Both the position numbers and the translations under genes were made by a program. Positions 1 to 64,000 of a DNA stretch of 64,000 bases are shown one piece after another. The DNA is taken from NCBI GenBank assembly GCA_905178155.1, contig CAJINV010000001.1:5832750-5896749 (forward strand), given 5' to 3'. The number at the start of each line of letters is the position of its first letter. The first letter of the stretch is position 1. This DNA is from Amoebophrya sp. A120 (Eukaryota > Protista > Dinoflagellata). The notes beneath the pieces were generated by a model. It searched no databases. It saw nothing but the letters and a program-made list of their open reading frames with translations, and had not been told where the DNA came from.

Positions 1-7
1 GACGAAG

Positions 8-1981
8 GTGCTGCGCCACCAGAACGTTGTGGGATGGGAGGCCTCGCCGTCGGTCATCTACGGCTTCATTTCGGAGCACCTTCGGAATTCCGACGAGAGC
101 CTTTTGCGGGAGGCCACCACGGCCTGGGAGCACGCCCGGACCTTCCTGAACAGCTTGCGGACAAATGCCGCGATGAAGCACATCCCGGACTTTTCGTGGA
201 AAGCCAACCGGCTGCTCCGGGCGCAGTCCCCGCTGCTGTTCGCGTCGGACGTCTTGCTGGTGATGAAGTACGACGAGATTGTGATGCCCGTGTTGCACAC
301 GCTTGATGAGTCCCCCATGTACGACGCTCGGCGCGAGGCTCACATTCTGCGCCGGGTCCTGCAGGACGCCGCGTTTCACGAGGGGGAGAGCCTGGTGTGG
401 GAGCGGGCGCGCTTGGCGAAGGATTACAACCAGGTCCCGGTGGAGTACCAGAGCGACCCGCGCGTGATCGCGCACTTCCTGATGAACGGCGAGCGGTGCA
501 TGCCAGACGTGGCGGCGGTGGGGAACGACTACAAGCTGCTGTCGCAAGACAACCCCTATCTGTTGGAGCTCGCGCGGACCCACATGTTCAGTCCGTACCA
601 CAAACTCGACCCAACCACGGGCGACTACCCGAAGGCCGACCCGCAGACCCTGTCGCGGCACCTGAAGGCCCTCGGCCCGCTGACTGATCCGGGCGGCGCG
701 GAGTTCGCCGCCATGTACACCCCGATGGCGCTGCAGCACCTGGACGCGAAGAGCATGTCCAGCGACGACATTCGGTCCGTGTTCGCGGCCGTGCTGTTGC
801 AGCACCGCGTGCCGGCGGTGATGCAGTTTGCGCCCCCAGAGCTGCGGTCGGACCCGGTTTTCTTTCTGCAGATGGTGCACGCCGGCGTGCCCGGCCGCAC
901 CAGCCTCCCCTTCGCCACCATTCCCGCCGACCACCCGGAGCCGGAAAGGCTGTACGAGTTGGCGCGAGAAGTGATGAAGCACGACGCGAAAAGTCTCGAC
1001 GCCATCCTGCCGTGGCTGCTGAAACTGGGCGCCGCCGACAAGAAGGCCGGGATGGCGCTGCTGCGCGAGGTGTTCGAGCTGGCCATCCGCGAGAACTGCC
1101 GCGCCTACATGCTAGCGCCCATGCACTTGAAGAGCGACGTGGACTTTCTGCGCAGCGCGTTGACCAGCTGCGACCCGGACCAGAGCATCGCGGAGAAGAT
1201 CCCGCATGACGTGATTCTGAAGAACCCGGAGATTCTCTCCCTCGCAATGGACACCACGCCGGCGCTGACGCAGTACAACCAGCTCAGCGAGCAGCTGAAG
1301 AACGGGGCGGTTATCATGGAGCGGGCGATCGCGCGGTTCGATCCCGCGGCGCAGCCACCCTTGGCGCCCGCAGCGCAGATCATTTGGGAAAGACGGCTCG
1401 TGACCGACTACGTGCTGGGCACCTACGACAAGCAGGCCGCGCACACCCCGGAAAGCAATCAGAAGGTTCGCAGTCTCCTGCTCGCGGCGGTGCAAAAGCA
1501 GCTGATCTCCTACTGCAGCGTGCCCACGACGTTGCCCTCGGACGGGTTCGTTTTGAAGGACGCCGCGTTTCTGGAGGAGGCAATCAAGGGCGGCGCGTCG
1601 TTCAAAAACTGCTTCCTGTCCAAGGAGGAGATCGGGTCCAACCCTGGTCCCCTGCTCATCCGCATGCTGCGTCGCAGCTCGTACTACGGGGCCGACGTGG
1701 ACGACATTGTGAAGTCCTTCACGAAACACGACCTGCTGCTCCCGCTAATCTTCTTCGAGGAGGAGGAAGCTAGCAGCCTCAACCACGAACACGACGACCA
1801 CGAGGAGGAGGGGGAGCACCGCGCGGCGTACTTTAAAAACATGGACTCATCGGCTTCGTCTTTCCTTTCCAGTGCTAGTGCAGCAAGAACCGCGGCCACT
1901 GATGTCGACGAGAAGCAGCAGTTGGAGGCCCCTGTTGTCGAAGCGGAGAAGCAAGAGGTAAGGAAAATTAAAATCAGATAG
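8..1981 (+). CDS. DUF4116-like repeat protein, probably 5'-partial
   Basis: Long GC3-rich ORF starting at the window edge. Degenerate repeats such as VMQFAPPELRSD and RAYMLAPMHLKSDVDFL resemble the DUF4116 unit. It lies next to a clearer DUF4116 gene. Confidence 0.55.
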   Translation: MLRHQNVVGWEASPSVIYGFISEHLRNSDESLLREATTAWEHARTFLNSLRTNAAMKHIPDFSWKANRLLRAQSPLLFASDVLLVMKYDEIVMPVLHTLDESPMYDARREAHILRRVLQDAAFHEGESLVWERARLAKDYNQVPVEYQSDPRVIAHFLMNGERCMPDVAAVGNDYKLLSQDNPYLLELARTHMFSPYHKLDPTTGDYPKADPQTLSRHLKALGPLTDPGGAEFAAMYTPMALQHLDAKSMSSDDIRSVFAAVLLQHRVPAVMQFAPPELRSDPVFFLQMVHAGVPGRTSLPFATIPADHPEPERLYELAREVMKHDAKSLDAILPWLLKLGAADKKAGMALLREVFELAIRENCRAYMLAPMHLKSDVDFLRSALTSCDPDQSIAEKIPHDVILKNPEILSLAMDTTPALTQYNQLSEQLKNGAVIMERAIARFDPAAQPPLAPAAQIIWERRLVTDYVLGTYDKQAAHTPESNQKVRSLLLAAVQKQLISYCSVPTTLPSDGFVLKDAAFLEEAIKGGASFKNCFLSKEEIGSNPGPLLIRMLRRSSYYGADVDDIVKSFTKHDLLLPLIFFEEEEASSLNHEHDDHEEEGEHRAAYFKNMDSSASSFLSSASAARTAATDVDEKQQLEAPVVEAEKQEVRKIKIR

Positions 1982-2184
1982 TTTATTGCAAAATTTGTGT
2001 TCGCGGCCCTAAGTAGCTCCAGCTTTTTCGTCTCCATCAAGGGTTACAGACGGTGTCTCGCATGTAAGTATGTTTGTATCGTTTTCATGAGGTCGTACCT
2101 CCATGAAGATCTTCTCTTTGTTGATCGTAACGACCATAGCAAGACCCAGTATTGACAAAACAATCATAGAAACAACAGCCTGTC

Positions 2185-5100
2185 ATGGCGGCGCCGGTTC
2201 GTAGCTCGCCTTCTTTGCGCGGAACGCTGCACGCGCAACAGAAGCTGCAGCAGCAGCAGCAACAGCAGTCGTTTGTGCAGGTGCAGCAGGCGTCGACACC
2301 GCCCACAGAAAAGGGGACTGGGGACGAGAAGCAGAACGCTTCTCAAGGAGTAGAAGCTCTGCCCCTTGTAACAAATGGTCAGAATGATGTCCACTTTCCC
2401 GTTTTCAAGCCGGGCCAACCCAACTGGGAGTTCCTGAGCGAGCTGGTGGACGCCTCGCCCCGCACGATAGTTGTACTCTCCAACGAGAATGTACTGCCCA
2501 AGTCGCTCCGCTGCAGCACTCGCTTCATGATGATGATGTTCGTCGACGCGCTACCGGACATCGCAGAATTGCCGGAGGACATGCATCAAATGGTAAGTGC
2601 TCAGAACTCGTTCCAAGGTTCAGCGTTTTTTTTTGTGATGAACTAGGATAAGTAGAAAGAGAGTATCTATAGTGGACTAGAAACCGACGAAGAAGTAACA
2701 GTGGAGAGCAAGCAACGGAAATCAAAACCGCGATGAAGAGCAAAATATCACCGAGATGAAATAAGTAAATTCTAAGTATACCAAATCAAATCTATCAGAT
2801 GAAGAAGTGGCTGGTCGGCACACGGGAGCTCTGTCCGGAAATGGCGGCGGATGATCAGTTTATTGTTGAGGTGATCCAGAGCACCAGTCTTCGCAGCCTG
2901 AACCAGGGCGTGATTTTGAACCTGTTCTTCGACCACTCCAAAACGATGACGGAGCGTGTGAAGCGCGCACTGATATTGGTGAACAAAGGCTTCCTGATGC
3001 TGGACCGGTATGTAAAGGACTCGAACGCGGAGAACCGGGACAAGCCGGACGAGGAGGCGGACTCCAGTCAGGATGTGGCTTATGGAGTGTCAGAATCGAA
3101 ATCGACAAAATCGAAAAATTTGCGATGCATAAAATGCAGGGCACGTAAGGCCTGTATTGGGGAGCAGGCAAATGAGACCGATCACAAGCCTGGTTAGGGG
3201 TATGCAATGCGCTGCCTGATTAGCATGACAGAAGCAGTCTTCTTTGCCCGAACAGCATGACAGACTGGATTTGGGTGCTCCCGAAATTTGTCATGCGCCA
3301 CTCGGAAACTGGGGCTCCAACTGGTGCCGATTTTGTGCATCACAAGTTTTTCGATTTTGTCAATTTCGACTCTGACACCTCCATATGGCCGACATGCTGA
3401 CCGCCTCGCCGCACAAAAGCACGGCGCTGGGCCGGCTGTTTACCACCACCATCAGCGCGGCCATGGAGCGCGTCAAGTTCCGCAAGGAGCGCTACTGGCT
3501 GAAATCGCTGTTTAAGCGAAACATACCCATTTCCGCGAGCACGATTGCGAAGTGGGAGGCCAGTATGCCTGCGCCCGAGGACGCGCAGGAAGCCTTGCTC
3601 CAGTACGACATCGCGCGTTGTGCCGTTGCGGACGCCGCGCAGAACTACCACCAGCTGGGGTCCACTCTGAAGCGCGACAAGCGCATCTTGACCCGGGCCG
3701 TCCGCTTCGACTACGACTTCTACGAACAGAGCGACCCGAATTTCAAGAGCACCCTGGCGTCCGCCCCCTGGAACCTGCGGGACGACTTGGAGATCTTGGA
3801 GCACGCGCTGGCGACCAACGGGCTCGCGCTCCGGTACGCTTTTCCCGAGGAGGCCCTCATCGTGGGCAGCGGACCCCTGCACGACGACGGCGCGGTGGAA
3901 GAGTCGGACAGCGAGGAGGGTCCTCTTCCGAGCGATCACCCACTTCGTGCTCATCAATATCACCCGCACGAAATCCTTCCTGCCGAGCTTCTCCATCAAC
4001 ACGACACGGAGGTTGAAAATAAACCCATGGATCGACCCCCACGGTACCCGGGAGCAAAGCCGCCCGCAGCTTCGCTGCTGCAGCTGCGGCAAGCCGCGTC
4101 AAATGTGGGGTATTTGAACCAGGGCTACCTTCCGGACGAGCTGTATTTAACCGCCTGCGCGGAGAACGGACTCGCGCTGGCGTACGTCCCCCTGGCGGTG
4201 CGGCTGCGCAACCCCGGGGAAGCACCCGGACTGCTGATGATCGCGGTCGAAGAGGACGGTATGGCGCTGCGGTACGTTCCGTCGGCGCTGCGCACCTGGG
4301 AACTGTTGGACGCAGCGGTGAGGGAAAACGGGCTGGCCGTCCAGTTCGCCACCGCGGAGCACGTGTTCGACGTCTCGCGGTACAAGACGCTGATGATGCA
4401 GGCCTGCGGCCAGCGCGGAACGGCGCTGGAGTTCGCGGGCGCCGATAACCTCCGGGATATGGAACTGATTCTGGAGTGCGTGCGGAACGACGGCATGGCG
4501 TTGCAGTTCGTGCCGGTGGACTTGCGCACGGAGGAGGTGAACAAGGCCGCGCTGCAGTCGGAGGGGCGCGCGATCCGCTTCGTGCAGCCCAAGCAGGACC
4601 GGCAGCGCACCGACTACATCCGGCTGGCGGCGGTCACGTTCCGCGGAGCGCTGTGCTACGGGTCCTGGCACGACCGCCAGGACGTGGAGCTGATCGGGCA
4701 AATCGCGGCGGCGGTGGACAAGGTGCGCGCCCGGGGCGGCGGCGTCTACAACGAGCGGCTCGCCAAGGACAACGACATGGGCGGCGGGTTCCGCGCCGAG
4801 CACGACTCGCTGCTCAAATGCGTCCCGCCGCCGCTGCGGTACGACGACGCGCTGCTGGACAAGCTGCTGGTGTCCGATAGCAAGAACACGCTGCTGGAGT
4901 TCTTCTACAACGGCGACGGCAAGTTCATGAGCACCATGCCCCGGGCGCCAATGCCAGGCTCCAGCACAACCTTCAGCATTCTGCCGCGCGGCATGCTTAC
5001 GGCCGAGCGCGTGCTCATGGCCCTGCAGCAGGACGGCTTTGCGCTCAGCGTGCTGCGCATCACCAAGCACGTGTGGAAGTGGGATTTTGCGCGCACCGCA

Positions 5101-5664
5101 GTGATGCGCGACGGCATTTCGCTGGGCATGGTTTCGCACCCGCTGCGCGACGAGCTGGACATCGTGCTCGCGGCGTGTGAGAACGACGGCACGGCCATCA
5201 AGTACGCGTCGGAACGGCTGCAGACGAACCCGATCGTGCGCTACGAATGCCTGCACAAGGACTTGAAAGCGCGGGAAAAATTTATCGAGGGCAGCCGGCA
5301 CCCCTCGCATCTGTCGGGAAACATGGACCTGGCGGGCTTCGAACTGATGGCCGCGCCGGCCACCATTCAGGACGACGACAAGATCAACAAGTTGCAGAAA
5401 TTGGCCATTGGCGCGGCGCCCATGCTTTCTCGCTTCATGAACCGCGAGGTGAGGGGTGCGCTCTGGGATCGCCGAAGGGATCCGGAGTACGCCTTGTCGC
5501 CGGAGATTGGTATGTTCTTGAGCGAGGCGGAGGACAACGCCCACGCGATCGATTTCTCCCTCGCGGTCGATCGGCCGCTGTTCTCGCCCAGTCAGTGGCA
5601 CTGGACCGACGGCCACGAAAACGACAATAAATTTGAGCAAATCGACGACCTGCTGCACCGATGA
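2185..5664 (+). CDS. DUF4116 repeat protein; inferred exons 2185-2592, 2799-~3074, ~3394-5664
   Basis: Repeats ENGLALAYVP, EDGMALRYVPSALRT, NDGMALQFVPVDLR and LRDELDIVLAACENDGTAIKYASERLQ. Intron 2593-2798 is GTAAGT...TATCAG, phase 0 and frame-consistent. The second interruption is a TIR element whose exact boundaries are uncertain. Confidence 0.75.
3073..3396. mobile_element. Introner-like TIR element (non-canonical intron), family C
   Basis: Imperfect ~63-nt inverted repeats ATGTGGCTTATGGAGTGTCAGAATCGAAATCGACAAAATCG... and ...CGATTTTGTCAATTTCGACTCTGACACCTCCATATGGCCGACAT separate two coding segments. Internal GCATGACA/TGTCATGC motifs at 3223, 3255 and 3289. Confidence 0.75.
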
Positions 5665-6747
5665 GCGTCACGCGGTGCGGGCGAGGACTCCGCATACTCA
5701 AATTAAGAACCGCAGGCAGCGTTTGCGTTTGCGAATGTAAATGTGGACATGCAGGGAATGATATCCCTCAATCTAAGGCAAAGTTGAAAATTAGCAACGT
5801 ACTAACTTTGTCTAAAAAAAGTATAATTCAGTAAAAACAGAGTTCGTTGTATACGCGTTTTTGTTTCACCTTGCTCAACTTTCGCATCTGTATGATTTTA
5901 TGAAGTAGAAGCTGTAGTGCTGTCGGTCACCCGCTGACCTGGCCGGATTGATAGAGAGATGGAGCTTGTACAACAAGCCAACAGCCACCTCAATAACAAT
6001 AACGGGCTGCTCTACAACAGCTACCAGTGTTTCCTAGAAAATTTGAGTCTTATTTATTCTTTGCACCTTTTCGAAATGCTTTCACTGTGCACAATCAAGT
6101 TGAAAAAATGTACCCCTGTACAAACCGTACCTAAGTGAAGATGAAACTGACTAAATTTGTGCGGTGGTCGATAGTCTTTGCACTTCCTCTACCTCGAAAT
6201 AGATTGACTCAAGAAAGACGTATGAATCGAATGGTGTGGAGAGCGATGAAAACGAGGATAGGAAATGTTGCATTTTCCCGTGGAGGTTCGGCATGGAGTT
6301 CGTTCCATTCACGATCTGCATAACGAAGTTGCATGTGTTTCGCGACAAGCTTCTTGCACTCGCACGCCTTCGTTTTTTTGAATTACATCGCTATTCGTCG
6401 GAGCTGGCCCTCCTCGGAAGTAGGGAACTCGCAACATACTGGCATCGTTGATCGCAGTCGGATAGGTGCCCATCAATTTCGTTCGGCTCCAGGCGGTAAG
6501 GGCGTACTTGAATTAGAATCATCTTTCAAGAGCGCCTACTACAACTATCCTGGGTGCGAAAATCACATGTAGGAATAACGAGCGCGGGTAAATGTAGGTT
6601 TTTTTGCAAACGAGCGGAAGGTAACAAGTTCACACGACGGCATCCTGTAAAGTGAGTGAGGCCCGGACCTGCGTTGTTTGGTCGTCACTCTTGTTTGCAA
6701 GCAGTTTCGGTTTGTAACCGACGGAAACTGCGCAACGAGCTTCCGCC

Positions 6748-9700
6748 ATGCCCGCGTCCAAAGCGTCCACATCCCTCGGGAGTTCTTCCACTGCTCTCAA
6801 TGCAGGTAAAAACGAGTTGCCGGCGCGGTACAACGACAGTAAGAATGTGCTTTCAACAGCGGGAGACCACGCCGAGCAGGTATCCAATGAAGAGGAGTTT
6901 AGCCAAAGTGCGGAGAAGCTGGCCAAGGCGCTGCCAGACAACTTTGGGGATGTGGTCCACCGAAAGCCCAAGAAACAACCAGCGGGGACGAGTAGTGCAG
7001 TAGCTCATTCATCGTCCAAACCCAAAGCAAAAACTACATCTGTACAAGAAAGCACTTACTACAACGGGTCGCGTTACAACAGCAACAAGTGGCCTTTCCC
7101 GCGACCCGTCTCCGACCGCTTGAGTTTCGTGAAGGAGGTGCTGCAAGTTCACGTGAAGGACCCCGTGCTGCGGAAATGGCTGGTAGACGAGGTCGTGGAG
7201 TATTCCCTGAAAATTAACCATCCCCATCCAATTTGTCATGCAAAACATGTAGTAAAATCTGTGTCTGTCATGCAAAAAGTGGATGGGGATGGTTAATTTT
7301 CAGGGGATATGGAGGTGTTCCGGACGAAGGTAAAGTCTGATCAGCAACGGGAAATGTGGAAGATGCTGAAAGACCAGCTCGACGAGCTGAACCTCGAGTT
7401 GCAGAAGCAGCTGAAAACGGCGTTCCCGGAGTGGTACCTCACCCGCGCAAAAATTCAAGTAATGATGGAGGAGGAAACGAAGTGCCGTATCCTGAGTAAA
7501 AACGTACCCACACCAGAGTTGTAATGCAGATTTGCAAAGACAGGAAGACTTGTAATGCGCATCCCCATGAGAGCCATTTCCAATCGTGTTTTGGAATTTG
7601 TGATGCTGTGAACAGGATGACCAGCTGGATTTGTGATGCGGCTGCACTTGCTAACCTGCACTACTCTGCAGAGTGTAACTTGTCATGCGTGACTCGCATC
7701 GGTCCATTTTGGCTCAAGCCATTTTGGCTCAAGACTTTGTCTTGTTGCCTGAGATCCAACAACGTAGAACAGGGGGAGCTATGCCGTAGAGTAGGATCTT
7801 CATTAATCTCTTCAGCTGCTGTTAAACCACCACTGATGCCACGTCGGTATCTCCCCCGACTCCCTGAAGCGGAGTTTCGAAAAGCCTGTAGATAAACACC
7901 CGAACGTGGCGGGTCCTCTGTGCCCCCTTTTACAGTAGTTTTAGCCAGAGCATCGGCACCCCGAGTGACCATGCGCACAAAGAACAACTAACATGTCCAC
8001 TCCACCGACAAACCGCACTGACACGGAGCCGCCGTGTACCGTCCTACATACTCTCCGAGGCACAGTAAATAGCATAGGAAAGCAAACCTCCACTCCCGGA
8101 GAGTCCGCCCCGCCGCTCCGCTGCGAGGCGAAGGAACGGCAGTCGATGTGACCGAAGGTAATCGGCGGGCCTCCTGATCCGCGCATGCTATGGTCCCGAA
8201 TAGACCAAAAACTGGACCTAAGCATCATGAAGCACGACCCAGCCAGGTAGGAGCCAGGCTTCCAGTGGTGGCGCAATCAATAAGCTGGTCGAGACGCAAG
8301 CGAATCCGCTCGTGTAGTGCAACGTCAGCAAGCCGCGGAGGCCCCTGCGCTGCGAGCTCAATGGACAGCGGCATCAAAGTGGAAGACGCCCGGTCGTCTA
8401 CCGGGCCTCCAGTTCCGCGCATGGTATGGCGCCGATCGGGCCGCGACGTCGGAGTATCGGTGCGCGTCGTGCAACGTCAGGGAGGACCCGGTGCTACGAC
8501 TAGGCACCGGACGGAGACGTGGCGAAAGACAAGCGATTCTCGTCCTTGCGGCAAAACGTCACAAACACATCGGTGGGCAGCGACTAACGCCGAAACAAAC
8601 TTGTCGTTTGCCCGCCCTGTCTGTAAAACCCATGGGCTGGGCCTTGGGACGGGTCTGGTTCGTCAGTGCCATCGGGTGAGCTCGTTGCGACGTTGGTCAG
8701 GCGGAGCTCGTTGCGCTTCGCCCGGGTGCTCCAGACCACGTGGACACGGAAGTAGCGGTATATCTCTAGCTATTTGCGATCTCTGGCTCACCTCCCCCTG
8801 CACTTTGTGCGGGCCGCAAACCCATGTTACATGTTTCACTTTGCATGCACTACTTGTGATCTCGTCCAGTTAGTAGATGAAGGACGTCTTAGAGTGTCGC
8901 TGCGTGTGCCGGGGACGGAGCACGTCCGTCCCCGCCGTCTCCCCCAAAAATGAGCCTCAGGGTGGCAGCTACAATTCGATAGCGCCTCAGCTTTTCCCGA
9001 GAATCCGCTCGTGCTGTGCATCGTCACCATTCCCACGACGGGGCCGAGCCCTAATGCGAGCTCCCGGACCAAGCTGCGGCAGACGGGCCGCCCTCTCCTT
9101 CTCTTCCGGCTACAGACATTCTGCTCATACCAGGCGGTCTAGATACGAACATGGGCCCTACGGCTAAACCGGTACCTCGGGGGCCCTCGGGGGTGCCGGT
9201 TAAGAACCCGCGCAGCCGCAGCCCACAAGGGGACCGATGCGGCTCGGAGAGAATCCGCCTCCTCGCCTCGCGCTAGGCAAACGGGCCGTCCAGTGGGGAG
9301 AAAAACGGAAAAGAGCACTACCTGCCGCGGTCGACAGCCTCTTCTCCGACTTGTTCGTCTTCAGACGCGAGGGTACGGCGGTCAGAGCGTAGGAGGAGGC
9401 CCCTCGGGGAGCCGAAAAATCCGGCCTAGGGCCGTGCCTGAGGACGAACAAAGGGTCGCGGGGCCGGTGCGCCCGACGACCAGATCGGGGAGTCCGCTCG
9501 GGTTGGGCATCGGCGGCAAGCCACGACTTCAACGCGAAGGTATTGCAGGATCGAGGGGGTTAAGACACTAGCAGACCCTGAACGGCTAGAGCGGCAGCGA
9601 CGGGTCGCCCTAGCTGACACGTAGCGGCCGGCCGCATCACCACGAACCCCAAAAAGCGCCACTGTTTAACGGTATTTGCTACCTCGGAGTGCTGCAGAAT

Positions 9701-12700
9701 TTGCTGTTTTTCGATGCTCTTGCATGTTTAGTAGCGCTGCGGTAAATTAAAAATTGAAAATTGACGGTGTTTGCAGCCTTAAAAGATGTATAGAAGCCTG
9801 AAAACGATGCCGGCGTGCACTCGGGGGCGGAGCATGTCCGTCCCCGTCGTTGCTTCAAAATAAAATCCCAGGTTGGCGTGGCTGACAGCCTCCTCCCCGG
9901 CATGCTCGCCTTCAAAAACGAGGACACGGCCACGGCGCAAACGTCCTCTTCAGTGGGGCGCAAGCAATGCACATGCACTGACTCCGCCCCTCCATGTCGC
10001 GCAGCAGGACGAGAGCCCGGACATCTCGCCGTTACTGGTGAAGGGGAAAACAATCCACGGAGTAGTCCTGTCCGTGTTAAATCTGGTGCGGTCGGCAGCC
10101 CTGCCTCCCGCCTGTTCGTCTTCAGCCACGAGGGTACGGTGGTCATAGCTCGGAAAAATGCGGCTCGTTAGACGGAAAAATCCGGCGTCAGGTCGAGTCT
10201 GGGGACGAACAAGAGCTGGGAAGCGATAACGTGCCCCCCAAGGGGGAGTTAATAATTAAGCGTCCCCCACCCACGGAATCCGCTCGTATAATGCATCGCC
10301 TGGAGAACCCGCCCCCTCGCGTTGGGTGCCGCCGATACGGTAGTCGTTTCAGCTAATGCAGCGGCTGCGGGGCACGGCAATGGGCCAGTTTGACGGTAAT
10401 TGCTACCTCGGAACGCTGCAGAACTTGCTGTGTTTCGATACTTTTGCATGGTCAGGGACGCGGCTCTAATTTAAAAATTAAAAATTCACCACGTTTTCAG
10501 CAATAATGGATGTTTACAATGCTTGAAATCTATGCCGGTGTCTCGGCGTGTACTCGGGGGCGGAGCATGTCTGTCCCCGCCGTTGCTGTAAAATATAACC
10601 CCAGGTTGAGACGCAGAGCAGGGGTGAGGACCTGCGGCGAAAGTACAATCTTCAGACACGATGGGACTCGGGCCGGAGCGCAGACAGTGATAGAGGACCC
10701 GGCAGCGGCGGCAGCAGCAGCAGCGCGGGACGATGACGACACCACAATGCCGCAACTAGTAGAACCGGCCCCGCCCCGAGCTGGACCCAAGCCGCACCGC
10801 GATCGCCGACCAGAGCCGGGCGTTCGTGCTGGCGCCGGCCCTTATCCCGGCGGGCTCGAGAACAATCCTGAGAAAGGTACATGAGGCGGCGCCGAAGCAC
10901 ATCGCGGCGGCAATTCGCGCGGCGAACGAGCACGAGCTGCTCCTGGAGCTCGGCCCGCACTGCCTCCGCATCATCCAGCGGCCGGCACACGAAGGTGAGC
11001 TAGAAGCAGACCGCACCCGCGCAGCAGGAAAGGCATTGGCGGCCGGTGTGGCGGTGCCCGGTGGGGCAAAGCGGTACAAGGAAGCAGTCCCGCTAGCCAT
11101 CTGGAGGGCAACAGGAAGCAAAGTAGGTCCTCTGGCCGGGACCTATACAAACCACCCGGACTACCGGGACATCCCCTGCAATGCTGCCGTGGTCGACGCC
11201 CTGGCGCTTCGGCAGACAGACCACGCAATTGGACTGGACCCGCGCAACCATAGCAGGCTCGCAGCGGGTACCCTGAAAAACGCGGGCGGATTTGCGGCGA
11301 ACGAGTGGCCGGCGGGGGACCCGGGAGTGAGCAGTGAGGACCCCGACATCCGCAAGTCCGATAACCCCGGCGACCGGGCAGCCGTCAAAGGAAAAGCGTT
11401 GCAGAAGCGGCTGGAGAGGGCGCCGCCCGACACACCGTTCTGGACCGGCGCCGACAAGCCGGCGCTCGGGGAGGGCGGAGAGGAGGCCATGATCTGTGCC
11501 CCGGTGCGAAAAGTCTCCCGCACCAGCATAGCGGCAAACAGACCAACGCCGCACGGCCGGAGCTGCCCAGACTGCGTCGCAGAAGCACAAGAGATGGCGA
11601 AGAACACGATGGAGGGCAACACGCTCGTCCACCCGTACCTGGCCAGTTTTCTAGCCCCAGAACGAGTGCCGCCGGCGGTCGGACCGTACGCGAACTGGTT
11701 CGGCAGTGAAGCGCCGAACCAGGAGAACATGCGCTACCCCGTATACATCCGGACGCCCGAGGTAACAGCGGGAGCATCAGCAGCAACGATATACAAATGC
11801 ACCAAGTGCGACGCGGTAGGACAGATGCCCAGCATGTTGGCGCACGTGGTTGTGTGCCGAGTGGGGCGGCATGGGCGGGTAGGCAGCATGCTGCTCGGCA
11901 AACTGAGCGCCCTGGCGGCGGGGGAGCGGGATGCGGCCACGCACCAAATAACGACGTCAAAGAAACATCACCTGGCGGAACTGCGGCTCCAGTTGGACGA
12001 GCGCCCGCCCCCGCCCGACATCGAGTGGTCCAAAGGACGGCGAATGAAGATCACACTGCTCAACTTGGATGGCGGACTTCTGACCAACTGGCCGCGCCTC
12101 GTGCATGAGATCACAGAAGCCGCCCCGCTGGTGGTCGTCGTCAGCGAAGCAGATCTCCCACAGGACCTCTCCAAAACTGTCAGCGACCTCATATACTTGA
12201 CCCTCCGGGCGCGATATTTTATCTGGAGGGGAACAAGGTCCATGGCCCTGGTGGCGCACTCCCTCCGCCCGGCAGAGCAGGCAAGGTGCACACAGATCCC
12301 GCTGGCCCCGAGTATGGCAGCAATCCTTGTGGCACACGGAGACCTAGCGGGCGAACTAGTGGCGGGATATATCCCTCCAATCACGGGGGCGACGGGCAGA
12401 GACGAAGTGATGGCGCAGCAGCAGGCGGTGCTGAGGTACCTTTCGGACGCCCCCAAGGACGCAGTCGTGGGGATCGCAGGCGACCTGAACATCAGCACGG
12501 GGTCAATAATGCTGGAACGCCCAAGGCCCAACCCGTTCCGTGCGGCCATAGCAGCTGCGGCCGAGGCGCGGGGGATGCAATCTGCCCTCCTGCCCAGCGA
12601 CGTTACCTACCCCGCAGCGGACTCCCAGCCAGATGCGTTGTTTCTCCGGCCGCACAGCCGGGAAACAGAACTGTGGACACAACTGAAGCTTCCAGAATTC

Positions 12701-15700
12701 CTGCCGGAGAACTGCGCCACGCACATGCGCATTGACTGCGAACGGGTGGCAGCCGAGGAAGACAGAGAGCGCAAAGGGGCCGAGCAACTGCCAGAGGGCC
12801 TCACGCGGCGGCGGGTCTTCCAGTGGACGAGCATGACGCAGGAGACGCTGAATAGAGTCCTCGCGCGGGCGTGCGAGGCGGCAAAATCGGCGAAGAGCTT
12901 CTCCGCCAAAACCTTGGCGCACATACTGAAAACGGAGCGGGCGCCAGTCCGTAAAGCCAAAATCCCGCCCACCCATCTGTCGTTGCTTAAAGGCGACGGC
13001 ACGCTCACAATGTCGACGCAGGAGAGCATGGAGGCCTTTCGCGTCCGCCTGTGCGAAGGGAAGCCCGCCGGCATCCAGCGCACACCGGAGGAAGAGAAAG
13101 CCGTGGCAGAACAGGCGCGAGAACTAATAGAAGGCGCGCCCTCGGTCCCCCTGGAACCCTCTCTCGATATGGCAGTGCGAGCAATGCGGCGGCTAAACGG
13201 AAACGCGGCGGCGGGAGTCGATGGTGTACCAGTCGCCCTGCTGAAGGCGAGCACGACCCTCGCCTACTTGCTCGTCACCCTGATCTGCAACGCAATCAAC
13301 GCCTTCGAGGAGCTGCCATGGAGTAAGGAGTGCTTGTTTGTCTTCCTATTCAAACACGCGAAAGCAGGGGCAACGAGATTCGTGCCGCGCTTTTGGCGTC
13401 CAATAGCCATGATCAGTGGCATCACGAAGCTAGTCGAGTCGGTGGTGCTCGGCGCGATAGAATCCCTGGTGAACGAGTTCCGGGACAACTCGGCATTCAT
13501 CAAGGGCCTCTCGCCAACGGTAGGACTCATCCGCGCCTTGATGAAGGCAATGCAGTCGCGTCGGAAGTACGTGGGAGTCGTGGTGGGCGACATAGCAGGC
13601 GGCTACGAGAGCGCCTTTGTGATCCACGTGCTGACAGTATTGAAGGAGCGGGGGGCGTCGCGCCAGATTCTCCGCGTGGTCTATCGGTGGATGTGCGGGC
13701 GAACGGGACGAATAGTACTATGCGGGCTCGTCTCGCATGCCTTCCCCCTCGGGGAAGGCCTGGGTCAGGGCACGCTCCTGTCCCCTGCCCTGTTTAGGAT
13801 CGTGGTCGAATATTGGTTGAACATAGTGGGTCTCGTCAGCGACTTGCACGACTGCATCACTGGCTTCTGCGACGAAATCGGGATCGTCGTAACGGCCGAC
13901 ACAGAAGCGGAGCTGAAGCAAAAGCTCACGGACAAAGCAGACCGCTTGCGGCGGATCCCGTACCCGATCGCTGATTGGCGCATAGCGGTTCTCAAAGCCC
14001 CGGTGCTGTCGAGTGGAACCAAGGAAGAGCAGGACGCCTTCTTCAGAAGGTTCACGGTGCGGCTCGCGAGTGGCCAGGTCCTCCGGCTCCCGGAAGTGGA
14101 GACGCAGTTGGACAGCGGGGCGGGGAAACCTCTACGGGTGGAGAGCGGCAATGGGCGTAGAATAAACAGAGCGGCCTATATCTCCGTACTGGGGGTGCCG
14201 CTATCACCACACCCAGAGGCATGGCTTGCACACCTGGGGAACCTACAGCGCAGGGTCGCAGCAGAGGCAGCGGAAGCCGCTGCAGACGAGGACAAAACAG
14301 TAGTAGAACTAATCGACCAGTACCACGCCAAGATGTTCAACTGCCTGCAATATGCCAGCTCGGTGAAGAGCATTCTCTGCCCGGGTGAGGCCCTGGCACG
14401 GCTCGACGCAGTAGCAGAAACCTGCCTCCGCAGAATGTTGCGCGTTAGCTTCACCGCCCCGGTGTACTCGACCTTCTTTAGTACGGGCGCCGTGATACCG
14501 AGTACGGCGGCACTAGCGGAGCGCAACGTGCTGAACATCCAGGCAATCGCCCTGGATAGCGATACCTTCGCACAAGAGGCAAAAGTGGAGGAAGTCTGCC
14601 CCCTGCGCCGGGAGGGGTGGACCAAGCTGCGCATCTCCCACACCCTAAAGCCCGCCGATCCGCTTCCCGACAACGTCGTCCTGCTGCCGGCTCCTGCAGT
14701 GTTCCAACGATATGGACTGAAATTCAGCAAAGAAGAAACGCCCAAGGTGGCGACGCTGGTGAAGGAGGAATTCGAAAAACTGGAAAAGCAGCTCGGCCCG
14801 GCCATGATGCTCATCGCAACGGATTCGGGCGACGTGCCGCGGTCTGCACCAGGCGCAGCGGGCCCCGGCCCCCGCAAGCGTATGGCGACAATAGTGATGA
14901 GACGGGGGGACGATCGAAAAGGGGAGTTTGCGCTTGCTGCCCGCCTTCGACATTGCCTCACAACATTCTGGGGCGAAGCGGGTGCGTTCGTCGTCTCGGT
15001 CCTCCTCCTCAGTGACAGTGTCCGGGAACCCCACGCCCCGATACACGATGACCGCCTCCGGCTAGTGCTATTCCAAGTGGACGCGTCGCCGGTGTTGGAT
15101 AACGTGCTATCGAGTAGAACGGAGCAGACCTGGCAGGAGTGCCGCCGGGCACTGATAAATCTAGCGCGAACGCGTCCGGACTGCCTCTTCCTCTGCTTCT
15201 GGACGCCCGGCCACGCGGGGATCAGTCCACACACGGAAGCCGACCTGCTACAAAAGCAGACACACCTACCAAGCGAACCGCTGGAAAGGTTCACGGACCT
15301 GCGCATACCGCTCCGACAACTCCGCGCGTACGCAAGGGCATGCCTCCGAGAGGAGATCCTGGAAGTGGTGAAGAAGCGGGCGCGGACATCAACGACGGGC
15401 GCATACCGGGGCTACATAGCCGCGGAAGTCGGCGACGCGAGGAAAACGCTGCGGGGCCTCCCGGCGGCCAGCCAGCGAATAGCCTGGAGCCTACTGTGCG
15501 GAGATGGGAGAGACGCTGCCCGGGCAAGCGACTCGCGGGTAGGCAGCTCGTGCATCAAGTGCGGGCTTTGTGGCGAAAAGGTGTCAGCCGTGATCGCGTT
15601 GTCGGTCAGCCAAGACCCCTCCCCGCCCGCGATGGACGACGAAAGCTCTTCCGGGTCGAATGGCAACGATAGCGAGCTACTTATCGACGAGGAGGAGATG

Positions 15701-18700
15701 GGGGCGATAGACACAGCGGCCGAAGAACTCGCAGGGGACGCAGACGCCCCAAAGAACACGGAGTTCGCAAACCTCGACCGCCATGTTCTTTTGTCTCACT
15801 TCGCGCGGCACGTCCTCCTGTGTGAGTGCAAGAAGATCCAAGAGGAGGTGCTGACGGTGTGCCCGGCGATACCGATACCGACCTCGCAAAACCTCCTCCG
15901 TAGACCGGACATCACAGTCCGCGCCTTCCTGACGAAGCTGGGCATGGCCCCCCCGCCCGAAGGAGAATGGCCGGTGAAACCGCGGCAGAGGCCCGACAGA
16001 GACGACGTCCCGCCGCCCGCAGAGGTGCAAGCAAACGTGAACAGAGGGGCGCAGACGTTTCGCAACATGATCGAAATGGCGGAAACGGCGCAGCCCCCGG
16101 CAAGCGCCACGCAGGAACCCAACCCACCGGTCGTTCCGCGGAACTTCGTTCCCGGGGCGGCGCACAGACTCTGCACCAGTGCGCCCGACCGAACCCAGCC
16201 CCAGGAGGGCGATGCGCAGAGCCTTCTGGACACGCTGTTTTGGATACCCCCGGACCGGCGAGCCCCAGGAACCACGACACGAGAGCGGCAGGGGCCGTAC
16301 ACGCGCCCCCAGCAGCTGGGGCACGCATCTTCCCCCCCTGGGCAACCATCGAGCAGTCCCGGCGCAATCCCCAATACCACATCAGGACGAAGCGCAACCC
16401 CGGACCAGGGTGATGAAGACCGGGCGGCCGACGCGGCAGATGACCTGGAAACGGGGCGGGCAGAAGTTTTAGCTGGCGGAGTAGTGCTGCGACTGGACCC
16501 GGTGACGGGCCTTCCCCTACCGCGAAGCGGGGGAAGCGGGGCGAACGAGGAGGGCTTGCAGGACTCGCCAGACGCCATCGCAGCTCAGGTTGCGGACCAA
16601 GACGACCTGACGATGATGGAGGAAGACGAAGACGCGCTCTATACCTAACCTGCGTGCCTACCTAAAATCGGCATGCCTACCTAAAAACTTCCTATACAGC
16701 TGGACCCAAAGGGGAGAGTCATACCATTTCTAGACCACGACCCGCCCACGGCCAAGGTTCGGGCCCGGGTCTGCGGCGGCGCCGACTGGGAGTTCCTGAC
16801 GAGCACGACGGAGAGCTCGCGAGGGAAGGAAGCGGAGTGTGGTGTAGAGAGGTTCAAGAAGATGCGCCGTAGTCGTCTGGTTCTCCTCGTAGTTCTGGTT
16901 CGCGTCTGTTTTTGGTTTTTCGCTCCGGCCCCTTGTATGACAAGATGGACTGATGAAAGAAAGGCGTGGTTGCCGCATAGTTGCAGTCGGGGAAGACTGC
17001 GAGCCTGTGTAGTTGAAGGAGCCTAGTTTCTAGCAAGAAGAGAGATGAAAGCGTATTAATCCCAAACAAAAAGAAGCGAAGATCTGCCCAGCGTCCCGCT
17101 CGTCGTGTTGCTATTTCTCGCTGCTGGGGATCTGCTCCGCGGTCTCTGCGCGCGCTCCGGAAAATGCTGTCCTTATCCCGCCGAGCGGAATCGGTAACTT
17201 CGGCGTTTTTCGCAAGGACATTTGGGCACAATCGGGTAAACAGGTCGGCGGGTCTAGGACACTAACTCAAAAAGCTGCAGCACGACCGTCAAAATGTCGC
17301 AGGAGGATCCAGTGGAAACCACGACCGTCTGTAACGCACAACACGCGGCGAGACTGTACCACCCTCCACCCGCGCGCGCCCAGCTTAGACCTAGCGCCGG
17401 AAGCGGGTTCGCCAATGTCTGCTGCTCACCCAGCCCACAGCACCCGGGGAAAAGTACGTTGCCCCGCAACAAATATGCTGTTCCACACGAATGGAGAAAT
17501 GCACGCGAAAGTAGAGCCCTGCAACTTCTGTCATGCCTGCTGAGTATTTTAGATATACCGCTAGCAGAGGGGCGGCGCTAGCCCCGTCCTCAAGCTGTAG
17601 CTGGTGTTATGTTCTGCCATCGACATCTACCTACACCTTCCGCCCTCTCGCCTGCCCACTCGCCTGCCCACTCGCCTGCCCACTCGCCTGCCCCCTCGGA
17701 CCGTTCATCAACTGCTTTGCACTTAGCACGGTATGCGCTTTTCGTCCTCGCCCTGTCACTTCTGTCATGCATGTTGCTTTGTACTAGGTTTCCGCCAGAC
17801 TCGACGGCGCGGCCTCAGGGTTTCGAATATTCGGGCAGCGATATCTACCTACATTCACCGCCCGGAGGCTGCAAGTTGCTGTCTCGTCTCGCCTGCCCCC
17901 TCGGGCCGCTCAGCAACTGCTTTGCACTTAGCACGGTATGCGCGCTTCGCCCTCGAGCCCTCCCTGCCGGGAGTCCAAGGACGTCCTCGGTACTCTCTCT
18001 GCCAAGAGCGAACTCTAACTCTCGAAATATCTGCACACCGTGCTAAGGTCAAAGCTGTTTCTGACTTATGTTCCCCTAGTGATGCTGCATTTCTCCACAA
18101 TTTTTCATCTGGATACTTTTCCCTCCTGCGCCCTGAGGACCCCGACATCCGAACCCGAGCCAGGAACCAGCCTGGCGCCACCAGTAACCCCAGCGACCTG
18201 AGTTCGCCCTACCAACCAGCATGCTGTCGCGGCTGGCGGCCGACGCCCGGTTTCACCTACGCCTCGAAGCTCCCGATCCGCAGCCGGTCTGGATGGGTTC
18301 ACGCACTTCCGATTGCCCCGATACTGCGGCAGAACCGACAGCTACCGATAGCTCCCACGCGTCGAATTCACGTGGCCACCGGGGAAAGTTTCCCGCTCGT
18401 CCTCAATGCGCAGCTGCGGCGCCCTGTCCCCGTCTTTCTACACTCTCCTCGGCGCTCCATCTAGAACTTGCTGTTGCCGAGTTTCTGAAAGATTATTCCA
18501 GATAAGCCATTCCCGGAATGAAGGGGCCGCGTTCTGCTCCCACGAGCTTTCACTTGTGCGCGTTGGGGGTAGATGTGCGTACAGCTCCTGCCTGGTCGGC
18601 TTTATCTCCGGCTGGCACTCGAAAAACTATCCTCCTAAAAGATCCACTAAATAATAGAAAACTTCGTCCATAATGAGTATGGAGATGGTCTAGCCCGCAG

Positions 18701-20931
18701 TTCCTCCTATCTGTTGCTGGTGACCTGGTCTGTTTTCTGACAATAAGTGCTGCGTCGTCTAATCTATGGGTGCGAGTAGATGTATTAGTTCCCGGCGGGT
18801 GGCTCGCAGCAATAAGGAAACTGGCAAGGATAAACATCTGTCTGTGCTTGCAATGCGCTGATGGACTGTGCTCTGCCAAATAGTGAAGTAATTTGGACTA
18901 CTCCAGTTCTGGTCCCGTTGCTGTATATTGTGCGCGGGTGCTGGGTGGAAAGGTCCAGCAATTATGTTGGTGTGTGTGTGTGCGAGGAGGAAAGTTTGGA
19001 GTGCCAGGTCCGTTGGGCCCGGGGTGGCGGCGTCTTTGGGTTGATCAAATCACCCGAAACACAATGCCACCTCGTGTTGCACAGTCTGTTTATGTCATGC
19101 GTGACTCGCAAAACTCCTAGGTTTGTGTTGCAAAATCCCCATCCTGACTCTGGTGTGGGTACGTTTTTACTCAGGATATGCCGGCTGGCGCTTCGCGCGG
19201 ACGCTGTAAAACAGAAGGAGAAACGCGCGACGGTATTATAGGAGTCTGGGTGAGGACTCATTTTCATCTCTTGTGGTATAAGTTCAATGTCCGTGGTGAT
19301 TCATTTTATGATGTCGTGCAGGTCGTTGCTGAAATGAAGAACTAAAAAACCCACAGGAGCATGCCGCGATGAAGGCTGTGGAGCAAGTGAAGATTGACCA
19401 GAGGCGGCAAAAGGCGGACCACCAACAGTCCGTACTCAACCAAATCAACAAGCACATGGAATTCCAAGGCATGATCCAGGACGCGCGGCAGAAGCTGAGC
19501 GATCTGCGGCACAACGATATCGAGAAGAAAATACGCGCGCAGTGCACCAAGTATCTCCTGAACAACCTCCTGACGACGGTGAAGGTGAAGGACCCGAACC
19601 GGTTTGCCCGCGCGCTGCTGAAGGACAAATCGCAGCGCTCCACTGGCTTGCCGAAGAATTTTGGAAAGACGAATAGTACAAAAAGTGCAGCGGTGGATTC
19701 ATTCTCGGACGAGTTTATGCTGGACTTGCTAGAAGAGGAGTTGAAGAACGTCGAAGAGAAGGACAAGGAGGCACTGCAAAAGGAGAACGAGCGCATTGTG
19801 AAGCTTTTGGAAGAAACAGGGGAGTACGAAACCCGACTCGGCGCCGCCGAGGCGAAGGTAGAGGACGCTAGTGCGGCGGTGAAGGAACAGGACAAGATTT
19901 TGGCTGCCCACGCAGCGACGATTGAGCAGCATCAGGCGACGCTGCGGGGCCTGCAGGAGGATCTGAAGACGCACCAGGAAGATGCGGCCTTTCAAGAAGC
20001 GGAAAGAAAAAAGCGAAGTGTCGCTGACGCGCGAAGATACGTGCAGGAGATGTGGGACAGGGATGCCACGTCCCAATACGAACAATGGTCGCCGGTTAGC
20101 AAGAGCATCAAGATAACAAAGAAAAAGACCTTCTTCGCGGACCTATTTGATAGCAAGCCTGCGCCAAAACGCAAGCAGGCTGGGTCGCGTCCCCCGGGCC
20201 GGCCCCCGGGCTCGAAGAAGAAGAAGAAGGACGGTGGCGGGAAAAAAGCGTTATTAACTAGCATGGAGGAGCTAGACGCGTTTATGGAGGAAGGGTTCGA
20301 TGACGCGGACAACGAGAATTCACTTTTCGCAGGCAGCAACAATTTTATCGACACGCAAACGCCCGCACTGGTCGGCGGCCAAACCGTTTTCGACCGGGAT
20401 CATGTGCAGCTGAGCAAGAGCACGGACAACTCTCTGAAGAGAGGGGACCAGCAATCTTCGAGTGGTTTTCCTTTTCCGCCGGCGAAAAAGGCAAAGATTG
20501 CCGCGAAGGAGGTGGACGAAGAAGAGATAGTCGACGAGGAGGACGACCTACTACGGGATGACGTCAAGAAGACCACATCAAAAGCGAAGAAACCAAAATC
20601 CGGCACAACTGCTGCGGCGTCTGTGCACGGTCTAAAAGTAAAGCCGTACCGAACCAAGGAGGAGAAGGCACAGCACAAAGCGGAGAAGGCAGCGCGAAAG
20701 GAGGAGCGGCGTGCCAGGCGGGAGAAACGAGCCACCAAGCGGGAGCGAAAAGCGCAGCAGCAAGGTGGTGGTAATGGTGAAGATAGTAGTACTGCGCTGG
20801 AGCAGCAGCTGCAGCCGGCGAAAGAAAAAGATGTGGGTCAAGAAGATGCAATAGATAAAGAACCAGAGGAAGAACCGAAAGACGCTTTTTTCGAAGGAGA
20901 GTGCTTTCCTCCCGAAATTGTGAGTCCGTAG
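6748..20931 (+). CDS. Hypothetical coiled-coil, K/E-rich protein; inferred exons 6748-7203, 7309-7487, 19184-19232, 19357-20931
   Basis: Removing 7204-7308 keeps the frame. Removing 7488-19183 (introner plus one TGCCG copy) gives ...ETKCR|LALRADAVKQKEKRAT in frame. GT-AG intron 19233-19356 then joins the 19369 ORF in phase 0. Confidence 0.7.
7204..7308. mobile_element. Small introner-like TIR element (~105 nt), family D
   Basis: Perfect 26-nt inverted repeat CCCTGAAAATTAACCATCCCCATCCA (7205-7230) / TGGATGGGGATGGTTAATTTTCAGGG (7280-7305). It carries an in-frame stop, the flanking ORFs are in the same frame, and it has two TGTCATGC motifs. Confidence 0.8.
7704..7733 (+). other. Two tandem dinoflagellate spliced-leader relics (CCATTTTGGCTCAAG x2)
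   Basis: Exact match to the 3' 15 nt of the dinoflagellate SL (DCCGTAGCCATTTTGGCTCAAG) at 7704-7718 and 7719-7733, 5 nt inside the left TSD. Confidence 0.92.
8300..10610 (+). repeat. Degenerate modular repeats in the LINE 5' leader
   Basis: GGAGCAYGTCYGTCCCCG at ~8917, ~9829 and ~10562. GAATCCGCTCGT at ~8302, ~9001 and ~10276. ACGGTAWTTGCTACCTCGGA...TTGCATG at ~9669 and ~10394. TGTTCGTCTTCAG...CTGRGGACGAACA at ~9351-9450 and ~10113-10211. Confidence 0.75.
10826..16648 (+). CDS. LINE polyprotein: Zn finger, AP endonuclease, reverse transcriptase, RNase H, split CCHC-like knuckle
   Basis: APE motifs KITLLNLDG, VVVSE, GYIPP, AGDLN and QPDALF. RT motifs AAGVDG, WRPIAMIS, GDIAGGYES, GLGQGTLLSPALF, FCDE and VLG. 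RNase H motifs IATDSG, GEAGA, QVDA and WTPGHAGI..EAD. Also CTKC..H...C and CGLC...HVLLCEC. True start codon uncertain. Confidence 0.9.
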   Translation: MLAPALIPAGSRTILRKVHEAAPKHIAAAIRAANEHELLLELGPHCLRIIQRPAHEGELEADRTRAAGKALAAGVAVPGGAKRYKEAVPLAIWRATGSKVGPLAGTYTNHPDYRDIPCNAAVVDALALRQTDHAIGLDPRNHSRLAAGTLKNAGGFAANEWPAGDPGVSSEDPDIRKSDNPGDRAAVKGKALQKRLERAPPDTPFWTGADKPALGEGGEEAMICAPVRKVSRTSIAANRPTPHGRSCPDCVAEAQEMAKNTMEGNTLVHPYLASFLAPERVPPAVGPYANWFGSEAPNQENMRYPVYIRTPEVTAGASAATIYKCTKCDAVGQMPSMLAHVVVCRVGRHGRVGSMLLGKLSALAAGERDAATHQITTSKKHHLAELRLQLDERPPPPDIEWSKGRRMKITLLNLDGGLLTNWPRLVHEITEAAPLVVVVSEADLPQDLSKTVSDLIYLTLRARYFIWRGTRSMALVAHSLRPAEQARCTQIPLAPSMAAILVAHGDLAGELVAGYIPPITGATGRDEVMAQQQAVLRYLSDAPKDAVVGIAGDLNISTGSIMLERPRPNPFRAAIAAAAEARGMQSALLPSDVTYPAADSQPDALFLRPHSRETELWTQLKLPEFLPENCATHMRIDCERVAAEEDRERKGAEQLPEGLTRRRVFQWTSMTQETLNRVLARACEAAKSAKSFSAKTLAHILKTERAPVRKAKIPPTHLSLLKGDGTLTMSTQESMEAFRVRLCEGKPAGIQRTPEEEKAVAEQARELIEGAPSVPLEPSLDMAVRAMRRLNGNAAAGVDGVPVALLKASTTLAYLLVTLICNAINAFEELPWSKECLFVFLFKHAKAGATRFVPRFWRPIAMISGITKLVESVVLGAIESLVNEFRDNSAFIKGLSPTVGLIRALMKAMQSRRKYVGVVVGDIAGGYESAFVIHVLTVLKERGASRQILRVVYRWMCGRTGRIVLCGLVSHAFPLGEGLGQGTLLSPALFRIVVEYWLNIVGLVSDLHDCITGFCDEIGIVVTADTEAELKQKLTDKADRLRRIPYPIADWRIAVLKAPVLSSGTKEEQDAFFRRFTVRLASGQVLRLPEVETQLDSGAGKPLRVESGNGRRINRAAYISVLGVPLSPHPEAWLAHLGNLQRRVAAEAAEAAADEDKTVVELIDQYHAKMFNCLQYASSVKSILCPGEALARLDAVAETCLRRMLRVSFTAPVYSTFFSTGAVIPSTAALAERNVLNIQAIALDSDTFAQEAKVEEVCPLRREGWTKLRISHTLKPADPLPDNVVLLPAPAVFQRYGLKFSKEETPKVATLVKEEFEKLEKQLGPAMMLIATDSGDVPRSAPGAAGPGPRKRMATIVMRRGDDRKGEFALAARLRHCLTTFWGEAGAFVVSVLLLSDSVREPHAPIHDDRLRLVLFQVDASPVLDNVLSSRTEQTWQECRRALINLARTRPDCLFLCFWTPGHAGISPHTEADLLQKQTHLPSEPLERFTDLRIPLRQLRAYARACLREEILEVVKKRARTSTTGAYRGYIAAEVGDARKTLRGLPAASQRIAWSLLCGDGRDAARASDSRVGSSCIKCGLCGEKVSAVIALSVSQDPSPPAMDDESSSGSNGNDSELLIDEEEMGAIDTAAEELAGDADAPKNTEFANLDRHVLLSHFARHVLLCECKKIQEEVLTVCPAIPIPTSQNLLRRPDITVRAFLTKLGMAPPPEGEWPVKPRQRPDRDDVPPPAEVQANVNRGAQTFRNMIEMAETAQPPASATQEPNPPVVPRNFVPGAAHRLCTSAPDRTQPQEGDAQSLLDTLFWIPPDRRAPGTTTRERQGPYTRPQQLGHASSPPGQPSSSPGAIPNTTSGRSATPDQGDEDRAADAADDLETGRAEVLAGGVVLRLDPVTGLPLPRSGGSGANEEGLQDSPDAIAAQVADQDDLTMMEEDEDALYT
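16656..16686 (+). repeat. GCCTACCTAAAA duplicated just after the LINE stop codon
   Basis: Two copies seen directly, at 16656 and 16675. Confidence 0.7.
17647..17950 (+). repeat. 12-bp tandem repeat (CTCGCCTGCCCA x~4) and ~65-bp internal duplication in the LINE 3' region
   Basis: Tandem array at 17647-17694. The segment CTCGCCTGCCCCCTCGG...CAACTGCTTTGCACTTAGCACGGTATGCGC recurs at ~17683 and ~17888. Confidence 0.8.
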
Positions 20932-21501
20932 CAGATTATGTTGAAGGTGGGCGAAGTTTACCAAAAAGAAAAAACGTATCATTACACTTTCACTTCGCAA
21001 CCACTTCATGCAAACGCAGCCTTGCTCGTGGATGTCTTGCAACTTCTTGCTTTCCTGGTTGTTCGGAGGCTTCGCTCGATTTTTCGTGCAGGAAATACTG
21101 ATTCTTCCTTTTCGTATAACAGTAACAGGCTATCGCTTATTTCGCTATTGGCTAAAGTTGCAGAGTGTCTGTGTCTCTGGTCGTCGGCACACTTCGAAAC
21201 AGTCCTCGTCGAAATCGCTTCATCGTGATCGGTGGTTTGTCGCTTAGTTTAGAACCTGAAACGTTTTGACACAGTATCGCTGTCCTCGTCAAAAAATCGC
21301 ACTTCGCCGGCGCTTCTTGTCAAGAGACACATACTTACTCCAGAAAATGAGAAATTGAAATCGACTGTAGAGTAGCGACACAGCTGGAAGTTCATCGTCG
21401 CTGGCGTCCTCTACAGAAGACAGAGGTGCCCGCAATTATGCAGCGTGAACAGCGCTTGTGCCGCTCACTTAAACAGTAGAGTAAATCATCCATTGGGCCC
21501 G

Positions 21502-24500
21502 ATGACGGAGGCCACCACCAGTGCGCGAGTCGACCCCCGGGCACGGGAAGTGGAGGAGGCTTCGGATGAAGAATGTTGGCGGTTCTACCGTTTTCTCGAG
21601 CAGCACCCCGAATTGCCGGACCTGCTTTTCTGCAGCAAGAAGCGGGTGGTCCAGGCCTCGGACTTGGAGCTGCTTCTACGTCGCCTGCACTACCGCTTGC
21701 CCAACGTGCGCACGTTGTTCAACTCGCTTCGCAAGCCCGGGTGCGACTACTTCACGATGAAGGAACTGATCGAATTCAAGCAGCGGCTGCGCGTGTCGAA
21801 GTACGCCGGGGCGTTTACGGTGACCGAGTTTTTCTCCCATTTGTTGCAACGGTACGGGTCCATCACCCGGGCCTGGCGCCGAGCGATCGACATTCTATCA
21901 AATGCAAAAATGTCTGGGTCTGGAATAATGTCAGATTTGTCATGCATATTTCTCATGACCCATGATGCCTGTAATGCATGACCTAGCATCGCAGACTTTT
22001 AGAGGGCTTCCTGATGCACCTTCCGCATGAGAAATGCCCTGTCCGGGTAGCACAAAAGGCACCTCTCTTGCTGGTCACGCAATACAAATTTTTTTAGAGT
22101 CCAAAAACAGCATGACAAGTTGCAATCTTCCAGACCCAGACATTTTTGCATTTGATACATTCCGCCCAAGAACAACATCGCGGGCGACCTGTTTTCCCAC
22201 GAAGTGAAGAGCCTGAACTCTTCCGCGGGTGGCCGTCCGACGCGGGGGGTCATCATGTACCGGGAGTGGGCGGCGTTTTGCCAACGAGAGGGGTTCCAGG
22301 GGAACGTCAAGGCCGCCTGGGACGCGTTTCAGCCGAAAAACGGCTTGATGTCTCTACGGGAGCTGTCGTACTCGGAGTACCGCCTGCTCACGAAATTTTA
22401 CCTCGAGGTAGTTGCCGGGTTCATGATAGTACGAATCTTTTGTTTGAGAATGCAGATGCACCCACTTAGACTTACATTTTCGTCATTTTTCCTCCGGCTC
22501 GAAGTGAATGTTGGCCCTTTCGTCCAAAAAGAAAAAATCCACCTGTCATCTTCAGTTGAAGGCCCGATACGACGCGGTGGACGAGATTTGGTCGCACGTG
22601 CTGCAGTGCCGTAGCGAATTCATGCTTTTGAAGCGCGAGCGGTTTCTGGCAATCTGCACCAAAACCTTACTTTTCGCGGAGGACGAGGCGGAGACGCTGT
22701 TTTCGTTGTTGGATCTCGACCAGGTCAGCGAGCTCGAGTTCCAGACCTTCACGGAGCTTTTCTCTTTCTGGGACACGGGTGGCTGCTACGACGTCACGGG
22801 CGCGGCGCAGGCGTTGCGAGTGCGGAGAAAAAGACGACAGTTGATGGATGCGGAGCTGCGGGAGAGCAACAACGCAGCAGGAGGAGGAGAGAAAAATACA
22901 GCGGACCGGGAACGACAGCCCGGAGCGACAGCAGAGGAAAGACAAAAAGAAAGGCAAAAAGCGATTCTGAGAAAAAACACCATTGAAAGGGAACTTGCGA
23001 AGCCGCTTCCCCGGTCGCTGGAGGACAAAGTGCTCTCCCTCGGCAGCCAAGAGTTCATTTTGAACCTGGAGTCGCAGCGCAGATTGGAAGAGTTCCAAGT
23101 GTTTTTCAACTACTTGAAGAAGCCCGGGCGTTACGAGCGGATGCTGGATTTGTTTTCCCTCAGTCCCCGTCTGCCGAAGCGCGTTTTCTGCCAGACCCTG
23201 CGACAGATGCTGTACCCCGGGGATCCGCTGGCGCTGTTTTACTCGCTGTTCAACTTGCGGATTTTGCACCAGCGCCACGTGCAACTGGTGAACGCGGAGG
23301 ACTTTCGGGAGGTGCAGGACCGGATTGCGCCGTGGCTGAAGCTGCACGGCTGGACCTACGTGAAACGGAATAAAGTTACCAGCAGCTCCGACGTTGCGCA
23401 GCAAGACGGCGGCCATGACCTCGAAGGTGACGCGGAACAAGAGGTACTGGAGGAGGAAGAGGCGTCAGAGAGCGAGTCCGACGACCTAGACGAAGAGAAG
23501 GTCGCGGAAAAGAAAGAGAAGAGCGTGCTGAGCGTCTTGCGGAAATCGCTCGTCGAGGGGAAGCACGAGGCTGCAGGGGACGAGGAGGAAACTGGAAGAC
23601 GAACTGCTTCGTCGAGAGCGGCCTCGTCGAGGATACTGCACGACGGAGTTGCGAATAGAGAGGAAGTGCAAGATTCAGAAGAAGATAACGACTTCTACGA
23701 CGAGGACGGTCTGTTACTGCCAGACAGGATAAATAACAGTACCAATAGCAATGCTTTTGCCGGTCCCGAGGATCCCATGCCGCAGTTGAAAAAACTGCAG
23801 TACGAGAAGAAAATGAAGCGAAAAAATAAGCCGGTAAGCGACGAGCCACCTGCGCCTCTTGCCCCCCCGAGCTGGCACGAGACGGGGCCTCCTAGCTGGC
23901 TGGAGAAATTGGGACTGGAGAAGGTTCCCGATGCGGTCATCCTGGACCAGGAGGGGGAAACGCATTTGGGCATCCAGAAATTTTGGCAGCACAGTGTGTT
24001 GGGCGACATGCAGGATTTGCACCGCCCGAAAAAGCTTGGCGCTGGTCTGCGGAGAACCAAAGAGTCAACCTCTTCGTCGGCCAGTTCCGGGGGCGGGGAG
24101 CCGAAGTTCAATCCGAGGGCACGCACAACTTCCTCTCTCTCGGGAGGTGGATCTTCACCTGAGCGCAGAGGTACTAGTCGTAGCAAAAAAACCAGGCGAA
24201 AGCTGCGGAAAGACATTGTTTCGGAGAAGCAACGGAAGATGGACCCGGAAGACATGCCGTTTGTCCCCGTAGACACGAGAAAAATCGTGAACAAAGCGAC
24301 GTGGCGGCGGATGCTGGACTTTCAAACCGGTGCCGTGGCCGATGGAAGCGGCCTTCCGCCACATTTGATTCGGGACTGTGGCGAGGATCCAAATTTGCTG
24401 CACTTACGGGATTTTCTTGCATTCCCCAACGCCTCCAGAGACGTGCGGCCGCAGACTAGATTGGATGTATGATTCGTTTGCTTTTTTCTCGAATTTCATG

Positions 24501-26367
24501 CTGGAAGGTATATTTTGTAGCATCCTGACATACTTTATAGCATCCTGAAGAAAGACCAAGAATCACCAGAACCGGAGACAAGAAAACTGCAGGTTGAGCT
24601 GGAGATGCTTCGCCGTACTGGGTCCCTGGTGCGCGGATGGTTCGAGATCCTGGATCCGCACAAGAGCGGCGCCATCGGGCTGCGCAGGTTCTTGGCTGCG
24701 TTGGGATCTTTGAACGTGCAAAGCGGGAACATGAGGCGCGTCTGTATCAACTGTAAAAATGTCTGGGTCTGGAAACTTGTGATGCTGGGTGGCGTCTCAT
24801 GATGAGGCTACAAATGCTGGCTCAGCATGACAAGTTTCTGAGCTCCTAGGTGTTGCCTATTCTGCATGACAAACTGCGCTTCTGCATCACAGAAAAACGG
24901 AGCTCTTGGGTAACGTGCATGACAGATTTAAGAGCCATGCCAGACAAGCATGACAAACATGAACTCTTCCAGACCCAGACATTTTTACATGTGATAGTCT
25001 GGGCGCAGATGCAACCGCTCCCCGACGGGTTGGGCATCGATCTGCGGATGTTAGACTACGAAGTGTGGCTGCTGATCGGTTTTTTCGCAACGTGCTTGTT
25101 CGCCGTTTTCCCGAACGTGGACTATCTCGTCTACTACGCGTGTCCGGGCAACGGGTGCACCGACACCTTCGGGTTCGATGAGGAGTGGACGAGCATTTGC
25201 ACGCGTGCGTTCACCGACACGGTGTTACTCAGCGGGAAAATCGCGGGCGTCGAAACTGGTTCGGACGATAGTACGACCGTCCGCGACGCAAACGCGCGGC
25301 AGATCGCGGCCCAGCGCCGGCAGGTGTTGACGCAGAAGCTGTGGCGCTGCTTCGTTCCCCGCGGCGAGAACCGCATGCACTTGAGCGAGTTCAAAATTCT
25401 CCGGCTGTGGGAGCCGGGCGCGGTCTTCTGCATGGAAAAATACCCCGTGCGCATGGTTCCCTCGACCGGAAAGCTGGAGCTGTCCCCGGTCGACTGGATG
25501 CCGCCGAGAGTGTCGAAAAAAGCTGCGACATCGAGGACTGATACAACACAGACGACAGGAACTACGACCGAGGGCGAAGATACAACAAGCAGTGCGGATA
25601 AAAGAGATTCAGAAGAACACCCGAACATCCGGCTCGTCATGGACCCGAGCGTGCGGGCGGAATACGAGCAGGCGCTGTTCGAATTGGAAATGCTCGACGC
25701 GCAGCACAGCACGCTTTCGAACAATTTGCGTGGTCCAGCGATGTACTCAACATCGAGTGGCAGTGTAAAGACATCAAACGATGGCGCGGCCGGAGTAGAT
25801 GAAGAAACTGCGGAAAGGGAAGCAAAGAAGGCACACGATCTGGAAGAACAGTCGTATTCGCTCGCCGAGTTCCTGGAGTTTCCAGTCAACCCGGTCGACG
25901 GTATGGCGCGGAAACCGAAGTACATCAAAGCGGCTGGGCGGCGGTTTGGGGCGGACAGTCCCGGTGGGTCTGCGGGGTCGGACCCGGCATCGCCAACTGC
26001 GCGGAGCAAGAAGTCCGTGCACTGGGTCGACCTGGACGAGGAGCGGCGGCGCGAACGCACGCGGCAAAAACTGCAAGCGGCCAAGAACCAAATGTTCTAC
26101 GCGGCCAACAGTGTGCGGGCACACTTGATGGGCCACGCGGGAAAGCGGAAGGGGAAAACGCACCTGCTCAGCGGGTCGGGAAAGGAAGGGGAAGAGGAAG
26201 TCGACGCCCTGTGGCAGCACTTCGACCGCGGCGCGAAGCGCCAGATCATGGGCAGCAACTTCGCCCAGGTGGGCCGAAACAAAATCGTCGACGTCGCAAA
26301 GGTGGACGATTTGGGCGACTTGCTGGATCTGGACCCGGAAATTGACGATGTCCATGCTAACAAGTAG
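21502..26367 (+). CDS. Large protein with degenerate EF-hand-like motifs; inferred exons 21502-21895, 22163-22407, 22556-24466, 24593-24744, 25002-26367
   Basis: All four junctions are frame-consistent: two GT-AG introns and two TIR elements, each removed with one TSD copy. Motifs LFSLLDLDQVSELEF, WFEILDPHKSGAIGL and YGSITRAWRRAID. Confidence 0.7.
21896..22157. mobile_element. Introner family B copy 1 (262 bp)
   Basis: Perfect 30-nt TIR TATCAAATGCAAAAATGTCTGGGTCTGGAA. 5-bp TSD CATTC at 21891-21895 and 22158-22162. Removal gives AIDIP|PKNNIAG in frame. Confidence 0.92.
24745..24996. mobile_element. Introner family B copy 2 (252 bp)
   Basis: 30-nt TIR with 2 mismatches, TATCAACTGTAAAAATGTCTGGGTCTGGAA. 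5-bp TSD GTCTG at 24740-24744 and 24997-25001. Removal gives MRRVW|AQMQP in frame. Confidence 0.92.
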
Positions 26368-27086
26368 GATGCTCTTGTCGTCTTTGTGCTGGAAACCAGT
26401 ACTAGTGGCATCACGCTTTCGTGATAGGCTTCTAAGTACGTTAAAATGATGAATTTTGCACTTTGTTATTTACTTTCAATTCAAAACTTGTGGTTGTGAC
26501 TGAGCCAACGATGATATCAGGATTGTGCTAACAAAAACACGGGGTAACTGCAGAAAAATCTTCACCGTATTCGTTTCATTTCAAAACCAAGTTTCACTTT
26601 TAACGATTCAAAAAACCGATGGAATTGCTGACCTTATTGTACAAAGTTGAAACCACCTGTGTCTGTGACACTGACTGGTTTGTTTTGCGTACTGTTTTGC
26701 TCGATGTGAACTTGTTGTCCCCAAGGTTTGATAGCAACACTTGTACAAAGAACGAGAATTGATGCCACGACGAGTTAAGAAACGCTTCTGCAAAACTGCA
26801 ATTTTTGTTGCAGAACGCTTGCGTTGGTGTTGAGGTTGTCCAGGATCTTCACATGAAAAAAGTTTGTAGCGCAGTTTGATCAAGTCGCAACGTCCCAACG
26901 ATGAACTCAATGGATCCTTTCGTCTTGTTGCTCACTTATTCTTCTAGGTGCCGGAATCTTCGCTTAGTCGTCTTCATAGCTCACCACTAGCCTAAGTTCC
27001 GCTGTACTCCGAACACAAAGTGTGCATGTACATTTGCAGTTGCTGACAGCAGACTACGACCACGAGAGAAGTAATCACGCAAAAAG

Positions 27087-29514
27087 ATGGAGGAAACTTC
27101 TGATGTAAAAATGTCGGATGCTGCGGCGTCCGGTCTCCGCGTTGGGCGCGGTGGCAGTGCGAGCAGCAGGCAAAGCAAAGCGAAAGCGGCGGCCAGGAGG
27201 AAATCCAACATGACGTCGGCGGACCATGCTGCAGACGAGGAAACTGAAAATATCCGCCCCTTCATTGAGAAGTACCGACCGAAATCTCTTCACGACGTCA
27301 TCTCCCACCGCGAAGTGATCCGGAGTGTGGACAAAATGCTGCAGAAGAAAACGTTCCCTCACATGCTGTTTTACGGACCTCCCGGAACGGGGAAGACGTC
27401 GACGGCATTGGTGCTGGCCCAGAATCTGTACGGGAAAGGAAGTAACATGTACAAAATGCTCAACGCGTCCGATGACCGAGGGATTGAGGTGGTGCGGAAA
27501 ATCGTGAAAGGTATGTAGTTTCTTTTTTGCGGAGAGAAACAGTAACAGAATATCTCAGCTCTGCAGGCGTGGAGTTGAAAAATCTTCACTCGCATAAAAT
27601 TCTTTCGTGAAAAAACCTCATTACAAGAATTCACCAGATTTCTGTGGGCAAGACGCGATCCTGGGGCGTGTGAATGACTCTGCCGAGGAGCAGTCCTCGG
27701 ATGTCTTCGGCGGACAGCCGTCCACGCACCGTTTGCCGAAAATGATCATTCTAGACGAGGCCGACATGCTGACCAAGGGCGCGCAGCTCGCCCTGCGGCG
27801 CATCATGGAGGACTTCAGCAGTCAGGCCCGGTTTGTGATCATCTGCAACTACTTAAACAAAATCATCGACCCGATCCAGAGTCGTTGTGCCAGTTTCCGG
27901 CTGAACATGCTTACCGAGGACGAAGTCGCCGAGTGCATTCGGCGGGTGTGCCACGCCGAGAAGTTGCGCATTACCAGTGACGCCATCATCGCAATTTCGG
28001 AGTTGGGCAAGGGGGATTTGCGGCGGGTGTTGAACGTCTTGCAATCGGCCTCGCGGCTGGTGGACGGCGACCGTGCGATCGAGGAGGAGGACGTATACGC
28101 GTTCGCCGCCGAGCCGATTAAGGCGCACGTCCGCGAGATTCTGGACGCGCTTTTGACGTTGCCGTACCTGGAAGCGTACGACCGCGTCTCGCGGATCATG
28201 GAAAAACACCACTACACGATGCGGTCGCTGATCGATGTCTTGTACTGCTGATTTGTTTAATTCCATTTTCTTCTCCATTCTTGCTTGTGTAGCACTGGAA
28301 GCACTTGCTTGATAATTTGCAATACTTAGCGCCACACATCTGGAGCAGTTACAGTTTGTTGACCTACTTGCGTTTAATATTCCGTTTCAAAACTCCACGT
28401 GATGTCCGATCCCTACAGGTACAAGGAAGTTCTCATGATGCAAGTGCCATTTCTCGTACGGGCTCGCATTATCCCTCTCCTAGCCGACATCGAGTTGCGC
28501 GTTGGACACGGGGCCAACGACAGCCTGCAGCTCGCGGGATTGGTGTCGGCGTTCGCCTTAGCGCGGGGCCAGGCGGAAAGGATCTTCGAGTACAAAGAGA
28601 GACGCGGCGAGGAAGGTATAATTGTTGATACTACGAACAAACTTCTGGCCCGCAGAAGTAGTAAATTTTGATCTGAGGAGGTTTTGTAAAGTATGCAAAA
28701 CCATCAAATCTGCAATTGTGCTATCACAGCCGAACGTTTCCAGAACATGTCTTCGCAAGAGCGGGAAAAGATCCTCGAAGAGGAGCTGCAGTGGCACATG
28801 CAGGATGCCGAGATGCCCGCCTTTTCCCAGTCGCAGCCCGGTGCGAGTCCGCCGCCGCCGGCCCGCAGTCCCCCAGCAGCACCGTCGTCCGCTGGTCCCA
28901 AGCGCGACGACGCGCGACGCGAAGACTACGTGCGCCACAACATCCGCATGTCACTCGCCGAGGAGTTCGGCGTGCAGAGTAGAAGTGCGAGGAAGAATAG
29001 CAAGGAAGAGGACAGACCGGTGCCGCAGAGCGATCTCGCTCGGCGTATTCTCGCAGCGAATTCTTCGGCCGCCAGCCCGCCGCCGGCGGTGGCGAGTAGT
29101 GGGAAAAAAGAAACTGCAGCGAACAGCGTGTTCCCAGAAGATGAGGACCATGAGGAGGAGGAAGCGTTACTGAACGACTGGCACAGGGAAAACAGCGATG
29201 TTCTTCCGAATAGGAAAATCAAGTCGGAGCAAGACTTGGATCCGGTGACCGGTCTACCAAAACACACTCAGGATCTGCCTGCCGCGGGCGGTATGTCGCA
29301 ATTCTCGATGGAGCAGCAGATGAGCCAAACCCCGGGCGCGTTGGACGGTTTGAGTTCCGTGACGCCCGGGGCTGGAGCGGCAAGTGTGATGCCGAACACC
29401 TCCCAGCAGGCCGGTGACGGGGGAACCACACCTGGCCAAGGCGGTAATGTGACTCCCGCCGCTCCTGCCGGGCAAGGAGAGGAACAGACCTGCGGAGCGG
29501 ACGATTGCATGTAG
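27087..29514 (+). CDS. RFC5: Replication factor C small subunit (RFC5/yeast Rfc3-like); inferred exons 27087-27510, 27638-28241, 28419-28615 and possibly 28730-29514
   Basis: Motifs PFIEKYRP, PHMLFYGPPGTGKTS, LNASDDRGI, IILDEADM, AQLALRR, IQSRC, GDLRRVLNVLQ and LADIELRV. GT-AG introns are frame-consistent. The last exon is less certain; without it the gene stops at 28671. Confidence 0.85.
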
Positions 29515-30034
29515 AATGTTATGAATTTCATTTCCATTACGTTCACGTTGAGATCAGAGCAGGTCTGACGGACCTAAGTGCGTTCAATTTTATGTGAATC
29601 ATCAATGCCGTGAGCACAAGCACTAGGTGGTGCAGGTCAAAGTCAATCTTAAGACAGCAGAGCATTGCTTTCAGGCTGTGCACATTGTTGCTGCGTTCCA
29701 TGCCTAGTTTTCGATGACGTGAACAGTCGAAGTTGTGATCCTGGTTGTCTTGATGTGGTGGAGGAAGTAAATCTGTAAGCTGTCTTCGCACCCTCGAAGG
29801 TAATGGCACCGCTTTTTCTTCTTGCGGTGCATGCCAACAACCTTTCAGATGCTGTGCAGACGTTACGAAAAAATGAAGACAGCGAGGTGACTGGTGTGAG
29901 TGGAGGAGAATCGGGATGTTTGGAGTACTACCTAGAGGCGATAGCATGTTGTATAGAGTAAGAGTTCAATATAACCAAAACTCTTTTACTTTTGTCTTCT
30001 GTTGTTGGCTTATTCTTCCAGTGCGAGATCAACG

Positions 30035-32587
30035 ATGGCAACGGCGACTGACAAAGCGACCGCTGTTAAGACGTCTTGTCTGGCACCCGTGGCCGCGGCG
30101 CCTCGCATTGCAGAACCGCGGCCTGGTGATTTAGACTACAATTTGACCGAGGTGCTCCTAAGATTCGCGGATCGTGGGTCCAACCCCTACAAGGACACGC
30201 ACTGCTATACCATGGAGTCCATTTTCGGGCATCTGCAGCAGCACGATGAAAATCAGCACGAAAAGAACTTACACAACAAAGAGTGTCGGGTGAACTCCAG
30301 CCCGATCACGCGTTTTAACGGTCGCAACAAAGAGAACGGACAGCGGTTCTCGAAGGGTCTGCGTAAGGCTTTTGAGGTGAAAAGTATCTTTCGCTATCCT
30401 TCGCCAGATTACCCGGGTTGTTTTCAGTGCAAAGGAACTCTTTCACCGCTGGATGATCCGCAGACGAGCGTGGAATTCGACTCCTGGAGCGATACCTTTT
30501 TTCGGGACTGTTACGTCATGCGCAGCACGGACGGCAACGGCAAGGAAAAGTGGAACAGGCTCTGGCTTGATTACGCTCTTCTGGAAGATGAAGAGCCCAA
30601 GAAGTGGGCCACAGCCTCACCGGTCGGAACGGAGATTCGTCCGTGCCGGATGCCGTCGGACGATCGGCAGCATCACGAGGTCTCAACCCTGACTGCGTCT
30701 GCCCTTACAGAATTACCAAGTTCGGAGGGTCGCGATGTGTTGTTTGAGCGGGCTCTAGCTGGCACTTCCGCACTGAAAACTAAGGCAGATGCGGCACAGT
30801 CAGGGTTGTCTGCGGACCTGAAGCAGACGAGAGGCAGCACAAAAAACTGCGAGCCCTGGAATCTCCGTGTCGGTGACGTAGTTTTTGCAGACTTGCGAGC
30901 GCGCAAGTCTGGCGGGGTGAAGAACATCACGTGTGGCACAGACGCCTGGGATATGGTGGTATCCCTTCTGATGGATCACGTCTTTTCCGGGACCGACAAA
31001 AAGTTCCGTCTTGCAGACTACAAGGAAGGCGCCAGCAAGGAAAACTCAAAGCACTTCAGGAAACTACGGGAGCGCTGCGATCGATTTGCGCTGGCGTTAA
31101 ATGCCACGGACGACAAGCTCATCCGAGAAATCGCTACCGGGTACGTCTTTAAGACAGGCACGGCCGAAGAAAGCCACAGGGATTCCTGCATCACATTCTT
31201 CAGAACGCCGACAAGCGAAGGCGTCGGGAAAGGCGACGCGGGTGCACAGGATGCTGCCGGTGGTGGTTTGGATTCTTCAGGGCACAACTGCGCAGACGAC
31301 GACGTTGTGTCGAGTGCTTGCGGAACGAATGGACATTCTTCGTTGGAGCAAGGCGTTTTGTTCGACGAAAAGTATCGGCGCAATGCTTCTGGACTTTTCA
31401 AACTTGACAACGAACGCAATGGACCCGAGGAACGCTTTGTAGAAATGAAAAAGCACTGCGAACGCCACGGAACGATGGCTCACCAAGATTGGCAGTACGG
31501 TAGTGCGCTCAAGCGATACTACGAAGAGACTAGCGACCTGTGGGGCTCGAAATGCGTCGAGCTGTACGAGAAGTTACGACGTTCCGGACGCTTTCCGCAT
31601 CTGTTGCAAGTGCTGCGATGGGTGAACTACGAAGAACCTAGTGCCGAGGAAAAAGAGGTTTCGCGGGGGGCCGCAGAAGACGAAGCGGCTCCGGCGGACA
31701 GCCCCGCAGCAAAGCGGCGCAAGACGACTTCGGAGCCTGTTACAACTGGATGGAACCATAACATCCAGGCCGACGCTTCCCTGGGCGTCGAAGTGGACAA
31801 CCCCGCACGTGCGGGGTACCAGTTTGCCCGACTCCTGCGCAACGCCCCCTATCATATCGGCGACTACGAGAAGGGAAAACCCGCGGCTGCCAAGGAGCTC
31901 CGGGACTGGATGGGCTCGATAGAACAAGAAGAGGCGCCAGAAATCTACATGCACGGGGGTTATTGGCTAAACTTGGACGATGTCGAGCCGTGCAGAACTT
32001 ATCCGGGTATCTACTTTTCTACTTGGGCGTCTTGGAAGGACAAGAGAGAGGATCTGGTCTTGGGTAGGCCGATGAAGGACGAGAAGGAAGAAGGGAAGAC
32101 GTGGCCAACGTACGTCCACATAAACGTGCAGATTGCGGATTTGATGCATTTCTTTTTGCAACATTTTTTTCCGGAGCAGTGCGCTTCTGTGAAAGAAATA
32201 AATTCTGTGTGGGAGGATGTTTGCAGATGGCCATATCCCTACACGAGAGGAGGCAGGATTTTGGAGAAACTGGAAAAGGAGTATGACGCTGTGCAGGAAG
32301 AGCTGTGCTGCAATGGGCTGACGAGCCACCTAGAATGGGTCGGGAGTCACAGCGACGACGAAGGAAGACGACAGTTGCTTTGCGGGCTCGCGGCAGAGAA
32401 GCTGTTGGGGCAGCTTGCGCACAAAGAAAAGTGGCATATGTCGCCTACGACGAAATACGATAAGGTGCGCACGCTTTTGCACACGTATCTTGCTGCAGTT
32501 GACTGGAAAAAGCCGCCCGGCACCTCTGACACTGAGGCAGCTGGGGACCCTGGCGACGATGCCGTCATCAAAGGTGATAGAAAGTAA
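30035..32587 (+). CDS. Hypothetical protein (~850 aa, intronless)
   Basis: Long uninterrupted ORF with an NLS-like PAAKRRK. No family recognised. Confidence 0.7.
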   Translation: MATATDKATAVKTSCLAPVAAAPRIAEPRPGDLDYNLTEVLLRFADRGSNPYKDTHCYTMESIFGHLQQHDENQHEKNLHNKECRVNSSPITRFNGRNKENGQRFSKGLRKAFEVKSIFRYPSPDYPGCFQCKGTLSPLDDPQTSVEFDSWSDTFFRDCYVMRSTDGNGKEKWNRLWLDYALLEDEEPKKWATASPVGTEIRPCRMPSDDRQHHEVSTLTASALTELPSSEGRDVLFERALAGTSALKTKADAAQSGLSADLKQTRGSTKNCEPWNLRVGDVVFADLRARKSGGVKNITCGTDAWDMVVSLLMDHVFSGTDKKFRLADYKEGASKENSKHFRKLRERCDRFALALNATDDKLIREIATGYVFKTGTAEESHRDSCITFFRTPTSEGVGKGDAGAQDAAGGGLDSSGHNCADDDVVSSACGTNGHSSLEQGVLFDEKYRRNASGLFKLDNERNGPEERFVEMKKHCERHGTMAHQDWQYGSALKRYYEETSDLWGSKCVELYEKLRRSGRFPHLLQVLRWVNYEEPSAEEKEVSRGAAEDEAAPADSPAAKRRKTTSEPVTTGWNHNIQADASLGVEVDNPARAGYQFARLLRNAPYHIGDYEKGKPAAAKELRDWMGSIEQEEAPEIYMHGGYWLNLDDVEPCRTYPGIYFSTWASWKDKREDLVLGRPMKDEKEEGKTWPTYVHINVQIADLMHFFLQHFFPEQCASVKEINSVWEDVCRWPYPYTRGGRILEKLEKEYDAVQEELCCNGLTSHLEWVGSHSDDEGRRQLLCGLAAEKLLGQLAHKEKWHMSPTTKYDKVRTLLHTYLAAVDWKKPPGTSDTEAAGDPGDDAVIKGDRK

Positions 32588-33093
32588 ACGCTCAAGAAGA
32601 AGTAGGCACTCACGAGGAAGTAGAAGCAAATTGCAAAGGAAGCTTGATGGAGTCGGACGAAGGCAAATACGGAAAGGTGACCAAGCTGCTTCAGTATGCT
32701 TTGAGTACTTACGAATGAACCATCCAAAGGAAGATGGCTGAAAATGCGAGATGTAAAAGAAAGGAAAACGTCGGTAGCGCCACGAGCGCGTCGACGCCAC
32801 AATTCATGTGAGCCTATTCACGCGCTTTACTTCACACAAAAAAGTCTGTTCGAACCTACGTCTCCCGGGTCTTCTTGCTGACGGAACATCTCATGTACGT
32901 TGATGTTGCAAGCACTAGTGCAGAACCGGATCATCCTGATTGCGCTTTGAAAAAGCACTACAAAGATCAGATGTTTCTTTTTCCCGCTCACCTTAAGAAG
33001 TGCACACGCAATTCTTTTTCACACCCACGTGTGTCCAGTACTGAACAGCATCAGCACCGCTTCGATATAGATAGCAAGTGAACAGCAGCGAAA

Positions 33094-33495
33094 ATGGGTT
33101 TCCTCCCCGCCCTCGTCGGGGTTGACGCAGTACTGATCTTCTGCGGCGGTCTCTACGGGTTTGTCAAGCAAGGCAGCAAGGCTTCCATCATCGCGTCGTC
33201 GATTTGCGCCCTGGTCCTGCTTGCCAGCATCGGCCTGCTTATGCAGTCCGTGATAACGGCGCGGGTCTTCAACGTGCTTTCTGGTGTCTTCGGACTTGTC
33301 TTCACCGTCATGTTCGTGAAGAAGGCACAAAAAGTTTCCGATTCCAGCGCTGGGGAGACGACGTTGAGCGAGATGGCGGCGCCGTTGCTGGATAACGACG
33401 TGAAAGAGACGTCGAAGGTGATTTTCTACGCGCTCACGGCCTACAACGCCCTAACAGTATTGGCTGCCTGTGTCGTGCTGGCTGAGACTGCATAA
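33094..33495 (+). CDS. TMEM14-family small membrane protein
   Basis: GGLYGFVKQGSKASIIAS matches the TMEM14 GGxxGyxxxGSxxSL signature. Four hydrophobic segments. Confidence 0.75.
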   Translation: MGFLPALVGVDAVLIFCGGLYGFVKQGSKASIIASSICALVLLASIGLLMQSVITARVFNVLSGVFGLVFTVMFVKKAQKVSDSSAGETTLSEMAAPLLDNDVKETSKVIFYALTAYNALTVLAACVVLAETA

Positions 33496-34530
33496 GAAAG
33501 TAGCAACACATACTACAGCACAAGTGAGACAGTCTACAACTAACGAAAAACGCCTGCTGCAATCGGTAGCTGCGCGCACATCAGGTTTTGCGGGAAAACG
33601 ATCTCCGATGTGAACAATAGAAGTCGGTGAACTTCTGCAACCGACACGAAAACTTGCAGACTACAATCGTCATCAAGAATTGCGCTGTCAATTTCATGTT
33701 TTCTGCGCCCGAGTGCAGCTTTGTTCAGGGGTTTCAGGCGCCGCCCTTGTTGCACTGGTGTATGGGCTCCTTTCGTGCGAATGGCTATAAGCTCGGTGGT
33801 ACTAGTAGACAATCTATTTTCATCTCTATGCTGTTATCTGAGCGACAAGGAGAGCTGAGTGAAAGGTGGAACACCATGCCGTCCTTACAAGGGAAAACCG
33901 AAAGTCACATTGTGATGTGATCATCGTGGGAATATGAAAATCGTTTTACGAACGGGGATGTGGCAGGGATCGTGGATCTATCAGAAGTTCAGTCTTGTTT
34001 TGATGGGGGCATGGGTCGACAAGGGGATTTTTTTGTCGGTTCATCGGTCGTGGCAGCTGGGATTTTTGCTTTGCAAAAATGCGTGGTCGTGCTCAATCTT
34101 GTCGCACAGGGTCCCGTTTACTTTTGAAAATTACGCTGATACGTTGCGGATCTACGCCCCGTTTAGTTTTTTACTCGGTTTGCTACGCAAACGCATGCGC
34201 ACCCCGGTACCTTCTTACTCACGTACTTTCGCCTTTGCTGTGCCTAGCCTAGGTATCCTTTAAGTACATTTTTTTTGGCTTTTTACTATATCAGGAAACA
34301 TCAAACGGCGCATGAAAAAACGTCTGCCTGGCTACTGGTCAATTCCACTGAGTGGAAAAACAACAATGGCGTTACTAATCTGCAAGTCGTTGTGCCTGGC
34401 GAGCACCCGCACAGCGAGGGCACGCCGGTGGACGGAATTTGCAGGACCGATGAAAAATACGGTTTTTTGATGATTCACATCCAGTAGAGAAGAGCTTTTT
34501 TTCAAGACACCACCACCCACGCCGTTCGCC

Positions 34531-37500
34531 ATGGCGTCCCCTTCGAAGAAGGTGTACGACCCAAAGGAGCTAGAGGACGATCCCGACCTGCTCGAGTACG
34601 GAAAATGGCTGGATTTGCAGAAGAAATCGCGGCAACCGGCGGTCCAGTTCGAAACGAAGGAGTACGGGCAAATTGCGAGGTACTTCTCTAATGGATCAAG
34701 TTTGCAATTTTGAGTCTTCTTTTACATTTTTGACACAAAGTGGATGTGCATCTTGCATGTTCTTGCTGAAGTATAGATGGGCCTCGACGTTCTTGAGAAT
34801 CAAAATGAAAATGAAATCGTTCCGCCCTGAAATAAATTATCCAACAGGCTGTGCATGATCCCCGTGATGCACGGTGGCCCGGACCCGCCGATTCGGGGCT
34901 ACGACTACGATCCGGAGATCCACGCGGCACCCCCGCAGGACGAAAATCCGTGGGAACTGGCGAGTCAGCTGCACTGCACGCAGGCGATGGAAAACATCCT
35001 GAACGCGCGTGGGGAGAACGATTTCCTCAAGGAGCGGAAAAACGTGATTTCGTTTCTGGGCGCGCCCGGCTGCGGGAAGTCCGTTTTGCTGAAACTTCTG
35101 CTCGCTACCAACCCAAATCGGCGGGACGGCGAGGACGCCTGCCGCGTGGCCACGCAGTACTACCCGGTCCGGGAAGTGGAGATGAAGAAGTTCAAAGTGA
35201 GGAGGTACTTGGAAGCGAAGAAAGGCCGACGCGGCCGCGGGTCCACGAGTAGTGCGTCGCCCTCGCCAAGCCCGACCGGAAGAGGGGGGCGGAGAGGGAG
35301 CGCTTCGCCGAGCGGAGGTGCGGCTGGGACGAACGAGAATAATTCCCTGATGAACACGACTTCAAACACAGTTGCAGGAGGAGAACTATTAAATGGTTCA
35401 ACAGCACCTTCCGCAGTAGATCCGCAGTCGCCTACCAACGGCGCGGAGTCCACCTCCGGCCAGCAGGCCGCCGCGAGCCCGGAGATGATCTACGACATTG
35501 AGGACAAATTTTTCTTCTACCGACGGCAGTTTAACCGGTTCCGCGAGGCCAACGGCGACCACATGCCGCCGCTGAAGATGCCGCCGACGGAAGGGATCCA
35601 CTTTCACCACTGGAAGGAGCACGAGGTGCTGCTGCTGGACACCACGGGCATGAACTTCTTCGGGGAAACGCCGGAGGAGCTAGCGGCCATGGTGGAGACG
35701 ACGACGAAGGATTTCAATGCGGATCCCGGGAAGGAGAAGGCGACGAGGAAGCGGAGAAAAAAGAAATCCACCTACTACGCCGAGGAGAAGGAGACCGAAA
35801 CGGACATTTGGGACGACAGCTACAAGAACTTCCTGCCGCCCCTGCTCTATGGGTTGAGCGGCATCTTGGTTCTCTGCGTCCCCTACGAGTGCGACTACGT
35901 GGACTTCGTGGAGAACACGTTGCGCGCCATCATCGCCAAGGTGCGCAACGCGCCCCGGCCGGCGTTGGTGCTCGTGCGGATCCGGAAGAAAAGGAAGGAA
36001 GACGACATGCGGGACGAGGCAGCGGAGCAGGAGAATTTCGACAAGAAGAGGCTCGCCGAACAACGGCGGCGGGACCGGAAGTTGCAGCGCGAGACGAAGC
36101 GCATGAATCTCGACAGTTTGATGGGCGGCACGACCACGAGCATGGTGACGACGTTGGATGGCGGGCTGACGCTGAATTTACCGCTCGACCAAGGCGACGA
36201 CGACGAGGACCTGGAGGAGAATCCGCAGATGCCCGACGGCATGCCCAACGCGGTCGGGGCTGCGGTGAAGGAACCAGCAGACGCTCAGGGGGAGCGGCCC
36301 GGCACGAAAGAGTCCTCGGCCGGCGGCGACAGTTTACTACTGCCGCCTTTAAGTCACAGCACCGGCACCGGGACCAGGCCGGGCACGACGGACAACGCAC
36401 TTGTACCGGATAAAGGCGATACTGCAGCCGCGGGGGAAGGGGAGGTAGGTGTAGCGGTCGCAGAGAAAGCCGATGGTGTAAATGAAGCAGATGCTGAACA
36501 AAATCAACCAGGAACAAACGAACCCAGCAGAGACAACCTCCAGTCGGGTATAATTTCCAAGCGTGAGCAACTCGAAGAGGAGGAAGAAGAGGAGGAGGAG
36601 GAGGGCGGCAGGAGACATAAGTACAAAGCGAGCACCTCCTTCATGGATGAGTTCGACGACGAGGACGAGCAGCAGCAGAATAAAAGCTCGTCGTCCGAGG
36701 CGTTTTTCACGGACATGGACGAGCCGGTGGATACAAGCAAGTCCACCTCGATTCTGGAAGAAGATTTCCTGGACCCGACGAAACTCGACGAGATGCTCGG
36801 CGAGAAGGCGGAGCTTCCCTACATAAAGGGCGAGCAGTTCGACTTTTACACCACCGACACGCCGGACGAGCTGAAGAGGTTTCAGCTGTACTTCCACAGC
36901 ATCCGCATTTTCACCATGGATTCCTATCCCGGGCTCACGTTCGAGAAAAGCAGGCGGTTCATCAAGCAGCTGCAAATCCTGCGAAATTACTTGTTCGACC
37001 TCCAAGACTCTATGAACGAGCTGAAACAAGGACCCGCGGGCCGGTCGACGGTGCAGCAGGACGCGGAGTACAAAATCTGCCTTCCGGTGTGGCACGGTCT
37101 GTCGAACTACCACGTTTTGTACCTGCTCAAGGTGCTCGTCGCCTGGAGTAATCTGAAGTTCCCGCTCTACATGGCCCTCGGGGCGGCGTACATAACCGCC
37201 CACGTACCCAACGTGTCCGATTTGCGCTTGGTAAACTTCCAAGTTATGCGCGCGTTTGTGGCGGACTTGCTTTCGCCAAGGGGCGGCCGGGTGCAGGAAA
37301 GTCTAGATTTGCGGTGGACAGCGGCAATCTCGGCGATTGCCAGGTATGGTTAGTTGGATTTTCATTTCTTTCCCTTGTTTTCGCTATACGTATACAGGCG
37401 GGCGGTTCTTCATTTTTGCACCTCCGCATCTTCGAGATCTTTTGAGTAACTAACTGAAATTTCCAGGTACGTCGTGAAAATGGGTTCCACGCTGCGCGAT

Positions 37501-40424
37501 CAAGACTACTGGCTACTGCAAAACGAGTTGATGCAGTGGCTGCCATGCTCCGCCACCTCAAAGCACCCAGAAACCGGCGAGATCTCGACCTGCTCGCAGC
37601 CGCGTGCGTTGCACGGCCTGATTCACCGCTGTGACCGGACCGGGTGCGTGTGGCCCGGCGAGTACCAGACGCCCAAGTGGACATTCAACCCCATCGAACA
37701 AGCCGTGGAACTTCTTGCAGCCTACGAGGCCGTCGTCCGGGCACCGGAGAAACTTTCGATGACGGAAGCCAACATGCCGGAACACGAGCGCCCGGACAAG
37801 AAGGACGAGGCCTTTTTCGAGCGCACGGCGAACACCGGCGGGTTTGACCTGTTCTCCGACCGGGTGAGCGACCAGTTCGGCCCGCCCTTTTGCGCGCTGT
37901 GCTTCAAGGTGATGATGCGCGACGAGGAAGTGCTCCGGGAGCTGAACCGCGACCGGAATCGAGAAGCGCTGCTAGAAACCGCGTTGGACCGGAAAGACAA
38001 GATTTTGGAGGAAAAGGAAAGGAAACGCATCGAGCGGGAAGAGAAGAAGCGGATCGCGAAGGAAGCGACGAGCAAAGTGAAGAAAAAGGGGTTGATGGCC
38101 GGGAAGTTGCGGAAGGTCTTAAACCCGAGCGGCTTCCGATCTGGGTCTCCTTCCTCACGCTCCCCTTCCCCCGGGAAGAGAGACTCCAAGGATAGTGCCA
38201 ACGACGCCGCTACGCCCGAGCCGAAGCGCAGGCCGGACCTGTCGCCGGACAGTCCGGATTACAGTCCCGTGTGCCTGGAGGTCGACGACGAGGACAGTCT
38301 CTCACCCTACCAGCGAGGCCTGCGAGAAAGGGGTTTAAGGCGGACGAATGAACGGAAGAAGGTGCTGATGGCCCAGGGCTTCGGCGAGGCGGCCTACCCC
38401 GACTTGAAACGCATCCTCGCCGAGCAGGAGGAAAAAGAGCGACAGCGGCAGGAGATCGAGCGCCAGCGGCGCATGGCGGCGGAGCGGGAAGATCTGAAAG
38501 TGTCCGCCGGCCACAGACTCTTGAAGCAGCGAGCGATTTCCCGCGAGCACATGCGGCAGAAGTCGAAAGACGACGGCGCCTCGACCTCGGGTGTGTCCCG
38601 CGAGCGATCCGCGTTCGGCTCCCCGAGCAAACATCTGCAGGAGGAAGACGATGCGAAAGTCGTTCCTCTGCCCGACATCGCAGAAACCCTGAAAAACCAC
38701 AAGTGGTACGTGGCAAAAGCGGGCATGGCACGCGTGGAGCAGCGCGAGGGTGTGTGTGTAGAAATGGACGCGCACCTGGGGACGATATTTGAGAAGGAGG
38801 GGTACGAAAATGACTGCTTGGAGAATAACGCAGCGAATGAGAAGCCGTCCCCGAAGAAATACCTCTCCGGTCTGACGCAAGTCGAAACCGCGCACAGCCC
38901 GTTAAGGAAACGAGACTACGAAGCCCGATTGACTACATACGACAAGGCCACGTATTTGCGCGATCACCACCGCACGGTGAGTGAGCGCTTCGCGGACATA
39001 ATGAGCCGTCCGCCCGTGGTGCGGGACAACCGTGGCGCGCTGGTGGTTCCGAAAAAACTGGACGAAAATTCCCTGGAAAGCGCTATAATAGCCGGTGTGG
39101 ACACAGAAGCGATCACGAGGGAGCAATACATGCGCGAGGCGCAGGTAAGACTAAAAGAGGGTGGTTATTTTCACGGGTGATTTGTGCAGCAGCCCATAGA
39201 TACAGGAGCTTTTTGTTGATGAATTGAAACCGAAACGACGTTTTGAGCTTCTAGTGTCAGCGAAAAAATTACTCTATCTATCAGAACGGCTTCGATTCCG
39301 AGCAGCGGGAGTGGATCGAGCAGACGTTTCGCAACACGAGTTCCCGGTACATTCGCTTCTGCCCGGATTGCTTCGGCGGGTACAAGCGGCACTACCGCCA
39401 GCGCGGCGTCCCGGATCGAAACAAATACGAAGAGAACTGGCAGCCGCCCGAGCGCGTGCCCGAGATTTTCGAGCCGGTGCCCTTCCGCAATGCCCGGGGC
39501 CACTTTTTCCGGCACCCGTACACCGGCGAGTTCGAGGCGTACTGCGAGCCCAACCCGATCAAGAACATCCCGAAAATCCGCATAAACTACCCCGAAACCC
39601 GGCCCTACCTGTACGAAAGGAAAGACAACATCCACGATTTAGTGATTCCCGGGGGCAACAAGGAGCCCTTTCGGGTCACCATGTACCAGGACCTGGCTAT
39701 TCCGCCAATCTTGGTCGAGCAAGACCGCAAGTGCTGCGCGCTCTGCGGCAAGCGCGACGCAAATTTCGCACTTGTGCAGCCCTGCTTCCACCGGTTTTGT
39801 CTCGAGTGTATTCTCGACTGGACGGACTTCAACCACGACATGTCGGAGTGCATCGCGGAGTACGAACTACCTTTACCGTCCGGGACCTTTATGGGCCGGC
39901 TCGCGGACGTGGACAAGCTCAAGCCGAAAAAGTGGTGCCCCGTGTGTCGGGAACACGTGCGGAAAGTGGTGTTGCTGGACGCCTTGCAGTACAGCATCGG
40001 CGATGGAATCGTCGACATCGAAGATTGGGCGAAGGGACAAGGGTACCACTTTCTTATGTCTGCCGGCAGATCATCATCATCTTGTAAATTGCTTTTTCGG
40101 TCGGTTTTTCTATTCGTATGTTTTTTGGTATTCGTTTTGAGCACGAATCAAACACAAACTGTATCAAAAAGACAAGAAGTACGCCAATAACACAGGTACG
40201 TGCCCTACCCGGCGCGACCGCAACAGGAGCCGGAGCTCCGGCAGCACCTGGAGTATCCCACCTTCCGCAACTCCGCGAGAAAAACGCAGTGGTTCTTCGA
40301 GCAGCACAAACGGGGCTACATGTTCATGCGAAAACTCAAGATCAAGCGCAAGCACCACAAGCAGGTCACGGCAGCGGCCACAACGACCGGTGGGGACGAC
40401 GCAGGCTCAGAAGAGGACGCGTAA
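34531..40424 (+). CDS. GBP/atlastin-like P-loop GTPase with C-terminal RING finger (~1769 aa); inferred exons 34531-34679, 34848-37343, 37467-39144, 39285-40042, 40196-40424
   Basis: Motifs ISFLGAPGCGKS, TEGIHF and VLLLDTTG. RING pattern CALC-x11-CFHRFCLEC...CPVC. Four GT-AG introns are all phase-consistent. Confidence 0.65.
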
Positions 40425-41463
40425 AAACTAGAGTGTGCTGAAGCTGCACCAGCCGAACTCAACAATCATGGAAGTCATGCTCAGGCTTTCGCGCACAAAG
40501 TTTTCACTTTTCATCTAAAACTCACAAAAATTGAGTGGTTTTTCCTTTCACTAAAGTACGTTTTTTCGCAATGTTTTTCACTGCCTGCTCAAGACAAGGA
40601 GGCGCGAGCAGTAACTGAGGGCGAGTGATTCACTTACACTATTTGGCTAACTAGAATTCAAAGGAGGTACGAAAGTTTTTTTCGTGTAACTACTACCCTT
40701 GAAAACGTTTTTGTCCACACGTATTGCGCTCCCCCCATCATCTGTACTTTCCCTTTGACGATGATTCGCACTGTATGTCAAGATCTGGACCAATTTAAGA
40801 AATGCTTCCCGCATCATGCACATACGACGTACTGCAGTAATTCTAATTTAAAGGCCTTGTCGGTGTTCCCATGTGGTTGTCTTTTTTTTTTCCACTGTCA
40901 TCATCGATACCTGGCTGGTATCCACATCAAGCAGTCGAAGTCGGTAAAGTCCAAGCTTGCTCCGCTCCATGACGTGCGTACGAGATCCCTGAGTAATGAA
41001 AGATCGCAGTGATCACAGGAACGCGAACTCCATGCAGGCGTTCCACTGGCTACCAATTCCACGTGCATTGGTTCCCTCCTCATCTGAGATATTTCCAGCA
41101 GATTTCATTCTCGGATCGACATGCAAGGTAGATGAGCAGAAGATGATGTGAAACGACAGACGAAAAAATCGAAACAGGAGCTGAATAGATGTATTAGTAC
41201 TACACTTGATGGCCTTTGAGTTCCCCGTCCTCTCAAGAGTACAGCAATCAAGTTTTGCTTTTTTTTCCCCAACAAAAAGACCTTCTACAACGGCAAAATT
41301 CTTTTCTTTGTCCTCACACCCCTGCCGCGCAAAGCCGCGGGCACCTTCAATATCATCTTCCCACTTCGTTTTTTTAAACGACTTTGACAAAATTTATCCC
41401 AAACCTTCCCTCCTCTGTACTTTTCGGACTTCAAAAAGAAGAAGTTTTTCCGCCACAACCACC

Positions 41464-43403
41464 ATGCCCGAGTTCCCGTACGTCATTGTGGGTGGCGGCA
41501 ACGCCTCCGGTTACGTTGTACGAACGCTGGTGGAAAATGGCGTTGCGGGGTCGGACATTTGCCTGGTCGGGAGCGAGGAGAAGCACCCGTACGAACGGCC
41601 GGCCCTCACCAAAGCCTATTTGCACGCTCCCGGATCGAAGGTACGAGCGAGGCTGCCCGGGTTTCACACCTGTGTTGGAGGGGGTGGCGAGAGGCAAACG
41701 CCGGAATGGTATCAAAAGAGGTTGTTGTGGTTTTGGTGTTGAAATCCGGTTTTGTAGTTCAACTCTCGTAGCGTGTTTTTTCCCTTGCAGACCGACGGCT
41801 GCGCGCTGCAAGGAAACTCTTTAAAAATATCTAAGGGCCCGATAAATCAACTGTTTGCAGCTTCAGGACCCTCACCGTCCAAGGTTGGATGAAAACATAC
41901 TATCAGGTACGGAGAAAAGGGAGTTACCGTGAAGCTGGGCACGAAAGTAACAGCGCTGGATAGTGGCAAAAAGTGCGTCTCAACGTCTAGCAACGAAGAA
42001 ATCACTGCACAGAAGGCGTTGTTTGTGGCCACGGGCTGCAACCCAAGAATTTTCGATATGTACAAAGGGTCCAACGTTTCACTCGTGCGAAACGAAGCAG
42101 ACTGCGCTGCACTGGTGTCCTCCATGGAGGGAGGGAAGGATTTGAAGCTGGTATGATGAATAGTTTTTTATTGCTCGCTGACCTGATGTTTGCTACGCCT
42201 ACGATGATGCTGATCACAAGTTGTATGCCGCAAGATGTTCATCTTACACAAGAAACCGGAAGAAGAACTTTTCCACAGCGAGCAAAACTACCCTCAGGTC
42301 GTTGTTGGCGGTGGGTACATTGGGCTCGAGGTGACCGCGGCAGCCGTGGGTTGGGGCGAGAATCTTGCGTCCGTCACAATTTTGAACATGGACCCCATGT
42401 GCCTGCAGCGCATCTTCTGGGACGCGCCGGAGTTTTCGAAGATGCTCCAGGCCAGCGTGGAGAGCGAAAGCCACCCGGTAAAGTGCACTGTGAAAAACGG
42501 TATCAAAATTTCCAACGTGGTCAAAAGCGCGGACGGGAAGATCACGGCGATCGAAACCGAAGACGGTGCGAGCTACCCCTGCGACCTGGTGGTGCTCGGG
42601 CTGGGAGCCACCCCCGCAACAGAATTCATGCCCAAGGAGAGCTTGTCCAGCAGGGGATACATCAACGTACTTGATTTAGAACTTGTGTTGGTGCGAGCAG
42701 CGAGCGAGGACATCATCTGAAGTTGTTCATTACTGCAATGTCTTCCACGGACAAATCAGGAGCTGCTGCGCACAGGATGCAAATGAAGATGTTTGTGGTG
42801 CTCTTTGTCATCTGTGGACCACATGAAACTAAAACAGGTGGACAGCTCGTTGAAATTTGCGGACGGCTGCTTCGCCCTGGGCGACTGCTGCTCCTTTCCG
42901 CTCCAAGGAGAGGAAACGGTCTTCGAGCACGTGTTTCACGCGCGCGCCTCGGCGAAGCACGCCGCCCTGACCGCGCTGGGCCAGACGGCAGACGCGTACA
43001 GCCCCATGTCGTTCTTCTACTCCAGGATGTTCGAGTATTCAGACAAGCCGTTGATATGGAACATGTGGGGCACGCGGACCTCCAACGCAGCGCCGCACTT
43101 GGAGAAGAAAGACAACGGGTTCACCTGCGTTTGGGTACTATGATTTGGTGGACATTTTTGTAGTGTCATTAATTCACAACTCCAGTCAACTTGTTCTTTC
43201 CTTGCTTCGCAAAACTACGGTGAAGAAAAGAGTTTGGTACCTGCATGCTTTTACCGTTAATTCAAGAATCTGAAAAATCTCCTTTTCAGGTCGAAGGCGG
43301 AAAGTGTGTTTCGGCTTGCATTATGATGCAGAACCCAGCGCCAACGCAAGAACAGCTGGACGCGTGCAAGGCGTTGATCGGACAGCCCTATCCTGCCGCT
43401 TAA
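41464..43403 (+). CDS. MDAR: Monodehydroascorbate reductase; inferred exons 41464-41708, 41907-42150, 42298-42666, 42838-43134, 43290-43403
   Basis: Motifs YVIVGGGNASGY, PYERPALTKAYL, ARLPGFHTCVGGGGERQTPEWY, VVVGGGYIGLE, EHVFHARASA and FFYSRMFE. Four GT-AG introns are phase-consistent. Confidence 0.9.
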
Positions 43404-44274
43404 GCAAGAGAGATTCTCTGGGTCAAAAAAGTATCAAGCTCTCGGCGCGGCGAGTCGCTTGTTCGGCCGACGCAAGGTCGTCCTGCGCGACAGTCTTGTG
43501 TGCGTAGAAACGATAGGAGGGGCGTGATCGAAAGTGGTTAAGAGTGACAGAAGTGACATTGGTATTAAACTGAAAGTGGCTTCATACAACTACATCAGAG
43601 TAAATTATCCTCCTCCGCGTGCGGATAGCAGCCCTGATGCAAGAGCTTGCCGTTGGACGACTTGCGTGCCGCGAGGACTGCTGCAGCCGTTTTGTTTGAT
43701 CTTTCTGCGCGGACAAAGCTGTGACTCCACGGTCCACACGCGTACGTGAACAAGAATGGGGACAACTCCAGCACGAAGATCATCCGATGCTGAAGGATCT
43801 GTGTCTAGGTGTGAAGATAGAAGTTCAAGTTCCCGGAAGTAAGAGTAGACTAAACAAGATCGACATGAAAAGAACTGCCGTGGCAGTTTAAGCATTGCAG
43901 CGCAGCTCGCTGACCCTTTGCAAAAGTTTTGTTTTCACGGGGAGTTCAATTTTTGCTTTTTGTTTTTGTTGCTGACTTCATTTTCAAGCGCGATACGATC
44001 ATGTTTACGATCGCGGAAATGAATCCAAAATGCCTCGAGAGAAAAAGATCCTTTCTGGATGAGAAAAAGATCCTTGTTGTGATGATCCGTTTTCCGTTTC
44101 CCCTGCCTTTACGTACTTTTTGTTCTAACAAGCTTTTTCAATGTAGTCTTTACTTTTGCGTTTGTGTTTGGTTCAAGAAGTGATAAGCGAGCAACACGAG
44201 CTACTAGTCCAATCTTTCGCCTGCCGAAAGAATTCCCTCTTTTACTGGACACGGGTTACCGGATACCGGTTCAC

Positions 44275-46263
44275 ATGACGCAGCGGACGGAGACAGGTTT
44301 GCCGCAGCGCCCCATCCGGTGTTTCATGAATGGTTGCTTCGACCTGCTGCACTTTGGCCACATAAACGCGCTGCGACAGGTGCGCCAGTATCGGCTTGAG
44401 GACTTGTACGAAGTAGAGACAACTCGACGAAGGTCTTCTTCCCCAGAACACAAAACGGCGGCGCGGAACAATTCGACACAAGGAAGACAAAATAGTGCGT
44501 TTCCATATCAAGAAAATGACTTGTACACTACAACACCACCAGGAGGAGCGCTACCTCCAGCGACTTTCGGAACAGCGGCCGTTGTCAATGATACGTCCTC
44601 GGAGGATCTGGTACCCTTCGTGGCGCCAGATTCCAGTTCGTCCGAAGAAATTTTATCGAAATCCACGATCGAGACGGAGCGAGAGCGGCACAACGAGCTT
44701 CAGAGGTGCGGCGGAACTACATCAAAGAGCGGAATGTTGGAACGAGGGAGAAATGAAGTAAACCTGCGGCCACATTATCCCTCAAATAACTCAATGAACC
44801 TGCCGGCCGTTTCGGCAGCAGGTATCAAGAGGAACAAGATCCACGTAATCGCCGGCATCCACAGCAATGAGGAAATTCGGCGCGTCAAGGGCGGGGCCTT
44901 TCTGAGCAGTGAGGAGGAAAAGGAACGACTCCTCCGGGCCTGTCGCTTCGTAGACGAAGTGGTGCTGGACGTTCCGTACGGGGTCATTCTGCCGGAAAAG
45001 TACGATGCGGACTTCGTGATGCACGGCGACGACGAGATCAAGCTTCCGGACGGCCGGGATATGTACTGTGAGGTGAAAGCCGCGGACAAATTCCGCTACA
45101 TTCGCCGCACCGAGGGCATTTCGACGACGTTGATGGTGGAACGGTTTCTTCAGGATGCTGGTGGGCATCTACAACTTCATGGCGACACGATGAACGGGCA
45201 TAGTGCTGCTGTGGATGTTGTTGGTCACAGCGGTAAAAACGCATCTCCTTCACTTGTGGAGACCGGCGCCGCAGCTGCACAAGCAACTGAGCAAGGAGAA
45301 GCAGATGGGTGGTCCCCCCCCTGCCAAGATACGACTAGAGTTGCAAGGAGTCCGGCTTCGCCGAAGGGTGGAGCAGGTGGGTCTAGCAGTCGCGTGCTCG
45401 ACGCCTTTCGAGTGGCGCAGCATCGCGCGTCGTCGCAATCGCAATCTCCAGTGGGGGGAAAGGAGCGTTCCGTCGTGGCGATGAACAGTGCGCCTGTAGT
45501 AGTGCAGGACATCATGCTAGCCAGTGCGACGCGCATCGCGCGTTTCGTGGCCGCAGTGCAGGAAGAGGTGGAGGAACAGCAAAGTACTGAGAAGCTGGTG
45601 CGGCAACCGGCGGGAATTTTCCAGCGGGTAGTGGTCTACGTCCAGGGGTACTGGGATCTGTTGCACGTGGGCTACCTCGACATTTTGGAAGAAATTTACC
45701 GAAGGGAAGCGGGAAGGACGGTCTACCTGATTTGCGGAGTCAACAGCGAGGATGTTGGTCTTCAAACGGAAGGAGATCTTGCAGACACGGCATGTCGACG
45801 ACGCGCCCCCTGTTTCCAAACGGTACACGAGCGAGGGCTAGCGCTTCTTGCGCTTCGCCACGTCAGCGACGTTGTGTTTGGCACGCTTTCGCGGGGCAAC
45901 TACTGCTCTGAGGGGTTTCGCCGCAGTCTCGGGATCGACGTTGTTTACCAGGTGTCGAATCACTGGGATTTCGTTTGCGACGAAGGTACCGTAGCAGACG
46001 AGAACTACGCCAACTCTGCTGCAACTGAAAGTGATGCTGACGGTGGTGAGGCAGTAAGCGACACATCGGGAAATGATGGCCAGTCGCGACATAAGCAGAC
46101 CAGTACTGGTCACATCAAAACCATCAACGGCAAGGGAATTTTGAGTAGCAAAGACATCGTAGAGCGCTTCGCACGGAACAGGACAGATTTTCTAAAGCGC
46201 AATACTGTGAAGCGCGAGCCAGAAATGGCGAAGCATGGCGAAAAAACTGTTTCTGCTGCGTAA
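44275..46263 (+). CDS. PCYT2: Ethanolamine-phosphate cytidylyltransferase with two CT domains
   Basis: N-domain motifs GCFDLLHFGH, IAGIHS, ACRFVDEVV, FVMHGDD and RTEGISTT. Second domain VVYVQGYWDLLHVGY...ERGLALLALRHVSDVV. Confidence 0.85.
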   Translation: MTQRTETGLPQRPIRCFMNGCFDLLHFGHINALRQVRQYRLEDLYEVETTRRRSSSPEHKTAARNNSTQGRQNSAFPYQENDLYTTTPPGGALPPATFGTAAVVNDTSSEDLVPFVAPDSSSSEEILSKSTIETERERHNELQRCGGTTSKSGMLERGRNEVNLRPHYPSNNSMNLPAVSAAGIKRNKIHVIAGIHSNEEIRRVKGGAFLSSEEEKERLLRACRFVDEVVLDVPYGVILPEKYDADFVMHGDDEIKLPDGRDMYCEVKAADKFRYIRRTEGISTTLMVERFLQDAGGHLQLHGDTMNGHSAAVDVVGHSGKNASPSLVETGAAAAQATEQGEADGWSPPCQDTTRVARSPASPKGGAGGSSSRVLDAFRVAQHRASSQSQSPVGGKERSVVAMNSAPVVVQDIMLASATRIARFVAAVQEEVEEQQSTEKLVRQPAGIFQRVVVYVQGYWDLLHVGYLDILEEIYRREAGRTVYLICGVNSEDVGLQTEGDLADTACRRRAPCFQTVHERGLALLALRHVSDVVFGTLSRGNYCSEGFRRSLGIDVVYQVSNHWDFVCDEGTVADENYANSAATESDADGGEAVSDTSGNDGQSRHKQTSTGHIKTINGKGILSSKDIVERFARNRTDFLKRNTVKREPEMAKHGEKTVSAA

Positions 46264-46839
46264 GTACGCAATATCGGAAACGCATTCATTTTTGGATTGA
46301 ATCATGGAAGCTTCGCAAAATATCAAATTATGGATGCATCCTGATTTTCTCCCCGGAAACATGTTCATTCTGCAGCGTTCCAGACATGGAATGTTCATCC
46401 ATTGATCGAGCTCGGGTCGGAAAAAGTGTGTGTCGTTTTCGTTAATCGTCTCGTGGAATCGCGCGTTTACGCTTTTGCAAGTTCTAGATCTTCATCGTGA
46501 GTGTGTGCTTCGTGTATCGTAATCGTCACGGTCGTCGGGTGATCTTTCGTGTTCTGCGCACCGCCGTACAGCTGCACGTATCGGTTGATTGACATATAGT
46601 TGTATTAAAACCTAGTACGTTTTTCAGGTTATTCTGCATTTCTCATCAAAAACATAGACGACGCAGAAGGTTTTTTTCATGTTGGCAGCTAAAATCAACT
46701 GTATACGCGGATTGATGGTTATTAGATTGCTGTGAATTTCTTTCGGCGTTTTTCCAGTACCTACCTATACAATAACGATACAAGACTGACATTGACAATA
46801 AAGACATCGAAAGAGAGTCGAAGCCTGAATTTCGACAAA

Positions 46840-48477
46840 ATGGCCTCCTCATCAAGTAGTACTTCGACCGTCCGTATTCGCAATTTTTCGGGGCAGGAAA
46901 TAGCTATGGCCGCCAGTCCGGAAGTTTGTACAACCATCGGCGACCTGGTGGATGAGTTTTACAACCAAAAACTAGTTGCGAAGTTTTTGGAACCTGGCCA
47001 GCTCGTTCCTCCCAAGCACCGCCTGAAATGGCTGAAGTTGCAGGACGAGGAGTCTGAAGACGACGAAGATGTAGCGGACGAATTCTTGCCTACCAATGCC
47101 GAGTTGGACTTCATCAGTGCCGGCATTGTCTACCAGTTCGTCATCGTAGTGTCTCGCGATTGGAAAGAGCAAATGGAGCCGCTGAAGGTCCCAGCGGTCG
47201 AACTCCCAGTCGGGACCGCTGCCGATCCCGAGACCCTCTTGCAAGGGAGGGAATTACCTGGGCTGGACTTTACTCACCAAGAGCGCGTTCATGGTTTCTT
47301 CACGCGCATGTCGCTGCGCGATGCCGAAGATTTTTTGTACGACAGGGCGTACCTCATCCCAGTGAAGAAGAATCACGACCCGTTTGGTTCCCTGTATCAG
47401 ACAGAACCCTGGGACATGGTATTGGAAAAGCTGTGTGATAACCTACCGCATCGCCGCGACATCACCACGTGTCTCGCGGAACCGTATCTGAAATCGATTC
47501 CGGGCCGCGAAGTTTGGGTGCTCGTGGAAGCGGCACTGAAGCTACCAGTTTCGGAGTGGGAGAAGCACGGAAAGGACAGCCAGTTTTTTCCTTTGGCCGA
47601 ACGCGAAGAGTACGCGGGGGCGGTTGTCTCGCAGCTGTTTTTGCAACCTGCACCGATCAAAGACAAGGCAACCGAGCGGGACGTTTTCGAGATCGCTCTG
47701 CACGCATCGGAGATAAGTCCCGGCACTGCCGCGAAACTGGTGGCACAGAGTTGTGCTCCGCCGGATGCGGAGAAGAACAAGTACAAGGGCTGGTTCGGAG
47801 ACGAGATTCACAGCAAGGAAAGGCTTTTTTCACCGCAGCTGCGCACTGTGTCATCCTACCGCGGCTTCGTGTCGATGCTGCTGAGTGAGATGCAGGGGAG
47901 GGGAAAGCTGCCTGCGTTCCTGACCGCGCTGTGCAGAACGCTTGAAGTTGCTGCACTGAAACAAGGATGGCAAACGCTCCCGCTCGACTTCAAGCTTCTG
48001 CTCCGCCTCCAAATGCTCGACACGAACTCGAAAAACACGGCCGTACGCTCTCGACTGGACTCGCTTGCCATTGGCATCGGTGGTCAACTCGCAGCAGCCC
48101 ACGAGCTTCTGCAATTTGTCGGCTCGCACTCGCAGGTCGTGCAGGTCCTTCATGCGGAGGCTGGGGCCGACGTCACAAGCGTCATTAAGGAGATGGAGGA
48201 AGAAATAGCGGCGATGAAAATTGACGTTGTTAGCGTCTGGGAGGGCATCGGCTTCCACACAAGGATCGAGGAGGAGCTGCCAAAGTGCGGATCGACTTTG
48301 TCGTGGGCCGACTGTGTGGCGCACCTCCGGAAGAAATTCCACCCGGAACCACAAAACGTGCCGACGAGTAATGCCGGCGGTGGTCAAAACAACTTCGATA
48401 CCTTGCAGCTCCTACCGATTTCGGACGAGAGCAATGGCGAACTAGAAAGCTTCTCAGGTGAAAGCGAGGAGGACTAG
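46840..48477 (+). CDS. Tandem family member 1 (ubiquitin-like N-terminus plus helical domain), subfamily I
   Basis: Shares VRIRNFSG, T(I/V)GDL, QL.PP..RL.WL, YQF, DFL(Y/F)D.AYL and W..C..(H/Y)L with four neighbouring ORFs. Confidence 0.8.
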   Translation: MASSSSSTSTVRIRNFSGQEIAMAASPEVCTTIGDLVDEFYNQKLVAKFLEPGQLVPPKHRLKWLKLQDEESEDDEDVADEFLPTNAELDFISAGIVYQFVIVVSRDWKEQMEPLKVPAVELPVGTAADPETLLQGRELPGLDFTHQERVHGFFTRMSLRDAEDFLYDRAYLIPVKKNHDPFGSLYQTEPWDMVLEKLCDNLPHRRDITTCLAEPYLKSIPGREVWVLVEAALKLPVSEWEKHGKDSQFFPLAEREEYAGAVVSQLFLQPAPIKDKATERDVFEIALHASEISPGTAAKLVAQSCAPPDAEKNKYKGWFGDEIHSKERLFSPQLRTVSSYRGFVSMLLSEMQGRGKLPAFLTALCRTLEVAALKQGWQTLPLDFKLLLRLQMLDTNSKNTAVRSRLDSLAIGIGGQLAAAHELLQFVGSHSQVVQVLHAEAGADVTSVIKEMEEEIAAMKIDVVSVWEGIGFHTRIEEELPKCGSTLSWADCVAHLRKKFHPEPQNVPTSNAGGGQNNFDTLQLLPISDESNGELESFSGESEED

Positions 48478-49479
48478 ACAGCGGAGTTTTTGATCACCAC
48501 CAATTCTGGTTTGTAAGATGTTGAGACGTCGCCTATGCATGAATAATGTTAGCTGCACGAATGGTGATGTATAAAATCTGGTCCACAAGTTGGCACTTGT
48601 TGACTCAAGATTTTTAACTGTTCAAAAATTCTGCAAAAATGTATGCTCACTTCGTTAATTTGTCGACTTGTTGCAAGTTTCACAGTTTCCTGGAAATCAA
48701 TGTTTGACAACTAAGTATCTACAGTATCTTTCGCTTCCGACGGATTCTATCAAAGACAAGTTAGTACAGAAAACAATTTCTATGCTTAGTGTGGAGAAGC
48801 GTGTTTTCCGTTTGAATAAAGCGCCGTCTTTCGCGGGTAGTGTCGCTGTGCGCTATTTTGTACTTCTGGTCTGGATCATGTTCACTTAATGCCCGTGAAG
48901 ATCAGAATGAAGATTTCCTTAAGATTGTCCGTTTTCTCTGTGTCTAACCGATCGGCTTATAGTACTCAAACAGACATTTCATCAGATTCGGTGCAAGGAC
49001 AGGATCCAAACCAAATAACAGATCAAGGTGAGCAGATTGAAGAGACGAAATCAGGATCACAATGATGAAATTACGCCATCTGATGATCACACACCACAGT
49101 CGTTAATGATCGCAATCGGTACCGTAACCCGAACCCTAAAATCGGAATCGTACTCGCAATGTTGTCAAGGGTGTTGGGCTTTCGTGTGGTGATCTTCAAT
49201 GTTTTGACTTTCAAAAAAATTGACGTTTTCTGGAGTCCGACAGTATCCCCGCTAAAGAGGTCGTGAGTTAGTTATACAGAAACTGGCATTGTCTTCATTC
49301 ATAATTGTTGAAACTGGAAGATCAACTGCAACTTTCTAAAGAGTAACAAGTACACATCCAACATAACTAAACTTTGATCTGTCTCTGCGTCATTTGATTC
49401 ATTTCAACTTTGTTATTGGTTCGGTGGTGTTGCGTATTCTACTGTGCTTGTCGCGACTTTGTCGGTGCAATTGGAAAAG

Positions 49480-51198
49480 ATGTCTCTGGTGGAAAGTGGA
49501 AGTGGAAACTCGGCAGAGGCGGAGACGCAAACCCAGATGAATTTTGTCCGCGTTCAGAACATCACGGGGAAAGACAGCGAAATATCTGTGCCGGTTGATC
49601 CCGCGAGGATTAAAACCGTGGGCGACTTGTGCAGTTGGGACATTGTCCGCGGGTTTTTTCGCGAGGACCAGCTCCTGCCGCCGACGAGTCGACTACAGTG
49701 GCTGAAGGTCGTGGAGCAAAGCAGCGATGTTGAGGAGGAGGAAGCAACACTCGATGACACTGAGCCTGAGGAGCAAGAAGAGTTCGTGCGTGGGCGCACC
49801 GCCGTCTTCGATGAGGACGCGCCGCTTCTTTCGGACCAGCAAAGTCCCGGTTCCGAAGACGATGATCCTGCTTCCGCAACTAAGCCACCGCGGGCGGCTG
49901 ACAGCACCGATGTCGCGACCGAGTTCCTTGCGCGCGATGTCGAAATTGAATATGACTCGCCGGGCACCGTTGTTGCGTATCAGTTCGTCGTAACCGGGTG
50001 CGCGGACTGGGCTGACATAATTCTACGGAAGCACGATACTGCAGCAGGAGCAGTTAGGATGGGGATGGCGCCTGAAATGGCTGCGGATGTGGCAGTTCGG
50101 AAATTTTTTAGCCACCGGATGGCCGTAGCCGAAGCTCATGACTTTCTGTATGACCTGGCGTATTTGCACCTCGACTCGACTCTGTCAGATCGGGCGGGGA
50201 GCCGATGTCTTCAAGTCGTCTCGCAGTCTCTGCCATGGCTGGCGAACGTCCCGAAGCTGCGTGGCGACCCGTTGTCTGGACCCAAGGAGACAGGGTTCGA
50301 AGGAGATTTCCTTTGCCCCAGGCTGGCCGAGGCTGCGATGGAATTACCTCCCGAGGAGTGGGCAAAGCATGCCAAAATCACAACTCAACGCTTCGACGTT
50401 GCGGTTATTCCGGAGGATCGCAAAAGCTTCGGGAAGCGGGCGTTAGTAAATATGTGGAGAGGTGGGCTACCTCTTGCATTAACCCCGGAACACAGGACGA
50501 GACTCGAGCAGGAAGAGCATTGCGCCAAGATTGAGGGATTTTGTCGTACGACGCTGGACGCGTGCCAGTTGACGGGAGAATCTTTAGCGAATGCAATTTT
50601 TGCTGAGGCCAGAGGCCATATGGATCTTGCTTACAATAGCCCGACGAGGGCAGACATTCGCCGAATCGCGCGAACAACTCTCGAATGGTTGCTGACAAAC
50701 ATGGGGGAAAATGCCGTCGGGGCTTTTCTCGACCAGGTAGAGGCCCTGCTTTCGGGCGAACGGCTGGCCGAGTATTGGCGCGAAAAGGTCGCGAACGACA
50801 TGCCCGATGAAATTACTGACGCGGACGAGCTTCGCGACTATTTGGAGGAGTTTGTTGACTTGGCGAAATCCGATGCGCAGGGTGCTTTTTCAACAGTCGC
50901 GCTATTTTATGGGCAGGCAGGTGCGTTAGGTTTTCCACGTGATTACGGTGCCTTCCAAGAAGATGTGGCTGAGGTCTGGGACTACCTCGAAGAAGATAGT
51001 GCAGGTGCATTGGAGTCCTTTGGAGTCGCTCGGGTGCTTCGAGAAAAGCTCCTCAACGAAGCCGCAGGGGAGCAAGGCCTGACGTGGGAATTCTGCGCAG
51101 AATATCTGCGAGAGATGGATGAGGTGCGTGAGGACGAGGACTCTGAGGAAGAAGTTGAAGCCAACGAGCTTGGTATTATGGAAGCTGGGGAGCAATAG
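49480..51198 (+). CDS. Tandem family member 2, subfamily II
   Basis: N-terminus nearly identical to the 52117 copy; shares the family motifs. Confidence 0.8.
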   Translation: MSLVESGSGNSAEAETQTQMNFVRVQNITGKDSEISVPVDPARIKTVGDLCSWDIVRGFFREDQLLPPTSRLQWLKVVEQSSDVEEEEATLDDTEPEEQEEFVRGRTAVFDEDAPLLSDQQSPGSEDDDPASATKPPRAADSTDVATEFLARDVEIEYDSPGTVVAYQFVVTGCADWADIILRKHDTAAGAVRMGMAPEMAADVAVRKFFSHRMAVAEAHDFLYDLAYLHLDSTLSDRAGSRCLQVVSQSLPWLANVPKLRGDPLSGPKETGFEGDFLCPRLAEAAMELPPEEWAKHAKITTQRFDVAVIPEDRKSFGKRALVNMWRGGLPLALTPEHRTRLEQEEHCAKIEGFCRTTLDACQLTGESLANAIFAEARGHMDLAYNSPTRADIRRIARTTLEWLLTNMGENAVGAFLDQVEALLSGERLAEYWREKVANDMPDEITDADELRDYLEEFVDLAKSDAQGAFSTVALFYGQAGALGFPRDYGAFQEDVAEVWDYLEEDSAGALESFGVARVLREKLLNEAAGEQGLTWEFCAEYLREMDEVREDEDSEEEVEANELGIMEAGEQ

Positions 51199-52116
51199 GA
51201 GCAGTGCCGCGGGTGAAGAAAGCAAAGCGACGGCGATGCCGAAGAAGGGAGCACGCGCGTGGTCCTTTACTGATCCTTTCAAAAGGAGAGGCATGATTTT
51301 AGATTATCGAGAATTTCTTCGAAAGCAGTAGGTACACCAGAGTCGACCCTATTCCGGAGCCCGTTTTTTTCTGCCAAGAGTCAAAGTGTGCGACAATTAT
51401 CGTATAGCGAAAGAATCAATCCACTTCCGAAAAGATCGACTTGTTCGTCAAAACCAGCACGAAGATTTGTCATCTTTTAGGTTTTCGAGGCGGCCAATAT
51501 ACTAGTCCGTGAAAAATCCACATCAACATCAAGTCCAGAAAGCGAGTGTTCGCCCATCTGCCCGTGCTCTGCGTGTAGCCGATCGGTTTATAATAGTAAA
51601 CAGAAATTTCATCAGATTCGGCGCAAGGTAGGACAGGGTTCAAACCAAGTAACAGATCAAGGTGAGCAGATTGAAGAGACGAAATCAGGATCACAATGTT
51701 GAAATTACGCCATCTGATGATCACACTCACACACCGCAGTCGTTAATGATCGCAATCGGTACCGCAACTCTAAAATCGTATATCGTACTCGGAATGTTGT
51801 CAAGCTCAAGGGTGTTGTGCTCTCGCGTGCTGATCTGAAACGTTTTGACTATCCAAGAAAATTTGGCGCTTTCTGGAGCCTGTCCGACAGTATCCCCCCC
51901 CATTTAGAAAAGTCCACAACCTGAATTGCTAAAAAGCATTACCTTCATTGCGGAAGCTTGAAGATCAGCTGCAACTTTTTATAAAAATAACAAGTACACT
52001 TGCAAGATAACTTTGACTGATTTGTCTCTGCCTCAGCATTTTTTTAACTTTATTGTTGGATCGGTGGCGTTGCGTCTTCTACTGTGCTTATCGTGACTTT
52101 GCTGCAATTGCAAAGA

Positions 52117-53739
52117 ATGTCTCCAGTGGAAAGTGGGAGCAGAAACTCGGCAGAGGCGGAGACGCAAATCCAGATGAATTTTGTTCGCATTCAGAATATC
52201 ACGGGGAAAGACAGCGAAATATCTGTGTCGGTTGATCCCGCGAGGATTAAAACCGTGGGCGACTTGTGCAGTTGGGACATTGTCCGCGGGTGTTTTCGTG
52301 AGGACCAGCTCCTGCCGCCTACGAGTCGATTGCAGTGGCTTAAGGTCGTGGAGGAAAGCAGCGATGTTGAGGGGGAGGATGAAGCAGCGCACGACGGCAG
52401 TGAGCCTGAGGAGCAAGAAGACGAGTTCGTACACATGGGTGAGGAGGCGCCAGTTCTTTCGCATCAGCAAGATGTCGCTGGCGAAGATGGTGACTCAGCA
52501 TCCGCAAGCAAGCAACCAAGGGCGGCTGACAAGAGCACGCATGCTACGACCGAATTTCTTGCGCGCGATGTCGAAATTGAATATGACTCGCCAGCCGCCG
52601 TTGTTGCGTATCAATTCGTCGTAACGGCGGGCGCGGACTGGCCTCAAGTCATTCAACGGAAAATCGAGGGTGCTCCATCGCCGGCGCCGCCTGGCGGCGG
52701 GTCGCCTGACGCGGCTGCATTGCATGCAGTGGATGTTCTTTTTACCGGCGCTATCACAGTTTCCGACGCGCGCGACTTTCTCTATGACCTGGCGTATTTG
52801 AATCTCGAAGCAATACAGCCAGATAGTGCGAGAGATTTTTGTCTTCAGATGGTCGCGGACTCCCTGCCGTGGCTAACGAACGCCCCGCCGCGCGAGGGAC
52901 CCCCCGCTGTGGGCGAGGGATCCCTGTGCTTCAATCTAGCCGAGGCTGCGATGGAATTACCTCCGGAAGAGTGGGCAAAGCATGCGAAGATCACAAGTGA
53001 CCACCGCGCGGCTGCGATCGTGTCAGAGGAACGCAAAGACTTTGGGAAGAGGGCGCTAGTCTGTTACTGGAATGGTGGGCTACCTCTTGCACATACTCCC
53101 GAAGATTTGGAGAACATCGAGCGCGAATCGCGTTGCGCCGAGGCTGAAGCATTTTTTCGCACTACGCTGGATACGTGCCAATTAGCGGGAGAACCCTTGG
53201 CGAATGCAATTTTCCGAGAGGGTATGGGCCATTTGGATCTTTCCCAAGAGAGCCCGAAGAGGCGCGACCTGTGCAGAATCGCGCGCACGACTCTCGAGTG
53301 GCTGAGGGCCAACATGGGCGCAGCAGCCGTCTGGGCTTTTCTCGACCAGATGGGAACTCTGCTCTCAGTCGAACAGTTAGCAGAATCTTGGCGCGAATTT
53401 GTCGCGGACGAACTGCCACAGGAAATCACCGACTTGGCCGAGCTACGCGACTCTTTGGAGCAGTATCGTGACAGAGCGGAGTGCGATGCGAAAGGAGCCC
53501 GTACAGCAGTCGCGTTATTTTATGACCAGGCGGATGCATTGGGTTTTCCTTATCCCATTGGAGAAGATTTTGAAGAGGCCTGCGACTATCTCGAAGGAGT
53601 TTGTCATTGTGCAGCTGCGTTAGAGGCTTTTGGAATCGATCGGCTCTTTGAAAAAAAGCTAGACAATGCTGCCGCAGCGGAACAAGGCCTCACGTGGGAC
53701 TTCTGCTTTGAATATCTGCGAGGGTACGTTTCCGAATGA
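52117..53739 (+). CDS. Tandem family member 3, subfamily II, with acidic tail out of frame
   Basis: Paralog of the 49480 gene. The homologous tail EDSEEEV...MEAGEQ continues in another frame to 53857. Confidence 0.75.
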   Translation: MSPVESGSRNSAEAETQIQMNFVRIQNITGKDSEISVSVDPARIKTVGDLCSWDIVRGCFREDQLLPPTSRLQWLKVVEESSDVEGEDEAAHDGSEPEEQEDEFVHMGEEAPVLSHQQDVAGEDGDSASASKQPRAADKSTHATTEFLARDVEIEYDSPAAVVAYQFVVTAGADWPQVIQRKIEGAPSPAPPGGGSPDAAALHAVDVLFTGAITVSDARDFLYDLAYLNLEAIQPDSARDFCLQMVADSLPWLTNAPPREGPPAVGEGSLCFNLAEAAMELPPEEWAKHAKITSDHRAAAIVSEERKDFGKRALVCYWNGGLPLAHTPEDLENIERESRCAEAEAFFRTTLDTCQLAGEPLANAIFREGMGHLDLSQESPKRRDLCRIARTTLEWLRANMGAAAVWAFLDQMGTLLSVEQLAESWREFVADELPQEITDLAELRDSLEQYRDRAECDAKGARTAVALFYDQADALGFPYPIGEDFEEACDYLEGVCHCAAALEAFGIDRLFEKKLDNAAAAEQGLTWDFCFEYLRGYVSE

Positions 53740-54019
53740 GCAGGGGCATGAGAACGCGGATGCAAACGAGGACTCTGAGGAAGAAGTTGGAAGCAGCGAG
53801 CTTGAAGATGATATGGAAGCCGGGGAGCAAGAGGAGGAGGAGCAGCGCCGCGGTTGAAAAAGGAAAATTGATGGCGATGGAAACGAAAAAAAGGCGCGCC
53901 GTCCGTTGCTGATCTTTTCAAGAGGACGAGAGACATGACGTTACTTACTTAGAATGATATCGATAATTTATTCTTGAAAGCAGTACACCAGATGAATCGA
54001 TCCTATTCCAGACCACACG

Positions 54020-54095
54020 TTTTTCCTCCAATGAAGCACGACAGCTACTGTGTAGCGGGTTTTTCTTCCAATGAAGCACGACAGCTACTGTGTAG
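54020..54095. repeat. 40-bp tandem duplication
   Basis: TTTTTCYTCCAATGAAGCACGACAGCTACTGTGTAG occurs twice. Confidence 0.85.
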
Positions 54096-54607
54096 GTGTA
54101 GCGGACGAATCTTTCGAAAACACAAAACCAGCATGAGAACCGGAAGCAGATGAAGGGGATCCAAAAACGAAGCGGAATGACCGAGCGTCCCTTTCCACAG
54201 TCAAGAAGTGTTCTTATCTTAGAAAAGATCCAAACCGTAACCGTCCCAGCTTGAGAAAGTTTCCCTCTGACCGAAACTTAAGGATCTTCGTGTTCGTGTT
54301 TGTGTCTGTGAAACTTTCATTAGTAAAACTTACACATTGCAGTCAGCAGATTGGAAATAGTGACCGCGAAATGATTATCACCTGTCCTGCATTCCTCGCA
54401 TTTTTTTCAACGTAGCATAACCATTACCATAGAAACGTACTTACCAGCTCACTTTCGTTACAGATCCTAGCTTTGTCAAACCATATGCGGCTTTGAGTTC
54501 GATCGTTTTTTCGTACTGGTAGTTCCAAAATGCTGCAGTTAGCGACGGATAGAAGAAGTTCAACTTGTGAGTAAACCTTGGTCCACCACTGCACGAGGAG
54601 AGTGCAA

Positions 54608-56924
54608 ATGTCCTCCGCACCAGCCCACGCGGTCCCGACCGCCACTGTCCGGATCCGGAATTTTTCTGGTACGGAGGTGAGCATGACGGTTAACCCCGAA
54701 AAGTGCAAGAACGTTGCCGACTTGGTTGAAAATTTTTACGCAGAGAGCCTCGTGCAAACATTTTTTGACCACGAGCAGCTGTTGCCGCCCAAGCACCGCC
54801 TGATGTGGTTGCTGTGCAGCGACGAAGAATCCTCTGAGAATGATGCGCCCGCGATGGACTTTCTTGCAGAGGATGCCGAACTGCAGCTGGACGATTCATC
54901 TCAGGATAGCACGAACGAAGGACCGGTATACCAGTTTGCTGTGCAAGCCGCGCGAGACTGGCAAGAAGAGCTCGAGGGTCTTGTGGGTGCAAAAGTAAAG
55001 GATCTGCCGGACGCCGGAAGCGACGACATCGATCGGCGCATCGGACGAGAGACGCATGAGCGCGTCGAAAAATTCTTTCAGAATATGACGTTGCGGGATG
55101 CCGAGGACTTTGTGTTTGACCGCGCCTATCTATGCAATGCAATGATGCCCCCGTCGCTGAATCTGTCACGTACAAAATCGTGTGTCATGTCGATTCCCGT
55201 GATGAATTCATATCTGAAAGCTACGTAGCCCCATGGCACGAATACTAATGGCATTGCTCGGGATTGGATATGCCATAGCCAAAAACACAGTCCGTTTTTC
55301 AGACACCTCTGTGGCTTATTATGCAAGACAAATTTGAGATTGTGATTGAGATGATATGGTTTCATTGCATAGTATCTGATCCCGCCACCGAAAAAAGTTT
55401 GGGAGTTGCGAATGCGGAATCCGTGGCGGACTTGCACCAATACACTGGGGATCAGTCTTCCGTATTGCGAAAAAACGGGATTCGATCGCTACAGCTACGA
55501 CGTTCTACCGCGGACATATGAGTCCCCGTCTTGGGCTCTAGTTCGAGTGGCTCTCAAGCTCCCGCTGCAGGAGTGGAGCAAGCACGCCGCGGAGGGGCAT
55601 TTTTTTCCGCTGCACGAAAGGGAAAGGTTCGCGGAGCGTTGCGTCTCTCAGTTCTTGTTTGCGAAAAGACGGAGCGAACAAGATACCTGGGGCGAGGTGG
55701 AAGAGGTTCTCAAAATCGCGTTGAGCGTTTCGGAAATAACCGCGGGCGCATCGGCAAAGCTGATCCTGAGCACTTTTGCCGCGGCAAATCGCTACAGCCT
55801 GCAGTATTCGGGATGGCTCATGAGTCAGAAAATCAGGAACAGAGGCCGAGGCGGTGCCGCTGCGGCAGCTCGCGCAGAAGCGACCAGCAACAGGATCGCT
55901 AAGTATCGCAGCGCCGTGTCTCTGATTCTGCGAGACCTCCACTCCAGGGGCAAACTTCGCACTTTTTGCGCGGCGGTGTCCGACCATCTACGGGTGGCGC
56001 CCTTGAGGACGGAATGGATGACACTTTCGGACCACTTGGCGCAGCGCGCACGGCTCGCGCAGGAGGCGCCGGTCGCAGGTCTGCCACAGAGGCCCGCACT
56101 TCGGAATGTGGACTTGCGTCGCGAACTGGAGGAGTACGGTGACACGATTGGGGGCCAAGCGGACGCTGCTATACGGGTGTTGCTCCTTTTGGACGTGGAA
56201 AGCAAAAACGTCTCGCCAACATTGTCGCATGACTTCACCACGGTCATCAAAGGACTGGAGGAGCACGTCGCGGCGGTAAAAACTGACGTCGTTCAGGTTT
56301 TCGAAAGTATTGGCTTGGCAGCCAGAATCCGCGACCTGCTACCACTTCTTTCCACGACAATGTCTTGGGACGACTGCGTTGCGCACCTGCAGCGCGATCC
56401 TCCCCCGGCAAGCCGACGAGGACTACACCGGCGTGGTGCACAAGACGAGGATGAGGATCAGTTGTCCGAGAGTTGGTCGGATACCAGTGACAGTTCGTCG
56501 CTAGGTATCAAACAAAAAAAGTTCGTCACGATCACTCATGCGCATTTTTGCAATGCAAAACTCTCTGTCATGCGTAAAAATGCATCACAGCCAAACTTCA
56601 TAAGGGATTTCCCTAGTGTTTCTGCAATACAAAGAAAAGCTGTCGTGATGCTGAAAAAATTTGTAATGCAAAACCTGCAAGAGCAAGGTAGTGCTAGTGA
56701 CTGTGACAAACTTTTTTCTCTCCATACTAGATAGCGACTCGGATCTCGAGGAGCTAGACAGCGACGATTTTTCGGTTGATTCGGAGGAAGAAGACGACCT
56801 TATGGATGAGCTGGACGAACTCCTGAATGAAGACGATATCTTGGAGCCGGGACAAGCTGGGGAAACCGGCGACGCTGCTGCTGCCGCTGCCGCCCCGGAA
56901 GACGCAAAGAAAGAAAGCAAGTGA
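54608..56924 (+). CDS. Tandem family member 4, subfamily I; inferred exons 54608-55129, 55376-56504, 56731-56924
   Basis: Removing two TIR elements restores DRAY|LIPPPKK (paralogs DRAYLIP and DRAYLVP) and the acidic tail SSLD|SDSDLEE. Confidence 0.8.
55130..55372. mobile_element. Introner-like element, family E (10-nt TIR, TAT TSD)
   Basis: TIR CTATGCAATG / CATTGCATAG, with a TAT(CT) direct repeat at 55127 and 55373. Absent from the paralogs; removal restores the frame. Confidence 0.8.
56505..56730. mobile_element. Introner-like element, family F, forming a canonical GT-AG intron
   Basis: Imperfect 32-nt TIR GTATCAAACAAAAAAAGTTCGTCACGATCACT / AGTGACTGTGACAAACTTTTTTCTCTCCATAC. TAG duplicated at 56502-56504 and 56728-56730. 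Confidence 0.8.
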
Positions 56925-57418
56925 TACATGCGGATTTTGTGATGTTGTCCCATGTGAACGTGAAGAAAGTGAGGGCACTCGATCTTTGTATGTACTTCCG
57001 AATGTCGATCCAAGAACCTATTCGCATTTGAATTGACAACCTATTTTCTTGATTGACTTCGAAACTGTCTACGCAGTTTTTGTCATCATGTTGGAGGTGG
57101 CACCGGAAGGTGCAAATGCGCGAAATTGTTCAGTGCAGTCGACGCGCAGTAGCGCCGATTCGATTGAAAGGCATGGTCTGAGTACTTATATCATCAGGAT
57201 CAAGATGCTGCAAGCGGAATTCCTTTGATGGGAATGTAGGCTCCTGAAATAAGATCTCGAGGGTTGAGGCCTTTTCCTCCTCTTAGAAGTCATTCTCTGT
57301 CGTGGTACTTGACATCTGCTAGGCTTTAGTACAATGATGGGTTTTGCGTTTCTTTTTTCGCAAAAGCTGTCCTTTTGATCCCAACTCTTAGAGAGCAAGA
57401 TTGATAGTAAAAACCAAG

Positions 57419-57469
57419 ATGACCCCCTTGCCCTCTTCCGGCGTGACTGCCAACGCCCTTAGGATCGGC
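57419..57469 (+). pseudogene. Duplicated 5' fragment of the thioesterase gene (duplication breakpoint)
   Basis: Translates MTPLPSSGVTANALRIG versus MTSSSSSGVTANALRIG at 60090, then diverges. Confidence 0.75.
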
Positions 57470-57745
57470 CACACTATCGGAAAGATCCAAAGCATAAGCC
57501 TCGATTTTTAAGTCTTGACAGCGGATTAGAATTTGAATTACGTTTCTACTCATACCTGTCTGGAATTCGCACTCTACAACTTCCAGTTCGATTTTTTTCG
57601 TGAGTCTCATACCATTTGCACCTTCGATCGCTAGGTAGGGGTATTGGTAGTTTCATTTATCATGTTGAAATCAGCAACCGATACAAGGAAGAAGTTCAAG
57701 TCGTAAGTAAGCTTAAGCTCGCACCACCGCACACGGAGAATAAGC

Positions 57746-59353
57746 ATGTCCTCCGCAGCCCCCGCAGCCCCGACCGCCACTATCCGGGTCCGGAATTTTT
57801 CCGGTAAGGAAGTGAGCATGACGGTCAACCCGGAAAAGTGCAAAAGCGTTGGCGATTTGGTCGAAAATTTTTACGCACAGAGCCTCGTGCAAAAGTTTTT
57901 TGACCATGACCAGCTGTTGCCGCCCAAGCACCGCCTGATGTGGTTGAAGTGCAGCGAAGAAGAAGCCTCTGAGAGCGAAGCGCCCGCGATGGACTTTCTA
58001 ACGGCCGATGCCGAGTTGCAGCTGGAGGATTTATCTCAGGAAGGCGCTAAAGAGGGACCGGTGTTCCAGTTTGCTGTACAGGCCGCGCGAGACTGGCATG
58101 GCGAGCTCGATTTTCTTGTGGGTGCAAAAGAAGTATCGAACGCAGCTACAGAAAAAGACATCCGCCGCCTTATCAGACATAGGCTACGAAGCGTCGAAGC
58201 CTTCTTCGATCACATGACACTGCGGGATGCCCAAGACTTTATTTTCGATAGAGCGTATCTGGTTCCTCCATTGCGTTTTGCTACAGACTACAAGGACATC
58301 AGCCAGAACCCGTGGGACAGCTTTTTGCTTTTCCTGACACACAGTCTCCCGTACGACGAGTACGGCGACGGCGACCAGGACTATTTTTTACGCGGCACTG
58401 GATATGACCGCCCATCTTGGGCTCTAATGCGAACAGCTGTCGAGCTTCCAGTGCAAGAGTGGAAGAAGCATGCCGTCGACTCGTTGTTCTTTCCCCTGCA
58501 CAAACTCGACAGGTTTGCATATGAGTGCGTCCACGATTTTTTGTTCGCGAAACGCTGCGAAAGACGCGGTGGCTGGAGTGGCGTTGAAGCAGTTCTGAAG
58601 ACCGCACTGAGCGTCTCCGAAATAACCACGGGTGCAGCAGCGGAGATGATTGCGGCCCATTTCGCCCCGACAGATCGTGACGGAGGAACGTACTCGGGCT
58701 GGCTGCTCAGAAACGGAAACAACGCATCTGCGGCAGCTAGCCCTGATCTGTATGTCGGCAGATTCTCGAATCAACGCAGCGCAGTGTCTCTGCTTCTGCA
58801 GTACCTTCATGCTAGAAGCAAGCTCTGCGCTTTTTGCGAGGCAGTTGGTGGCCTTCTGGGATTGGCAACTTCAAAGGCGCGATGCCTGACGCTTACAGAC
58901 GATGTGGCTAGGGGCGCGCGGTGTAATTCGGCAAGGCCGGCAGCTGACGACGGTGTCGCACGAGAGGCTGCAGAGCGGCAGGCGAACAAAGATCTACGCA
59001 GACAACTGAGACGGGTCGGCAACACGCTTGGTGGCCAGCCAACTTACGCGATCGGTACTCTGCTTCTGTTAGACAGCGAAATCAGGAAGGTTGCGCCATC
59101 GTCATCGCACGACTTCAGTCGTATCGTCAAAGAACTGGAAGAGCACGCTGCCAAAGTAAAAACTGACGTGGTGCAGGCTTTCGAGGACGTTGGCCTGGCC
59201 GCCAAATTTCGGAAAATCCTCCCATTACTCTCGGCAACCATGACTTGGGACGATTGTGCTGCGTACTTGCGGCGCGAACCTCCCTCGGAGCGCCTGCTTC
59301 TAGGACCACACCCGCACATCGTTGCTGCAACAGAGGACACAGAGGTCATGTGA
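57746..59353 (+). CDS. Tandem family member 5, subfamily I
   Basis: Close paralog of the 54608 gene. Intronless over the ORF. Confidence 0.8.
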   Translation: MSSAAPAAPTATIRVRNFSGKEVSMTVNPEKCKSVGDLVENFYAQSLVQKFFDHDQLLPPKHRLMWLKCSEEEASESEAPAMDFLTADAELQLEDLSQEGAKEGPVFQFAVQAARDWHGELDFLVGAKEVSNAATEKDIRRLIRHRLRSVEAFFDHMTLRDAQDFIFDRAYLVPPLRFATDYKDISQNPWDSFLLFLTHSLPYDEYGDGDQDYFLRGTGYDRPSWALMRTAVELPVQEWKKHAVDSLFFPLHKLDRFAYECVHDFLFAKRCERRGGWSGVEAVLKTALSVSEITTGAAAEMIAAHFAPTDRDGGTYSGWLLRNGNNASAAASPDLYVGRFSNQRSAVSLLLQYLHARSKLCAFCEAVGGLLGLATSKARCLTLTDDVARGARCNSARPAADDGVAREAAERQANKDLRRQLRRVGNTLGGQPTYAIGTLLLLDSEIRKVAPSSSHDFSRIVKELEEHAAKVKTDVVQAFEDVGLAAKFRKILPLLSATMTWDDCAAYLRREPPSERLLLGPHPHIVAATEDTEVM

Positions 59354-60089
59354 CGAGTCTTCGGGTGACTCGTGGGAAGAAGAAGACCTGTTGGATGAGG
59401 AGTGAGAGAACCTTGGCGAAGACGGTAACTTGGTGGAGAGGGCACAAGATGAAGATACATAGATGGTCAAGATAGAGATTATGCCGCCAGTGCTGCTGCC
59501 ATCCCGGAAGTCTCAAAGATGGAAGAAGGCAAGTGATACATGCAACTTTTGTGATGAAGAGAGTTACAATAATCGATCGTTGCGCTTTCAAACGCGACCC
59601 AGGCACCCATTCTTTCACATTATTTTCGAGAATGAATTGACAACCGATTTCGATTTCCCTTTTTACTTCGAAATTACAGAAGGACCACGGGGCGTTACAG
59701 TTTTTATCGTGTCTGTTAGTGTTGGCGAAGCCGCAGACGCGCGACATTGTTCAGTGTACTTGCGACTAGAACGCAGCGCCAGTCTAGTGGAAGCCGTGAT
59801 CAGCACAGTATCAGGATCAAAATGTTGCACGCACGATCTCTGCCAAGGGAAACGTGCAGGTTTTGGAGAGTTCTCGACGATCGATAACTTTTCTTGTTCT
59901 TTGTCGGTCTATATCCAGGTTTTTGTATTGCAAAATGGAACTGCATTTTTTTCGATTTTGAGAGAAACCTCTCATAAGCAGTCGTGCACTGATCGGCGTC
60001 CACCGTACGTCTTTTTTGCAAAAGGCTTTATGCTATCCTCCCATCCCCTTCTCACCCACCAACAACGCAGTGAGTGAAAACCCACGAAG

Positions 60090-61019
60090 ATGACTTCCTC
60101 GTCCTCTTCGGGCGTGACAGCCAACGCCCTCCGGATCGGTCGGACGGGCGCGAGCCGGGTGATTTTTGGTCACGGGTTGGGCGACAGCCCCCGCGGGTGG
60201 GCGGACGTGTGCGGGTTTTGGAGCCGCGAGATACCGCACATCCAGTTCGTCCTCCCCGCGGCGCCGATGCGCGAGGTCACCCTGAACGACGGCATGCTGA
60301 TGCCGGCATGGTACGACCTGCCGTCGCAAGAAACCCTGGCCAGCTACGACAGCCGGTTGCACATGGACGCGGTTGGCATTGAAGAAGCGGTCGCTATGTA
60401 CAGCGAGCACGTGCTGGACCCGGCGCAGACCGTGTTTGCGGGGTTTTCGCAGGGCGCGGGTGTCGCCCTGTACACCGGCGTGAGCGCCGCGTTGGTCAGC
60501 AAAGCCCGGGGCCGCGCCGGGGTGCCGCTCGGTATCTTGGCGCTCAGCGGATACCTTCCCGCAACGAAATCCCTGCTGGCGCTGGCGGACTCCCTGCGGA
60601 AAGACGTCATTGCCAACAAACCGCTCGGGGGTGGTGCTACTGGTGAGAGTACAACTACTTCCAGCAAGAAGAGCGCAGATGATCAAAATAAATCCGGGAG
60701 CGGTGCTGGAGCAACAAGTACAACTGGAAAAATGGAAGAGGACCCGTCCGCTGCCCTGACTCCGTTGGATGTTTTGGATTGTTCACATGTTCCGGTGTTG
60801 CTGTGCCACGGAACCGAGGACACGATGGTCTCGTTCGACAACGCGGTGAAGACGAAAAATTTCCTTTTCGAGGAGTTTTCGATCCAGGCCGAACTCGCGG
60901 AGTTTCCGGGCATGGGCCACGAAGCCTGCCAGGAAGAGGTGGACCGGGTGACAAAGTGGCTCAGAGACCGCTTCCGCAACTTCGGAAACGTGGAAGACGT
61001 GCAACCGTCAACTCTGTGA
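60090..61019 (+). CDS. Acyl-protein thioesterase / lysophospholipase (abhydrolase_2)
   Basis: Motifs HGLGDS, VTLNDGMLMPAWYD, GFSQG, LSGYLP, HGTEDTMV and GMGH, with the Ser-Asp-His triad present. Confidence 0.9.
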   Translation: MTSSSSSGVTANALRIGRTGASRVIFGHGLGDSPRGWADVCGFWSREIPHIQFVLPAAPMREVTLNDGMLMPAWYDLPSQETLASYDSRLHMDAVGIEEAVAMYSEHVLDPAQTVFAGFSQGAGVALYTGVSAALVSKARGRAGVPLGILALSGYLPATKSLLALADSLRKDVIANKPLGGGATGESTTTSSKKSADDQNKSGSGAGATSTTGKMEEDPSAALTPLDVLDCSHVPVLLCHGTEDTMVSFDNAVKTKNFLFEEFSIQAELAEFPGMGHEACQEEVDRVTKWLRDRFRNFGNVEDVQPSTL

Positions 61020-61621
61020 GGACCAATTTTCAACAAAGACAGACAGAAAACAGATCTGGATCATCGCTGCAGTGTCTCGACCGGGTTCATTTGTTTCCTC
61101 GGTCAAGCTGTTGCAATTTTTTTCTGAGTCTCAATTTGTGTTTCGATAACGTGTTAAACTTTGTCTTTGAAGGACCCAGCAGAGGAGAAGAAAAGATCGA
61201 GATCTTTCGCTTAACAAGCGGCATCCGGTTCTTCTGAAAAAAAGGATGAGTTTGAAGATGTGTAACTAAGCAGTCCGCTGCAAATTTTCCCTAAATTATT
61301 CCAAACGGCCGCAGCAAGTCAGCATGGGATCATAGAATTAGAAGTTCCTGGTGATCGCGGTAACGCAAAGATCGTTGCATCTATACAAAAGCGAGATCGA
61401 ATCATTACAGCAGTTTGTTTCCGATCTTCAGCAGTTGCGATGCGAATTCGATGGATCCCACGCACAGCATGTCCACCCGTGTTTCTCTGTTGTACCATCA
61501 AGTCATTTTTCTACATCTTCTCAGTGAAAAAAGTGAAATAGAACACGTTGCGACCACTTGAACCCCAATATTTATTAGAGTTACCCCCACGGATATTTCC
61601 GATCCAAGTAGCTATCCATCG

Positions 61622-64000
61622 ATGGAAGTAGAGGAGTTTTGTGTGTCGTTCCGGGCGGAGCGCGGGTACAAGTTTGCGCACACCTCCGCGACGGGCGCGG
61701 ATGAAATTCGGGCCTTGCGGGTGGTCGAAGCGCTGAGCTCAGGCAGTGCCGAGTCCGGAGAGGACCAACTCCGCTACCATGACTTGTTCTCGACCTTGCT
61801 GGGCGCTCTGCGCGGGCAGTCACCGGCCGAGAAGGAGCATGAAGTTCTTGCAGGTCGAGGAATTATGCCGCTCCAAGTGCCGTCGAATTCTTCAAACGGG
61901 ATCATGCAAGATGGTCAACCATCAACCGTAGCAGGGGGGGCGGGACCTACTGTAGTAATGCAGGGACCTTCACACTCGCAGTCCGGGAGTCCAGGCGACA
62001 TGATGCTGAGTCCCGGACAAGAGCAGCGGGAGGTACTATCGAGTGCAGCGGGCTCGCCGGATCAGCCCCTGCAGCGAACGCCGGACCAGCATCGGCTGCA
62101 TCCGGATGGTCATAATTTCGCCGGCTCTCCGCAGCCCAGCGCCAGTTTGTCCGCTACAAACGGCCCGCAGCAGCAACAGTCCTCTAGCGCGCACTCCCCG
62201 GACCAGCTGAATCATGCGCTAGTTCTGGCCGAGGATCAGCCGTTTGCCTTGCAACAAGGATCTGGTCATCTGCCTTTCGTGCAATTGGCCGGCCGCCGTC
62301 CACGGGTGATCGCGCCGAGGTGTGGCGACTTTATCTCTAGTAATAGACAAGTGAAGATGAACACAGCTGCAAATAACGGCCTGGCCGTCGACGTGCTGGG
62401 AGGGGTGCCAAGTTCCGTCGCAAACGCGAGCAAGTTCTCCAACAACTCCAACGCGCCGAACAAGGCGTTTCTGAGTTTCCTCGACGGGCCGCGGATCCAC
62501 ATCATCCGCAAGAACAAGCCGGTCACGTTATCCTGAGTAAAAACGTACCCACACCAGAATTGTAATGCAGATTTGCAAAGACAGGAAGACTTGTAACGCG
62601 CATCCCCATGAGAGCCATTTCCAATCGTGTTTTGGAATTTGTGATGCTGTGAGCAGGATGAGCAGATGAGTCTGTGATGCGGCTGCACTTGCTAACCTGC
62701 ACTACAGTGCAAAGCGCAACTTGTCATGCGTGACTCACAAAGCTCCTAGGGTTGTGCTGCAGAATCCCCATCCTGACTCGACGTGCTGGGAGGGGTGCCA
62801 TTGCGCCATTTTTCCAGTAGCATGCCGCTCAAGTGCCAACAGGGCGAGAGCCCTGCAAGACCGGGCTGCGAATGTAAGAAATCGGGAAAAAAATGCCGTA
62901 TACCTGCGCAATTCCTTATATGTGAATAACAAGGTGGGCGGGCGGGGTTCTTCACATTTTTGGAAACGCCCACCGCCCCGACACAAACAGTATTCTTGGA
63001 AGCGGAGGGGGGGCGCGGGACCCCCATCAAGTCGCCGCGGCGCGAAGCCGCAAATCCTTGGGCCACGTCTACCACCAGAAGTATTCCGCCCGGGGGCCGC
63101 TCCATGAGTCCATGAGTCCAAAAAAAAAATGGGGGCCGGGCAAAAAAAAAAAAAAATCCCCATCCTGACTCTGGTGTGGGTACGTTTTTACTCAGGATAC
63201 ACGTACTTGCTCGACATCCAGGATTTTTCCTGCGCGGATTGGCAACCCAACTGCCGAACAGGGACGCTGGCACTCAGCGCCGGCTCGCACGTGTTCCTCT
63301 TTCGGTTGAACCTCTTTCACGACAGTCTCGAGCAAATTGCGCAGTTTCGGCTGCCCAGCAACCGGCGGGTGCTGGACTTGAAGTGGTCGCCGGACGGGAG
63401 GAGACTGCTGGCCGTGGACTTCTTCGGCCACTACCATGTCTGGGAGCACGCATCGCGGTTGCAACGACCCATCACGCTGAAACCGCCACTGAAGGGCGTG
63501 CTGGCGGGACCTATATCCTGGTTGAGCAGCAAATTTTCGAAGAAAAATAAAAAAGGTGCAACATCATCTTCTGCAAAGAAGAACGACAGCGACAATAATG
63601 CAGCGGCGGAGAGAAATAAAAACTCTTCGGCCACTACTGGCGCTCCAGTATCGCAAATACTGTGGAACCCGGAAGGCAACATGTTCTGCGGGTTCTCGGA
63701 CAGTGGGCACCTGGAAATTTGGGACGCGGTCAGGTACGAGCGCGTGTTCGAAATGAGCGACTTGGATTTGAAGCCGCGGATCGCCGGAAACGTGCCCCAG
63801 CGAGGCAGCTTCGTGTTCGGGTTAGAAGGCGAAGAAGGCGGGAACATGTATGAGGTAAGAAACAGAGGCAGCACTTATGTCTCAATATGCTTTTTTTCTT
63901 CGTCAATGAATCAGCATGTGTGATTTAGTTCACATTTATCGTGACACCCAAACAATCAACCAAACCCATCACCAGGTTCCGTGGCGACTCCGTGACATGC
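61622..64000 (+). CDS. WD40-repeat protein, possibly Aladin/AAAS-like; inferred exons 61622-62528, 63205-63854, 63976->end (3'-partial)
   Basis: Removing 62529-63204 gives KPVT|YLLDIQDF in frame. WD blades DWQPN..LAL, LKWSPDGRRLLA..HVWE and ILWNPEG..LEIWD. Confidence 0.65.
62529..63199. mobile_element. Introner family A copy 2 (279 bp: 62529-62779 plus 63172-63199), split by a short retro-insertion
   Basis: Same TIR as copy 1 with one substitution. 5-bp TSD CACGT at 62524-62528 and 63200-63204. Reconstructed length is identical at 279 bp. Confidence 0.93.
62780..63154 (+). mobile_element. SINE-like or 5'-truncated retroposon (375 bp) with poly(A) tail
   Basis: 17-bp TSD AATCCCCATCCTGACTC at 62763-62779 and 63155-63171. 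Ends in an A15 run (63142-63156) preceded by an A10 run. The equivalent site in copy 1 is empty. Confidence 0.85.

Follow-up and report, generated by a model that had tools for sequence, protein, structure and literature searches.

At the level of the genome sequence, many independent retro-insertions in the dinoflagellate Amoebophrya sp. A120 are shown to have the spliced leader (SL) as their exact 5′ limit, and elements in this parasite genome are shown to have been copied from SL-bearing RNA. The observation begins with a window of 64,000 nucleotides (the whole stretch of DNA analysed, to which unprefixed positions refer), in which an 11,394-nt insertion opens with two tandem 15-nt SL units. 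This tandem is the clearest single evidence that the RNA of such an element may be trans-spliced, copied, transcribed and trans-spliced again. We consider it probable that the 30-nt tandem is a DNA copy of the 5′ end of an SL-bearing retroelement RNA, and that the window element is a hybrid of a leader module and a LINE. SL-headed LINEs and retroposons extend the dinoflagellate SL (DinoSL) relic phenomenon from host genes to mobile elements.

The insertion lies inside a TIR introner (a MITE) that spans 7488-19178. The introner is flanked by a 5-bp target site duplication (TSD; TGCCG, + strand, 7483-7487 and 19179-19183), identified as a repeat pair and by the edge of an RNA-derived contig (run X1) that aligns to 7310-7487 and departs exactly at 7487, the end of the host exon. 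Its left arm (7488-7698, +, beginning TATCCTGAG) includes a segment, 7600-7698, with 94-97% identity to a very abundant repeat (1413 first-look candidates), and its right arm is 19093-19178 (+, ending CTCAGGATA). Intact introner copies are seen in L050-L061; the inverted terminal repeat is 33 nt long (7487-7519 and 19147-19178). An 18-nt TSD, TGTCATGCGTGACTCGCA, occurs at 7681-7698 and is repeated exactly at 19093-19110 (both +), delimiting the insertion at 7699-19092. Nine unoccupied copies of the same introner provide the empty site, their sequence being continuous across the insertion point, and this read-through proves both the TSD and the insertion boundaries.

The window reverse transcriptase (RT) has two other genomic copies, here called C5 and C11. 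A private base is present in both TSD copies of each insertion (C in C5, A in C11, G in the window), and identity to the window is discordant between the introner arms (86% for C5, 94% for C11) and the LINE (97.4% and 90.5%, respectively). The three are thus independent insertions at the same nucleotide, and mobilisation of the three RT copies within a composite MITE is ruled out by the same two observations. The site is also occupied by three other elements (L008, L058 and L049), and this introner family, about 0.3% of the genome, holds 7 of the 33 SL sites read. These insertions target AACT^TGTCATGCGTGACTC of the introner, no SL RNA gene being found in the flanks of the window insertion, and their TSD lengths vary from 11 to 40 nt. 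These data establish a site-specific LINE that has inserted independently, and repeatedly, at one nucleotide of a repeated target.

As part of the overall explanation the element is probably an APE-type non-LTR retrotransposon with a predicted endonuclease. It is TSD-flanked, has no terminal repeats of its own and exists also as 5′-truncated copies, as expected of a LINE, and its RT belongs to the non-LTR class as judged by an RVT_1 match (31.3 bits, cut-off 29.6) and by best PDB matches, covering the fingers and palm of the RT, to R2 and LINE-1 ORF2p; a profile search against the PDB found the RT alone. The ORF2 domain order is EEP-like endonuclease, RT, RNase H and Cys motif. Pfam gave no match on the endonuclease, RNase H, N-terminal or C-terminal segments, but RNase H neighbours were found for the RNase H segment and all top ESM-Atlas neighbours of the endonuclease region are Exo_endo_phos (score 0.95). 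Alignment of this region with two distant homologues shows N16, E44, Y118, D156/N158, D195 and H236 to be kept; its AlphaFold model, from a five-row alignment, was unusable (pLDDT 33), and this, with the negative Pfam result, counts against our explanation.

Exact matches to the 15-mer CCATTTTGGCTCAAG, the 3′ part of the SL, number two in the window (7704-7718 and 7719-7733, both +), against 0.22 matches expected in shuffled sequence with two mismatches permitted, and TRF reports a period of 15 with 2.0 copies at 100% match. The tandem starts 5 nt beyond the left copy of the 18-nt TSD, on the side of the insert, and has the same sense as the RT frame (10763-16648, +). The initial annotation, which placed two 15-nt SL relics in pol sense immediately inside the left TSD, is confirmed, the tandem being exact and non-random. 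At this 5′ boundary of the retro-inserted unit, 7704-7718 would represent the newest SL and 7719-7733 a relic that the parent DNA copy passed on, with its cut behind SL position 7, in the register of the DinoSL relic rule, under which re-trans-splicing cuts the relic at the internal AG of the SL (PMC3229502). An SL followed by a 15-nt relic cut at that AG classically marks a retrocopy whose transcript was trans-spliced again, as had been proposed, and the proposed two or more rounds are likewise supported: presence of the relic means that the parent DNA copy was already SL-headed, and re-trans-splicing at its internal AG then entails at least two SL additions with a DNA stage between them. The first five nucleotides, TCGGT (7699-7703, +), are what remains, in degenerate form, of SL positions 1-7, which read TCCGTAG in most other copies, and this unclean SL start counts against our explanation. 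Across the 115.5-Mb genome the 15-mer occurs 73 times, compared to none for the reversed control, and 33 of these 73 sites were read. The 15+15 tandem is unique genome-wide; with L046 (22+22) and L018 (22+8+22), tandem SLs are present at only three of the approximately 33 SL sites read.

The tandem is followed by a conserved leader (7734-8009, +) common to 20 other retro-insertions, and to all subfamilies as far as about 7938. A leader 29-mer (7765-7793) has 21 genomic copies, all without mismatch, and in a genome-wide census 13 of the 21 have at least the SL 15-mer immediately upstream. Among the 19 leader copies read, five end inside the SL, with 10-12 nt of it left, three stop within the leader's first 20-40 nt, and none has homology upstream of the SL; within four subfamilies homology between copies begins at the first SL base. 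As none of these 19 leader copies extends upstream of the SL, this is the 5′ end of the copied RNA, a view already taken in the initial annotation and strengthened by a truncation series that reaches into the SL and never past it. Nor is the SL confined to leader-bearing elements, as it also heads families with different downstream sequence (the D family, L003, L029 and others). In L003, a related LINE, a full SL is joined by a 55-nt UTR and an ORF1-like ORF; 5.9 kb downstream, in the same orientation, lies an RT 50% identical. SL-tagged copies of ordinary genes occur as well, among them a DUF4386 copy in L010, and RT-linked SL sites are found outside those read at C1:4.72 Mb, C1:5.01 Mb and C6:2.85 Mb.

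A search of the genome against itself detected no nearby RT match for 19 of the 21 leader copies. The final ~130 nt of the LINE tail are common to the non-autonomous SL+leader elements L049 and L058, and partly to L008, and these elements occupy the same target site as the window LINE. This common tail and target make the window RT family a reasonable candidate for the activity that mobilises the non-autonomous elements. An Rfam search over 7000-18500 (E≤1) revealed no ribozyme family and nothing on the leader, only sub-threshold mir-7445 matches on the upstream introner hairpin. The z-score of the leader RNA fold (-0.27) and the single covarying pair among the 44 of its consensus fold make no case for a structured leader RNA. 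Two metagenome scans, one with the SL+leader junction and one with the 29-mer, gave no matches.

Comparison with C5 and C11 indicates that the window copy is best read as a leader::LINE hybrid and not as a canonical full-length element. Between leader and LINE lies a 2.7-kb body (8010-10687, +) that lacks a long ORF and consists of approximately three degenerate 730-900-nt repeats with a GC hairpin motif; the body occurs just once genome-wide, and no parent locus for it was found in the assembly, which counts against our explanation. The LINE ORF2 region (10688-16648, +) is common to C5 and C11 and leads into a 3′ UTR (16649-19092, +), of which 17306-18119 is absent from C5, and a tail of about 150 nt (18944-19092) that ends CAGTCTGTTTA without poly(A). 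C11 carries a 583-aa ORF1, found in this copy only, as well as the ORF2 start codon, and begins 123 nt before ORF1 with no defined 5′ module; C5 represents a C11-like form that has lost its 5′ part, and its remnant was the sole match when the C11 5′ region was sought elsewhere. Both lack the SL and the sequence 7734-8300. The window copy has neither ORF1 nor the ORF2 start codon and the ~51 codons that C5 and C11 have there, differs from them by a 1-nt change of frame near 10775, and joins leader and body to the LINE inside ORF2, about 154 nt past the C5/C11 start codon. The longest ORF in 7699-10825 is at most 227 aa, and complete ORF1 plus ORF2 coding capacity is absent. The initial annotation had taken the insertion to be full length, which these comparisons do not support: absence of the SL and of 7734-8300 from other copies was its own criterion for refutation. 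A nested SL element lying before a truncated LINE was considered and rejected for want of support, as neither a tail nor another TSD is present near 10687.

Our explanation of the window copy is a single insertion of an APE-type non-LTR retrotransposon, which would have entered its preferred nucleotide in the TIR introner by target-primed reverse transcription, generating the 18-nt TSD and the 11,394-nt insert. The template RNA would have carried, in its 5′ part, a new SL, the 15-nt SL relic, the conserved leader of about 280 nt and the 2.7-kb non-coding body and, in its 3′ part, LINE ORF2 from about codon 52 followed by the LINE's own 3′ tail. Its parent DNA copy would have been SL-headed, the transcript of this copy being trans-spliced again at the AG within the SL. 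A 21-member leader family whose members mostly lack a nearby RT, some having the tail and target of the LINE, makes a hybrid the best reading of the window copy, and leader module and 5′-incomplete LINE could have been joined by template switching, recombination or read-through.

The rather unlikely alternative, in line with the initial annotation, that SL and leader are the native 5′ end of the LINE lineage, C5 and C11 being 5′-truncated and the non-autonomous elements internal-deletion derivatives, draws on several of the same observations. Leader and ~130-nt tail are both found in the non-autonomous elements, as is usual for deletion derivatives; C5 is evidently a shortened C11-like form, and C11 starts shortly before ORF1, with no defined 5′ module. 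Since this RT has just three copies, it may be that C11 has simply lost some 300 nt at its 5′ end and that the leader is native to the LINE, a point against our explanation. In addition, another intact RT lies 9.8 kb downstream of the leader copy at C1:5017013 (minus strand), in the same orientation. Such a head is, however, at odds with the absence of the leader from the related L003 and of a nearby RT from nearly all leader copies, and with a window copy that has no ORF1 and a junction inside ORF2. This last combination means that the window copy is rearranged, whatever the native head of the lineage. It is less likely again that the SL is inherited as DNA, with an internal leader promoter that starts at or near the first SL base, trans-splicing having no place in the normal cycle and the tandem being a rare accident. 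The leader blocks, invariant in all 21 copies, could be such a promoter, re-transcribing an inherited SL, which counts against our explanation; in this invariance they resemble LINE internal promoters and the trypanosomatid Pr77 signature (PMC8190864, PMC1874656). Tandem SLs are rare, and the stability of the leader RNA is not unusual, which is likewise compatible with a promoter. Yet the SL heads quite different downstream sequences in the D family, L003 and L029 and is therefore not bound to the leader, and the three tandem cases prove that SLs were added to SL-bearing RNAs which were then mobilised. Single SLs do not decide the matter for a promoter, as trans-splicing at the terminal AG of a relic would likewise regenerate one.

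Two further readings concern the tandem motif itself. Its two units are identical and adjacent, and the TCGGT upstream is irregular, as might follow from replication slippage or local duplication after insertion, which would render the tandem uninformative on rounds of retrotransposition. We regard this as very improbable, as the unit runs exactly from after the internal AG of the SL to its last base, the register of re-trans-splicing (PMC3229502), and slippage in any other register would yield a different sequence. That the motif is a fragment of an SL RNA gene, which would contain the same sequence, or a chance match is scarcely credible: chance does not account for 73 real occurrences against a reversed control of zero, the SL is followed by AC, GC or AT instead of a GT donor, and the motif sits at the TSD junction with the truncation series running into it.

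Using purine skew as a proxy for transcription sense, correct in 33 of the 36 window bins, 27 of 32 SL-headed insertions, and thus most of them, are sense to host transcription; in the window itself the long ORFs lie almost without exception on the + strand. We infer that a transcript reading through from the host receives the SL by trans-splicing, in which case the element would need no promoter. Three raw RNA runs and one contig run contain no reads over 7788-12900, the organism being barely represented in the raw-read runs; they showed no SL-bearing transcript of this copy or another, which counts against our explanation. A wider proposal, possible but tentative, is that of a guild of LINEs and retroposons without a transcription start of their own, which home into introners, are transcribed by the host and released by the SL, and whose RT-endonuclease makes SL retrogenes. 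In this proposal the elements would insert into introners within host introns, sense to the gene, be transcribed within the host pre-mRNA and then be released and capped by SL trans-splicing. An SL relic could itself serve as acceptor, its terminal AG giving a single SL and its internal AG a tandem, and the same RT-endonuclease could be the long-sought enzyme behind dinoflagellate SL-tagged retrogenes.

Such SL-tagged retrogenes are abundant in dinoflagellate genomes. It has been suggested that retrotransposons "may" mediate this retroposition, although retroviruses cannot be excluded (PMC12014239). Here the SL tag is on the mobile elements themselves, with a definable RT, tail, TSD and target, and the genome is small enough (115 Mb) for all copies to be examined. 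Enzyme, preferred RNAs and SL mark are thereby linked in one system. The arrangement also points to how a retrotransposon could persist with no promoter and do no harm: it resides in an intron-forming transposon, which the host removes by splicing.

The closest known counterparts are the DinoSL retrogenes, in which, according to PMC3229502, PMC6050394 and PMC12014239 (citing Slamovits and Keeling 2008), a 22-nt SL is followed by tandem 15-nt relics, each read as one cycle of trans-splicing plus retroposition, and in which retrotransposons are named only as the presumed RT source. The elements described here likewise open their retrocopies with a 22-nt SL and with 15-nt relics whose cut lies at the internal AG; they differ in that the tagged unit is a mobile-element family, LINEs with their non-autonomous partners, and not a host gene, and in having defined tails, TSDs and a preferred target. 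No published description of SL-headed, introner-homing retrotransposons was found. The trypanosomatid ingi/L1Tc elements, with RIME, NARTc and SIDER, likewise inhabit an SL trans-splicing host, are APE-type LINEs with RNase H, and have a short conserved 5′ module, Pr77, common to autonomous LINEs and non-autonomous retroposons. Pr77 also encodes an HDV-like ribozyme. It is described in PMC1874656 as an internal promoter yielding unspliced transcripts, and the present elements are by description set apart from it in starting with the SL itself and having no Rfam ribozyme.

Site-specific non-LTR retrotransposons such as R1 and R2 (rDNA), Tx1, Utopia (U2 snRNA genes), SLACS, CZAR and CRE also return independently to a single nucleotide of a multicopy target, become 5′-truncated and have a defined 3′ end but no LTRs; the target here, by contrast, is a TIR introner within host introns instead of an RNA gene. 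For SLACS, CZAR and CRE the SL RNA gene is the target, whereas in the present elements the SL is part of the element RNA, and their endonuclease looks APE/EEP-like and not restriction-like. Mammalian L1, whose ORF2p is among the best PDB matches, resembles them in its APE-RT ORF2, in the swapping of 5′ UTR modules between lineages and, together with SINE and SVA elements, in variable TSDs and trans-mobilised non-coding partners, and the degenerate monomers of the window 5′ body recall mouse L1 5′ UTRs. The two nevertheless differ at both ends, the elements described here having a specific ~130-nt tail ending TGTTTA in place of poly(A), and a 5′ end set by the SL, presumably through trans-splicing, where that of L1 is set by an internal Pol II promoter.

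The LINE insert occupies positions 7699-19092 (11,394 nt, plus strand), ends in ...CAGTCTGTTTA without poly(A), and is flanked by an 18-nt target-site duplication (TSD), TGTCATGCGTGACTCGCA, at 7681-7698 and 19093-19110. The duplicated target falls within a host element of the type known as introner elements (PMC7789003), which with the insert spans 7488-19178, carries terminal inverted repeats TATCCTGAG...CTCAGGATA and its own 5-bp TSD (TGCCG), and without the insert would measure about 280 nt. The introner family is very abundant in this genome (1413 first-look candidates), and nine unoccupied copies run uninterrupted through the empty site, ...AACTTGTCATGCGTGACTC[A/G]CAAAACTCC..., which together with the TSD establishes the insert as 7699-19092. 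It is a single TPRT-type insertion at a preferred introner site. An RNA-derived contig of run X1 aligned with the upstream host exon departs exactly at 7487 in the 6-kb stretch compared, which fits removal of introner and insert together as one intron with a landing site beyond that stretch. A 114-nt non-canonical intron (TG..TA) at 7196-7309, probably a palindromic introner hairpin, is spliced out of the same contig; sub-threshold mir-7445 matches on both strands (7209-7302) coincide with it. A second introner of the host family (62529-63200) carries a 377-nt insertion (62780-63156) ending in A15, with a 15-nt TSD, TCCCCATCCTGACTC, at 62765-62779 and 63157-63171 and no spliced leader at its 5' end; this is a poly(A)-type retro-insertion, at an introner site other than that of the LINE.

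Five nucleotides inside the left TSD, directly after an irregular TCGGT (7699-7703) that could be a slip of the reverse transcriptase (RT) as it neared the template RNA's 5' end, or a mutation acquired later, stand two adjacent units of CCATTTTGGCTCAAG (7704-7718 and 7719-7733, plus strand), the 3' portion of the 22-nt dinoflagellate spliced leader (SL, DinoSL). The units are exact, and the 15-mer has 73 matches in the 115.5-Mb assembly against none for a reversed control, confirming the two tandem relics read in the initial annotation; the 15+15 tandem itself occurs once in the whole assembly, here. Double SLs of other forms head a 1.27-kb element with a 20-nt TSD at locus L046 (contig C14, ~388,183-388,219, minus strand; tandem 22+22, both complete) and precede an ORF of at least 477 aa at locus L018 (C3:6,453,581-6,453,624; 22+8+22, i.e. 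two SLs with 8 nt between).

Directly 3' of the SL lies a conserved leader of about 280 nt, within which a 29-mer, TAGAAYAGGGGGAGCTATGCCGTAGAGTA (7765-7793), has 21 genomic copies, all 21 exact in a search tolerant of two mismatches. The surrounding leader diverges by 15-20% between subfamilies while the 29-mer, which includes CCGTAG, the SL start, is invariant. At least the SL 15-mer stands directly upstream in 13 of the 21 leader copies. Among the 19 readable copies, a full or tandem SL is found in ten, as in the window, a partial SL of about 17 nt is retained in one, the SL is truncated internally with 10-12 nt left in five, and truncation reaches 20-40 nt into the leader in three; homology continues upstream of the SL in none of the 19, and in each of four subfamilies inter-copy homology begins at the first SL base. 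This is the 5'-truncation series that would be expected if the SL were the extreme 5' end of a reverse-transcribed RNA. The template RNA of the window insert began with an SL, followed by the SL relic. The earlier proposal of an SL-headed element RNA is supported in its general form by a truncation series that never passes the SL.

Clear TSDs of 11-40 nt flank several leader copies; those of the SL-headed insertions L025/L047 and L029 are unusually long (~39-40 nt). SL-headed families without the leader also exist: at locus L003 a complete SL is followed by a 55-nt UTR and then by an ORF1-like ORF that reaches 480 aa or more, and the same strand carries, 5.9 kb downstream, an RT 50% identical to that of the window. 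These readings represent 33 distinct SL sites, over half of the SL sites and three RT-linked SL loci being represented by coordinates only. L010 (C1:~13,503,750, minus strand) is a candidate for an ordinary gene retrocopied with its SL tag: a full SL relic stands 110 nt ahead of a 276-aa ORF with DUF4386, and an older degenerate SL-like stretch, CCGTAGCCTTTCTGGAAG, follows 23 nt further on.

The RT encoded in the insert's open frame of 1961 codons (10763-16648, plus strand) gives matches to RVT_1 and, among PDB entries, to R2 and LINE-1 ORF2p. The segment 5' of the RT is probably an endonuclease: in alignment with two distant eukprot homologues, the N, E, Y, D-x-N, D, H positions typical of AP-type endonucleases are conserved, and the segment's top ESM-Atlas neighbours are all Exo_endo_phos; Pfam gave no match for it and its AlphaFold model was unusable. 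A segment 3' of the RT has RNase H neighbours, and a search among 5.8 billion proteins gave only three homologues.

Two close RT copies, on contigs C5 and C11, and four intact, more distant ones are present in the genome. Alignment of both close copies with the window covers 10688-17305/17325, then resumes and runs to 19178, and each interrupts the same introner at an identical nucleotide. At one position of the TSD the three copies differ, with G, C or A private to each and matching between its left and right TSDs, and introner-arm identities (86% and 94% for C5 and C11) are discordant with LINE identities (97.4% and 90.5%); the three must therefore have inserted independently into one site, and movement of the RT copies as one DNA composite is ruled out. 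The SL and the 7734-8300 sequence are absent from both, which by the initial annotation's own refuting condition defeats, for this RT family, its view of the window insert as full length. The C11 copy has a different 5' region of 3.0 kb with a 583-aa basic ORF1, its ORF2 start codon lying about 154 nt upstream of where window homology starts, and the C5 copy is a C11-like form truncated 5'. Compared with these, the window copy is missing the start of ORF2 together with about 51 codons, and has a 1-nt frame difference near 10775; ahead of ORF2 it has no ORF longer than 227 aa. Its body (8010-10687), built from about three degenerate repeats that carry a GC hairpin motif, has no second copy anywhere in the assembly. 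The motif, CGGGGGCGGAGCATGTCCGTCCCCGCCGT, occurs once per ~730-900-nt repeat (8910-8938, 9822-9850 and 10555-10583) and also in other SL-headed elements (L007, L033-L037). In the 3' UTR, 814 nt (17306-18119) containing a 12-nt tandem repeat (17642-17698) and a 205-235-nt internal duplication are missing from the C5 copy and present in the C11 copy except for the first ~120 nt (from 17429 onward).

The window copy is best read as a leader::LINE hybrid, which template switching, recombination or read-through out of a leader element lying upstream could have produced; its parent locus is absent from the assembly. An own-genome search found no RT match near 19 of the 21 leader copies, which are therefore taken as non-autonomous. 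One of the leader loci, L049 (truncated SL plus leader, ~1.45 kb), and locus L058 have tails of ~130 nt that are 87-91% identical to that of the window LINE, and both are inserted, as it is, at the TGTCATGCG target; L008, of a different SL family, is inserted exactly at the window's site. Seven of the 33 distinct SL sites lie in this one introner family, estimated at ~0.3% of the genome. The common tail, the shared target and this concentration make the window LINE family a good candidate for the mobiliser of these elements.

How the parent RNA was initiated admits two readings. By the established account (Slamovits & Keeling, as related in PMC3229502), transcription of an SL-bearing retrocopy, followed by trans-splicing at the SL's internal AG, yields a 15-nt relic cut after SL position 7. 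The parent copy would have been transcribed from upstream, likely within a host pre-mRNA, and then trans-spliced. Such upstream transcription fits the mostly sense orientation of SL-headed insertions: by a proxy for orientation, the purine skew of the flank lying upstream, 27 of 32 SL-headed loci are positive, as are 33 of 36 bins of the window's plus-strand gene block. Nearly all ORFs of at least 220 aa outside the LINE (1-64000) are on the plus strand, in one co-oriented gene block. Trans-splicing at the relic's terminal AG, immediately after ...CTCAAG, would swap the SL exactly and leave a single one, which would explain why most copies have one SL; the window tandem would record use of the internal AG, the rarer choice.

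A live rival to this promoter-less model is an internal promoter in the leader. Its 29-mer is invariant, and the leader has no known RNA family, no unusual stability and almost no covariation, so that invariance points to a signal at the sequence level. No RNA reads fell on 7788-12900 in three raw RNA runs, in which the organism is scarce, and one contig run. The SL 3' half, GGCTCAAG, can pair with leader nucleotides 8-18, enclosing the SL/leader junction (7726-7750; columns 7-31 of alignment A2), and the junction-adjacent pair covaries (G-C in eight sequences, A-U in five); this may be one event between subfamilies and is weak evidence.

In the literature searched, SL relics are described for genes and RT-bearing elements are named only as presumed mediators; no account of retrotransposons beginning with an SL was found there. 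The window adds a mobile element that bears a tandem SL relic, and a leader module physically joined to an RT-bearing LINE.
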